Below, piece after piece: positions 1-64,000 of a stretch of 64,000 nucleotides of DNA (within the stretch, counting starts at the first letter, position 1; each line of letters begins with the position of its first letter). Source of the stretch: Botryllus schlosseri (Eukaryota); the NCBI GenBank assembly GCA_051294905.1, contig CM119372.1, positions 19,408,001-19,472,000 on the forward strand. The letters are read 5' to 3'. The translations under genes and the position numbers were made by a program. The notes beneath the pieces were generated by a model. That model saw only the letters and a list, made by a program, of their open reading frames with translations. It was not told the DNA's origin and made no database searches.

Positions 1-1440
1 AGAAACTACATTCGCTGCATCTTTTCTTGGTCACGGGATCCTGGCAGACTTTTGTCGAAGGATTTTGATCACCATAGGCATATGTTGTATTGGCACCTAT
101 CCCTCTCTTTATAGCCTTACGCTGGCATAAGGCATTTACTGAGTAACTGACTTGGCTAATATCTGGATTCCTGCTGTATCTCATCAAGACCACTGTTAAA
201 AGGCAATCATTAATTCAGGTCAAAATTCTTGAATAATAATAATGAATGTCAACTGAAGTTACCAAAGATACAAATGCTGCTTCCAGAACATCTTGTGTTA
301 GGACTCTGAAAGATACTGATTCCATAACACCATTCAAAAGCCAAATTGCTAGCTTGAGCATGTTCTTGGTCCATATTTGTATAGAACTCTGAACTTGGTG
401 TTCACTTTTGGCCTTCTTGAAATTGGATGTACATTTCACCTACTTGTTATTAGTGGTAACTAAAGTGGAACCACATAGTCGGGTGGTTATAATGGGACGT
501 ATGAACATGGATGTATTTTCTGCCAAAAATCTCAACATTTGTAACAGATATGCTGGAAAATATAAGAATATTTCAATCTACTCAGAATTGCTTCGTGGGC
601 CGGATGAAATCGTGTGGCGGGCCGGAGGCGGCCCGCGGGTCGTATCTTTGACACCCCTGCTTTACATTACAGTAAACCCCACAGTGATAGCAGTAGCAAT
701 TGTCAAATTGGTAAAGAAATACCATGGCTTATACAATTCCAACAATAACAGGTAAAGAAATACCATGGCTTATACAATTCCAACAATAACAAAAAAGCAA
801 AGACTTTCAACAGCATCATGATTGAAACAAGAGATTTGAAAGTACAGAAAATGGTGCTAAAAGAGCATATTGTTCATTTTTTAAAGCTATCTCGCTAAAA
901 TTTTAAATCTTTTTTTGCTTCTCGTGCAATGCAAACTTCGCAAAATTGTGAGAACAGATGTTATTCAGTGTTTCATTGCCTTGTCCATGACATCCTCAAC
1001 CTCATTTAGGTCTGAACCAAATTGAAGTGATACAGTGTAAATCAATTCGTTATAGAATGGATCGCATTGAAATGCCTCAAGTACCCTGAAAAAATTTATC
1101 TTTTTCGGGGGTTTTGTCATTTCTTTACTGTGGATAACATAAAAGCGGAGAACTATGCCATGAAACTGTTCAGATGGGCTCTTCAATCCACTGTCTTTCT
1201 TCCACATCACTTTAATGAGGTTTCCGGATGGCGCTGCAGTTGTTACTTGTTAGGCATGTGGCAATTGCTTCGTTGGCTTGCTTAGAAATGGCTCCCAAAA
1301 GCACTCCACCAATATATTGAAGTATGTCTAAAAACACATCAAAGTTTTTCCATGGAAAGGCAAAGTATAGGCTATTTACTTACCAGATTCCTTGCTGTTG
1401 ACTCCTCCAATGTCTGTGATTGGATGCTGGTCTTTACCCT
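1..1440 (-). pseudogene. Possible decayed, intron-containing P-element/THAP9-like transposase relic
   Basis: Exon-like pieces ESD-ILQYIGG (GT-AG junction), LIKV...GLKSPSEQF, RVLTQDVLEAAF and RNPDISQVSY resemble P-superfamily motifs; frameshifted, and motif order is not canonical. Confidence 0.3.
710..791 (+). repeat. 41-bp tandem duplication
   Basis: ggtaaagaaataccatggcttatacaattccaacaataaca twice. Confidence 0.9.
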
Positions 1441-3668
1441 GCCAGTCATCCCCAAATGCCAAAGTGATACGGCCGAATCAGCCATGACACCGACTTCTAT
1501 GCGTGACGAATTATGATCTAATTCTGGCGAAAAATATAACAGAGGCTACATGGTATTATTCACTAGTCATAACGACTCGCCACCGCTACCTAAATGTTGA
1601 ACTGCCCAAGTAAATCCGCCGCAACTTCAAGAAATACACGACGAATCGCCTTGAACGCCATAGAAACAAGCACTGAGCGATCCTGTTTTGGGTGCAGCCA
1701 TCTGACCGTGACCATTCTGCCGGCTAACAATGGGAGAACAATCGAGTCGTCACTCCAGTCATACTCTATAGTGGAACCATACAACTTTTTCCAGACACAA
1801 ATATGTTGATTGGATGCAGTACATAAACTGCGGTTCATGGAAGAATTGTGATATAAGTAGATGTAGGGTATGTACTAATTATATTGTTACAGTAATTGCT
1901 GGGTAAAGCGGCACCGAAGTGATCTGGTGATCATCGAGTTTACCACAGCTATTTTGATTCCGTATGATCTGCATTGAAGATGTAGCACTGAATATTGAAT
2001 AATTATAATACAATGAGTATTGCAAAGAACGAGTTAAACGCAACGCATAAAATATGATAGTTGAAGCTACGTAAAGCGACGAAGGCCTAAAAATAGGTAC
2101 AAATATAATAGGCGTATCAGACTTACGTTTACTCTCAGTAGTGTAGAACTATATATAATGGGTCATTGGGTCATGCACATATTCATATCTAACTCCAACG
2201 TTCATTCACCAAATATGCGGTAATGGTAGACGTTTGAGAACGGTAACAGCGTTCGTTTAAATCCAGAGCTGGTAAAGTTAATCCTTGCAGTTTCGTGCGC
2301 GAAAACCCCACTGGATACAGATTTATACACATATTAATCAGGAACTCACGCAAGAAACCACCCGCGTGTTTATATTGACATCGCAGCAATTTGCACCTTG
2401 CAGTGTATGAGCGAAGAATGATCTATCTAGGTCAAATCTATCCTGGAGGGCAGAGATCAATACGTAGCAGGTTCGAAAACAAAACGCATGAAATATACAT
2501 TGGAGATGTGCCGATTGAATATGCTAACACGCAACAACAAATCCTGAATTCATTTGTATCACGTCCTAATCCAAACGTGCATCCGCCACTGACTCGAATT
2601 CATTCAAAAGTCGAATGAACATTGTAAAGTATTGGAAATTCAATGTCTGAATCTAAATCTAGCTCAGCAACTGCAGTTAATCTACAGTCTATCGAAATCG
2701 TTTTTGAAAACCCAAATCAATTCTCTCCTTTAATACACATACGAACGTAAAATTCTTATCACACCAAAATCACGCCCTCGAGCGAGTACATACGTTGGTT
2801 GAATCGATACGCGGCAGCGTCTACATACGATACGTCTTTCTGTCAGCGCTGTCTGCATATGGAGTTCTCAAATAGCGGGTCGCGACCCAAATTTGCGTTG
2901 CGATTTTCATGATGGTTACAAGTCTCGCCATCACCGTTACCTGTAAATTCTAATCAGATGACGGGCTTTTCAACTACTAGAACAGTGGCCGGCAACCTGT
3001 GGATCTCGTCTTTTTTCTGAGGTCGCCATAACTCACAATATTCAATTCGCTACCGATACCGCGATATCAAGAAGATTGCTGCTTTTTTGGTCTAGTTCGA
3101 AACATTTAACTGTGTTTTTGAGTACGGATTGCTACACCGTGTCACAATTAATCTATCGTGGTACAATAATCAAAATCCGAATGGTTGCTGCGAGGACCGA
3201 GTCAACAACGCTTTGCCTTGGAAGGTAAAAGTTTTGTAGTAGAACAGAGCAGAAGCATTCACGATGGTGCTTTACATTACAATTTTTTCAATGCACTAGA
3301 GAGCGGTGTAGCTCATGATTGGGAGTCAGATTCCCTACGAATAAAAATCGGTTTCACAAATATATTTTAAAATATAATTTAACTCGCGGGCCAGGGACTT
3401 TGGACATTATCCTAAATGTTGGATGTAATCCCTTAAATTGTAAAGTTAAATTTTGATTTATTCACGCGTGATTACTGCCATCTCAATTGTTGCTACTCGT
3501 CGGGACTATATCAATGAACTTTTTATTTTCGGCACCGACGGCACCCAGTGAAATTTAGTAGATTTCCGAATTCCCCATTTTTGCGGCTATCATCGGTTTC
3601 ACAATTTCATTCTTTGCTTTTGGACAGCCTATATATCGCGGCTCAAACCAGAGCAAATATCAAACGGA

Positions 3669-4638
3669 TAGGGGAAGATGTGGTACCGATGGATCAAAAA
3701 TTGCAAAATGATCTCTGGCTCTCAAATCTTCAGCCGAGAATAGCAGATCTTTTGCTGTCCCAATACTTCGATACAAGCTCTACCTATCGCGGACATTTAC
3801 ATAAATATCCGCCTTTTCAAAAAATATTTATAAACGTTTAAAATTTGTTGCTCGAACGTGTCATCGGTCCCCACCCGGTGGGTCCAAAGGCACACGACCG
3901 TGGGACCTATGAGACATACGCTCAAAAACTCAAATTTGTTAACTTGTTTTGTTGTGTACGATAAGATAAGCTACAGCAAGCCAATGAAGAGTGTTTGGTC
4001 GCAACCTTCAAGAATAAAATAGATTATATCAACTCAAATGTGGGCATAAAATCATGTTTTGATTTACGCCTAAACTTACAAAATTAATGCCACACACATA
4101 TTACCCTCAAATCGACATTTTGACTTTCAAATACCTCGTAATAGCGATAAAACACCACAGGTAACTATGATTTACAGCCTATATATATATATGTAGGCGA
4201 GTTTATGCTGTTAAGTGATTAGTTGGTCCATCTATTTTCCTTGATTTGGCTATGGTACTATAGGTCCCCCACCCCATAAATATTGTAATTGACTTGAAAA
4301 TAGTCCACTCGAGGATGGTATTGATTCAAAAAATATGTGCCATTATATACCCTGATACAAGCCCTATACTTCACATCAAAAATTATGGCGGGTTTGTTAG
4401 TCTGAAAGGTGATATAGAAAAATGCAAATGTCGATCCAAATTTACTTTACACCCCCTAAAACGTAAATCATTCGTCACAGACCCCATAACTCACGCAGGT
4501 CGAATTTTTTTGCATGTGAGGAAAGATTCTGTTAGCATGTAATTGTAGACAAATTCACGGAGTGTAATCATGGAATTATCATGGAGAATTTTTCAAGTAT
4601 TTTCGGTCCCTGTGATCCATCGGTACCACATCTCCCTA
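3669..4638. mobile_element. TA-flanked MITE (Tc1/mariner-pogo-like)
   Basis: TIR core agatgtggtaccgatggatca/tgatccatcggtaccacatct, with TA at both outer ends. Confidence 0.65.
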
Positions 4639-4712
4639 TGTCATGAGAAATAAACTGATACCGCTACGCTATCTCGCCACGTATTTGTCTCAGTTAGTAA
4701 AAGCCTTGGATT

Positions 4713-5365
4713 AAGGGTTGCATTTAAACAAATGGTTGTTTAAAACGCTGTGTTTAAAACATATTTTAAATAGTGTTTTAAACAAAAGCCCTTTTAAAAA
4801 AATTGTTTTTGTTTTTTGAAGTTGTAAAATCATGCCATAATTGTGTAAACAACTTTTTAAAAAACGTGTTGTATGAGCATGTGGACAACTTCCACCCGCT
4901 ATAGCCGACGTATACGATATGGGATGATTAGTCTGTAGGGTTGCATTTAAACAAATGGTAGTTTAAAACATATTTTAAACAGTGTTTTAAGCAAATGCCC
5001 TTTTAAAAAATTGTTTTTGTTTTTTGAAGTTGTAAAATCATGCCATAATTGTGAAAAAAACATGTTGTAGGAGCCTAAGAACGATTTCCACCCGTTATAG
5101 CCGACGTATACGATATGGGATGATTAGGGCCCGCAAAATAGTCGGTGCAATAGCTATAGTATGTAGATATTTCGGCAAAGGAGCTATATTCGTCTTTTTT
5201 TTCAATTGTCAATGTCATTCCACTATGACATCACAATTGAATATTCGTGACGTCATAGTTTGAAAAAATACATAAAATAAAAACAATAAAAAAACAAGTT
5301 TTAAACAAGGGCCTTATTTTAAACAAGTTTGTTTTAAATTGATTTTTGTTTTAATTGCAACCCTA
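4713..5365. mobile_element. TTAAAAC-motif hAT MITE with an internal tandem duplication
   Basis: Ends aagggttgca/tgcaacccta, near-perfect TSD cttggat(t/g); the left about 220 bp is duplicated (4713-4935 and 4936-5127). Confidence 0.7.
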
Positions 5366-5952
5366 CTTGGATGTAAAGAGGTGTATTCATTTCACAATAC
5401 CGGACATGATTATTTTTGACTGTTTTGGCATCGCTACCCGAATTAACCATATCTCTGCATACAAACTCCTTTCAGTTCTTGTTGACAATTTTATCCAAAA
5501 CTTTAATAAAAAGCTGTATTTAAAAAAATTTGGCATTTTCAAAATTATATTTTAGGCAGTTTTGGAATATGGAACCCGAAATGCCAAAAATAATAATGCC
5601 TGCTAATGACCATAAAAGGTCATCACTTCGTCGTGACTGCCAAATCCGCATATAGCATATATTGGTCTATTTTGGTGTAGGCTACTTACTACTAAATATT
5701 ATTATTCTTGTGCCAACTAAAAAAGGCCTCCAGCCCCGCACGTGGTTGATTACGTCCTAATATTTCAGAGGCTGATTAGTGACTAACAGTTCGGCACCTC
5801 CACAAGCGTCACCTGCAGGATATGAGCCACTAATTTCTCATGCACCATTGTGCACCTTTTGTATACTGGTTCATCCCATGGACATTTTGATGCACTCTAG
5901 GGCGCACCGTACACATCGACTGAACACCAGCACTGGCCTAATCCACCTAGAA

Positions 5953-7368
5953 CAGTGGTTCCCAAACGGTGGGGAATTTAATGGTTTCAGGTGGGGAATA
6001 GACGCATTTGTTCAAAATTATATACCTACAGGACAGTCTACATATTCACGGAGACACATGCGCAATCACCGGTACCAGTTAACTGCTCTGGAATGTATGT
6101 ATCGAAAATTATACTGCGTGTTGTTCACAAAACCTCATTTTTAACTCTGGGGGCCAATGATGGCGTCACAAACGCATCCAGTACGACTATAGTTTGACGT
6201 GAAATAACACTATCTTGAAATTTCGAGCGTTACTGGTATCGGTTCACAATACGTTTTATGTTGCAGTTACAGGCGATTGACTTACGTACTGATGTGGTTG
6301 TGTGTCTTGTGTAGTCAAACCAGCAAATAGCTGCTCTGTGATGACAAAAGTGCTGGGTAGTGGGGAGCAGGACCGTAACTGCCGCACCCCAAACCCCCCA
6401 ATTAGGGGGGCGAGCTCGAAGGGGCCCAAAATTATTTCGTGAATCAACATAAATTAAAGTATTTTTTTAATTTATGCCACTTTTACAAAAAAATTTCGCA
6501 CTTGGTGCGCGATTTAATATTGCCGAATATCTGATTATTGGGTACCTTTCCCCCACGAAAATACGTAGAATTTATAGAAATGGAGACTTCGGCGTCGGCC
6601 ATTATTGCGCCACGACGCACCAAAGCATATGAAGTTATAGGCCATGTAACATGCAATTCCGAGAAGTGTGCCAGAAGGATCAGCAACGAGAAGACCTTGA
6701 CCGAGAAGGAATGCCCTTGATATATATACAATACACATATATGTTTAATTGGCTGAATGGCTGGCGCCGAATGTTCCTGTCTGGGCGATCTGAGCCCCAA
6801 AGGACAAATGCCATCCCGCAGGGAAAAATTATTTGCCAGTAAAGCAATACCAATTTGAAATCGTGTGTGCCTTTTACTTTTGGCGATTTCCATATCTTTT
6901 GACATAGCAGATTTAGGAGGTCACGAATAGCATAATGCAACGAAGTCAATATACCAACGGGTCCGCCCGAGGATGTTCAATTCTTATTTAGGGGTCCTTC
7001 CTTTTCCAACACACCTCACTCAGCTCTACCGGTAAATCTGATTACGTGAGCAGAGAGGGGATAAAAAATTGATAGCAAAATATATGCAATTCTCGATCAT
7101 ATTGGCCGATTCAAACACAAATTATATAAATCTTTCGCGCTTCGCGCGTTTAGTCGAAATAATGCGACGCACTAAACAGTAGATCCAATGTAGCTTATAA
7201 GTTACAGGGAAAAAGCTTACAGGCTCAGCGGGGCTGAGGTGGTTCTGGGGGCCCAATACCAACGTTTTTGTGGCGGGGCTAACACAGTGCTCTTACGGTC
7301 CTGGTGGGGAATGAAGGCTCGGAATAGATATGAAGTGGGGAATGAGACAAAAAGGTTGGGAACCACTG
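5953..7368. mobile_element. Buster/Charlie-type hAT non-autonomous element
   Basis: TIR cagtggttcccaa/ttgggaaccactg, perfect TSD acctagaa. The interior (about 6370-7140) has an inverted paralogue at about 20900-22075. Confidence 0.85.
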
Positions 7369-7775
7369 ACCTAGAAGTAGGCTACGTCATAGCGAAGTCA
7401 ATTCTAATTTCTTCCAGCATATGATATTCATCTAATTCTGAACATTTGGCCATCATTTCTTTCCTGATTGTAATTAGTATAAGTGTGTGGCGGTTCATGA
7501 CATGTTTATAGCTCAGTGTGAACAATGCAGAACACCCGAAGAAAACGCTAAATCCCTATCTGCATTTGCGAACCTGCTTCAAGATGACCTTATCATGTCA
7601 TTTTCGCTTTAATTATGACCTACTCAATCTAACCGGATATGCGCATTACGCAAGGCATAGCAACATCCATCTGTCAACGACAACGTGACAACATCTGTAA
7701 ATATGAGAGTAATCCCTCTTTTGTACCACGCGCAATCAGTTCGTCGAATATGCATCATATCTGATGACAACATAA

Positions 7776-9115
7776 CAGTGTTGGGATCAAGTCACTACCT
7801 TCGAGTCACGAGTCATCTCGAGTCATTGCACATTTTGACTCGAGTCAAGTCAAGTCAATCGATTTTCAAAGGTGACTCGAGTCAAGTCAAGTCACTCGTT
7901 TTTTGGAGGTGACTCGAGTCAAGTCAAGTCAAGTCAAGTCAAGTCACGAGTCAAGTCACAATTCAAGTCAAATTGAATTTTCGAAGTATGAGTGATCATT
8001 ATATTTTACTAGCTGTGTTAGAGAGATCAATTGGTCATTTATCTTGAATCAAATAACGAATATAAAGTTAAATATACACGCAAAAATGCTTTGTATCGCT
8101 CACGCACACGAAGAACTGATAATAAAATATTTCAGTAACTAGCTACATCATGGGTGTCAAACATACGACTCGCCAAATATTTCATTCGGCCCGCGAAGAA
8201 ATTCTGAGTATATGTTGAAAATTGCGTAATTTTATCCAACAAATTTATCGAATTTGTAGTAAGAAATAGGCGTACTACTAATAAATATTCCTTCAAGATA
8301 GCAAATTTCGAGTATGTTCAATTGCTCATAGGTCACATTATAACCACCCGACAGCGGAGTTGTGATTGTAGGATTCGTCAGGAGAAAATCGCTGACATTG
8401 ATACCCAATTCCGAGAATGTGAAAAAGTGCATATATTGAGTTGAGCGAGTTAGTAATATTTTGGAATTATTTGACTGGTGCGGCCCGCGAGTGATCTGAA
8501 TATTTGAATTCGACGCACAACATCAGTTGAGTTTGACAACTCTGAGCTACATGCTACATTCTCTTATTATCAGCCAAAATAGAGGATCGAATACGAAGCC
8601 TCGAGAAGATGAAAGAAATTGATATCGAAAAATACACTTGTCATCCATACACATCCGTGAGGACAGAATATATTTGTTCGATTTAAATCACCGTGTAATG
8701 TAAGGACAGAGCCGTCCAATAAACATCGATACGTTGCTATTAAATTAATGTGCTACTACGACAACGCAAAGTATGCTCATTTCGTTTGCGGTCAGTGTAT
8801 TTGCCATGTAACAATGTAGGATTAGTGAAACGTACAACCAGTGAATGGCTGGTTACTCTCACAAGTTACAACGGCGTATCGTGAATAATCCGAACAAGCA
8901 CAAAATACATTGATTAGTCGACACCGTTTACTTGATGACTTGAAATTGACTCGTAAATTTTGGTCCGAGTCACGAGTCAATCCACATTTTTGAAGTGCCG
9001 AGTCAAGTCAAGTCAAGTCATTTTTGCAAAGTGACTCGAGTCAAGTCAAGTCATTCGAAAAAGTTGACTCGAGTCTGACTCGAGTCAAGTCATGACTCGA
9101 GTCATCCCAACACTG
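7776..9115 (+). mobile_element. hAT non-autonomous element, GACTC/CAAGT-motif family (copy 1)
   Basis: TIR cagtgttgggat/atcccaacactg, perfect TSD caacataa, subterminal gactcgagtcaagtcaagtc arrays. Confidence 0.9.
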
Positions 9116-9350
9116 CAACATAATGACATATAAATCTATGACTCCACTCGGTCGATTCTTTTTTCAATTGTTTAATATCGTGTTGCTATTATAAAGGATA
9201 TAACATGTTTAATGTTTAGTAAGCCTATCGTGCTGTAGCCCTCATTAGACATGCATAGCATAGCATTCATGCAGCCAAGGAATGATAAATCCCTAAGTAT
9301 ATACACGATCCATCAATATATCCAATGGTACGAGTATAGATAGATACTCC

Positions 9351-12300
9351 TCATTGTTTCCTTGCCGAAATCGGGCATGATGTCGGTCGAACTTTTGTTT
9401 CCACTCCAGCCGAAGTCAATTCGCCCGTAATTATCTGTTGAATCATTCGTGTCGTTCTTTGGTGCCTCGTGAATGCCCACACTGCATCATCACCTGTCGA
9501 ACAAAGCAAAGTGAAGGGTATTCTGTTATCGGCATTGGACTACAGTGGGTCGCACTAAAAGTCAACATGGTGTTAGCTAAAATAAATGTACGCGAAGGAC
9601 CGAAGTGATAATTGTAGCCGGAACATCCCAATATGATAAGAAACAAATCAAAAGATATATTCAATTAGTTTAGGAATAAGACTACGGCCGTAACCAAGTC
9701 ACGAGGCTCCGAGTCACAAGTCAATCTCACTTTTACAGTTTTGACTCGGGTCAAGACGAGTCATTTTCAATTCACCACCGAGTCAAGTCCGAGTCCAAGT
9801 CAGCGAACAGCGGGTCGAGTCCGACTCATGGTATTATGATTCGAGTCCGAGTCCAAGTCATTGTGTTGACTGCTCAGTGCTCAGTTTCCAGTTAAAGTCT
9901 TGTTAAAACCACTTTTCATAACTCAGTTTGGTGATATCGAATAGTTCGCATTTATAATATACTAATTTTCCTCATTTTAACAGTTTCTGGTCGCATTTTC
10001 AAATACCAGTTGGCTACCAATTAACGAAATCCCAATAGTGTGGTTATAACTTTACTATTGTTCGAAGTTACAATGAAATGTCGGTCTTGGACGTCTCAGT
10101 CTCGAGTCACATGACTTGGTTCGAGTCATACGCAATAACTCGAGTCCAAGTCGAGTCAATACACAGATTGACTCGAGTCGGGTCGAGTCGAGTCATTTCC
10201 GATTTTGATAAAATGACTCGAGTCAAATCGAGTCATCAGAAAATCGTGACTCGAGTCACTACAACCCTGGATAAGACACTTTTTCTGGGCGGTGACCCGT
10301 AGAAGGCCCGTGTCGATATAAACATATAGCTCTAGGACAGTGGTTCTCCTTTTAGTCTTTGCGGACCTCATTTGGACCTTCACGGACCCCCGTGGACCCC
10401 CCTCAAGATTTCATTCAAAATTAGCCCAATTATCGTACAACTGTCGTCTGTCTTGTGTAAATATTAACTGTAGGGTTGTGGGAAACAGCTACAAAATGAC
10501 TTTTCGTGAAAATAACATCATACTATGTAGAAATTGGGTAGACTTTAATTTCCGAAGCGAATTTTGCAGCTGTATTTACTGTCTTGAAAATCCCCGTCTT
10601 CGATTTGATATGAACGAGTGCCGGAAATATCTCCACAAATATAGGCGAATGTATGTAGGCCTAATATTTACGCGTAACGCTTCAGACTACAGCCTCAGCC
10701 TAGTCATTTCAATGTAGCATCTCATCTTGAAGCTCTTCTGGAATAGTGTTTATGTATATCACCGAAGAAAATGAATGCCGTGGCGAGGTTTCAATCCCTT
10801 CATTGGGCGAGATTAGGAAAAAACTCAGGAATTTCAGTAGGCTATTGGCAATTTGGCAATTAAAATGAGTTTGCACAGAAGGATATTTTAGATCAGACGG
10901 CTATTCTAATGATGTGAGTCCTGATGTTTTGGCAATTATGAAGCGAAACTGTCTCATGCTTCCCCTAATTTAAAAAGTACAAATTATGTCACGAATCATT
11001 TTTCAAATTTAGTGGTTTCGTGGACCCCCCAGGGGTCCGCGGATCCCCGGTTGAGAACCACTGCTCTAGGAATTGTCAAACGATGTCTAGCTTATATAAA
11101 TCGGGAATTGTGAGAAGTAGGCTACAATTCGGATCGGTGTTTCAAAAAGCATGAGCGCTTGGAGTCTGGTTGGCACTGTATCATGATCATTTTATTAATT
11201 TTTTTTTAATCAAATCAATACACCACACGATTGCGATATAATGAAAAGATAGGAGAGTGGTGCCGAAACGACTTGGAGTAGTCTTTAATCAGATACCCAT
11301 CTTGGCCTACAGACAGAGGCTACAGCATATAAATAATAGGCATGCACAATTGCACACTGGATAAAAGTAAGCGCCAAAAATGAATGCTGCATGTGTCAGA
11401 CGTCGGTAGGCTAGTTCGTTATGTCAGATTGTGGTTCCGGTAATCTTGAGGGCAGACTAGTATTGTATAACGCAGTCAAGCAAATATTATGATTTAGATT
11501 CGTCACGCCGTCCACATTTGTATTTGTGATTTTATCATGTCACAAACAGATATCGGAATGGTGTCCTAACCAGAAATGATGAATTCACGAGGATATGAAC
11601 TCGATTTGCTATCACCAAATGCAAAATACGTATTTTACAAAACCAGAGAGGGTACCTGTTTGATGTGGGCACGATCACACTAGTTGACCGGTCATCCCTA
11701 CTTCCCTATCCGATATGGCGGACTGACAAAATATATTTACCACTGTTAGGGGGCGATAGAGACGCACGGATGGACTGAGTGAGTGTTCCTGTTCACTGTT
11801 CAGTGGTCACTGTTCACGAGTGTCCTATCCAGTGTTGCTGTTGGAGTGTTGGTGGCATTCATGGTGGTTCGGCTACATTGGATTTTACACCAGGCCGATA
11901 TTCTGTATATAATATTCCGTATCTGCTGACTTTTAGCATGACCCAATTCTAGGCTTTTTAGACACCGCTTGGCTTATGCGGATCAGATGGCGAGGAGGAA
12001 CCTAGATAAACCTCCGACATCGGTAGGAATTCTGGAGACGACCTCGGTCGGACTCGAACCCTCAACTAAGTCGTGTGGAGCTGTGGAGTCGGTAGATTTT
12101 TCCACCGACTCCAACTCCAACTATTTTCTTAAGAAAACTCCGACTCCGACTCAGACTTCAACAGTATTACCAATTTACTTCGAAAATCATATGCCACAGT
12201 GACGGTTAAATGACCATCAATAACGATTAAACATATTCAAACATATCATTAACGATGCCAAATTGTTTCATTGTGGCACAGAATTATTAATTATGCAATT

Positions 12301-15300
12301 GACATGGAAAGGAAAGGCCGTAGTTTATTTTTGTCCTTGACGTTTTTGCGGCATATACACCGACTCATGATAGACATACACACGATCTGTGCATGCATAA
12401 TTGCATATGCATACCATGAGTGCATGATTTGCATATGCCGCTGGACAAGGAAAGTGCAGATATAGCCTTGTACGGCTTTCTAAGTCTTGCATCACCCCTC
12501 CATGCTATCCCAGTAATGCATGAGCGCCAAGCGAGGAAGTCATGGATATCAGTGTTACTAACGGGTCTTTTGTCTGACCCGGCCGGGGATCGAACCCACG
12601 ACCTACCGATCAAGAAGCCGGACGCTTGACCATTACGCTATCTTGTCGGTAGAATGCCTTTCTAAATATCCTTCCTTTTTCATATTTTCTAAGTTTTTAT
12701 AACATGGACTTTCTAATACCTTAATTTGTATGAATCATTCAACGATGACATAGATCCAATCCTGTATCATTCAAATGTAGATAAAACAATCGAAGTGTAG
12801 CTCTTGTGTATGAGTCAGCAACTTATACAGAGATGTAACTTACTAATTTTCTGATTACACACTATACTGATTACAAGCACACACACTCTCACTACTAGTA
12901 AACATTGGTCAGAAGCGAAATTTAGGAAGTAGTCAAATAGCACATGTCTATCTACCTACGTCCGACATGCACTTAGTCAAGTATTCGAGGACTAGGACTT
13001 GCATTCTTTCTTAATAATTTGTTCGACCCAAGCAGCTGAGCTACACTACAAATAGTTATAATTTTGTGCAGTGGAAAGCAGCGTGTGGTTGTATTTACAT
13101 CAGTTGAACAATTTTACAAAACTAGACGATTTGTTTGATCTGTCACAGTATCGTGGTATAATTCCAAATATTGCATCAATTTGTGACTGCATCGCCAAGA
13201 TGCATATTGCGATTTTCATCCTCTATGCAACTGAATTGCTATTTGCAAATAATGTCCAATTTTATCAATATCGTTAATAATGACAGTGATTGATGGTGTA
13301 TAAAAATCATATTCTAGGTATTATTAGTAATTTTAAGATAGCTTGAAAACAATTGTTTTCATAATAAAGAAGTCGGAGTCGGAGTCAGGGTCATTTTCAC
13401 AAACCCCGACTCCGACTCCAGCCACTATAGTTTTCACGACTCCGACTCCGACTCCGACTCCGAGGCGTGCTAAGAACAAACTCCGACTCCGACTCCATTA
13501 AGTGAAAAATTGCCATACTCCGAATCCGACTCCACAGCCCTGGGAACGTGAACCACAAGTAGGCCTACCACTGCGCTATCTCGCCATGCGGCTGAGTGAG
13601 TGAGTACCTTCTGGATCCCTAATCATAGGCTGTTCTGTTATTTTCATCCACTCAAGACACACAATTTACAATGCGATATACACGACACAATGCGGTGTGA
13701 TGAACCGAGGGGGGATGTCGAACAGCCCATATTGTGCGGTTTATCAGTAAAACATCCATAGTATTGCCCGATGTATACCATTGACCATGAAATGACCAGT
13801 TTGCAGTGACAGCTACCAGGCTTGCACATAGGCCTATATTAGAGTTACCATATTTCTGCAACCCAAATTCCGGACACTCTTTAGCGATCACTAGTGGATT
13901 TCAAAATGGGTTATGACGTCACACTGGCGAAACTTTGCTCATAGACCAGAGGTGGTCACGATCCGGTTCAGGAGTATGTGGCTGTGTGTTGTGTAACCGG
14001 GGCCGAAAGCCCATGTTTTCAGCCCCTTCCCGCCCAAATAAACAATGATTTTGAGCCCACACTATAGGGTAATCGATGCAACTTCTGGGGGGGAGGGTGC
14101 TTGCTATGTCAATCTGGTTTCTATATGCATCTGGTCGGTAAATATTTGAGTGAATTCTGTCAATAATATTGGTTATTCCATATACTACTATATAGATCAG
14201 AGTTGGATCAATTACATTATTTCAGTTCAATTACAATTACAATTACAATTACTTTCATGCATGTTTCAATTACATTACAATTACAATTACTCCATGCTAA
14301 AAATAGCAAATTACAATTACAATTACAATTACTCCTTGCATGCTTCAATTACATTACAATTACAATTACAATTGCTGTTGTTGAACATGTAATTGATTAA
14401 TCATAAATTCAACCGTGATCCTTGACAACCGTAGCGTCGTATTTAACAACAATTCAAGTCTAGTTCAGATTGTGTAGTAATAAATGCGTTTATGTGCGTA
14501 CATAGTATGCTATGTAAGATGTCATTGTGACGTAATATAAGCGTGTTTTGTATGCTCGGTAATTATGGCTCACGTAATTGGAAATGTAAAATGTTATTCA
14601 CCTAATTTCCTATGGGTTAGGATTAAGGATAGGGTGCAGTATGTCGTTGAAAAAGTATTATAATATATGCACGTGTTGGATTTGCGTATATAGTATATAA
14701 TTAAAGAAATAATATTATTTTTATCGAGGGACGTAGGAATTAGGATGAGGAGTAAAAACAAAACCGTGCTTTGTCAGATAAGACGTTATATAATATCCAG
14801 TGGTCTGGTTAGTTAGCCAGACGAAGAAACGATGCAGCATCGTGATCTGAAATCGTATTGTAGATTGCCAACCCACGGATAGATGCGCAAGATGTGAGTC
14901 ACGGATGAATGCACCGACAAACGTACTGCAGAGCCGCCTAAAAGCAGCAAACTTTGTAGTCCTAGAGCTGGCGATCCATGCGTCCAAATTTGATGCATCT
15001 GGTCTTTATCGTAAGCTATTGATGTACTGATTCCGAAAATACAAAATAAAATCTCGTCAGGGCAATGTAACTGGTCCAAAATAGCCGTTTAAGGCCGACT
15101 GTTCTGAAAAGTGAGAGCGCTGCAGCAGCATGACCACAACAATTGCCAATTACGCCCAGCGATTGTTCAGAACAATGCCGATTCCCAGACTTTCACGACT
15201 ATTTTGGGATGGTACCATTGCCTGGAATTATACTTTTATTGCGGAATCAGTGCGACACTAGCTTTCGATTAGGACCATACATATCAAATTTCGACGCTTG

Positions 15301-18300
15301 GATCGCCAGCTACGGGACTATCAATTCTGCTGCTTTTAGCCGGCTCAGCAGTTCGCTTCTCCGCGTATTCAATCGTGAGTCACGTGTTTCGAATCCATCC
15401 GTTGGTTAGTAATCTAAAAATTGTATACAATGGCAGCAGCATAGCGGTAAAAATAAAAAAACTTCGCCCGCAAGGGCGCAGTCAAGGGCTTCCGCGAATG
15501 GATCCACCAAATTCCTTGTCGACATTTCAAGAGAATACATTATAAGTCAATTATTTTATGTTGTGCTTGTCAGGTCTCAATAGCAATTTAATGTAATTGA
15601 AATTGTAATTGAGCAAAATTTTTGTCAAATTACAATTACAATTACAATTACACAAAATAAAAATGCTTCAATTACAATTACATTACGATTACATTGAAAA
15701 ATGTAATTAATTACATTCAATTACAATTACAATTACAATTGATCCAACTCTGATATAGATGCTACTCTCCGCCCACATTATCAGAGTTAGCGGTAGAGCT
15801 GGCGGAGGATGATGAGTTCGAAAATACATGGAGCGTAATTGCACAATGCACATCGTTAAGTCAGGTTCATTTCCTACCGATAAGATTGTTTATCAGCCTT
15901 ATGCCGGTGTGCACCATGGAGCTTTATAAACACCCCACATCCAGTGGTTTCTAACCTTTTATGGTCGCGACTTCATTTCCAATTTGAAAATGTTCCGTGG
16001 CTTCGATCAAAATTTGACGAGCTGATTACTAAAATAATTCAGCACCTTTGCCCAGACTTACTCGCGGGCTATTTTGGAAGCTGATTACGTTCAACATGTT
16101 CGCAAACCCCAGAATAAAGGCAAACGACCCCCCTCCGTTTGGAACCAATATCTTTCAAAAAGCATTTAAACGGCCTTAACGATCTCTAGGAATATACCGT
16201 TCTTCTATAATTGCGATTAAAATTAGGATTATTCCAGTAAACGAAGGTTGTTTTTATTTATATTTTATTGCAGTTTTTGCGAGGGTGGTAGTGTCCATAT
16301 CAAAATAAATAAATGCGATAGTAAATCGCGCGCAGCGCGAAGAAAAATGTCGTGCATCAGCATGACTATTCCTCAAAAATATTGTTTTTATGCTGATTTA
16401 CGAAAAAATTAAGAGCCTACGTCAAGTCTTCATAATTCCGGACATTTGGCATATTTTAGAAATTCCTCCCGGACTCTAGTTTGAACAGTGAAATTCCGGA
16501 CGTATGCCAACCCTAGCCTATATATATCTACAATCTTGATGATGGATGAAAAAGACAAAGAAAGCTCACCATTAGGCAGACATAATATCGCTATCAGTGT
16601 ATTTCGTCTCACGTCAGATAGAATGGATACTGAAACTTGCTTGGTCGAATCTGGGAAAAGAGAATCCACCATATGACGTCATATTTCTAATAAATACGCC
16701 CATCACTTACCGTAGGCCCATGCGGATTCAGGTAAAAAGGCGTAATTGTATCGCATGATATTTCTCCAAGATCGATCTGTTAAAATTAGTGCAGCGTACA
16801 CTTTTTGCTGTATATCGTACGACGCTACTCTCAAAACATAGGTCGCTGTATCCAGAGGTATGGTCAAAGTAGTTAAGAAAGCTACTCAATCAGAGGTAGA
16901 AGTAACGACGCTAAAATCTACTCAAGGAAGCAAGAAAGTAAGTAGCTGTGGGAAGCAGTCGTAAATACTCTTTCATGGGCTGTCAAAAGCCGGAAACCGA
17001 GACCTTCGGACGGTACGGAAAACTGCGTTCGTGCTGCTCAATAAGTAGCCTACAAAGTTTCCACACGTAAGAATTAGACCGCATCGTCGAATGCAAATGA
17101 TAGTTTTGCTTTGGAGAAGCGACTCCTAACTTTTATTTATCCCAGAGCTCCATTTCAGATAATGTCATGGAATTGTGCTCTCCGCCGTATTAAGGCTCGT
17201 AGTTCAGGCGAAAAGGAATACCGAGTTGTATCAGAAACGGCATTACCGTTTTGCGCGATGATTGTTACGTGAAGCAACAATATGGTAGCTCGTAAAATGT
17301 CCATTACATTTAATTTTACTTCGTAGTTTTAAACTTATACGTGCATGTGCTCCGGACAAAAGAACTCAGATTAATAAGACCTCTCTGTAACGATACCGAG
17401 AAATTTAACTACAATATTTAAAAAGGAGGAATATATTTCAAGTATTTTCATAGGGATGGTGTGAACCTCTGACAGGTTCAGGCTCGTGTGAACGTGAACC
17501 TTTTTAAAAGGTTCTGTGTGAACGCGAACGTGAACCTCATGACGTCACGTGACGTCATATTGCTAATTCCAACCCTGCATTTTAGTGAAGTGATAGCCTA
17601 TTTTAATGTACACGATACCTAGCGACGACTCGGGTCACATAATGCCACAATGCTGAAGTACGTCGCCAAATCTATCAACTGGGGCAATCAAATGAGATAA
17701 TAATCTCATAAAATCAATATCTTTCGTCGCTTTGCGAACAATTTCGACGAGGACTTGCAAGGGAACATAAGCTTTGGTTTTTATGATACAATAAACATCT
17801 GAATTCAAGATTAGCCCCGTACGCCTGCTTTTTTTTACATCATACAACGATATCAATTTCATTGATTGGCTGAATAAGCAAAGCATCATTCGCTGACTAC
17901 ACACGTAGTCCATTTCGCCCTTGATGCTGTGTGATTGCGGGTCAACCTCACAGCAAACAGTCACTAAATATTCACTAACACAAAACTGGATATTTCGAGC
18001 AAACTTTTGTAACAAAGCAAGTAAAATTTTTGGGATTGTCAATGTGCATACTCGATTAGCGTTGACTTTTTTTATGCTGCCAGCGCCATGCATAGAGTGG
18101 CCCGCAGTTGAAATGCAATAAATTCCAATCAAAGACGTAATAATGAAATAAAAATTGTGATATATTAAAAAGGTTCACAGTGCAGAACCTACCAAGGTTC
18201 GTTTGTGAACGTGAACCTCTAAATATCTGAGGTTCACACACAGAACGCGAATGTGAACCTCACGTTCACACCATCCCTATTTTGTCCATATAGTTTCAAC

Positions 18301-19746
18301 GGTGGCTGACGATCAACGGTCTAACACTAAAAAGTCAATTACAACTTTTTCCCTATTTGAACACTTGCTGTGCGGTTAGCATGCTAGGTTACGATTAGAT
18401 GGTTCCAAATATTTTTCTAAGCCATATTAACTGTGATGAAACATGTCATATGTGTGACAGTAGCCTACGGTATGAAAAGAACCCGCTATACCTAAATGAT
18501 ACTAACCAACACTTTCGTGAAAACATACTTGTCACTCAATATCAATTTCGCGCGAAGCACGACGAAAATTCTGAACTTTCCTCAACTTCAGTGTTAGTTA
18601 AATTGTATAATGTTGGTACTCCGCGAAAAAAGGTCCCTAAATTTATCGTCTCATTCTCTCTCTCTCTCATTGAAAGAGTAGCCTACTTCTACTTCACAAA
18701 CGGTAATTAGCGAGTAAGTAAGTAGGTAAATCACAAAATATTGTGAAGTAGAAATATAAGTAGCGAAAAAGTTGTTCTACTTGAGTAAGTACTAGAAGTA
18801 AACGAAAGCTACTTGAGTACTTCAAAAAAGTAGAAGCACTTCGTTACTCTGTATCTAAGCTTCGAACGCCATGGAATAAGAATCTTTTTATATCGTCACC
18901 AAGAAAGCCGCGTCATTGCTTCTTAGCACCAATCATAATAATCGACCATAGGTTCTATTATTTTGATCCGTTCATACACGATGTACAATGCGACACACAA
19001 GATGCAATGCGATACCATAAACACTTATGAGGATGTCGAACCAAGTAGGCTACGGTCTCTCTCTCTCTCTCTAACCCACGATCCATCTCGGCCTAATACA
19101 CTTAAACTGCATCCACAAGGCAGAGGTTTCCACGAATCGTTGGAAAAAGCGTGTCCAAATAACGTTGGAGTTCGGTTTGTAAAATAGTGATTTTAAATAC
19201 CATTTATAGTAAAGACAAGTGGTAGGATGCATTTAGCCTCCAGGTATACGTACAGATTGAAGTTGGTACTCACTGAAATCAGCAGGCAGCACATATCTAT
19301 TGCCGCTCACGTGATCCCCGACAAATGAATATACTTGATGAATGAGTGGACTAAAATTTAACATAACGAGGGCTGAAAATTTTAGAACGATTTTCATGTG
19401 ATTTTGGGTTAGAATGCATTACCCGTAGCGAATTTCTAGTGTGAACTTGGAGGTGATGTCGTTAAACTTGAAATAAACGCCTCCACAGCGGATAATATTC
19501 GTGAAGATATCCGCACTATCCATAGCCCAATTCCATTTATTGAAGGTGAGCTAAAATAGAAACGAATATAGTTTCACATAATCATGATGGAAATGCGCTT
19601 TCCATACTTCTATCTCTCTACACTACATCCTTGTTTGGACAAATGTCAAGTAATCTTACCTCATCCCACTGGACTGGTGCCGATTCCTCTACATTCGAGC
19701 AAGCGTTTGCTGTGGCCAGCAGTAAGAAACTCACTACTATTTTCAT
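9351..19746 (-). CDS. Spliced gene (6 coding exons, 193 aa): secreted divergent lipocalin, apolipoprotein D/Lazarillo-like
   Basis: Coding exons on minus: 19660-19746, 19423-19550, 19274-19350, 16711-16776, 16570-16650, 9351-9493. GT-AG introns with phases 0,2,1,1,1; 582 nt open. Signal peptide MKIVVSFLLLATANA, then CSNVEESAPVQWDELTFNKWNW (cf. ApoD C..PVQ..F...G.W), ILSDVRRNTLIAILC (SCR2-like), VWAFTR (SCR3-like) and C-terminal TSCP. Four Cys in ApoD-like spacing. Confidence 0.8.
9686..10269. mobile_element. Second GACTC/GAGTC-motif MITE (different family)
   Basis: Dense gagtc/gactc motifs at both ends, ending in gtcactacaaccctg; left terminus degenerate. Confidence 0.55.
10338..11063. mobile_element. 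Buster/Charlie-type hAT MITE
   Basis: TIR cagtggttctc/gagaaccactg, perfect TSD ctctagga. Confidence 0.85.
12080..13542. mobile_element. TCCGAC-family element (left end clipped) inside a SINE
   Basis: Colinear with 60992-63053; right TIR tccacagccctg; contains an extra SINE-bearing insert at about 12311-12650. Confidence 0.8.
12430..12649 (-). mobile_element. tRNA-derived SINE (family 2)
   Basis: Minus strand ccgacaagaTAGCGTAATGGtc...gGGTTCGATCCccggccggg plus body; absent from the sister TCCGAC copy at about 61310. Confidence 0.65.
13840..16515. mobile_element. hAT non-autonomous element (tagggtt(a/g)ccata TIR, CCGGA motifs) with a nested AATTAC MITE
   Basis: TIR tagagttaccata/tatgccaacccta, perfect TSD gcctatat. 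Related copies at 49913-54970 and 57500-57801. Confidence 0.85.
14198..15752. mobile_element. hAT non-autonomous element, AATTAC-motif family
   Basis: TIR cagagttggatcaatt/aattgatccaactctg, perfect TSD atatagat, (aattac)n arrays; internal diverged inverted repeat at about 14860-15417. Confidence 0.9.
16853..18851. mobile_element. CTACT/AGTAG-motif hAT-like element (copy 1)
   Basis: Starts cagaggtatggtcaaagtagt; agtag/ctact arrays at both ends; colinear with 24061-25749. Confidence 0.7.
17451..18279. mobile_element. GTGAAC-family element (inverted copy, in lipocalin intron 3)
   Basis: Same TIRs and internal sequence as 47023-48013; TSD degraded. Confidence 0.85.
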
Positions 19747-21545
19747 GGCGAGGGACTCGATATTGCGAAGCACTCGAGAAAGGAATGATTTCCGAATAGC
19801 AGCTGCTCCAATATTACTTGACCACCGCCCAGTATCTGGAATTTATATCAGTATAGTTATCGGTGACATAGACTACAGGAAAAAGAACTGGAGTGAAATA
19901 TGACGCACGTCTTACACCACGCCGAAAATGCGGAACTGACCAAGAAATACATTTTTGCGCATACAGGAAGTATGGGCATTACATCTGTGCCACTACATTC
20001 GACTCTTGTAGTTTACACTAGCTTTACATTTATCCGAGCTAGAACAAGTCAGGCGCCGTAGGTGCTATGCTTATCTTTGATGATCGACTCATGAGAGAGG
20101 TAAACATTATCACTATGACACACTCCTGTTACTTGGGCTTTTATATAACGATATTAGACAAAGCAGTTTGTCTGCACATACACTTCGAGCTACTGGTTTA
20201 CATTCAATCGCATTTTCAAACTTATTTCGCTCTTGTTCGTTTCCAAATTTACGCCAGAATCAATGGACTTGTCTGCGGTAGAGTTTGAAATTGTGTACAT
20301 TGGACAGTACAATTTCGATTATATCGATAACCAATCCTATTGCTTTACTGTTGGCATAAAGCTCGGACTTTCTCGACTGCATCTTTGAGATAATGATTCA
20401 CGTACAAATTCAAACGCCCAACTTATCCATATTTTGTTAAATCAGCGTATCAAAAACACTTTGCACGAAGAGGTTTGTGACGGTGTTGGTCGTGGACCAT
20501 AGAGCTTGCATGTATACACTGATATCAGAAATCAAGTTTTATTTTAACACGGCCTAAAGAGTTCGACGGGTATAGCAAACATAGCTCGACCAAATGTCAC
20601 GTCCGTGACATCATTTTTGCTTACGACAGTAGCAGGCCTGGTTCTTCCGTAACACTTCGTGATCTTGTATACATGAACTCCGTGCGTGGTTTTCAGGCAG
20701 GACTGAAACATCACTTCGTCGGCCTCTCCCCCCAAAAAATGGCTGCCTGGCTTCCCCATAAGGAGTTGAAGCGAGCTTATGGGGGACTTCGCCCCCCTCC
20801 CCCTCGACCCCCATCAGGCTAATCATCTATACCGCTACCTATCAGCGAGATATATTGTTGTTTAGTGAGACAGCTCGTGTCACCTATTCCGCGCCAGGCG
20901 CGAAAATTTGATTTAATTCGTTATTGAATCGGTCAATATGATCGGGAATCGCATAGATGTTGCTATCAATTTTTTATCATCTCTCTGCTCACGTAATCAG
21001 ATTTAACGGTAGAGCTGAGTAAGGTCTCTTGAAAAATGTAGGGCTTATAGTCTATACACAGCGTAATAATTAAACATATTCGGGAGGACCCGTTGTTATA
21101 ATGACTTCGTTACAGGATGTTATTCCGTGACCTCCTGTCTGCTATGCCAAAAGATATTGAAATCGTCCAAACGTACTAAACACTAAAAGACGCACACGAT
21201 TTCAAATTAGTACTTCTTCACTGGCAAATATTTTTTCTTTGCTGGATGGCCTTATTGCCTTGTGGGGTTCAGATTGCCAGGACAGGAGCATTCGACGCCA
21301 GCCATTTAGGCGCCTGGGAGAATTAAACATCTATGTATAAATATATCGAAGTTTTCGGTCAGCATAAGGGCAGTTCTTTTCGGTCAAGTTTTTCTCCCTG
21401 CCGAGCGTTCTGGCACACCTCTCGCAGTTGCATGTTACATGGCCTAAGACTTCATGTCTTTGTGCGTCGTGGCGCTGTAATGGCCGACGCCGAAATACCA
21501 ATTTCTATAAATCATGCGTGTTTTTCTTGGGCGAAGGGTACCAAA

Positions 21546-21901
21546 TAGTGCGGAGCATGGACCGGAGCCGGATTGGATATCCGGCCAGATTTTTTCAATT
21601 TTGGCCGGACCGGATCGGAGCCGGATCAGTACTTTTTTGATAAGGCCAGAATCTTTATGGATAAGCATGTAACTAAATAAATACCAATCAACAACACGCA
21701 AGTAACCGCCAAGCCAGTACGAAAAGAAACGAGCCATATTTTTGAATTCATGGAACCACCGTACCGTGTTGGGCCGGATTTCCGGCAGGACTTTTTCATT
21801 TTTGGCCGGAGCCGGATCAGTACTTTTTCATGATACGGGTCAGAGAATTGGCAAAACGGATCGGATCCGGACCAGAGAATTTGTCGATTCGCTCCGCACT
21901 A
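21546..21901. mobile_element. CCGGAT-family MITE (inverted copy)
   Basis: TIR tagtgcggagc/gctccgcacta; reverse-complement match to 37447-37841; absent from the paralogous repeat near 6540. Confidence 0.85.
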
Positions 21902-23589
21902 GACTACTAAATAGTCAAAATATTTGGCAACATTAAATCGCGCACAGCGCGAAAATATTTGAAAAAGTTGCATAGTTAAAGAAAACTCTGTAATTTATGT
22001 TCATTCACAAAATAATTTTGCCCCCCCCTCCCCCCAATTGGGGGGTTTGGGGTGTGGCTGTTACGGTCCTGTTTCCAGGTAATCACTAGAGTGACTCTTT
22101 CAAAATATCCTAATTAAGTGAATATGGTCTCGACGGTAGGGTTACCATACGTCCTTCTTTTTCAGGTTTTTGAAAATGTACTCCGAGGACGCCTAAATGT
22201 CCTCCTTTTTGGAAATTGGTCCTCCTTTACAGCTTTCAGAGCTAAGATCGTGGTTAGATTCGAGTGAAAATGACGCTAAGTGGGACATTCGTGGTTCGAA
22301 CGAAAGTGGCGACCTTTTTGGCCAAAGCTGGACTTAACAATCGATATTGGGGTTAGCTAGACACGGTACTTGCTAAAAAAAACTATTTCCCCGTAACACG
22401 TAAAGCATGGTCTTTTGGAGAGCTCGAAGTCGTTTTTCAAGCGTCTCGGTCTTGGCAGTGGTGGGCGGCCATAGCGCATCAAGGCAATATGCCTGTAGAG
22501 TTTTATTAACAAAATTCCCAAAAAAGATCAGCGACTTGCATACAGATAAATCAAAGTCAAGACGAGAAATTACTCCAACACCTCTCACCGTGAGAGTTTA
22601 AATACGATGCCGTTTCAGCCCGTAATAGTCTTGGAAAATTTCAATTCGACGCGTCGTTTAATAAAGGTAGCCGTCGTACACAGCGCTCAAAAACGAACTG
22701 AATAACAAAGCACAATCCAACGTACACCTTAGATAACACGCACTAGGTAATCAACTAAACGAAAAAAAACGTCGGGTGCACCAGTACAAAAGGGTGCACA
22801 ACACAAGGGTGCATGAGAAACATTGCACTCGAAATCAGTGGTTTTGTGGGGGGAAATCGTGATCTGTAATCAGCAGCCAGATGGAAGTGACGATTTTATA
22901 TTTTTTGTCGGTACCCATATATTAAATGATCATGAACACAGAACACAGATACATTACAAAATTTTACTCCTAACGCGCAGTTTATCTCTTTATGTAGCTT
23001 AGGGGTGCACTATTCGGAGCTATAACTTTGAAGGTCGTGCCCCTCCAAAAAGGTTGAAGAGCACTGTTGTACAGTCTTTTGACGATACCAATCGATTCAA
23101 CAAATATTGTATACTACTGTGTACCACACACACATATATAGAGCAAAATGATACAGTACTTCTTCAATTCAAATACAGCACCAAACTTTACAGGAAGTGC
23201 CAGAAAGATATTTTCACTTGATAAAAGTAGCCTTCATCATTTATGGTAAAGTTAAGCAACGATATGTCTTTGTTTACATTAGTGAGCAATTTAACATTTT
23301 CTGCTAAAGTTTTCTGTACCATGTACGATGTACCGAAGTAAAAGCGACTTTTAAACTGACAGTGTCTTATGAGTTAATTGTAAATTGTTAGGTGTTACTG
23401 CAAGGATTGTCATTGTTTTACCATAATCACTCATAATAAAATGGTATAATCATCTCGTGTTAAAACGTATAAACTACCATATATTGTGTCAACCTAACGA
23501 TGGCAATTGATAATTGCGAACCGGTGTCTGAATTAAGCGGAGGATTGTCCAATAAGCCGGAATTTTTAAGTGCGATTCGCACTTCTGTT

Positions 23590-23744
23590 CAGACTTGTAA
23601 AAACAACGGGATTTTCAAAAAGCGCAACTAGAACTAGAACTACAACTACTAAATTTTCAAAATCAGCAACTAGAACTAGGCTACTCTAAAATCCGTTTGT
23701 TGGTTGACCATCAACTAACTAAATGGGTAGTTTGTACAAATCTG
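23590..23744. mobile_element. AACTAG/AACTAC-motif MITE
   Basis: TIR cagacttgta/tacaaatctg. Related ends at about 59927-60090 and 63106-63230. Confidence 0.65.
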
Positions 23745-24060
23745 CCTGAGTAGCTTTACTGGTGGTCCTACAGATTACAACACATATGGTATGCACACAT
23801 GTGGTAGACTTTTCTTTTGTGACTCACTGAAAATTAGGGGTTCCCTGAAGGCTTGTAAATTATAGCGTAGCCTAGGGCATTTTACGGCCCGCAGGCCAAA
23901 GACGTACTATACGAGGGAAGTGCGGAGAGAATTTTGAAGAAAAATAAAATCTGTCCCAAAAGACGTACCCTACTTTATATTGATTTACGAAGTGATATGG
24001 ATTCATCATCGAGCTTTTTCTATCTTGGAAACTTTTGTTTCACTTTTTGCAAGAAACATG

Positions 24061-25749
24061 CAGAGGTGGTCAAAGTAGTCAAGAAGAAGTAGAAGAAGAA
24101 GAAGCGACGAAAAAAATACACTCAAGTACAAGTAGAAGTACTTCTTCCATAAGCAAACCTAAAACTACTTGAAGTAGAAGTATTATTGATTGACTTTAAA
24201 TCTACTCAAGTAAGTAAGTAGTTTTGAAAAAAATCTTAATTCGTTCCCATGGACTGTCAAAAGCTGCAAATTGATCTATGCGGAAGGTGCAGAGAGCTTT
24301 ATTCGTATAGATGCATCCCAGGAGGTATCAAATTTTGACAGAATAAGCATTCTTTCGCATCGTCATGGAATGCTAATTATAGTATTAATGTGAAAATCCG
24401 ATACTAACCTTTTGTTTACCAAAAGACCCCGTTTTAGAGAATATCATGGCATGGCCCCCTACCCCATATTACAAGGCTCCAAATTTAGGTGAAGAGCAAT
24501 ACGGAGACGCTGTATCGGATACCGTTTCAACAATTTGCGCGATTGGTATACGTTAATAACAAATATTGTGGATCGTACAATTTATATTTAGTGTAGCTTT
24601 ATTTTTGGAAAATAGATTCATTACTTAAGGTTATCATACGTCGTCCTTTAGGAGGATTTGTCCTCCTTTTCCGGGTTTTTGACAATGTCCTCCAAGGACA
24701 CCTAAATGTCCTCCTTTTTGAGATTTTGTCCTCTTTTTTTTAGAATTTAGTTAAAATTCGACCGAGATATCATTAAATAGCACCGAATTAACGCGCAGGC
24801 GGGTATTTCGGGATTCGAGGGGAAGTTGACCTTTTTTTCAGTCAACCACCTGATAACGTGAAAGAAAAAACAGTATTTTGGTCGCTGGACGAGAAAGTTG
24901 ACCTATTTTTTCAGTCAACCGACTACGAAGTGGAAAAAATTTACCATTTTATCAGTATTTTCCACCGGTATACTAGGTCTGAAAATTTTGAAAAAATGTC
25001 CTCCTCCCCCGATTCCAAAATATGGTAACCCTACATTACTACACTTGCTTTTATGCTTCGACATGTATGTTCTGCAGACAAAAGAACTGAAAGTAATTAG
25101 AACTCAAAGCATGGTGCTCGGAATTGAAAGTGAAATACAAATACCAGTTCTAAAAAGCGGAAAATTTATTTCATGTCTTTTGTCTATAAAGCTTCAAAGG
25201 TGATCTGCTAAAACGCGTGTAACGTTTAAAAAAACCCGGATTTTCCAGATTAGCAGGACACGTCATGGGCTGCTAGATTATGATATGATAGGTAGTTGCT
25301 AGATTGCGAAACATTATTTTCAAACGTTATGGTGGGTCATATTTACTGTGATGAAGTATTTGATATAGGCGACAATGCGGTGTGAGCGGAACCAAGCAAT
25401 CCGGCACCTAAATTATATTCAAAGATACTTTCGTGAAAACATATTAGTCGCTCCATAACTACTGTGCGCGAAGCGCAACCAAATTTCTGGGCTTTATTTG
25501 AATTTTATGAATTTTATTAAATGTTGATACTCCGTAAAAACAGCCTCGAAATTCCATTGGCTATTTTGATATTGGGGGATTAAACTACTTCTACTTGACA
25601 AACTGAAAATAGCGAAAAGCAAGTAAGTAGATCACAAATATTACGAAGCAGAAGTAGATAAAATCAGATCTTCTTGAGTAAGTACCAGAAGTAGAGGAAA
25701 ACTACTTGAGTACTTCCAAAAAGTAGTGCTTCGTTACTGACCACCTCTG
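24061..25749. mobile_element. CTACT/AGTAG-motif hAT-like element (copy 2) with a nested MITE at about 24626-25033
   Basis: TIR cagaggtggtca/tgaccacctctg. The nested element ends tatggtaacccta and matches 41506-41915 in reverse. Confidence 0.75.
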
Positions 25750-25880
25750 CATCAGAACCTCATTGCGTTCAACGTAAAAGACATGCGCTTTGTAATCATC
25801 TGTATCAATTCTTGTGTGCTTCATACAATCAAACACCCGCAATCCTAAATTATGGTGCAACTTATAAGCATCCAGTTCGA

Positions 25881-27005
25881 AGACATTTTCAAATTTGAGG
25901 TAATGAAATTTATGCATAGCTATCATCAGGGTGAACTGCCACTATATTTTAACAATCTGTTCTAGATACCTCCAGATACCCACCAACATCATACCAGATT
26001 TTCTTCTAACTTGTCTCTGTCTGTGCAACACCACAGAGATGAGCATGGATTAGGATTAGGTTTTGAAAAAAACAGGATTTGTGATATTTTATCGGATTTG
26101 GATTGGATTAGGATTAGAGATTTTTTATGAACGGATTAGGATTTGGATTGGATTTACCCATTTTCTGAGAGGTTGATATGTCGTGTGGCGAATGGCGACA
26201 AACTTTATTCAGATCAGTTATTAATGTACTTATGGTACAGGTACACTACACTATGGTACACTCGGTGTCAATGAACATGAGAGGTGCAGCCCTATGCTAA
26301 GTTATCTTAAATCTAGAGAATCATTGGTTGTGAAAGAAAAATTTCCAATTCTCCCTTGCATACATTAGCATTTTTTCTGAATTTCAAAGTTGGAATCGGA
26401 TTAGGATTGGACATGGACTTGAATATACAAACGTTCTGGATTAGGATTTGGATTAGGATTTGAAGTTTCGGATTTGGATTGGATTAGGACATAGAAATTC
26501 TAAATCCGCTCATCTCTGCAACACCACTCTACCAGTCTAGTACAAAATTCGATCAGTTTTATTGGTGTCAATGTTCGGAATAAGCTGCCACCTAATCTCC
26601 GCAATTTAGACTCTTGTGCTTTTAAAAAACAATGTTTTCATTCTCTTATCTCTAACTACCGCTAAATTGTATTTGTATTATATTTCGAATTGGTCCACGA
26701 TACTGTGTCTTATTTTTCTTTTCGTTCGTTAGTTAATTTTATTTTTCGTTCATCAGTTATCAACTGTGAAAATTGCTCCTGTCCTGGGTGGCTCGGCTCT
26801 GAAGACTTTGTCATATCGAGCCTTCCGTCTACCTTGCATGTCGCATTTCACTGTTACATTTTTGTAGTGCAATGTTGATATGTAATGTATACGAATAAAG
26901 GTTCTCTCTCTCTCTCTCTCTCACACACTCTCTCCCTCTTTCTCTCTCTCTCTCTCTCTCTCTCACTCTCTCCCTCTCTCTCTCTCTCTTACTCTCTCTC
27001 TCTCT
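25881..27005 (+). mobile_element. CR1/L2-group LINE 3' end with (TC)n tail, split by the GGATT MITE
   Basis: Decayed frame KFEVMKFMHSYHQGELPLYF...HQHHTR...SISFIGVNVRNKLPPNLR; aataaa followed by (tc)n. Absent from the paralogous block at 58011-58450. Confidence 0.65.
26034..26518. mobile_element. hAT MITE, GGATT-motif family
   Basis: TIR cagagatgagc/gctcatctctg, perfect TSD caacacca, ggatt(a/g/t) arrays. Confidence 0.9.
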
Positions 27006-28738
27006 CGTTACTCAACTCATACGAAGCATTGTGCGGTTCTAGACCGCGTTGTGATTCGCAGCTGCAACATGAACGAGGTAGGCGGTGCTCCAAGTCGGCA
27101 GTTACGAAATAGAAAATGAAGACTATCGGCCTGGCGTAAATTACAATAGTTGTCGACAAACACCATGAATACCACAAAACAAACAAACAAACCAATACAT
27201 GGTTTCGGGTTCGAATCTGACAGAGGTCGACACCATAATCCCATCCCAAGTGTTGGAGGTATATCTCTACATAGGCTCCTATACTCGCCATCTCACCCTC
27301 GTAAGCGTTGTCTTAAAAAGCCGAGAAGTTGGCCGTGCTGCCACAAGACATTTCAAAAAAATTTCATTCGTTTTGTCATATCTCATGGTGAGACGCACAA
27401 TGAAACTTGGATGGAAAGTTGGTCGCGAACTGAAAAAGATTGGGAAGCACTGATTTAGGGTACATGTAGGGCTATATCCTAAATTAGAGTCAATCCGGCA
27501 AATCTAATGTCATATTCGTCATGAGCAACCTTAAAAATACAGAAAACACTCCGAAAAGTTTCCTCATTCTGTTGACCAGTGATTACCAAGTTTATTGTTG
27601 GTCAATATGCACCATTGTTCATTATGAAAGCTCACGTGAAGTCGATTCATATATTCAATTGCCCTAGTCTCGTCAATACCATATGTGTGGTCGGCTATAT
27701 AGCTGCACTCGCGTGAATCTTCCGATTGTGACGTAGACGGTATACCCTCAACATCACCATGACTAATTTTACTTATTGGTTTCCTGGTTTGACGAATTTC
27801 ACATTTTCATTGAACACCATATATATATACAGTCCAGTCCAGACCAGGGCTGTAATGACTTGAGTCGCCATTCTTGGACGGGTCTGCTTGACTCAGGTCG
27901 GTTTTAGATATGGTTAATATTTCGATTCGACTTGAGTCAATTTGTGTTTTGACTCGACATTGATTTATTGCAGGGCCACATGAGGAAGTAATGGTTCTGG
28001 CTTCAAACCGAAAGCGGTGAGCCAGCGATGACTCTATAGGTGTCACTAATATTCCCTCTATGCCGCACGTGCGTAATTGCGCGGTGCTGATACGGTCTCT
28101 GCGCTTAGAAAATCTAAGCTGCGCACAAAAAATCCGATGATGACCTTTCTTTAGTCGTTACGCACTGTTATCCAAGCAACCGCGCAGTGACTTTGCGAGT
28201 ACGTGCAGACTCGTCAAAAATTAGAGGGAACATTGGGTGTCACTAACTGGGTTACATAATTTACGAACACAAATTTCGACCATATACTATCCAAATGTTG
28301 TTGAACATAATATATTTACAAATTATTCAATATAATCCAGTACTATGTAGGCTAGATTAGACTCGGTCGATGTAATCAGGTTACCAACTGCTGGAATTGC
28401 TGGCATTCGTTATAGTTGATGTTAATTGTATTGATATTATCGGTGGATGGATCCCTGACCGTGCCTGAATAAGATTTTTTCCAGCAAATCAACATACGAG
28501 ATTGTTGTTGTTGTTTCTGGTATTCATGGTGTTTCTCGACTACTATGGTCATTTACACCAGACCGTAGCTCCCGAATTGTAGCACAGACCCCTTCTACGC
28601 TTTTTGTAAGACACCGCTTACGCGGATGAGATGGCGAGGAGGAGCCTATAGATAAACCTCCAACACTTAGGTAGGAATTCTGGAGTCGACCTCGGTCGGA
28701 CTCGAACCCACCACAACCCATTGGTGTGTAGCTGTGGA

Positions 28739-31700
28739 CATAGGCGCCGACTTTTATTTTTTTTTACGAGGTGGCGAAGTATTGTGACGTCATAATTCTT
28801 CCATGCCGATGACGTCATCGCCGCACGTAAACGCACTTTACTGCATGCCGCTGGTGTACGTACAGAGTTGAACCATTCGCGTGACGTTTTAATATCAGCG
28901 TTGCTCTCAATAATATCAAACCATGCAGTCGAGTTATTAAATGGAATCTTAGAACGGTACGATCATTTGAAGTGTAACTGCGGCCTGCGCTACCTGTCCG
29001 TCCGACGGAACCTGCAGTTGCATCAATGTTATTCACGCGCAATGCCCAGTGTGACTAACGAAATACACTACGCATTGGCCTTGAAAGTAACACACGACAA
29101 CTCTCGAATACTTCAAGCAGACAATAATATAATGATTACAAACGCGAAATCGCGCGGCCAATCAGTAATTGTCTCTTGCGGTTTCTTGTTTCGCGTTGAC
29201 CAACTCGCATTGCGGCGACTGTTGGATGATTAAAACATTGATGCATTTCCCGATTTAAGTTCGCGAAGCATTTCAGGAGTTCATCGGGCAATTCGTAAAT
29301 TCAATCTCCATGTCGATGGCCGCCAACGCATACCAATGGAATCACGTGTTGACGGCCGCACAAATTTTGTTCTACCGCCGCGGGTTGGCCACCCTTGGGC
29401 TAGAATTAATTCCACTTTCGGACACATGCCGCGATCTTGCCAATAGAAATCCACTGTCTATCTAATGCCTAATAGTTTAATATTCAATAATGTTTTCTCG
29501 ATACGAGTACATCAAGCAATCAAGTTTATCGGAATGTAGAAGGTTCCCTGTTCAAACGAATCGAATAGAATCAGAATTTGTGCCACCCATAATCTTGTGA
29601 TACATCACGTTAATAATGAAAGGAAGACTGAAAAATGACTTTGTGTGACAATTTAGGAGTACAAATGTATCAAGTAGGTAACAAGAAATATCGATGATGG
29701 CAAATTAGAAAGCGTGTAATCTAATCAGTATCGCCACGAATCGGTTTTGAGTGTGACATCGTATTGATTAGCTTTCGCCGCGACAATTGTTTTGTCATTA
29801 TATCGGTGTTAAAGCTGTATTGCTGCATTTCCCGATTAATGTCACTGGCAGAGCTTTGTTAGAGAAACGAATCTGCGCAGAAATGAATTCCAATTTGCAG
29901 GCACACACCAACACACCCTCCAATTTCGCGCTCCGATTACCTATCACGAAGCTAGCTAGCTCATGAATGGTTTTGTAAACGGATATTGGTGCAAATAATT
30001 TAGATTTCAGAAGAGCAGAACGTATATTTGGGCGTCTGGTCAGCAGAGGATATCTAGGATCGTGCTTCTCAGCACACGCTAGGCGCGTAGCCAGTGAAAA
30101 ATTAGGGGATTTGGATTTTCTTTTCAAATTTATCAATATAGCATCAATTCAATTAGGGTCAAGTACATGTGTAATTGGCGATCATATAACCTCTCCGTAT
30201 CGACGATTTTAGGCGTATGATATGCTTGCCAAAGAGTCCTGGAGTGCTGTCAATTAGCGAGTCACAGATCTCTGGTGAACAAATAAATACGCGCGCGTAT
30301 TTCGCAGTCTCGGCTAGAGTTTTCGCAAATCAAAATGTCCGAACATGATGGCACCGATTTCAAACCTTTATCGTATTTCAGAACTCGAGACATGATACAC
30401 ATCTTCCGGTGGTTACGTTCAAGTATTAGCGGGAATCAATTTAGCACGTTAAAGTCTGTTTGCAGCGATTTGATGTTATTCACTTTCGCGATGTCGCTTT
30501 TTAACCAATATGACAATATGACGTAAAACAATCACTGATCAGCGTAAACTCGATCGCATTGTCTCGAAACCAGCGAGAAATCGGAGCCAAAGCATGCTAG
30601 ACCCGAGATGCGATAGTTAGGCATAGGCCAGCAATTATATCTTTCACTCCAGGCCTATTGCAGATGCTATTGTGTAGACCAGCGATGATATCGTGTACAC
30701 CAGGCCGAAGCCGCCAATGCAGATTCGATTGCGCAGTTAAGCGATGATATAGTGCAGGGGTCACCAACCCGGTGCCCGCGGGCCCCAGGTAGCCCGCGAG
30801 GACTAGATGAGTAGCCCGCGAGCCCGTTCTAAAAAAGGTGGAATAGCAGCATTTACCAATATTCGTCAGATATTGCCAGTGAGCTTTTAAATATAGAGAC
30901 TGATTGATTCACTATTCTTGTTTCAAATAAACTAACATGTAACTTACACACATAAACACTTGAAAATATCCTCAATTACAATTTGTAATATATAGATGTA
31001 TGTGTTAGAATCGCCAGAAATTGAAGCTACGGCGCCTATACAGGCGACATGACGGAATGCCATTCACCGTCTTCTTGAAATGGCGGGGGGTTCCGTTATG
31101 ATAGCTCGACGTCCAGGACTATGCCAAAGTAGTAAACAGTATTAGCCTACTATTCGGAGTTAGATGGCCGTGAAGTACTAGCAGATTTTCAATATCTGTA
31201 TATACCCATTACGTATTGCATCTTTTGACACAGCTTGTTTTTGGTACACTAAACGTAGTTTAGTATACCATGTTTCTAACTTTATGTAATCGTTGCTACT
31301 GTCCGGTATAATGAAATCTTGTCATTTCTGGATGCTGAACAGTTGGAGATTGAAATTGTAACACTGCAAAATGACCCCCCCCCCTCAGTCTGCAGCAAAC
31401 GTTTGGTGCATTGTTGATACGGAAAATTACAGTGGTGTATGCGCAGCAGCTATGAAGGTTGCAAGCGTCTATGGTTCAACTTATCGTTGTGAATCAGCCT
31501 TTTCGGACATGAACTTCATCAAAAACAAACACAAAACAAGCTTAATTAATGCACATCTGGAACACTCACTCAGAATTGCAGTGTCAAGTTACATACCAGA
31601 GTACAGCGCACTAGTTGATATCATACAATGTCAGGCTTCCCACTGACTGCTATAGAAACAGATAACATGATGTCCAGTCCTGCCCAGTGCTATGAATATC

Positions 31701-32319
31701 AAAGTGGAAATACGGTGTGGTACGGGTAAACGACGGGAGTAAATAGTAGCCCGCCGCTTCAATCATTACGCAAAAGTAGCTCTCGGTTGCAAAAAGGTTG
31801 GTGACCCCTGATATAGTGTGAACTGGGCCTATTGCAGATGCGATTGTTGAAGCCTGCGGAACCAGGCATGATCGAGACGCGATAAATCAGGCTAGCGACG
31901 ATTGCCACGCGCACGGGAATGAATGACCTAATTTCGTGACCATCTCAGCGGGAGATCATCACAGATTCGTCTCGCTAGTTGTCAACACGTTTCTCGCAAA
32001 TCCGTCGCGCGGAACACTGATTACACAGTTATTGAATTGCAACTGAATATTAGAGTTAGAATGATCATTTAAAACTGACGGGGTTGCGTGTTTCAAATAG
32101 GGAGTTCGACCTCCGAAACCCCGGTGGCTACGCGCCTGGCACACGCGCGTATCGAAATCAAAGACATCTCTAACGCGGTCGCATCGATTTGTCTTATTAC
32201 TAATTACTGGTCACAAATCACTTGGGCGTTTGAGCATTTTGTACGAGGTGGCCGCCACCTCGTAAATATGGTCACGAGGTGGCTGCGCCACCTCGTAACC
32301 TCGTAAGTCGGCGCCTATG
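28739..32319. mobile_element. 3.6-kb hAT-like non-autonomous element inserted in a SINE
   Basis: TIR cataggcgccgactt/aagtcggcgcctatg, perfect TSD gctgtgga; contains 30755-31810. Confidence 0.85.
30755..31810 (+). mobile_element. Buster/Charlie/SPIN-type hAT deletion derivative retaining the transposase C-terminal dimerisation domain
   Basis: TIR caggggtcaccaacc/ggttggtgacccctg, perfect TSD atatagtg; ORF 31371-31646 YGSTYRCESAFSDMNFIK...CQASH*. Confidence 0.9.
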
Positions 32320-32500
32320 GCTGTGGATTATACCACTACGCTATCTCGCCACTAACAGACGAGATATTCAAGCTTCAAATAAAGTATTTGTATATGTATG
32401 TAGCATACAATAAAAGATCTTTACAAATAAAGATGCTTATATCCTATATCTACCTTGGATTGGTGCCATTTGTACCCGCTTTGAAAAACGATTGATTTCT

Positions 32501-32927
32501 GGTGTCCGGTCAATACCGAGAAAACCATTACCGAGAATGCCATTACCAAGAATGGACACCACCGACAATGGACATTACCGAGAATGGACACCACAGAGAA
32601 TGGACATTACCGAGAATGGACACCACCGAGAATGAACATCACCGAGAATGCAATATATGCAATGCAGGCATGTTATGCATATGAACAGGTCGTGTGTGTG
32701 CACCACGGCGTTGTCACATTCGGTATCGATGCTCAGGTATAAATTTGTCGACAAGGTCAGTCCCAGTAAGCTATATTCTTGACATTGTCCATTCTCGGTA
32801 ATGTCCGTTCGCGGCGATATCGTTTCTCGGTAATGACCATTCTCGGAAATGTCAATTCTCGGTAATGTCCATTCTCGGTAAGGGCATTCTCGGTAATGTC
32901 CATTCTCGGTAATGGTTTTCTCGGTAA
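32501..32927. repeat. Inverted arrays of a 15-bp unit (ccgagaatggacatta-like); fold-back element
   Basis: Units on + at 32515-32650 and reverse-complement units at 32785-32927. Confidence 0.75.
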
Positions 32928-32939
32928 TAGTATAGATTA

Positions 32940-33243
32940 CAGTGGTCCCCAACCTGGGGGGCGCGCTCCCCTCGGAGGGGGGGGGCGTGAAAGCTCTGAA
33001 GGGGGGCGCGAAGAAGCGGTCAACTGAAAAAAATTTCGCGCTTTGCGCGATTTACCTCCAGTTCACGCGTATTTCTCTATATATACACCGAATTTCATAT
33101 TTTTTAATTCTCTCATCAACAGTTGTAACCTTCCATGCTAGCATCCCGGGCGGATTTTGTGATATGACAATAAGAGGGCGCGAAATTTTTCACTATCATA
33201 AAGGGACTGGGAGACGTGTTTAAAAAAAGGCTGGGAACCACTG
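32940..33243. mobile_element. Buster/Charlie-type hAT MITE
   Basis: Ends cagtggtccccaacc/ggctgggaaccactg; gtataga in both flanks. Confidence 0.7.
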
Positions 33244-33269
33244 GTATAGAACCTTGATTTCTGCGGTCA

Positions 33270-33890
33270 GTAAGTGTTACGACACAGTCAAAACCAATGT
33301 GATTTTTACGACTACGCAACTGCTCCCTTCAACGCGCAAAGACGTACTTTCTGCACTTCAACAAAGTAATTTAGTGTACGAATAAAAGTGCCACTGTGAT
33401 TGTGGCTACGTGTGCAGGAACGCATAAACCAGCATGCCCCTAGATTTATCAGAACACGTGCATCACGCTCGGTGAAAAGCTCGCCCTAAACTCATCCACT
33501 TAAGCTTGATGCTGACCGATCAAAGGCCATTAATTCTGCAATCGGCAAACATATGTTGAATAATCCGATTTGTGCGAATAATTATCGAGACGACAAATTT
33601 CGCGTTATTGAGAGGGGCCGCTCACACTTCCGCTTGTGTGCCTTGGAGTCGATTTTTATCAAAATACACCAGCCGAAACTCTGTCAACAAAAGGAGTTCG
33701 TGTACCATCTGGGAATAGTGCATTGAACGCTCTCCCCCGAGATTTCCCTGCCTCTCTCATTCGAAATTTCATGCTGGTGACGTCATATTTTGTGATACGA
33801 TTGTTGATATACAATGTTCTTTCCAATTCTCTACTAGTTGCTGACGATTACCACTGACGAGTGTCAGCCGAAAATGTTCGGGTTCATTTC
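33270..33890 (+). mobile_element. Penelope-like element 3' fragment (GIY-YIG endonuclease remnant)
   Basis: SNLVYE*KCHCDCGYV, RINQH, SAIGKHMLNNPICANNY...FRVIERGRSHFRLCALESIFIKIHQPKLCQQKEFVY, stop at 33724-33726. Confidence 0.75.
33850..33885 (+). ncRNA. Degenerate minimal hammerhead ribozyme candidate
   Basis: acca-CTGACGA-gtgtcagcc-GAAA-atgttc-gggt in the Penelope 3' region; core boxes present, stems weak. Confidence 0.35.
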
Positions 33891-33986
33891 AATATGAATA
33901 TACTATTCAATATGTAGCATTATATAAATGCACAACAAAAGCATAGAATAAATGTATGTGAACGAAAAGCGGGGAGATAGAGTTGC

Positions 33987-36900
33987 CTAGAATCGCTCTC
34001 CGTCAAATGCTTTGTTATCAAACTCCTCACTAAAGGAATCTTCGACTTTTTTACTCATATTCTTACAAATGGGTTTTGCCTGGCCTATTAGTTGTTCCAG
34101 GAACATCATACCGATACAAGCACCAAGTGAAAATATAGCGGTAAAAACAATCATGGCGTTTGTTCGATCGTAAGTCAAATCAGCTTTCTCGAAGAGGTAC
34201 GATACAAATATCATTAGCGTATATATTACCATAGAACCGCATAAATATAAGATCTGTTTAATTGGGGACGGGTGCACATAGGTTTTCGAACCTCTGCCAG
34301 AATCATCACTCATGGTTTCGGGCTTCAAGCATAATTGGATTCGTATGAATATGTACAGCAAAAACCACGACAAAATCGCTTGTGGATAAATTTGGCAAGG
34401 TATAAAAATCATGTCCAGCATCCTTGAAAACCCGCTGACACCTTCTCTGCCAGCAACTATTGTTGCACATAGTGCTATCACGCTCGACAGAAACAGGATC
34501 GGTGGTAATACCCGGAACCAAGCGGAAATCTTTTTCCAGAATGGAAGATTAAATATCTGCGATTGAAATCAGATGATCGATGATCAGCAGAACAAAACAG
34601 TGTCACTGTATTATTACGTTCTGTACCTGAGTGAAAGCAAAAATAAATCCGAATCCAAAAGTGAATATCGGCCATAAATCGCTCCTGCTTGGCAATTGTG
34701 GGTCTCCCGTTTGAATAGCGATTGTGGTCGCATGGAAGAACACCCAGCACTCATTCAGGAGCCGCCAATATCTTCAAAATATCATAGATACATCCGATTA
34801 CAGAATGCATATCATAATACGTATCATATACCACCTGTTCAGATGTATTTCTGTAAAAGCAAGACTGCCTTGTAGTAGCACGATGGCTGTATGAAAAAAT
34901 CCAAGTGTATGACCCCAAGTATTTTCCATCGGATGGTACCAGAAGGTATAGATGCACGCCCAGGCGAATGCATACCCGTGATATCTAATTGTGGAAAAGT
35001 TATTATAACAGTGCGATGATCTACATGTCTATAAGCCTACCATACTTTCTAACTAGCTGGAGAGGCCCGGGATTCAATCGCAGTTTATTTGTGATTGTTC
35101 CTGTAGATTCTTCATTAGGCCACATCAACACCAAGCCCCGGTTTCTATACTCGATAAGTAGGATGAAGCATATCATCATGATGACAGATGCCTTAAAATA
35201 GAACTGTCAATGCCATAGTTCGAGCTCTATACTACAAGTAGTGAGCATAGCGAAATGAACCTGAGAGCTGGACATGGCGACGTCTTGAGCAGTAGCGTCA
35301 TACGTTGTGTGGGTTTGGACAAGATGTAGCACGTGGAATATTCCATTGACGAACAGCATTCCCCAGTTGAACCATCTCAATTCCGTGCTGAATTATGAAG
35401 ATAAACATCTCGATAGTTTTGTTATGCTCCTGTATTGAGGCGGTTTATACCATAACTGTTGAGTCGGAAGCAGAGTATCGAGTAGGAAGTCAGGAATCGG
35501 GACATTTCAGGTCACTTGAGAGTCCCACTTCTCAATTTGTGCTAGTCAAGAGTCGGGCTGGGATTCACGAAATTAGGAGGCATCGGAATTTTTGGTCCTG
35601 GAACGTTTTGAGCAGGAGTCGGAGTCGTTGAGATAATTAATAAAGAGTAGCGGCAGAATGCCGCCGATTCCTATTGATAACACCATGAACTCACTTGCCA
35701 AACATATACTTTGTAGCAGTTGTGTTGCAAGACCAAATATCAAGTTAATGATTGGTAACGCGGAAGGCGTGACTTATCAATAATGTTTCCTATCCAAATA
35801 TTTTCCAGTTATTGAATAAATATAGTCCAAAATATTAAAGCGCAAAGTACGGACATGTATATTTTGTAGTATTTTCGCTACTATCTTCTCATTTTAACCA
35901 ATGTTGGGATCAAGGCACTGCCTTCGAGTCACGAGTCCTTTCGAGTGATTGCACATTTTGAGTCGACTCAAGTCAAGTCAATCGATTTTCGAAGGTGACT
36001 CGAGTCAAGTCAAGTCACTCTATTTTTGGAGGTGACTCGAGTCAAGTCGAGTCAAGTCAAGTCAAGTCACTAGTCAGTCACAATTCAAGTCAAGTTGCTT
36101 TTTCGAAGTACGAGGCATGATTACGCCACTGTATTGTGCTAGCTTTGTGTGAAATTCAGATTGAGTGGTCATTGATTCTGAAGCGATGAACGAATATATA
36201 GTTAAATATACACGCAAGAAAGTGCTGCCTCGCTCACATATACGTACAATTGTTGCATTGCCTTATTCTATATAGTTACCAGCCAAAATAGAGAATAGAG
36301 AAACAAATTGATTAAGGTGCAATGCATTACCCATTTATCCATATTGACATGATACAATTCGAGTCTGCGCCAATGGTTGAGAAGTATATAGACTATATAT
36401 ATTCGAATTCATTTTCAATAAAACAAGAGGTTTGGTTGAGATAAGAACAGAGATAAGAAAAATATATTTTGCAATTAAATTACTTACTACTTGTTCACGA
36501 CAACGTAGGCTGTAAGCTTCGATCACTTCGTTTGTGGTCAATTAATTTGTGAGAGAACAATGGAGGCTCAGCAAAACGCACGATCATTGAATGATTGGTC
36601 GCTCTCACTGGTTACACTAGCGTTTCGCAAACAATCCGAACATATGCAAGATACATTGATTTTATCGACACCGATTACTTGATTGTATGATTCTTCCATT
36701 GCAGACAAAATTAATTTTCAAAAATTCTTTTTCCATGTTTTATCAATCCTCTAGGTATATCGGCCTCTCGCATAACAACAACAACAACAACAACAACAAC
36801 ACAAACAACAACAACAACAAGGCTGATAACGTACGTCCACTTATATACCGACCTGTATGGATCGTAATTTCCGGCATCTCGCTGTTGAGTTACAGAAAGT

Positions 36901-38196
36901 TGTGCACGATAAATAAGTCCCCATATGAAAATCTGATGAAGGGAATACAATAACCAAACCACTGCCCGCGTGGTAGCGGTCACCTCGTTCGGCGGTAGCT
37001 TCCAGTAATACCAAGTAGAAGTACAATCCTCCCCGCTACGTCCTGGTCAAAATGGTAGGATATCAAATATAGTGAAGCAGTCGGTATTGCTACTCGAGTA
37101 CAAGTACAAGCAAGCCGTAAATGTTTACCTGATACAAAAATAAGTAGCGATTCACTAGACGTTCTAAAACTACTACTTATAAATTAAAGGTTTGAAAAGT
37201 ACTAAGTAAGCAGTTTTGAAAACTAAATTGGATCTAGATGTCACATAAATTTAGTATAGTAAATTAAAAAGTTTTTATTGCAAGATCCATATCCGTGACA
37301 ACGCAAAATGACTGATTATACTTCACTAATAAAGGGGTTATCAAAATACATATCCTGGCAACTTGATACATGAGACTATTACGCCCAGTACATATGATTA
37401 TTTCACTCAAAAGAGTGACAAACCCAACTCCAAAATTACTTTCTACTAGTGCGGAGTAGATCGACTTATTAGCTGGTCCCACTCCGATCCTGTTTCCAAT
37501 TCTCCGGTCCGGCTCCAGATAAAAATGAAAAAGTCCGGCTTGATATCCAATTCGGCTTCGGTTCATGCTGCACCCTACACGGTACGGTGGTTCCGGGAAT
37601 TTATAAATATGAATCGTTTTGTTTTTGCACTGGCTTGGTGGTTACTCGCGTGTGGTTGGTTGGTAGTTATTTAGTTACAAAAGTCATGCTTATCAATAAA
37701 GATTCTAGCCGGATCAAAAAAGTACTGATTTGGCTCCGATCCAGCTCCGGCCGTATCCGAAAAAGTACTGATCCGGTTTTGGCAAGAATTGAAAAAATCC
37801 GACCGGATATCCAATCTGGCTCCGGTCGATGCTCCGCACTACTTTCTACTTCACTGATCCGCTGTGACAACCTCACACAAAGGAGGAGCTAATGGACTCT
37901 GTCGCTGTAACATGGGATTAGTACCTGGAATTGAAGTGTCATTACATCCATATGGCTCCGACATCAGACGTTCTTGACTGTTATTAGAAGCGTTGTGAGT
38001 ATATCCTGATAGAGCTTGCCATCCCTCCAGGTTTCCTAAACAACAAGCAAATATTGACAGAGTCTACTACTATCTCAACGCGGAAAGTCATCTTCCACTT
38101 TCAAGCCTACTCACCCCACAACCACATCATGCCAAGCAGAAAAATGATAAACGTAAGTCCAGACAGTAATGCGACGACATCTTGCCTTACCGCCAT
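33987..38196 (-). CDS. Spliced gene (8 coding exons, 506 aa): uncharacterised His-rich multipass membrane protein
   Basis: Coding exons on minus: 38115-38196, 37925-38035, 36853-37042, 35261-35387, 35046-35191, 34835-34984, 34627-34771, 33987-34556. All introns are GT-AG and phase-compatible; total 1521 nt with no internal stop; in-frame TAG two codons before the ATG. Protein: MAVRQDVVALLSGLTFIIFLLGMMWLWG...WYYWKLPP...LYSLHQIFIWGLIYRAQ...FHVLHLVQTHTTYDATAQD...RKYHGYAFAWACIYTFWYHPMENTWGH...IHLNRYW...WPIFTFGFG...FDNKAFDGERF. Many hydrophobic segments. ORF-track entries 36711..36983 and 33987..34481 are parts of it. Confidence 0.9.
35899..36690 (+). mobile_element. Truncated GACTC-family element in intron 3 of the membrane-protein gene
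   Basis: Left end caatgttgggatcaaggcac with gactcgagtcaagtc arrays; internal similarity to 7776-9115; right TIR missing. Confidence 0.7.
36774..36820 (+). repeat. (CAA)n microsatellite in intron 3 of the membrane-protein gene
   Basis: Directly visible. Confidence 0.95.
37447..37841. mobile_element. hAT MITE, CCGGAT-motif family, in intron 2 of the membrane-protein gene
   Basis: TIR tagtgcggag/ctccgcacta, perfect TSD ctttctac. Confidence 0.9.
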
Positions 38197-39049
38197 TATC
38201 TAATACTTGCAAATATTATAAATATATTCTCAATATTGCCAAAGAATACCTGAAAAGGTTAGTTAAAATGCATCAAAATCCGGTTCCAGCTGAAGTCCCA
38301 CGTTGAAGTGCCGTTCGATAAATAAAAAACCGGCTTTAGCCTACAGCTAACATCTGTATAACCCTGAGCACGATTACGCAGAATAACAGCCTAAAAGCTG
38401 TACCTAACACTGCCTTGACGATAGCACTAGTCGCTTACCATGGTGCTTCAATATATCGCGGTAACAAGCGATAAAGCGGTATTGCTTGTAGTATCACCAA
38501 ATTCACCCGATTTTAACCCTCGCGTGAATTTATCTGGACAAGACTGTAATTTATCAAAATATGTCGCTTTGTAGGTACGTTATAATTTACTTGACAAATC
38601 ATTACGATATATAGTCGAATACTCTTGCAACCGACCATGTATATCGACTTGATGTATGTCGACTTGATCACTTTAGCAGCCAGTCGGCTCATTTGGGCAC
38701 TTTATCCTGCTCTTGCGTTTAGCCTATTGTTAGCAAATCAACTGAGAAACCTTTATATCTGAGGATGGTCTTATTGGCTGCAATGTCTCTGATAAAAGTA
38801 ATAATACCTTATTCTTACGTCAGTTTGCTACGGGTTTTGTTCAAAGTTAACCCAGCCATAGCTCTTATCGCTTGAAATGACAACGCACAGACGTATACAA
38901 ATGTTTTGTTTGTTCTTTCATTCGAGGAATTGTCGCTTATAAACTCCGTGGACATTTGAACCCGTACTTAAAGTTCATTAACATCAATCTTTGTGAAGCC
39001 TTTATCAGTCGTGTTACGGTCAACTTCAATTCACGCGATCTCTCATCAT

Positions 39050-39118
39050 CACGCCGGGATCGGAACCACTCCCGTCGGTGGCGTGACGCTGGTGCTTAAC
39101 CAACTACGCCACTCGCCT
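39050..39118 (-). mobile_element. tRNA-like SINE head fragment
   Basis: Minus strand TGGCGTAGTTGG (A box) and GGTTCCGATCCC (B-box-like). Confidence 0.4.
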
Positions 39119-39657
39119 CCCCCAAATGTCATGTAACATCTCGTTGATATTGCGCTGGGAAAAATCGATTCGATCTCGATTTGAGCATAGCAGGGGTCGA
39201 GAACCTTTCTCGCCAAAAGAGCCGTATGGGCCCAATATTTCCAATTGCAACTTATAAAAAGAAATACGACGATGCTCACCAATAGCTACGTCACAATTGA
39301 ATATTTATGACGTCATTCTAGCCGGCAACCCCCCAATTTCTGCGCGGGAGAGGGTACAATTGCCCATCTCGACAAGCACTGGTCGTAGAGTGATGATATA
39401 TAGCTCAAAAGCTGCAGAAACATCATGTTTATATCTGTCCTAAGGAAAAAGTTTTCTCTATTGTGAACACAAAACGAGTTACAGTTAAAAAACACTAAAA
39501 TATTAAAGCGGGTAAATGGCGGGAGTAACTATGTTACATGTTAGTGGGATTTACACAAGAACAGCAAAATAAAGCAATCTCATTATGTAAAAGCTCACTG
39601 GTAAGGGCTGTTACTCCATATATTTTTAGAACAGGCCCGCTGGCGATTCATCTGGGC

Positions 39658-42038
39658 CAGAGGTCACCTCACTTTTTGCAACCAAGAGCTACTTCTTGGG
39701 TACTGATTGAAGCGACGGGCTACCATTTACTCCCACCGTTTACCCGTACCACACTGAATTTCCACTTTAATATTCATAGCACTGGGTAGGAATCACATTG
39801 CAGTAAGACTTCTAAGACACTCTTGTAAAATCAAAACATCTCATTTCAACTAGCTAGCCACTAATATTTTTTAGGAAATAATGAATTAGTTCGCACCATG
39901 TTTGTATACAGGGCCAAAACAGCACTTCGTCACCCCCCCCCCAAAAAAAACGTTCGTGATATGGGCCCCCATAGGATCATAAACCACCTTGCCGGCGTTT
40001 TACTACTGCCAGTAAGGCACGTTTTAATGTCATATGGGGCATGTGGATAATTGTATGTAGTCGCGGAAAGCGCGGAAAATTTTCATATTCAGGATGGAAT
40101 TTTGTCTATAATATTGGTAATTGCATAGAATGCAATTAATTTTTCATCCTCTCTCATACCACGCGATAACATTTACTGGCAGAGCTGAAAGAATTGGTGA
40201 CTTCAGATAGCAACAGGAGGACTATTCCGTGCCTATGGGCAACAGACAATTGGCAATTTATGGTTTCGGTCGACATGCGGCGTTCATTTTCGCCCAGGGT
40301 TTTATTTGGTAACACTCGTCGTGAAGTCGCATGTTGGCGGAAACTTCATAAGTCTTAGTATTGGTCTCAGTAATGACTGTCGCTGAAATGCCAATTTCTT
40401 TTTTTTTTATAAAATGTGTACTTTTTCTCGGGCCGTTGAGGGTACTCATATTAAAAAAAGTGAACAGTTAAGTACAGTAAATCGCGGGAAGGAAGTTTGA
40501 AGTTGTAGGAAATCTCCTACAAAATTTATAATTTATGATTATTTGCGAAATAATTTTGGGCCCCTTCGAGCTCGCCCCCTAACCAGTGGCGATTTGGCGT
40601 GCGGCAGTTACGGCTCTGTTTTTATAAATTATGCAACAACAGCCAACCAAAATTTTTAAATAAATCATGTCACACTTTGGACTGGACATCATGTTATCTG
40701 TTTATATATCAGTCAGTGGTGGTAAGCCTGGCATTGCATGCTATCAACTAGTGCGCTGTACTCTGGTATGTCCTGGCACTGCAACTCTGAGTGAGTCTCC
40801 CAGATGTGCATCAGTGAGGCGTGTTCGGTGCGTGATTTTGATGACGTTCATGTCCGAAAAGGCTGATTCACAACGATAAGTTGAACCAACCATGCGTGCA
40901 GCCTCACAACTGCTGCGCAGTGCGCATACGCTACTGTACTTTTCCGTGTCAACAAGGCACCAAAAATTTGGTGCAGCCTGGTGGGCTTCGCGGTGGAGGT
41001 CATTTTGCAGACTCCAACTGTTCAGCAAAAAGGCTCGATATATTTCATTATACCGGACAGCAGGAACGATTAGCCTACATAAAGTTTGAAACATGGTACT
41101 AAGCTGCGTTGAGTGTAAGAGAATAGCCGACAATACCTACCTACGTAATTGGCATACAAATATTGAAAATCTGCTATTGCTTCACGGCTGTATGCTACCG
41201 AACAGTAATGTTGTTTACTCATTTGCCTTTGTCCTGGACGTCGATGAGCTACCATAACGGCCCCCCAGCGCCATTTCAAGAAGACCGTGGATGGCATTCC
41301 GTCATGTCGCCTGCATAGGCAGCGCGCCTGATCCTCGGTCTTCGATATCCTGTGATTCGATTACATATTGGTATAACACTAAATGTAATTGCGAGGATAT
41401 TTGATATCATCATTCAAGTGTTTATATATATGTATTGTCATTTGTAAGCTACATGTTATTGTGGTTGAAACAAGAATAGCTAAATCAATTAATCTCTATA
41501 TATTATAGGGTTACCATATTTTGGAAATCTGAAATAAGGACACTTTTTCAAAATTTTCAAACTTTCAAAACCGGAGAAAAACCTTGAAAAAATAGTAAAT
41601 TTTTCACCCTTCGTAATCAGTTGGCTAAAAACAAGGTGAACTTACTCGCTCAGCACCCAAAATATGGCTTTTTCCTTCACATTATCAGGTGGTCGATTAA
41701 AAAAAAGGCCAACTTTCCGGCTCAGCTCCCGAAATACCCGCCGGAGCGTTATTTCGGTGCTGATTTACGTACGGCATCTCAGTCGAATTTGGTAGTAAAT
41801 TTGACCAATATTCTAAAAATAGAGGACATTTGGGCGTCCTCCGAGGACACTTTCAAAAAAGTAAAAAAAGAGGACAAATCCTCTGAAAAGAGGACGTATG
41901 GTAGGCCTAACCCTAATATATATAAAAGATCACAGGTAAGTGCTGCTATTCGATATATTTTTAGAACAGACTCGCGGGCTACCAATCTGGTCCTCGCGGG
42001 CTACCTGGGGCCCGCGGGCATCAAGTTGGTGACCCCTG
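39658..42038 (-). mobile_element. Second copy of the same hAT deletion derivative, with insertions
   Basis: Termini cagaggtcacc/ggtgacccctg; ORF 40744-41133 GSTYRCESAFSDMN; nested MITE at 41506-41915. Confidence 0.8.
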
Positions 42039-43695
42039 ATCTAGAATATGGCTGTGGATTGTGGCAGGAGACCCTGAGGGGTCATCGGACTCCTTGAATG
42101 GGGTGGAAGGACACAGTGGTGCTTCGACTGCTGCCTTAGTAGAAAATATATGTGAGGCTGGGGCATCCCAGCTCCTAGGGCTTGATTACTCCTTGAAATA
42201 TGAAGCGTACAAGGGTCCGTACAAGATATGCTTGGCGTAAGATGTAACAAGATGTGAAGGCGGCGCCGTGCGCAAAATCGGCAAAAATAGCAAAATAACA
42301 TCCATGCTCTTCCTAAATGCATGGCGGATAGCCGTCAGTGGGCCGGGGAATGCCGCTGACAACCCGATCGGTTGAATACTGTTGCGGAATACCCAAGCGG
42401 GCGACGTCTCCATGAGAAAGAAGATGAGGCAAGTCATGCTTAAACTGTGGGCTCAGTAGCACATATACCATGTCAGAAATGGTTTCTCAGCCTCGTCGGA
42501 GGATGGGTTGGTCTCTGCTGGCAACTGAATGAGGACTAAAGGAAAATATGAGAGGAGAACCAAGCGGGGCCCAGCCTGGAAGATGCATTAAGGCGTCATC
42601 TTGTCGGCTCGGCAGGCATTAGATGGTATCGGAGTGTGTGTGCGGCCGGATGCCTATTGGGCCACCTACGATCTTATCAAACTTGTCAAGCCCTGGCTAG
42701 AAACCAATATGGCCCACAGGGGTCTGGACTTGCGTTATGACTATGCCCAGCCACCCCACTCGAGGGGGTTCGACGACCACTAAGGGTCTCCTTCCACAGC
42801 CATATTCTAGATCAGGGGTCACCGATGCGATGCCCACGGGCCCCAGCTAGCCCATAAAGGACGAGATGAATCGCCCCCGGGCCTGTTCTAAAAATAGGTG
42901 GAGAAACAGCTCTTACCAGTGAGATTTTACATAATGAGATTGATTTATTTAGCTGTTCTTGTGTAAATCACACTAACATGTAACATAGTTGCTCCCGCCA
43001 TTTACCCGCTTCAAAATGTTAGTGAGTTTTGGCTGTAACTTGTTTTTGTGTTCACAAAGAGAAAACTTTCTTCTTAGGACTTATATAAACATGATGTTAC
43101 TGCAGCTTTTGAGCTATATATCATGACTATATATATCATGACCAGTGGTTGTCGAGATGGGCAATTTAACCCCCTCCCACTCAGAAATTGGGGGGTTGCC
43201 GGCTAGAATGAGGGCAGTCTCCTAGAACCGATTTTCATCGAAGTTTTAAGTCATTTGTCGGGATTTAAGAACCCCCTTTTTTCGATTTGAAAAAAAAGGT
43301 AATTTTCACTCCACCCTAACGCAACACCCGTCGTCACGAATGCTTGCTTATGAGGGAATTACTGCTCAGTAATCTGAAGGCAACACAATTGCTAATTCTA
43401 TAGCTGACGATCCGAGCGCTCAAATTGAACAAAGTTGGTCTTATTTGAAAGCTACTGTCACATTGATTCCGAAAATATACGTTAAAATCTCATCAGGGCA
43501 CTATAAACCCATCGAAATACAGCTCAAAGTCTGAAAATCGGCATCTGAATCGAATATCAATATTAATAATTTGAGTCGAGTAGTAAAAGGCAATTTTTTC
43601 AAGTACTGAAATTACACGCTTCTCACCACTGAAAGTTAATTTATCAACAAGAGGTATAGTTTTGATACCAATTTTCACTGTTGAAACCTTGACAC

Positions 43696-43928
43696 CAATG
43701 TTCCCTCTAATTTTTGACGAGTCTGCGCGCACTCATCAACTCACTGCCTGGTCCCTTGGACAACAGTGCGTAATTACTAAAAAAGGTCATGATTTCGGAT
43801 TTTTTGTGCGCAGCTTCGATTTTCTGTGCGCAGCTTCGATTTTCTGTGCGCAGCTTCGATTTTCTGTGCGCAGAGACCGTGTGAGCACTGCGCAATTGCG
43901 CACGTGCGCAGCCTACAGGGAACAGTGC
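43696..43928. mobile_element. Small MITE with 20-bp internal tandem repeats
   Basis: Ends caatgttccct/agggaacagtg; (gcgcagcttcgattttctgt) three times. Inverted relative at about 28047-28235 flanked by ggtgtcac. Confidence 0.65.
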
Positions 43929-46900
43929 TTGAGATCTTTATTGGCGGTATCCTAGCATACGAAACATATGGTACAAAGTTACGAAGGTTAGTGGACGTAG
44001 CACATTTCAGAAATCATGATTATAGCACAACATTGTCACCGAGTGCAATGAAATCGGTATATCCGGAAAAATACCAAATTATCCGTTATGTGATGGATAA
44101 CTCATAACTGGTATTATGTTCTTTATGGTGGCATATAAACGGTACATATTTGAACTTTGACGTATTTCATTCTGTTATGACGTCACAATGAGTGATACTT
44201 GATTACTCGACTCGAAGCATATTTCGTGATTCAGAATCGCATCACTCAGGTACTCGATTTTGCCCAGCCCTACCGACGATAGCCTACAGATATTAGTGAC
44301 TTAATCGCTTTAGCAGTCTTGTTCAGGCTTCTATATGACGCAAAATGATATAAAAACATGTGATATGTTCTTGATCTTGATTGAACAATAACTCATAATA
44401 CGACGAGGTCGCAATATGAAATCAGTATATTATCAGCAGAACTACTTGAGACAAAAAACACGACCCATACTGCAGTTAAACGAAAGACCAGTAGACAACA
44501 GAGCACAGGGTATAAATACGAAGCAAGGCACACGAGGAAATAATGATTGGCGGTAATTACTAATCCTAGACAAATAAGAGACAAACGATACCAGCGTACA
44601 ATGCACGAACATAACAACATGGATACATCTTGCTGGCGTTTTAAACCTATATAGTTTGTACATTACATAACTGAGTTGTGTTCAGTGGAGAACCGTCTGG
44701 AGCAGACCTGGGCAAAGTGTGGCCCGCGGGCTAAATGCGACTCGCGAAGTTATTCTATGCGGCCCGTGAGAGGATGCTTGGAATTCAAAACATAAAACCT
44801 GATTTTTGAATGTTGATGCGTGGACTAAAACCATAGGCTGTATCGACTGGACAGAATATTCGTTTACTTTGAAGCCTGTTAATTAATACGCCACGATTAC
44901 GCTGCCTATACGTACCTCGCATGCGTAATCCAGATTCAAAATAAAGTCAATGTAGCAAACCATGACTAAGAGAGAGAGAGCGAGTCTTTATTTTCATCAA
45001 ACCAAAATACATAACACACGGCAGTGGTGGTGGTACAGAAAATATGCATGCACAGTATTCGGTATTAGATAGGAATGATCGATAAGACCGTGAAGGTCAT
45101 CTAGTCTGATCACACCAGCATCAAACTGGTACACTTGACTCTAAACAGTCTGGCTGTATAGCAATTAATGTCACAAGAAATCACTCTTTCCATGTAGTTT
45201 GTTCAAACCTTCTTTGTTGCCACTGTCACATTACCAGTGGTGGCCCTGCGATTGGGGGGGCCCTGGGCGAGACTTCCGGGGGGGGGGGCTATAAGTATGC
45301 AATCGCAGCTTCTTGGGGGCTTCGCCCCTCAGACCCCCCTTTTGTCTATCAACTTAGCAGGCATGCAGAGAGTTCGTGCTTGTCGTGATATGGGACATAT
45401 ATATCAAATGCGGAGATTTGATGATTGATTCTTCTGAACGCAATCATCATCTTCTTGATTGGTACAAGGATTTCCACGTCTATTCGCTACAAACCTCGAA
45501 AAAAGCGCCAAAACCAAAGAGGAGGGTCCCTTCGACCAGGGGGGGCGGGTGACCGCCCACTTCGCCCACCCCAAAAGCCACCACTGCACATTACACATTA
45601 TACGGTCTGTATTTCAAATTGTTACGTGATTCGTTTCCAACACCCTATAATAATTCGGAAAGCAAAAAAGTGTCAAAAAAGGAAACCGAAAGCTGCAATT
45701 TAAAGAAGGTTTAGAACAGGGGTGGGCAACCTCTTTGCTATTCACGGCCGCATTTCGATTACTTATGTAGCCTACGGCCGCATTCCTGTGCATAAGACGT
45801 AATCAACTAACTGGGCGTCAAATGCCCATGTTATACCGTCCATGTCCATTTCAGTTGAATTCCAGACTTATCTAATTTCTCATATCGGCTTATCTACCCA
45901 CACAGAAATCGCGAGTGGCCATGTTTTGAATAATCACCGTGAAAGTGATGGTCGCGCGAAGCCCGAAAATTTTTTCAGATTCACAATTAAATTTCGTCAT
46001 CATTATTAGTATCCTCACATATTGCAATCAAATAGCCTATTTATCCTTTATCAGCCCCTGTGATCAGATCCACTGGTGGAGTTGATAGAGGTAGTCTTTT
46101 CCGAAATTTAGGGTAGTTGGTATTGGTCACTTTGTTGCATGCTATTATTTCCTGACCTTCCGTCAGTATTCTCGGTATGCTTAGTGGAAATATATTGGAA
46201 TCGCCTGAACCAGTGGTTGCCAGCCTTGTTGGGTGTCGGGACCACATTTCAAACTTCTGAGTACGAATGGAGCCGCATGCAAACACTCAAGTAGGCTACT
46301 TATAACAAAAATTTAAAGGTAGCTACCCTACCTCTGTCCTCACTATCCAGCTAATTCAAAAGTATGCACATATTGCACATCGACTTCTATAGATTCTATA
46401 TCGGTTATTATAGCATTGATACAAGCAAATTAGCGAGCACTATAATGCCGTGATGTAATAGCTTTTCATACATTCCTGCACTTTATGCACAAGTTTGCGG
46501 GGAATTATACGCTGAGCAATGTTGAATTTGTTGCAATTTATACTTGTCTATGAGCCTTTACTTTGATTGTGACGAAATTTACTCCTCACAGAGACGTTAT
46601 ATAAAGGTCTATGACCAGCAGAACTCAAGATACATCGTTGTCTGACGGGTATTCATCCATGCGTTTGACGCCAGTCTGCAAGAATTCTCTTTCCCAATTT
46701 TCAGAAGCGGCCTTGGACGGCTTTAGACATAACTAATATTCCCCATTTTAGCATTCATATACAGAAATTGCCTACAGCTATTCATAGAAACAAGCAACAA
46801 TTGTCCTCTATTATATTTTTGTGGCATATTTAGAGGTCAATCAGAGCCGCAATATGTGGCTCTGAGAGCGGCGGTTGGGAATCACTGGCCTAAACGTATC

Positions 46901-47022
46901 AGAAACAAATTTCTTTCGTGAGAAGCACACTATACCAAGTTGGTATTTCTATATGGGGCGCATCGTTTTTGTCTGCTGTTCACGTCTGTATACTGTGGGG
47001 CTCAGCTTGCAAAGGGCATTAC

Positions 47023-48013
47023 TAGGGATGGTGTGAACGTGAGGTTCACGTTCGCGTTCTGTGTGTGAACTTCGGAAATTTAGAGGTTCGCGTTCACAAC
47101 AGAACCTTGGTAGGTTCTGCACTGTGAACCTTTTTCATATATTGCAATTTTCACTTCATTATAACATCATTAATTCAAATCTATTGCATTTCAACTGCGG
47201 GCCACTCCATGCATGGCGCTGGCAGCATTCAAAATCAACACTAAACGAGCATGCACCTTGACAATCTCATATGTTTTACTTGCTTTGTTACAAAAGTTTG
47301 CGCGAATTATCCAGTTTTCCGTTTGTGAATATTTAGTGACTCTCTGCTGTGAGCTTGACCCGCAATCACACAACATCACGAGCGAAATACGTAGTCAGCG
47401 AAGGATACTTATTCAACCAATCAATAAGATTGATATCGTTTTCTGACGTAAAAATTCGAGAAGGCGTATGGGGTCACTTTGGACTTCATATCTTTACTGC
47501 ATCATTAAAACCAAATCTGTGCGATTGAGGAGTTGGCTACTGTTGTATAACTTCTTAATGAGGTAATATTGGTAGCAAATATAGAAACCCATTTTACACT
47601 CTGATCAATATCAATGTAGCAATACTCAGACACCGAATACATTGTCCGGTCTGGCCTAGACCGATAAGGGATAAGCGTATATTCCCTGGTAAGTCCTCTT
47701 CAAAATTGTTGGCAAAGCGACGAAAGATATTGATTTTATGGTAGTATTATATCCTTTGATTGCCTCAGTTGATACATATAGCGACGTTTAAAACGCCAAT
47801 ATGTACTTCAGAATTGTTGCATTATGTGGCCCAAGTCGTCGCTAGGTATTGTGTACATTAATATAGGCTATAACTTCATTGAAAGATAGGGTTGGAATCA
47901 GCAATATGACGTCACGTGACGTCATGAGGTTCACGTTCGTGTTCACACAGAACCTTTTAAAAAGGTTCGCGTTCACACGAACCTGAACCTTTCAGGGGTT
48001 CACACCATCCCTA
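47023..48013. mobile_element. hAT non-autonomous element, GTGAAC-motif family
   Basis: TIR tagggatggtgtgaac/gttcacaccatcccta, perfect TSD ggcattac. Confidence 0.9.
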
Positions 48014-48262
48014 GGCATTACTATAAAGTATAGCATTGAATCGCGCGCAGCGCGACGCAAATTTCAAGATTATTTAAAATTCAATTAATCAAAATTTCAA
48101 TTTGCCCGTTGACGGCGCCAATACATACTATTAGACACTTACGTGACCTTTGACACGGACGAATCAGATTGCAGTGCGATGTAAACAAACAGCGATGTAG
48201 GGCAAGCTTACAATATGTGCCACGGCCGCACAAATTTCCTTCTACGGCCGCAGGTTGCCCAC

Positions 48263-48877
48263 TAGGGCTGTTCAAAAATAACTTTTTTTTCCCGATTCAA
48301 GCCGGTCACCTCTTAAATCGTCAGGTTGCAGTAGAAAACCTTGCTCACCAAATTTCACTCGATTCCAACCAGTAAAGGCCTCCGCAGATCCAATTAAAAA
48401 ATTTAATTTATTATGGAAAATTAAAAAAAAAAATTCCAAATTTTTCTGCCAACCCCATGAAATTGTTGAGATGTCTTCAAAGACGTTGCAAAATAAATTT
48501 GAGTCAATTCCGACCAGTAGAAGCGGAGTTATTGGAGTTTTTCGTTGAAATTTCTCGGATTATCCTTGATTGGTGGATAATCCGCGATTTATCAACGAAA
48601 AACTCTCATAACTCCGCTTCTACTGGTCGGAATTGACTCAAATTTGTTTTGCAACGTCTTTGAAGACAGCTCAACAATTTCATGGGGTTGGCAGGAAAAT
48701 TGGGAAATTTTTTTTTTAATTTTCCATAATAAATTAAAAATTTTAATTGGATCTGCGGAGTCCTATACTTGTTAGAATCGAACCAAATTTGGTGTGCAGC
48801 GTTTTTTAGGGTAACCTGACAATTTAGTCAGTGAATGGCTGGAATCCGAAGAAAAAAGTTATTTTTGAACAGCCCTA
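48263..48877. mobile_element. Fold-back (fully palindromic) MITE
   Basis: tagggctgttcaaaaataac...gttatttttgaacagcccta; arms of about 300 bp around a centre near 48570; perfect TSD ttgcccac. Confidence 0.9.
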
Positions 48878-49571
48878 TTGCCCACCCCTGGTTTAGAGGA
48901 TCAATATTTGTATACTGGAGTTAGAGGTAAACCTTTTAGTTTGTGCTGAGCATGTCGCCGAGATTTAGGATATAAATAAAGGTAGGTCTTATGACAAAAA
49001 TACGAAGACAGACAATCGGTCAAAGTCGAATTTCAGAAAAACTGCAGGCTTCACCCATCATCATGGCTATTTAAGCTGCACACTGCTCGAACGGCAGCGA
49101 CTAAGACAATAAATTTTGTAGTGCGGTGATTCTCGAACCGGGGGCGTGAAAGCATCTGAAGAGGTCGCGAAACCTAAGTTGAATAATAAAAAAAATTCGC
49201 CCTTAGCGCGATTTACCCCCCCCCCCCCCAGCTCATAGTTATTGCGCCGTGCATTGTCCGACTTTGATATTTTAGAATTCTCTCATCGACAGCCATCACC
49301 TTCCATGCCATCACACTATCCGTTGGGATTGGTAGCATTCTGGTTGTTCAACATTGTTTCACATCCTGACGGAAAATAGATATTTTTTAATCAACCGTCG
49401 GTTTCTCATTACCTAACATCAACGCATTCACTGAGCAGCATTTATTAACAATGTAATTCAGAATTAAAATAGAAATACGCTGCAGAATATAGCTAAAATT
49501 TTCTGTTGGTCCGCGAACGTATTTCTACTTCTCATTTGGCCCGCGGAGAAAAATAATTGCCCACCCCTGCT

Positions 49572-49900
49572 TAAGATGTTCTACAATAGTCTGCCATCAT
49601 ACGTTCGTTCCATCTGTCCTGATGCCATTCTTTTGTTGTTTCGGTGTCCTGGTGGAACCTTTCGACTTGACATTCTCTCTCTAATATTCTCGGAAAAGAA
49701 ATATATCAAGACGTCTCAACAGGACGTGAACTTCAAAGAACATATTTGCTCGAGTTTTCCATATAAAAACAATCAATATTTGTGATATCCCAAGAAGCTT
49801 TTATACTGGGTCCTTGATGGAATTTCATGTCATCAGCTCGTTTATGTTCACGTGAAATTGATATTTTCCATCCGGTTCATCATAGATACCAGCATAAGCT
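49572..49900 (-). pseudogene. Chapaev3-like (CMC) transposase C-terminal relic
   Basis: Minus-strand translation ERFHQDTETTKEWHQDRWNERMMADYC, preceded by NMFFEVHVLLRRLD and AGIYD-like pieces in shifted frames. Resembles the GERFHQDI...MLADYCW motif as I recall it. Confidence 0.5.
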
Positions 49901-49969
49901 TCTACATTAGAGTAGGGTTGCCATACGTCCGGAATTTCCCGGACATGTTCGGAATTTCACTGTTCAAAC

Positions 49970-51324
49970 CAGTGTTGGGATGACTCGAGTCAACTTTTTC
50001 GAATGACTTGACTTGACTCGAGTCACTTTGCAAAAATGACTTGACTTGACTTGACTCGGCGCTTCAAAAATGTGGATTGACTCGTGACTCGGAGCAAAAT
50101 TTACGAGTCAATTTCAAGTCATCAAGTAAACGGTGTCGACTAAATCAATGTATTTTGTGCATGTTCATTTTATTCACGATATGCCATTGTAACTTGTAAG
50201 AGCAACCAGTCATTCACTGATTGTACGTTTCGCTGATCCTGCATTGTTACATCACACATACACTGACCGCATACGAAATGATCACAGCTTGCCTTGTCGT
50301 AATAGCAGATTAATTTAATAGCAACGTATCGCTCGCTGTTTATTGGACGGCTCTGTCCTTACATTGCACGGCGCTCACCTTTACCAACCCTCTTGTATGA
50401 TTAAATCTAACAAATATATTTTATGTATTTATATCCTCAACGATGTGTATAGATGGCTAGTGTATTGTACGATATCAATTTCTTTCATCTTCTCGAGTCC
50501 TCGTATTCGATCCTCTATTTTTGCTGATAATAACAGAATGTATAGCATGTCGCTCAGAGTTGTCAAACTCAACTGACGTCGCGGGTCGAATTCAAATATA
50601 CAGATCACTCGCGGGCCGCACCAGTCAAATGATTCCTAAATATTACTAACCCTAAACTCAGTAGTCAGTATATGCACTTTTTCGCATTCTCGGAATGGGT
50701 GTCCAGGTCAGCGATTTTCTCCTGACGATAACTACAATCACAACTCCGCTGTCGGGTTGTTATAATGTGGCCTATGAACATACTCGAAATTTGCTCTCTT
50801 GAAGGAATATTTATTAGTGGTATTTCTTACTGCAAATTCGAGAAATGTGTTGGATAAAATCACGCAATTTTCACCATATACTCAGAATTTCTTCGCGGTC
50901 CCAATGAAATCTTTTGGCGGGTCGTACGTTTGACAGCCCTGATGTAGCTATACAGTTACTTACGTATTTTATTAGCAGTTCTACGTGTGCGTGAGCGATA
51001 CAACGCATTTTTTCATGTATATTTAACTTTATATTCGTTATTGGATTCAAGATAAATGACCAATTGATCTCTTTAACATAGCCAGTAAAATATAATGAAT
51101 TTGAATGATCACTCATACTTCGAAAACTCAATTTGACTTGAATTGTGACTTGACTCGTGACTTGACTTGACTTGACTTGACTCGAGTCACCTCCAAAAAA
51201 ATGAGTGACTTGACTTGACTCGAGTCACCTTTGAAAATCGATTGACTTGACTTGACTCGAGTCAAAATGTGCAATGACTCGAGATGACTCGTGACTCGAA
51301 GGTAGTGACTTGATCCCAACACTG
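49970..51324 (-). mobile_element. hAT non-autonomous element, GACTC family (copy 2, inverted)
   Basis: Same TIR and internal sequence as 7776-9115 in reverse; perfect TSD gttcaaac. Confidence 0.9.
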
Positions 51325-51612
51325 GTTCAAACTGCGTCCGGGAGGAATTTCTAAAATATGCCTAAATGTCCGGAATTGTGATGGTTTGAAATGGGATCAA
51401 AAGTTTTCGTAAATCAACAGAAGCGATGTTATTTTTGGGCAGATTGATGCCACTTCAAATTTCTCTTTGCGCAGCGCGCGATTTAGAGTCACATTCATTG
51501 ATTTTGAACCACCACCCTCGCAAAACAAACAATCAAATATTTCAAAAATAACCATCATTTACTGAAATGAGTATAATTGTAATCGCAATTATAGGAGAAC
51601 GGTATATTACTG

Positions 51613-54223
51613 GAGTTGGAGCTCTTTCAATGGTAAGAAAGGCATAATGAACTGCACATACAATGATAACGGTGATCGCCTGATCAACTTCTGCAGAGAG
51701 AAGGGCCTATGCGTCTCTAGCACGTTCTATATACATCAAGAACGGCAGAAAACAACATGGACTAGCCCCGATGGCAAAACGCGAAATAAATTGGACTACA
51801 TTCTTTGTGAATCTTGGCTGAGGCAATATATGGCCGACTGCTGTACAAAAAGATATATTCAAATAAATTCAGATCATACAAATCTAGTGGCAAAAATGAA
51901 AACACCATTTACCAGACAAGAACGTTTCAGACCACGGAAATTTAATAAAGCAATAGAGATCGGGGCCCCGGACCTCGGCTATCTGAACAATACCGACTAC
52001 AAAAACAGGCTAATCGAAGATGTAGAACAATCTCTTTCAACTGACTGCCAGGGAAAGGATGTGGACAGACTATACGAAAACCTAGCACTACCGATGCAAA
52101 TGTCCACGGAGAACATACTCCCGAAATATAAAAAGGAAAAATTTGGAAACTTATGGGAAAGTGATCAATCACTGAAGGATTTGCTACAGAAACTGAAAGA
52201 CGAGGGACGGAACAATCCGGACTCTCAAAGGGCCATAACACTCCTCAGAAAGAAGATTAGAAAAAGGAAAAACTTTTTGATGAACAGGCACTCGAAAACT
52301 GAAGCTGAAAAAATAAATCTAAATGCGATAAACAGGGAAACGGCAACTCTGTTCAAAAACGCAAAGACACACGGTTGTACTCTGGGTAAAGGCAATACCG
52401 CAATTTCCTGCCAGGCGAGTAAACTGGCTGAATTCTTCAAAAACCATTTTGACGCACAAGGAAATGAGAAATCGGTTGGGATGCCAAATGACCTGGAAAA
52501 CATTCCAGATGCTGTAAAGTTGATGCAAGAAAATAGCTCCACCATCGATGAAGACCCACCAACACTCGAGGAAATTAAACGAGCTATTGAAAAGCTGAAG
52601 CGTAAGAAATCCAGTTCAGACGTACCACCGGAGATTTTGAGAGCAATGGCGTCATCCAAATTGATCATGGACAAAATTACAGAATTGTTCCAAACAATAT
52701 GGAAGATTGAAAAATTACCCCAATCATTCGGCCACAGAAAGCTAACTGCAATATGGAAGAACAAAGGAAGCAGAACCGATCCATCGACATATCGCGCTAT
52801 TCAAGTTGGAAGCGTATTCTGCAAACTGTTAATACAAATAATCATATCAAGAATAGAAGAATGGTACAACCAGCAAATTCTCGAATTCCAATGTGGTTTT
52901 AGAAAAGGGAAGGGAACCACCGACTGCATATATGTCACGAAGCAGTCTCAAATCATTGCTGAAAAAACTGATAAACAAACATATGCCTTGTTTGTCGATC
53001 TCTCCTCTGCGTTCGACCACGTCAACAGAACCTGGCTAATTCAGTCGCTACGAAATCGAATCGATGAGGAAAAGGGAACAAAAATCACCAACTTACTTGC
53101 CGCTCTATATCGATGTACAACAACCGAACTGAAAAGCCACCCTAACCTAACTTTTCCCACAAAATTTGGAGTTCGACAGGGCGGACCCGAATCCCCTATC
53201 CTCTTCAATCTTTATATGGACTATGCCGTGAGAGTCATCCTACACAGGTCGAAACTAGCCGATATCGCTTTCAGCCAGTATCATTTTCGCACACCGGACT
53301 ATGCACGAGAAAATAAAAGGAACAAGAACTACCAAGGAACCGCTATCAACATGGGCTCAGGCTATGCGGACGATCGGGAATTCTTTTTTAAGGACCAAAC
53401 TTCTCTTCAGGAAGGTCTAAAACTACTATCAGGAGTTCTTACTGAGTTTGGATTACAAATTAATGAGTCGAAAACAAAAACTATGATATTTAACCACAAT
53501 GAAAAACTGACTTACCCGACTTCAATCTGCTCTCTACATAATCATGATATTGAAAACGTGAAAACTTTCAAATACCTTGGTTGCATGATTCACTATAACG
53601 AAACGAATGTGCAGGGGATATCCGAAATCAACAATAGGGTCAGCTCGGCTCATGCAGCTTTTCAAACCTATAAATACCTGCTTCGAAACTTCAGAATTTG
53701 GATTGGTACAAGAATAAAATTCTTGAATGCCTTTGTGCGAAGTCGACTCACATATGGCTGCAGTGTATGGTCTCTTGCGGAAAATCAAAGAAGCGTCCTG
53801 GATGTCTGCTACAGACAATTTTTGCGAAAAATGGTACACGGAGGCTACACTCGAAGGGGAACCGATCACGTATTCAAAATTAGCGATCAGAATCTTCATA
53901 GAATCTGTCCCACTGAAGACCTTTCAGTATTCATTGATCACCAACAAGCTAAATTTCTTGCACACATAATTCGAAAACCTAATGACAGTGTCGTGAAGTC
54001 AATAACGTTTGAAGATGAAGGAGAACGAAAAAAGGAAGACCTTCCGCAACGCTGATGAGCAATGTCCTCAATCGAAACGACACCGACATCAGGACATTCT
54101 CAAAAGCAGCACTTTCCAGGGAAATTTAATTTATAACTTAAATCTTTGATGCTCTCTTTTTTGATGGATAGCCTACTTCCATCACCTCGGTGATGGTGCT
54201 CTAAGTATGAACGCAGACAGAGC
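51613..54223 (+). mobile_element. RTE-like LINE insertion (5'-truncated) inside a hAT non-autonomous element
   Basis: The flanks 49913-51612 and 54225-54970 join up as one continuous element when compared with the copy at 13840-16515 (reverse complement). The 3' UTR has hairpin ccatcacc-tc-ggtgatgg at 54179-54196. Boundaries are approximate. Confidence 0.8.
51647..54055 (+). CDS. Non-LTR retrotransposon ORF2 (C-terminal APE endonuclease + reverse transcriptase), RTE-like, 5'-truncated
   Basis: 802-aa ORF with endonuclease end motifs (TWTSPDG..NKLDYIL..SDH) and RT motifs QCGFRKG, FVDLSSAFD, GVRQGG.ESP.LF, YADD, FKYLG. The natural C-terminus (KKGRPSATL...SREI*) continues in another frame to about 54129. 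Confidence 0.93.
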   Translation: MNCTYNDNGDRLINFCREKGLCVSSTFYIHQERQKTTWTSPDGKTRNKLDYILCESWLRQYMADCCTKRYIQINSDHTNLVAKMKTPFTRQERFRPRKFNKAIEIGAPDLGYLNNTDYKNRLIEDVEQSLSTDCQGKDVDRLYENLALPMQMSTENILPKYKKEKFGNLWESDQSLKDLLQKLKDEGRNNPDSQRAITLLRKKIRKRKNFLMNRHSKTEAEKINLNAINRETATLFKNAKTHGCTLGKGNTAISCQASKLAEFFKNHFDAQGNEKSVGMPNDLENIPDAVKLMQENSSTIDEDPPTLEEIKRAIEKLKRKKSSSDVPPEILRAMASSKLIMDKITELFQTIWKIEKLPQSFGHRKLTAIWKNKGSRTDPSTYRAIQVGSVFCKLLIQIIISRIEEWYNQQILEFQCGFRKGKGTTDCIYVTKQSQIIAEKTDKQTYALFVDLSSAFDHVNRTWLIQSLRNRIDEEKGTKITNLLAALYRCTTTELKSHPNLTFPTKFGVRQGGPESPILFNLYMDYAVRVILHRSKLADIAFSQYHFRTPDYARENKRNKNYQGTAINMGSGYADDREFFFKDQTSLQEGLKLLSGVLTEFGLQINESKTKTMIFNHNEKLTYPTSICSLHNHDIENVKTFKYLGCMIHYNETNVQGISEINNRVSSAHAAFQTYKYLLRNFRIWIGTRIKFLNAFVRSRLTYGCSVWSLAENQRSVLDVCYRQFLRKMVHGGYTRRGTDHVFKISDQNLHRICPTEDLSVFIDHQQAKFLAHIIRKPNDSVVKSITFEDEGERKKEDLPQR

Positions 54224-54971
54224 TAGACCTAAAGGCCATTTAGATGTTTTAGTGAACGCTATTAGCTATTGGGGTCGCTTGTCTTTATTCTGGGGTTCGC
54301 GAAGATGTTGAACGTAATCGGCTTCCAAAATAGGCCGTGAGTAAGTCTGGGCAAAGGTGCTGACCGTTTTCCAGTAATCAGCTTATCAAATTCCGAGCTG
54401 GCGGACCATAAAACATTTTCAAATTAGGGATGGAGTCGCGACCATGACAGGTTGAAAACCATCGGATGTGCTACCTGCTGGTGCGGATCTGCATTTATGC
54501 TCATAAATAGTCTTATCCGTGTGACATGACATGACTTTATGATGCATAATTCCGTTCCCTATATTTTCAAAATCATCATCCTGCACCAGCTCTACCGCTA
54601 AATATGATCATGTGGCGGAGAAAGGATCAAAATCTCATAGTATAGTACATGGAAGAAGCAATATTATAGACTGATTTAATTTTCAAAATTTAACGACCAG
54701 ATGTATATAGTAAGGCCCCAGAAGCTGCATCGATTACCCTATGGTAGGCTCAAGATCAGGCGGGTGCGGGGCTGAAAAAATGTTCTTTCGATCCTGGTTG
54801 TGGTTACAACACACAACCACATAAATGTACCGAACTAACATTATAGCAGCTCCTGATCCGAATCGTGACCACCTATGGACGATAGGCAAAGCAATGCTAG
54901 TGTGATGTCATATTGACATACAATGTGTTATACCTCATTTTAAAATCCGCTAGTGGGCGCTTAAGAGTGTC

Positions 54972-57480
54972 ATTATTATTGTTATTATTATTATCATTAT
55001 TTGAATAGTGGCGCTTATAACCGATTAGGTCTTTTGCACCACGTACGAGATGATTAGCGAAAACAATATTTCACAGATATTTCGCACACGACAGAACAAA
55101 TTCCACCACCAGGGTTACCAGTTGAGGAGACGTGAGAACATTCTCAAGTGAAAATACGATGCCGTAGTAGTTGCACGATTCAACTAGAAATCGACGGTGA
55201 AAATCAAATCGAGAACAATATAATATAAAATGCGATACTGTTTCTGGAGTGCCGCATGTGCCACAATTGGGGGTATCCGCGCAGTTGATACGGTATAAAT
55301 GCGAGTTCAGGAGACAATGACCCGTCCTCAGACGGAATAATACACGGTCGTATCAGACTTGGACAACTAGATAATTCTAGTTGTCTAATTTCACTAAATT
55401 AGAGCGAAATGCCAGTAATCTAATTCTAATCTAATTTGTGAAATGTTTCCATTCTCTAATTCTAATTCTAATCTAGTTTCCGAAATGTTCTTATGCTCTA
55501 ATTCTAATTCTAATCTAATTTGTGAAATTTCCTTATGCTCTAATTTTAATTCTAATCTAATTCATTGTTTTCCTGAAAATTCCTCTTTGTCCGAGTCATA
55601 TTGCAGTGACTTAACAAGAATACTCTCGCGCAGGGAAGTCCAGCCGCCATCGCCTTACATACACCGAGCAGTCATAGTAGTTATTATGGCGACTAATAGC
55701 CTTGTAGAGTAGCTTGTAGTCTGCGAACAACATTCTAGTTTTTAAACTTTACGTTAGTACAACGCCGTTCTGACTAACGTGGGCAATTACCACAAAAGAA
55801 GTAATATTTTATTAAATTAGTACAAATACAACAAGAAATATCATGATCATAAACGTCATTTTATTTTGTACGATTGTGAGCTGCGTACGATACCCGACAT
55901 CGACAACGCTTTCCAACGACTAGTGAATCGATATTGGGGCTAGCCAGACATGTCACTATATCTGAAAGACTATCTCATCCTAAAGATTGATCTTGTGGGG
56001 ACGTCCTATACATCGTTATCTAAGCGTCTCTGTCTTAGCGATGTCTGGACCATTGCATGTGAAGGCAATATGCTTATTGGTATCACTTGTCTCTCCATGG
56101 AATGCTGTTGCCATCGCCGAAGCCGTTTCAGATAGTGTCGAATAGTGTTGTTGGGCACAGGCGAATTGCTTATTTTGAAACAACAACAATAATAATGATT
56201 TGAAACTGAAATCAATTTTAGCCATATGCTTTATTCCGCGTATTTCTAAAATCTCAAATCAGATCGACGGCCGCGATTGCGGTGACCCCTGGTATAGTAG
56301 AAAACGAGTCAAGCTTGGTGTACAGAAGTTACCCATTCTCATGGTTATTGGAATGCACTGTTGTTTTTGTTGTTGTTGTTGTTTATTAAACAAAAATATG
56401 TAGCGCTTATCGCCTGACGGCCTTTTGTACCACGCACTGTGATTTGACGTGAACTGATTTTGCTGTATTCATTTCCCATTCACAATTTCATTCAATTTCC
56501 AAGTTTTTGCGAAAGTCAGTAGCTCTAATTCTAATTCTAATCTAATTTGGAAAATGCTTTGTAGCTCTAATTCTAATTCTAATCTAATTTAGAAAATGCT
56601 GTGTGGATCTAATTCTAATTCTAATCTAATTTGGAAAAACTGTGTAGCTCTAATTCTAATTCTAATCTAATTTGGAAAAATCTGTGGAGCTCTAATTCTA
56701 ATTCTAATCTAATTCAAAAAAGCTGAAAATTTTCTAGTTGTCCAAGTCTGGGTCGTATAGGCCTACTCGAATGGATGCTTGAGGCGGTAATACGAAAATT
56801 GATTCCACAAACTGTTTATAGTGGGAACTTCTAGTATCGGATTGATACTCAATGTTCAACGTGCTTTCGCAGTGATAGCGGACGAGTGCTTTAACGTCTT
56901 TTTGAGGAACAGGGTAACGCGCAGTTGTTATTTTCTGTATCGCTTGCTTTGCTTGCTTGTCGGGATGTCGGCGTATTCGTTTCCCAGGTATCCCCGCGTG
57001 TCCTGCTATCCATACAAATTTGACGCTGGCACCTATTTCCGTAATGCGCACGTGTAGCGAGAAAATTTCTGCAAGGAATCCATCGATTGGTCTAAGGGCA
57101 AGAACTTATTAATTTTAGAGCACTCAGGCAATCAGAAAGAATCACGTATTTCGACGGTGCGTTCTGTTCTAATATCCAACGCAACGCAATAGATATGGCC
57201 AAAAGCTCGATAGTGAAAATAGACAGGTCACTAGGGCATCGTTCTGATAAAATGGTTTTATGGGATGGAATCCACACTGCTAGCCCACAGCCACCACGCG
57301 ATTTTGAACCATCAGTGTACACGGGAATTAAATCTGCACAGCTTTCCAAAACATAGTCTAGGCAAACATGCATCGAATTCGGTTTCGTGTGTCTATCAAT
57401 TTCAGTGGAGAGATGCCACTCTACGTGCAGCCGATGAATGATCCACGGAGGACTATCGAGTACCTCACGCGTATCCAACG
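54972..57480 (-). mobile_element. I-group (RNase H-containing) LINE 3' fragment, decayed, split by a MITE
   Basis: RNase H motifs VYTDGSK, SIFTIEL, ILSDCLS, WIAGHAGIPG (56751-57478; stop and frameshift). After removing the MITE at 55354-56750 the frame continues YDRVLFRLRTGH...CGTCGTPETVSHFILYC (CCHC knuckle, 55071-55353), then a short 3' UTR and a (TAA)n-like tail at 54972-55001. Confidence 0.85.
55354..56750. mobile_element. hAT non-autonomous element, TCTAAT-motif family
   Basis: TIR cagacttggacaactag/ctagttgtccaagtctg, perfect 8-bp TSD ggtcgtat, arrays of (tctaat)n near both ends. Confidence 0.9.
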
Positions 57481-58456
57481 AGATTTCTCTGAAAAATGAT
57501 TTAAAAACCGTGTTGAATATTTAATTTATATTTTATTGCAGTTTTTGCGAGGGTGGTAATTCCCATATTAAAATCAATAAATGTGATAGTATATCGCGCG
57601 CAGCGTGAAGAAAAATATCATGTCGCATAAATATTCCCAAAATAATGGTTTTATGTTGATTTACGAAAAAAATTATGAGCCTACGTCAAAGCCTCCAAAA
57701 TTCCGGACATTTGGGCATATTTTAGAAATTCCTCCCGGACGCTAGTTCAAACAGTGAAATTCCGGACATGTCCGGAAAATTCCGGACGTATGGCAACCCT
57801 AGTTTAGGGGGAAAATACAGTAATCTGGGGTCGTTTAGGCAGTGCTTCGCAATCGGTGAGTCGTGAAATATTTCTAAATGCTCCAGTTTCCTATTCATTA
57901 TGTCAAGTACCCTATCGCCAAAGGCGCTGCGTAAGTTGATCCGTGGGAAAAGCAGCAATCCAGTCCGATTTCGTGTTATAATGAGCAAATTGCCGCGACG
58001 CGAGCTATACTCAGAACTCCATCGTGTTCAACGTAAAAGATATGCGCTATGTAATCATCTGCTACGTGTATCAATTCTTGTCTGCTTCATACAATCATAC
58101 ACCCGCACGCGCAACTTATAAGCATCCAGTTCGACTAGTTATTCGTTACTCAACTCATACGAAGCATTGTTCGGGGCTAGACCGCGTTGTGATTCACAGC
58201 TGCAACATGAACGAGGTAAACGGTGTATTACAAAAAGCCTAGAAGTGGGCCGTGCTCCAAGTCGGCAGTTGCGGAATAGAAAATGAAGAATATCGGCCTG
58301 GTGTAAATGACCATAGTAGTCGACAAGCACCATGAATACCACAAAACAAACAAACAAACAAACCAATACAGGTTGCGGGTTCGAGTCTGACAGAGGTCGA
58401 CACTATAATCCCATCCCAAGTGTTGGAGCCTTGGAGGTATATCTATACATAATCTC

Positions 58457-59925
58457 AAGGGATGGTGTGAACCTCTGAAAGGTTCAGGTTCGTGTGAACG
58501 CGAACCTTTATGAAAGGTTCTGTGTGAACGCGAACGTGAACCTCATGTCGTCACGCGACGTCATATTGCTAATTCCAACCCTATCTTTCAATGAAGTGAT
58601 AGCCTATATCAGAGGTCTCAAACTCAAATGTGCTCGCGGGCCAGTTTTCCAGTTCTGACGACGCCGCGGGCCGCAGCATTTATAGGGTTATTCTATGTCT
58701 TTCCAAGTAGGCCTTATTTTGCGGGAATGAATTGTTCTATTGAAAGTGAGCCGATCCAACATACTGACAGTGAACACACATCGTCAAAATGTGATATACT
58801 CTTGTATCAATTTAGGCCTGGCACGAATAGAATCACCACATTTATAACTATTTGAATAGAATTGTTGTTGTACTTGATATATATTAATTATAAGATATAG
58901 ACACCATATGTCGGACAAATGCATGATACCCGCAGAAAAGCTATCGGGTTATTATTTTTAAGCTACTGTGAATATTTTAAATTTAACAGATTGATAATAG
59001 AGACTGATCTGATATCAAAACATGTTTAAGTTCAGCATTTTAATTCCAATCCATGATTCGGGTATACTTCTGATGAGTAGGCTATTAATCTCATGGCCAT
59101 ATATCTTCAAATATACGAGCAGAAAAAAAATATAAATATAATATAAATATATTAATGAATGTGTCCTAGTGATTAAAATGTCGGAACGCCGAACGGCCCA
59201 TTGCTGTTACATCGTTGGAGCGTCCCACTACGGTACTCGATACCTTTAAGTGGCCTTAATAACATGCTTTAGCGACCAAAGATGTCACGAATACATTGCC
59301 TATGGTTGCCATAACATTGGTAACAACTAGCTCAGTTAACGAAATACCAAGCTGCAACCTTCTGATCTATTACTCCCATGATACGCGATTAGTTTGTTGC
59401 GTCCATGGTTCTAACAAATTCTAGGCATTCCGAGTCACTCCCAAGTCCACTCGAGTCATTTCCATTTTGCCATCGAGTTAGCCCGAGTCTGAGTAATTTA
59501 GGAACGGTCGCGTCTAAGTCCAACTCACAAATTTCAGTCATGAATCGTCTAAAGGTCACGATTTGTCATCATGAATTGGAAATGTGGCGAAATAGTGAAC
59601 GTTCCATTGCATGGTAGCGTTTGCAATTGATGTGATAGTGAAGTTTGATGAATAGTTTGAGGCTTTCGGAGCAATTTAAGAGGGCATTTTCACATTATAA
59701 CCTGAAAAGATATATGTGACACTTATATATTGTCAAATTAATAAAAATCTAAAATGTCGTCGCGGGCCGCATGTAGTGTAGGCTATTTCACTCGTGATAT
59801 TGTGTGATTGCGGGTCAAGCTCACAGCAGAGAGTCACTAAATATTCACAAACGAAAAGCTGGATATTTCGAGCATACTTTTGTAACAAAGCAAGTAAAAT
59901 TTTGAGATTGTCATGGTGCATGCCA
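58457..59925. mobile_element. Fragmented GTGAAC-family element with nested insertions
   Basis: 58457-58609 matches one end and 59790-59925 the interior of 47023-48013; a cagaggtctcaaactc element begins at 58610. Confidence 0.6.
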
Positions 59926-60991
59926 CACTTGTACAAACTAAACATGTAGTTAGTTGATGGTCAACTAACTAACGATTTTTTGAGTAGTTCCAGTTCTGTA
60001 GTTGCGGATTTCAAAAATTGAGTAGTTCTAGTTCTAGTTACAGATTTTGAAAATTCGGTAGTTCTAGTTATAGTGGCCGAACAACTACAAAACACGAGTC
60101 GTGGTTTTGGGCGAATTGAGATGCCGGTGTTCTGTTGAATGATGTTTGTTCAGCCATTACTCGCTAAGAGCCATCACTGCTAACAATGGCGTGTAGCCAG
60201 CGGGTGACTTTTGGGCTCAGAATCTCTCCCAATTCAAACTCTAAACTCCGTTATTTTGAAAGTTCGATTCAATGTCTGACATTTCCGATAAAATAAAAAT
60301 TAATGTGCTTACTATAGGAGAATGAACTCCAGTTAGTTCCGTACGGTTCTAAACCTTTGTTGACTTGGGAACCCCTATACGTCACAGATGGGCAACTGTT
60401 TTCTGAAAATGACATGCAGGAAATACTGGACTAGCTAAGTCAAAAGTTTGCACTATATTCGGCGGTGTATGTATTTTAATAATTTATATATTGAAAGTAA
60501 TGAATTACGTGGTTAACCCAAATTTCTGGGTGGATGTGTTACTAGTAGGCAATTATAAGAATTTAGAGTCAAAGTACAAATATAATATTTATCCCACGTA
60601 TTTATTCAAAACAATGGAAACAAGAAATATTGTTAACTCTTTTTAATCACACCAACCCATAAGCACGTCCTTCTAAAAGACACCAGAATGTATGGGATGA
60701 TACAGCTTGGTCACAATCTCGAGCGGTGTGTAGCTTATTGGTGAAATCGCCCTGTTTCTATGGTAATTTCTCTGGCAGGTTTTCCGAATTCGTCTTCTCG
60801 CAGCTTCAGCCGAATGAATGCGTGCTTATGACATAATCCCGACTTAAATTAAGCCGTGTTATATCGACTTTATAAGGAATATAGAATACGTCAGGGTTCG
60901 GCTACCCCTGGCACGCAAGATGATTTTTCATGGTACGAACCCATCATTTTCAGTGAGTCACAAAACAAATGTCTACCACATGTGTGCATAC

Positions 60992-63053
60992 CAGGGCTGT
61001 GGAATCGGTAAATTTTACCACCGACTCCGACTCCGGCTCCGACTCCGATTCCGATTCCACACATTTTCAATATACCGACTCCAGCTCCGACTCCGACTCC
61101 TGAATCTTTAAACGTACCGACTCCTACTCCGACTCCCTACTCCGACTCCAACGGTATCACCAATTTACTTCGAAAATTATATGCCATGGTGACGGTTAAA
61201 TGACTATCATATAACCATTAAACATTTGCAAATATATGATTAACGGTGGTATGCAAAGTTGCTTCATTGTGGCACAGCTGGAATTATTCAATATGCAATT
61301 AACATGAAAGAATGCCTTTCTAAAGATCCTTCCTTTTTTCATATTTTAAAGTTATTTATAACATGGTCTCTCTAATATCCTGATATGTATGAATCATTCA
61401 AACATGACATATATCCAATCCTGTATAATTAAAATGTAGTTGAAAAATCGAAGTGTAGCTATTGTATATGAGTCACCAACTTACACAGAGATTTACCTTA
61501 CTAATTTTCTTATTACACACTATACTGATTACAAAAACACACACTCTTACTACTAATAGACATTGGTCATTATTGAAATTTGGGAAGTAGTCAAATAGCA
61601 TTGCCTATGTCTAGTCTACATGTACTTAGTCAAGTATTCATGGACTAGGACTTGCAGTCTGTCTTTTAATCATTGTTCGACCCAGGCAGCTGAGCTACAC
61701 TACAAATATTTTCAATTTTGTCAAGTGGGAAGCATCGTTTGGCTATAGTTACATCGATGTTACAAAACCAGACGATGCATTTGCTCTGTCGCAGGATAAT
61801 GGTATAATTCCAAAAATCGCATCAATTTGTGAATGCATCGCGAAGATGTATATTGCGATTTTATTCCTCTATGCAACTGAATTGAAATTTGCAAATAATG
61901 TCCAATTTTATGATTATCAGGGATGGCCAACCTTTTCGGCCAAAGGGACACATGAGATCTACGAACCATTGCGCGGGCAACTGGAATGTTGGTAACCTTT
62001 TTATTATTCGCCCGATAGGAGCGAACCAAATTAGGTATCATTGCAAACAAGACCTATATTACTACGGTTTAAAGTTGGTAACAATTATGTCATGCAACGG
62101 TGCGGTGTGCAGTCATGACCTGGTCGCGCGAAGCGCGAAATTTTTTCAATAGTTATGAATGAATTCTATCAATAAATGTGTTACTTACATATATTGGGGG
62201 TCGCATCTGTACACCACTGGGCTCATTTGGCAAGGACAGGATTATTCGGTATTTAGACATAGCAATATCGACGGTTTCGGTGAATATGCCTATATCATTT
62301 TGTGCAAATGTTGCATCGCCGACGATCTCGCTGCGAGCGCACAAGCGAAGACGCATGTTGGACGACACGTTATCTCGTAATTGCGAATATAGTTAGTCTC
62401 AATTCTGTAAATAACGCGTATTCATAATTTTCAAGGGGGCTTCAATATTGAATGCAAGAAATCTAGTGACAATAAATCACGCGAAGTGCTGAGAAAAAAT
62501 TCAAGTCAAATAAATCTGCTACGAAATATTCTACTTAATGGTCATATAAGAAAATCTGCGATCAATGTGGCTGGCCCCTGGTTACGCCAATGCGTTAGAA
62601 CTGATGTTTTTGTCATCATCAAATTTCGCGGTCAGGCTAATCAAATTTTGGTTGGCTTTGCAATTTTACCTGATGTTATAAATCATTTCGAGAATTACCT
62701 CGCAGGACACACAAAACCTTCTCGTGGGTCACATTTGGTCTGCGGGACATGGGTTGGCCGCACCTGATCTGTATCGTTGTTAAAAACAGTGATTGATGGT
62801 ACATAAAAATCCTATTGAAAATCTTTTGAAAGCAATTGTTTTCATGATAAAGAAGCTGGCGTTGGAGTCGGAGACGAAGTCGGAGTCAAGGTCATTTTGA
62901 CAAACTCCGACTCCGACTCCAGTCAGACTCAGTATATTTTCCATGACTCCGACTCCGACTCCAGCCATTATGGTTTTCACGACTCCGACTCCATCAAGCG
63001 AAAATTAGTCAGACTCCGACTCCGACTCCACCGACTCCGACTCCACAGCCCTG
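60992..63053. mobile_element. hAT non-autonomous element, TCCGAC-motif family (complete copy)
   Basis: TIR cagggctgtgga/tccacagccctg, perfect TSD gtgcatac, (tccgac)n arrays. Carries an insert at 61918-62766 (cagggatggccaacc...ggttggccgcacctg) absent from the other copy. Confidence 0.9.
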
Positions 63054-63252
63054 GTGCATACCATATGCGTCGTAATCTGTAGGACTACCAGTAAAGCTAC
63101 TCAGGCAGACTTGTACAAACTATACCCATTTAGTCTATAGTTATAGTTATAGTTATAGTTATAGTTGCTGATTTTGAAAATTGAGTAGTTGTAGTTCTAT
63201 TTGTAGTTGTGGATTGCAGTTGTGGCCAATATCTTCAAAATATCATTGATAG

Positions 63253-64000
63253 CAGGGATGGTGTAAACGTGAGGTTCACGTTCGGATTCTGTGTATGGTC
63301 CTCGGAAATTTCGAGGTTCACTTTCACAAACTAACCTTGGTAGGTTCTGCACTGTGAACCTTTTCCTATATTACAATTTTCACTTGATTATAACATCTTT
63401 GGTTTGCGAGTGTGGGCCACTCTATACCTGGCGCTGGCAGCATAAAAATAAGAACACTAAACGAGCATGCACTTTGAGAATCTCAAAAATTTTACTTGCT
63501 TTGTTACAAAAGTTTGCTCGAAATATCCAGCTTTCGTTTGCGAATATTTAGTGACTCTCTGCCGTGAGCTTGACCCGCAATCACACCACATCAAGAGCGA
63601 AATGCACTACAAGTAGGTATAGTCAGCGAAGGATGCTTATCCAGCCAATCAATGAAATTGATATCGTTATCTAATGTAAAAAATCTTCTTGGTTTCACAT
63701 CTTTATTGTATCATAAAAACCAAATCCGTGCGATTAGAGTGTTAGCTACTGCTGTTAAATTTGTTAATGTTATGGGGTAATATCGCAAGCAAGTATAGAA
63801 ACCCGTTTTAAACTCTGCTCAATATCAACGTAGCAATACTCAGACGTCTACTAAATGTCCCGGTCTGGACTAGACAGTTAAGGCGGAAGCATATATTTCC
63901 TTGCAACTCATCGTCGAAATTGTTGGCAAAGCGACGAAAGATATTGATGTTATAGGACTTTTATATCATATGATTGCCTCAGTTGATACATTTGGCGACG
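63253..64000. mobile_element. GTGAAC-family element running off the window end
   Basis: Starts cagggatggtgtaaacgtgaggttcacg and is colinear with 47023-47790. Confidence 0.8.

Follow-up and report, generated by a model that had tools for sequence, protein, structure and literature searches.

Di-haem cytochromes b, which include the cytochrome b of the bc1 complex, cytochrome b561/Dcytb, the NOX/ferric reductases, MsrQ and superoxide oxidase, carry His residues at two depths on two parallel helices that are one helix apart, and in NOX-type proteins the membrane part is fused to a dehydrogenase. A spacing of 14 residues between the His of one helix is given for cytochrome b (H198/H212; PMC4807273). 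Another group of His-rich membrane proteins, the b5-dependent di-iron desaturases and hydroxylases, includes the fatty acid desaturases, FA2H, the sterol desaturases, CrtZ/CrtW and CarF/TMEM189. Fusion to cytochrome b5 is found among the desaturases. CarF is described as a family shared by bacteria and animals and linked to photo-oxidative stress, with four helices and His that are all cytoplasmic (PMC8156234). The 15-cis-zeta-carotene isomerase (Z-ISO), a member of the NnrU family, is presented as an integral-membrane haem-b protein with His ligands, a carotenoid substrate and redox control (PMC9505123). The haem channels CcsBA/CcmC display His at either face of the membrane together with an outer loop rich in Trp and Tyr, and the CREST hydrolases (PAQR and alkaline ceramidase) form a 7-helix fold with a zinc triad of SxxxH, D and HxxxH. 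In this paper, we describe a gene of the ascidian Botryllus schlosseri that is a member of an undescribed family of His-lined membrane proteins of marine invertebrates, protists and some bacteria.

Gene structure and transcripts

The gene lies on the minus strand of the window, i.e. the whole 64,000-nucleotide stretch analysed (GCA_051294905.1, contig CM119372.1), whose numbering is used throughout. It consists of 8 exons with a CDS of 1521 nt, encoding 506 amino acids and a stop codon with 0 internal stops, and its seven introns are all of the GT-AG type, measuring 79, 882, 1465, 69, 61, 63 and 70 nt (introns 1-7 in minus-strand order). An earlier note on this DNA had proposed such an intact 506-aa frame from eight GT-AG exons, and it is confirmed by the gene model, the reads and homology. 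When four sequencing runs were compared, introns 3-7 appeared as exact CT..AC joints, spanned in run X17 by 6, 10, 7, 1 and 6 reads, respectively; a contig from run X1, which we guess to be RNA, contains exons 4-8 spliced with 0 differing letters. Past the stop codon, a transcript contig extends to at least 33944. The transcript data therefore bear out the last five of the proposed junctions, and introns 1-2, where the read depth is below 3, were absent among the joints listed. All seven junctions align with those of ascidian orthologues (60% identity), and the junction windows were gap-free in 33 of 35 comparisons against five ascidian homologues, the other two having one 1-residue gap each. 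Furthermore, the paralogue L093 has AG/GT at matching positions for all seven introns. An alternative donor of exon 3, leading to a 513-aa product, was rejected, as it differs from the donor used in the reads.

Exon 1 (38115..38196) holds the start codon and TM1, a signal-anchor, and is 95% identical in L093 with the same GT donor. Exon 2 (37925..38035), the junctions of which come from homology, encodes an outer or lumenal loop with the N-glycosylation sequons N42, N45 and N59, and this loop is longer in the animal version than in the bacterial one. The WYYW loop and TM2 with H100 (codon 36938-36936) are encoded by exon 3 (36853..37042), whose joint to exon 4 is present in 6 X17 reads; exon 4 (35261..35387) supplies TM3 with H149 and the outer loop with Y157/D158, and exon 5 (35046..35191) supplies TM4, the invariant R188-G189 and a cytosolic loop. 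The block of highest conservation is exon 6 (34835..34984), which covers TM5-TM6 with H221 (34980-34978), H236 (34935-34933), H244, Q257 and H266 (34845-34843). TM7 with E276 and H282 (34734-34732), together with TM8, falls in exon 7 (34627..34771), and the coding part of exon 8 (33987..34556) holds TM9-TM10, two extra C-terminal helices that are missing from the bacterial members, and the stop codon.

The family and its distribution

The family comprises 879 clusters at 50% identity across animals, protists, bacteria and archaea. The earlier claim that it is uncharacterised and has bacterial members is borne out by homologue, Pfam and NCBIfam searches, and the motif string that had been given for bacterial hypothetical membrane proteins is real, being found in the bacterial members. 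Pfam returned nothing significant for six exon pieces or 83 members, the profiles of cytochrome b561, ferric reductase-NOX, cytochrome b (bc1) and NnrU being among those without a match at E<=0.1 in the 83; NCBIfam gave no family match for 6 members except one chance-level row, and sequences in the PDB gave no match at E<0.01. No description of the family was found in the literature, six locus ids included, in a search that covered few subscription journals and no supplementary files.

Two automatic labels were encountered. An ESM Atlas cluster of Chloroflexota-rich relatives bears the name 'Serine active site containing 1 family protein' (score 0.89). Identity with SERAC1 was rejected, since no alpha/beta hydrolase was hit in 83 members by Pfam and the predicted model is all-helical; no publication on this label was about the family, as judged by title or abstract. 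The label looks like a propagated mis-annotation, which perhaps originated from a neighbouring or fused alpha/beta hydrolase such as that in the relative P0170. The other lead, DUF5692 (PF18948; Atlas score 0.76), was rejected when the family profile, aligned with one DUF5692 member by hhalign, gave a probability of 0.25%.

Named matches occur in 18 invertebrate genera, and vertebrate names are absent from the listed part of the matches (120 of 322). Three IMG/VR scans and phage sequences yielded no members, and the single plasmid match is an 11.9 Mb Nonomuraea record. In a quick tree, the gene follows host phyla, with SH-aLRT values of 96 for echinoderms, 89 for molluscs and 96 for nemerteans, and the copies of animals fall together with proteins of an amoebozoan and other protists (SH-aLRT 94). 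A transfer of the gene from Chloroflexota-like bacteria into an early animal might explain its patchy animal distribution and the identity of about 35-46% that the B. schlosseri protein shows to bacterial members where the core is aligned. We consider it unlikely, since protist sequences fall between the animals and the bacteria, and a forced clade of animals with the main Chloroflexota/Deinococcales group was rejected (p-AU 0.00044) in an AU test on 33 of the 95 rows, with groups defined after a tree had been seen. The earlier suggestion of a bacterial gene domesticated in an animal is thus not supported; judging from the sequences, old eukaryotic inheritance with losses fits better than bacterial transfer into animals.

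Conserved histidines and membrane architecture

The B. schlosseri protein is predicted to have 12 helices, i.e. a 10-helix family core plus the two extra C-terminal ones, with both termini cytosolic. It contains 12 His in all, ten of which had been singled out in the earlier note as lying in or next to hydrophobic helices. Seven of these (H100, H149, H221, H236, H244, H266 and H282) reach a conservation of 0.92-1.00 across an alignment of 209 proteins, and the remaining three are poorly kept (H146 0.34, H154 0.61 and H250 0.34). A larger set of 510 sequences (Meff 254) gave 0.96-1.00 for six of the seven, 0.93 for H149, 0.98 for E276 and 0.99 for Q257.

Topology, His depth and His clustering were computed and are coarse. 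According to the positive-inside count and the sequons, together with depth in the coarse models, H100, H149, H236, H244 and H282 are placed near the outer face, where the conserved Y157, D158 and Q152 and a Trp/Tyr-rich loop are also located, and H221 and H266 on the cytosolic side. Of the 52 coarse models, the best 4 place the outer five His 4-21 Å from one another and 18-37 Å from the inner two. The expectation that the His would cluster in 3D thus appears to hold for the outer five, the inner pair, which the coarse models do not resolve, being 12-24 Å apart. The covariation register of TM5 and TM7 sets H221 level with H266 and H236 level with H282, with TM5-TM7 pairs numbering 0 among the top 90.

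The predicted model is confident and all-helical, without a clear structural relative. Foldseek found no match in PDB or BFVD at E<=0.001, and VIA-align none at Z>=8, which is not proof of a new fold. The best VIA-align rows of haem-b proteins were CcsBA (Z 7.2, rmsd 7.0), cytochrome b (6.2), 4D2 (6.0) and Dcytb (5.6), all inside the background stated for the tool; haem-b folds are interspersed with ion channels of equal Z, and the cytochrome b-type rows (Z 4.8-6.2, rmsd 3-6 Å) are equalled by unrelated channels.

The family resembles the di-haem cytochromes b in its predicted arrangement of His, which would lie at two depths along a pair of parallel helices with one helix in between, in a likely cytosolic electron entry and in weak fold rows (Z 5-6); however, it differs from them in its 10-helix core, three further outer His, a His spacing of 15 in TM5 and 16 in TM7 rather than 14, the lack of a sequence match, and fusion to cytochrome b5 or b5 reductase instead of a NOX-type dehydrogenase. 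With the di-iron desaturases and hydroxylases it shares a His-rich membrane domain and, in nine relatives, an association with b5; nevertheless, five of its seven conserved His map to the outer face, and the HxxHH, HxxxHH and QxxHH boxes are absent from the B. schlosseri protein and occur in 1, 1 and 0 of 325 members, respectively. Z-ISO may be seen as a functional analogue, differing in its 6-7 helices, its NnrU domain and its few His. CcsBA/CcmC are alike in the distribution of His and in the outer loop, and CcsBA is the top fold row, but the rmsd of 7.0 and the background-level Z set them apart, as does the absence of cytochrome c maturation genes from the recurring neighbour clusters of the family.

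Cytochrome b5 fusions, gene neighbourhoods and a proposed function

Nine divergent relatives, whose membrane domains share 25-47% identity, are fused to a cytochrome b5 domain, in which the two haem His are retained. The domain is N-terminal in seven (P0211, P0229, P0262, P0304 with two b5, P0193, P0207 and P0162) and C-terminal in two (P0223 and the P0156 cluster), both ends being cytosolic by the positive-inside count, and P0211 and P0229 carry the NAD/FAD domains of b5 reductase in addition. These fusions are spread over at least four parts of the tree, with P0162 sitting in the animal-containing branch (SH-aLRT 92). Six of the conserved His are kept in the four of the nine fusions that were aligned, and H149 and D158 are lost in the b5-reductase clade. 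The B. schlosseri protein itself has no b5 domain. A complex prediction for P0193 (b5, membrane domain and three haems; alignment not used) scored 0.01, which is evidence neither way. Of the 'metal- or haem-binding membrane enzyme or transporter' proposed earlier, the enzyme is likely to be right and the transporter less so, because of the b5 and b5-reductase fusions.

In our view, the family most probably consists of b5-fed haem/iron membrane oxidoreductases for carotenoids, quinones or oxidised lipids, to which we assign a probability of roughly 55%. The fusions, the His conservation, the geometry of TM5/TM7 and the CarH/crt context described below count in its favour, and the background-level folds, the H221-H266 distance and the many loci without this context count against it. 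Electrons would pass from NAD(P)H through cytochrome b5 reductase and cytochrome b5 to the inner site and on to the outer His cluster, and the ascidian protein would be served by free b5. The inner site, H221/H266, probably binds a haem b through both His, with R188, Q257 and E276 close by; the outer cluster (H100, H149, H236, H244 and H282, with D158 and E239) may hold a second haem with a metal or a third haem, or else a di-metal centre. Its substrate would be lipid-soluble, either an isoprenoid (a carotenoid or, for instance, a quinone) or an oxidised lipid, and the role may be defence against damage from light and oxygen. Whereas the gene, its expression, the family, the conservation, the fusions and the neighbourhoods are observed, the binding of haem or iron, the electron flow, the substrate class and the extension of the function to the ascidian protein are inferred. 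Members also occur in anaerobe-rich groups, including Clostridium, Spirochaetia, Bathyarchaeota and Kipferlia, a distribution that speaks against an oxygenase with a strict need for O2.

The occurrence in such groups, the MenA fusions at two loci, the His pairs at two depths on the parallel TM5 and TM7, and the weak folds of Dcytb, cytochrome b561, superoxide oxidase and hydrogenase cytochrome b (Z 5.1-5.6) would also suit a pure electron wire across the membrane, which would have two or three haems and would itself perform no chemistry on a substrate. Like cytochrome b561, MsrQ and superoxide oxidase, it would pass electrons on at the outer face, the acceptors being quinones, superoxide, metal ions or a partner enzyme. 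We hold this to be a rather doubtful reading, as those Z values are all within the background, and five outer His with Y157, D158, Q152 and the Trp/Tyr-rich loop exceed the need of two haems.

The bacterial neighbourhoods bear on the substrate of the proposed b5-fed oxidoreductase, as genes of the family are often neighbours of a light repressor and lie in carotenoid operons. This CarH/LitR-like MerR-B12 repressor is found near the gene at 35 of 80 genome loci, in 29 of them no more than 1.5 kb away, and at 26 of 80 metagenome loci. In a random sample of Chloroflexota, 7 of 28 loci have a CarH-like repressor together with a crtI-like gene, which is above the TIGR02734 cut-off in 6 of the 7; the other 21 have no CarH, crtI, crtB or photolyase within about 6 kb. 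At the genome level, crtI is present in 26 of 28 sampled carriers vs 85 of 272 non-carriers, with a p value (1.4e-10) that is inflated because few related clades underlie the co-occurrence. In two operons checked, a synthase, desaturase, P450 and cyclase are already present; therefore, no obvious carotenoid step is missing, and a role as lycopene cyclase was rejected on account of the separate cyclase.

Staygreen genes occur at 4 of 80 loci in one set and at 7 of 80 in the other, frequently in one gene run with an MFS exporter. Together with the haem channel CcsBA at the top of the fold rows, they raise the idea of a binder, transporter or detoxifier of tetrapyrroles (haem or dietary chlorophyll derivatives), in which the His would be porphyrin ligands and b5 a haem-binding module; such a protein might serve grazers and filter feeders in detoxifying chlorophyll, and the genetic basis of cyclopheophorbide-enol catabolism was stated in 2019 to be unknown (PMC6775998). 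This seems improbable to us: CcsBA scores no higher than background, the fusions to b5 reductase point to a supply of electrons, and a role in chlorophyll detoxification is weakened by the rarity of Staygreen, which is found in just 2 of 301 sampled Chloroflexota genomes and in 1 of 29 carriers.

Further neighbours are DegV, DUF1295 and an alpha/beta hydrolase, the last of which is fused in P0170. These, and the His, Asp and Ser that are conserved close to the outer face, might indicate a Zn-dependent intramembrane lipid hydrolase or acyltransferase of the CREST type, which we regard as very unlikely: repeated fusions to b5 and its reductase would be useless to a hydrolase, no Pfam match was obtained in 83 members, the core has 10 helices rather than 7, and no conserved SxxxH or HxxxH lies at the invariant His, the B. 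schlosseri protein having its sole SxxxH at 37 in a non-conserved loop and no HxxxH.

A more specific and quite tentative version of the b5-fed oxidoreductase would be a new fold of multi-haem or haem-plus-metal enzyme, in which b5 electrons cross the bilayer to an outer site where dietary carotenoids are oxidised or remodelled, kept from early eukaryotes in tunicates, echinoderms and molluscs and used by bacteria in light-induced carotenoid operons. If this is true, it would be a candidate for carotenoid oxidations in tunicates, echinoderms and molluscs, for which oxidative conversions involving echinenone, astaxanthin, mytiloxanthinone and amarouciaxanthins are reported (PMC3093257).

With the b5/reductase fusions and the CarH/crt context, what was a 'hypothetical protein' acquires a concrete and cheaply testable function. 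Should the proposal be correct, the family would represent a new class of membrane redox enzyme, which differs from the b5-fed desaturases in that electrons from b5 reach the opposite side of the membrane, and the pigment or lipid-oxidation metabolism of ascidians, sea urchins and molluscs, in which knock-outs are feasible, may gain an enzyme from it.

Gene structure, transcripts and local copies

The gene runs on the minus strand from 38196 to 33987, and its eight exons, whose introns are GT-AG throughout in a three-frame reading of that strand and in a scripted model, encode 506 amino acids with 12 His. When the runs X1, X17, X19 and X21 were compared, introns 3-7 were found exact in RNA reads: X17 has 6, 10, 7, 1 and 6 reads across introns 3, 4, 5, 6 and 7, respectively, X21 has 4 over intron 7 and X19 none, and spliced exons 4-8 form one X1 contig with zero mismatches. 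Introns 1-2 were absent among the joints listed, at a depth below 3, and are supported by gap-free alignment of ascidian homologues and identical splice positions in one paralogue. The intact spliced gene perceived from sequence alone in the earlier note is real. Its protein is 60% identical over the full length to Styela clava LOC120341774, with which it forms one tree group (SH-aLRT 99).

The 496-Mb Botryllus genome holds three full-length copies, a local expansion, and one partial copy, all on the same contig (G000:C2). The paralogues L093 (1114-8688 of its locus, plus strand) and L094 (943-6579, plus strand), both full length, lie about 360-385 kb from the window gene. Exon by exon, L093 is 89-98% identical to it and shares its splice sites; exon 8 shows 23 synonymous and 23 non-synonymous codon differences, none introducing a stop. 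L094 has diverged further (about 50-75% at the amino acid level). The partial copy, L092 (2189-2739 of its locus, about 19472700-19473250 of the contig, just beyond the window end), comprises only exons 4-6, which are 89-97% identical with splice sites retained; the remaining exons were not found within the 9.5 kb examined, and it is probably a duplication fragment.

Paralogue similarity reaches upstream to 38296. At 38249-38265 on the minus strand, ~53 nt upstream of the ATG, a CTAAC branch-point-like motif is followed by pyrimidines and AG, which suggests a 5' UTR intron and an unseen non-coding first exon. Dispersed repeats with many partly matching reads lie just downstream of the gene (33650-33911) and in intron 3 (35900-36110 and 36180-36680), which has an AAC microsatellite at its start (36774-36820); two 16/32-nt tandem arrays in opposite orientation lie downstream (32514-32928). 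At 51566-54052 on the plus strand, an 829-codon open frame that matches the reverse transcriptase family PF00078 (E 4.5e-32) is probably a non-LTR retrotransposon.

Extent and ancestry of the family

Exon 6 alone as query matched 322 proteins, and among the 120 matches listed were named Chloroflexota and 18 animal genera with 22 named proteins between them (ascidians, echinoderms, one hemichordate, molluscs, one brachiopod, nemerteans and one annelid), with no vertebrate or arthropod names. A profile search returned 879 family clusters at 50% identity, and further named members come from Kipferlia, Flabellula, one Bathyarchaeota archaeon, Spirochaetia, Clostridium, Acidobacteriaceae, Deinococcales and Nonomuraea; an Atlas cluster that is 56% archaeal, with Thorarchaeota commonest, is a lead only (score 0.89). 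Searches of Pfam, NCBIfam and PDB sequences gave no matching family, and no description was found in a literature search whose reach ended short of subscription journals and supplements. As far as that search reached, the family is undescribed; its probable chemistry is of a known kind.

In a 95-row tree (quick build, mixture model), the animal proteins cluster by phylum within a branch holding Flabellula and a EukProt protein (94). An unrooted 33-row tree separates the animals and all four labelled protists from 13 labelled prokaryotes (88, not starred). Grouping of the animals with the main Chloroflexota/Deinococcales clade was rejected on these 33 rows (p-AU 0.00044), the groups having been picked after tree inspection and the rows including long branches. 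The proposal of a domesticated bacterial gene, for which a phylogeny had been suggested as a check, is therefore not borne out. A second, unlabelled lineage fused to cytochrome b5 lies near crt-operon Chloroflexota in the 95-row tree, so that the family possibly entered eukaryotes more than once.

Domain fusions and bacterial gene neighbourhoods

Nine divergent relatives have a cytochrome b5 domain in which the two haem ligands are present (N-terminal in seven, C-terminal in two). Their membrane domains are 25-47% identical pairwise, and they are scattered over four or more regions of the tree, P0162 adjoining the animal-plus-Flabellula branch. The P0156 fusion is repeated among several cluster members, one partial copy being from EukProt, and P0211 and P0229 carry b5-reductase-type domains in addition. 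That b5 has been fused repeatedly, and to either end, is the best indication that the membrane domain receives electrons from it. The clade of P0211, P0229, P0206/P0304 and P0251 has Lys at the H149 equivalent and mostly Asn at D158, keeps the remaining six His, and may be a sub-family with a different outer site. The family gene is also in-frame with MenA (1,4-dihydroxy-2-naphthoate prenyltransferase) in two 657-aa fusions (L016:7998-9968 and L109:6001-7971), and P0170 joins the family domain to an alpha/beta hydrolase.

Bacterial neighbourhoods, which the earlier note had proposed to inspect, were surveyed in genomes and metagenomes. The 80 best genome loci, related to each other since they are mostly from Anaerolineae and other Chloroflexota, include a MerR-B12 CarH/LitR-like repressor in 35, named CarH-like because the scores fall under the NCBIfam CarH cut-off. 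TIGR01777 (26), CrtI-like (17), MFS (17), photolyase (16), DegV (15), DUF1295 (15), SDR (13), Rieske (11), CrtB (6) and Staygreen (4) genes also occur, and CarH, CrtI, CrtB or photolyase, singly or together, is present at 45 loci. At metagenome loci the CarH-like repressor was found in 26 of 80, and a core marker in 18 of the 35 loci of at least 6 kb. In a random Chloroflexota sample, the family gene is present in 29 of 301 genomes; CarH-like and crtI-like genes occur together at 7 of 28 loci, and no such markers lie near it in the other 21. At genome level crtI is found in 26/28 carriers vs 85/272 non-carriers, kinship being ignored. Locus L179, one of the seven, reads crtI, carH-like, family gene, SDR, MFS, DICT, photolyase, P450 and cyclase. 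In a Chloroflexota subgroup (L183-L191, L193) the protein is 420-480 aa long and bears an additional hydrophobic stretch at its N-terminus; nine of these loci have both an amidohydrolase gene and an MFS gene in common, and each of their genomes has three crtI-family matches.

A DegV-DUF1295-DUF4345-DUF1475-DUF3159(-Rieske) cassette, divergent from the CarH-like repressor, recurs upstream of the family gene (L051, L054, L055, L057, L067, L077, L079) and is a candidate for a lipid-remodelling operon induced by light and made up largely of unknown proteins. Heliorhodopsin neighbours reported in 10.1101/2021.02.16.431466 include DegV, DUF1295, AhpC and photolyase, interpreted there as photo-oxidative-stress membrane repair.

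Membrane architecture and proposed function

The AlphaFold2 models of the Styela protein (pLDDT 89, pTM 0.90) and bacterial P0119 (pLDDT 95, pTM 0.91; ten long helices) are confident predictions. Both termini are predicted to be cytosolic, because N-glycosylation sequons lie in loop 1 of the animal proteins and Lys/Arg counts alternate cleanly from loop to loop in 35 bacterial members. Conserved residues, numbered as in the Botryllus protein, are H100, H149, Y157, D158, H236, H244 and H282 on the outer face, and R188, H221, Q257, H266 and E276 on the inner side. Covariation (510 sequences, Meff 254) packs TM2-3, 2-5, 3-6, 4-5, 5-6, 6-7, 7-8, 8-9, 4-10 and 8-10, with no TM5-TM7 pairs in the top 90, and sets H221 level with H266 and H236 with H282. 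In the best 4 of 52 coarse models, built from 48 hand-picked pairs of those 90 (loop and off-register pairs excluded), five outer His are mutually 4-21 A apart, and the inner pair ranges over 12-24 A. Register and models together support two His sites on opposite membrane faces; the assignment of His pairs to cofactors is tentative.

Foldseek with the family models returned nothing at E<=0.001, and the best VIA-align matches (Z 6.2 and 7.2) are background, with haem-b proteins, cytochrome b folds among them, intermixed with ion channels. Membership in CREST, NnrU, DUF5692 or SERAC1 failed in tests, as did that in the desaturases, the family being without His boxes and having most of its conserved His on the wrong face. 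Cytochrome b has two His on one helix at a 14-residue spacing (PMC4807273), an arrangement that the equal depths predicted by covariation for H221/H266 and H236/H282 would resemble.

The family is quite probably a redox protein with haem or iron. The suggestion of a metal- or haem-binding enzyme or transporter was partly right and has independent support: the b5 and b5-reductase fusions favour an enzyme, and a transporter is less favoured. An inner bis-His haem relay is an evenly balanced prospect, and a carotenoid as substrate is doubtful. Of the rival readings, a pure electron wire is unlikely, tetrapyrrole handling improbable and a zinc hydrolase highly improbable. We slightly favour (at roughly 55%) an iron-cofactor oxidoreductase that would combine the workings of a membrane cytochrome b with those of a lipid enzyme fed by b5, in which electrons from b5 would enter the membrane domain and pass through the inner haem relay to the outer His cluster as catalytic site, where a lipid-soluble isoprenoid or oxidised lipid would be the substrate; its role would be protection against light and oxygen.
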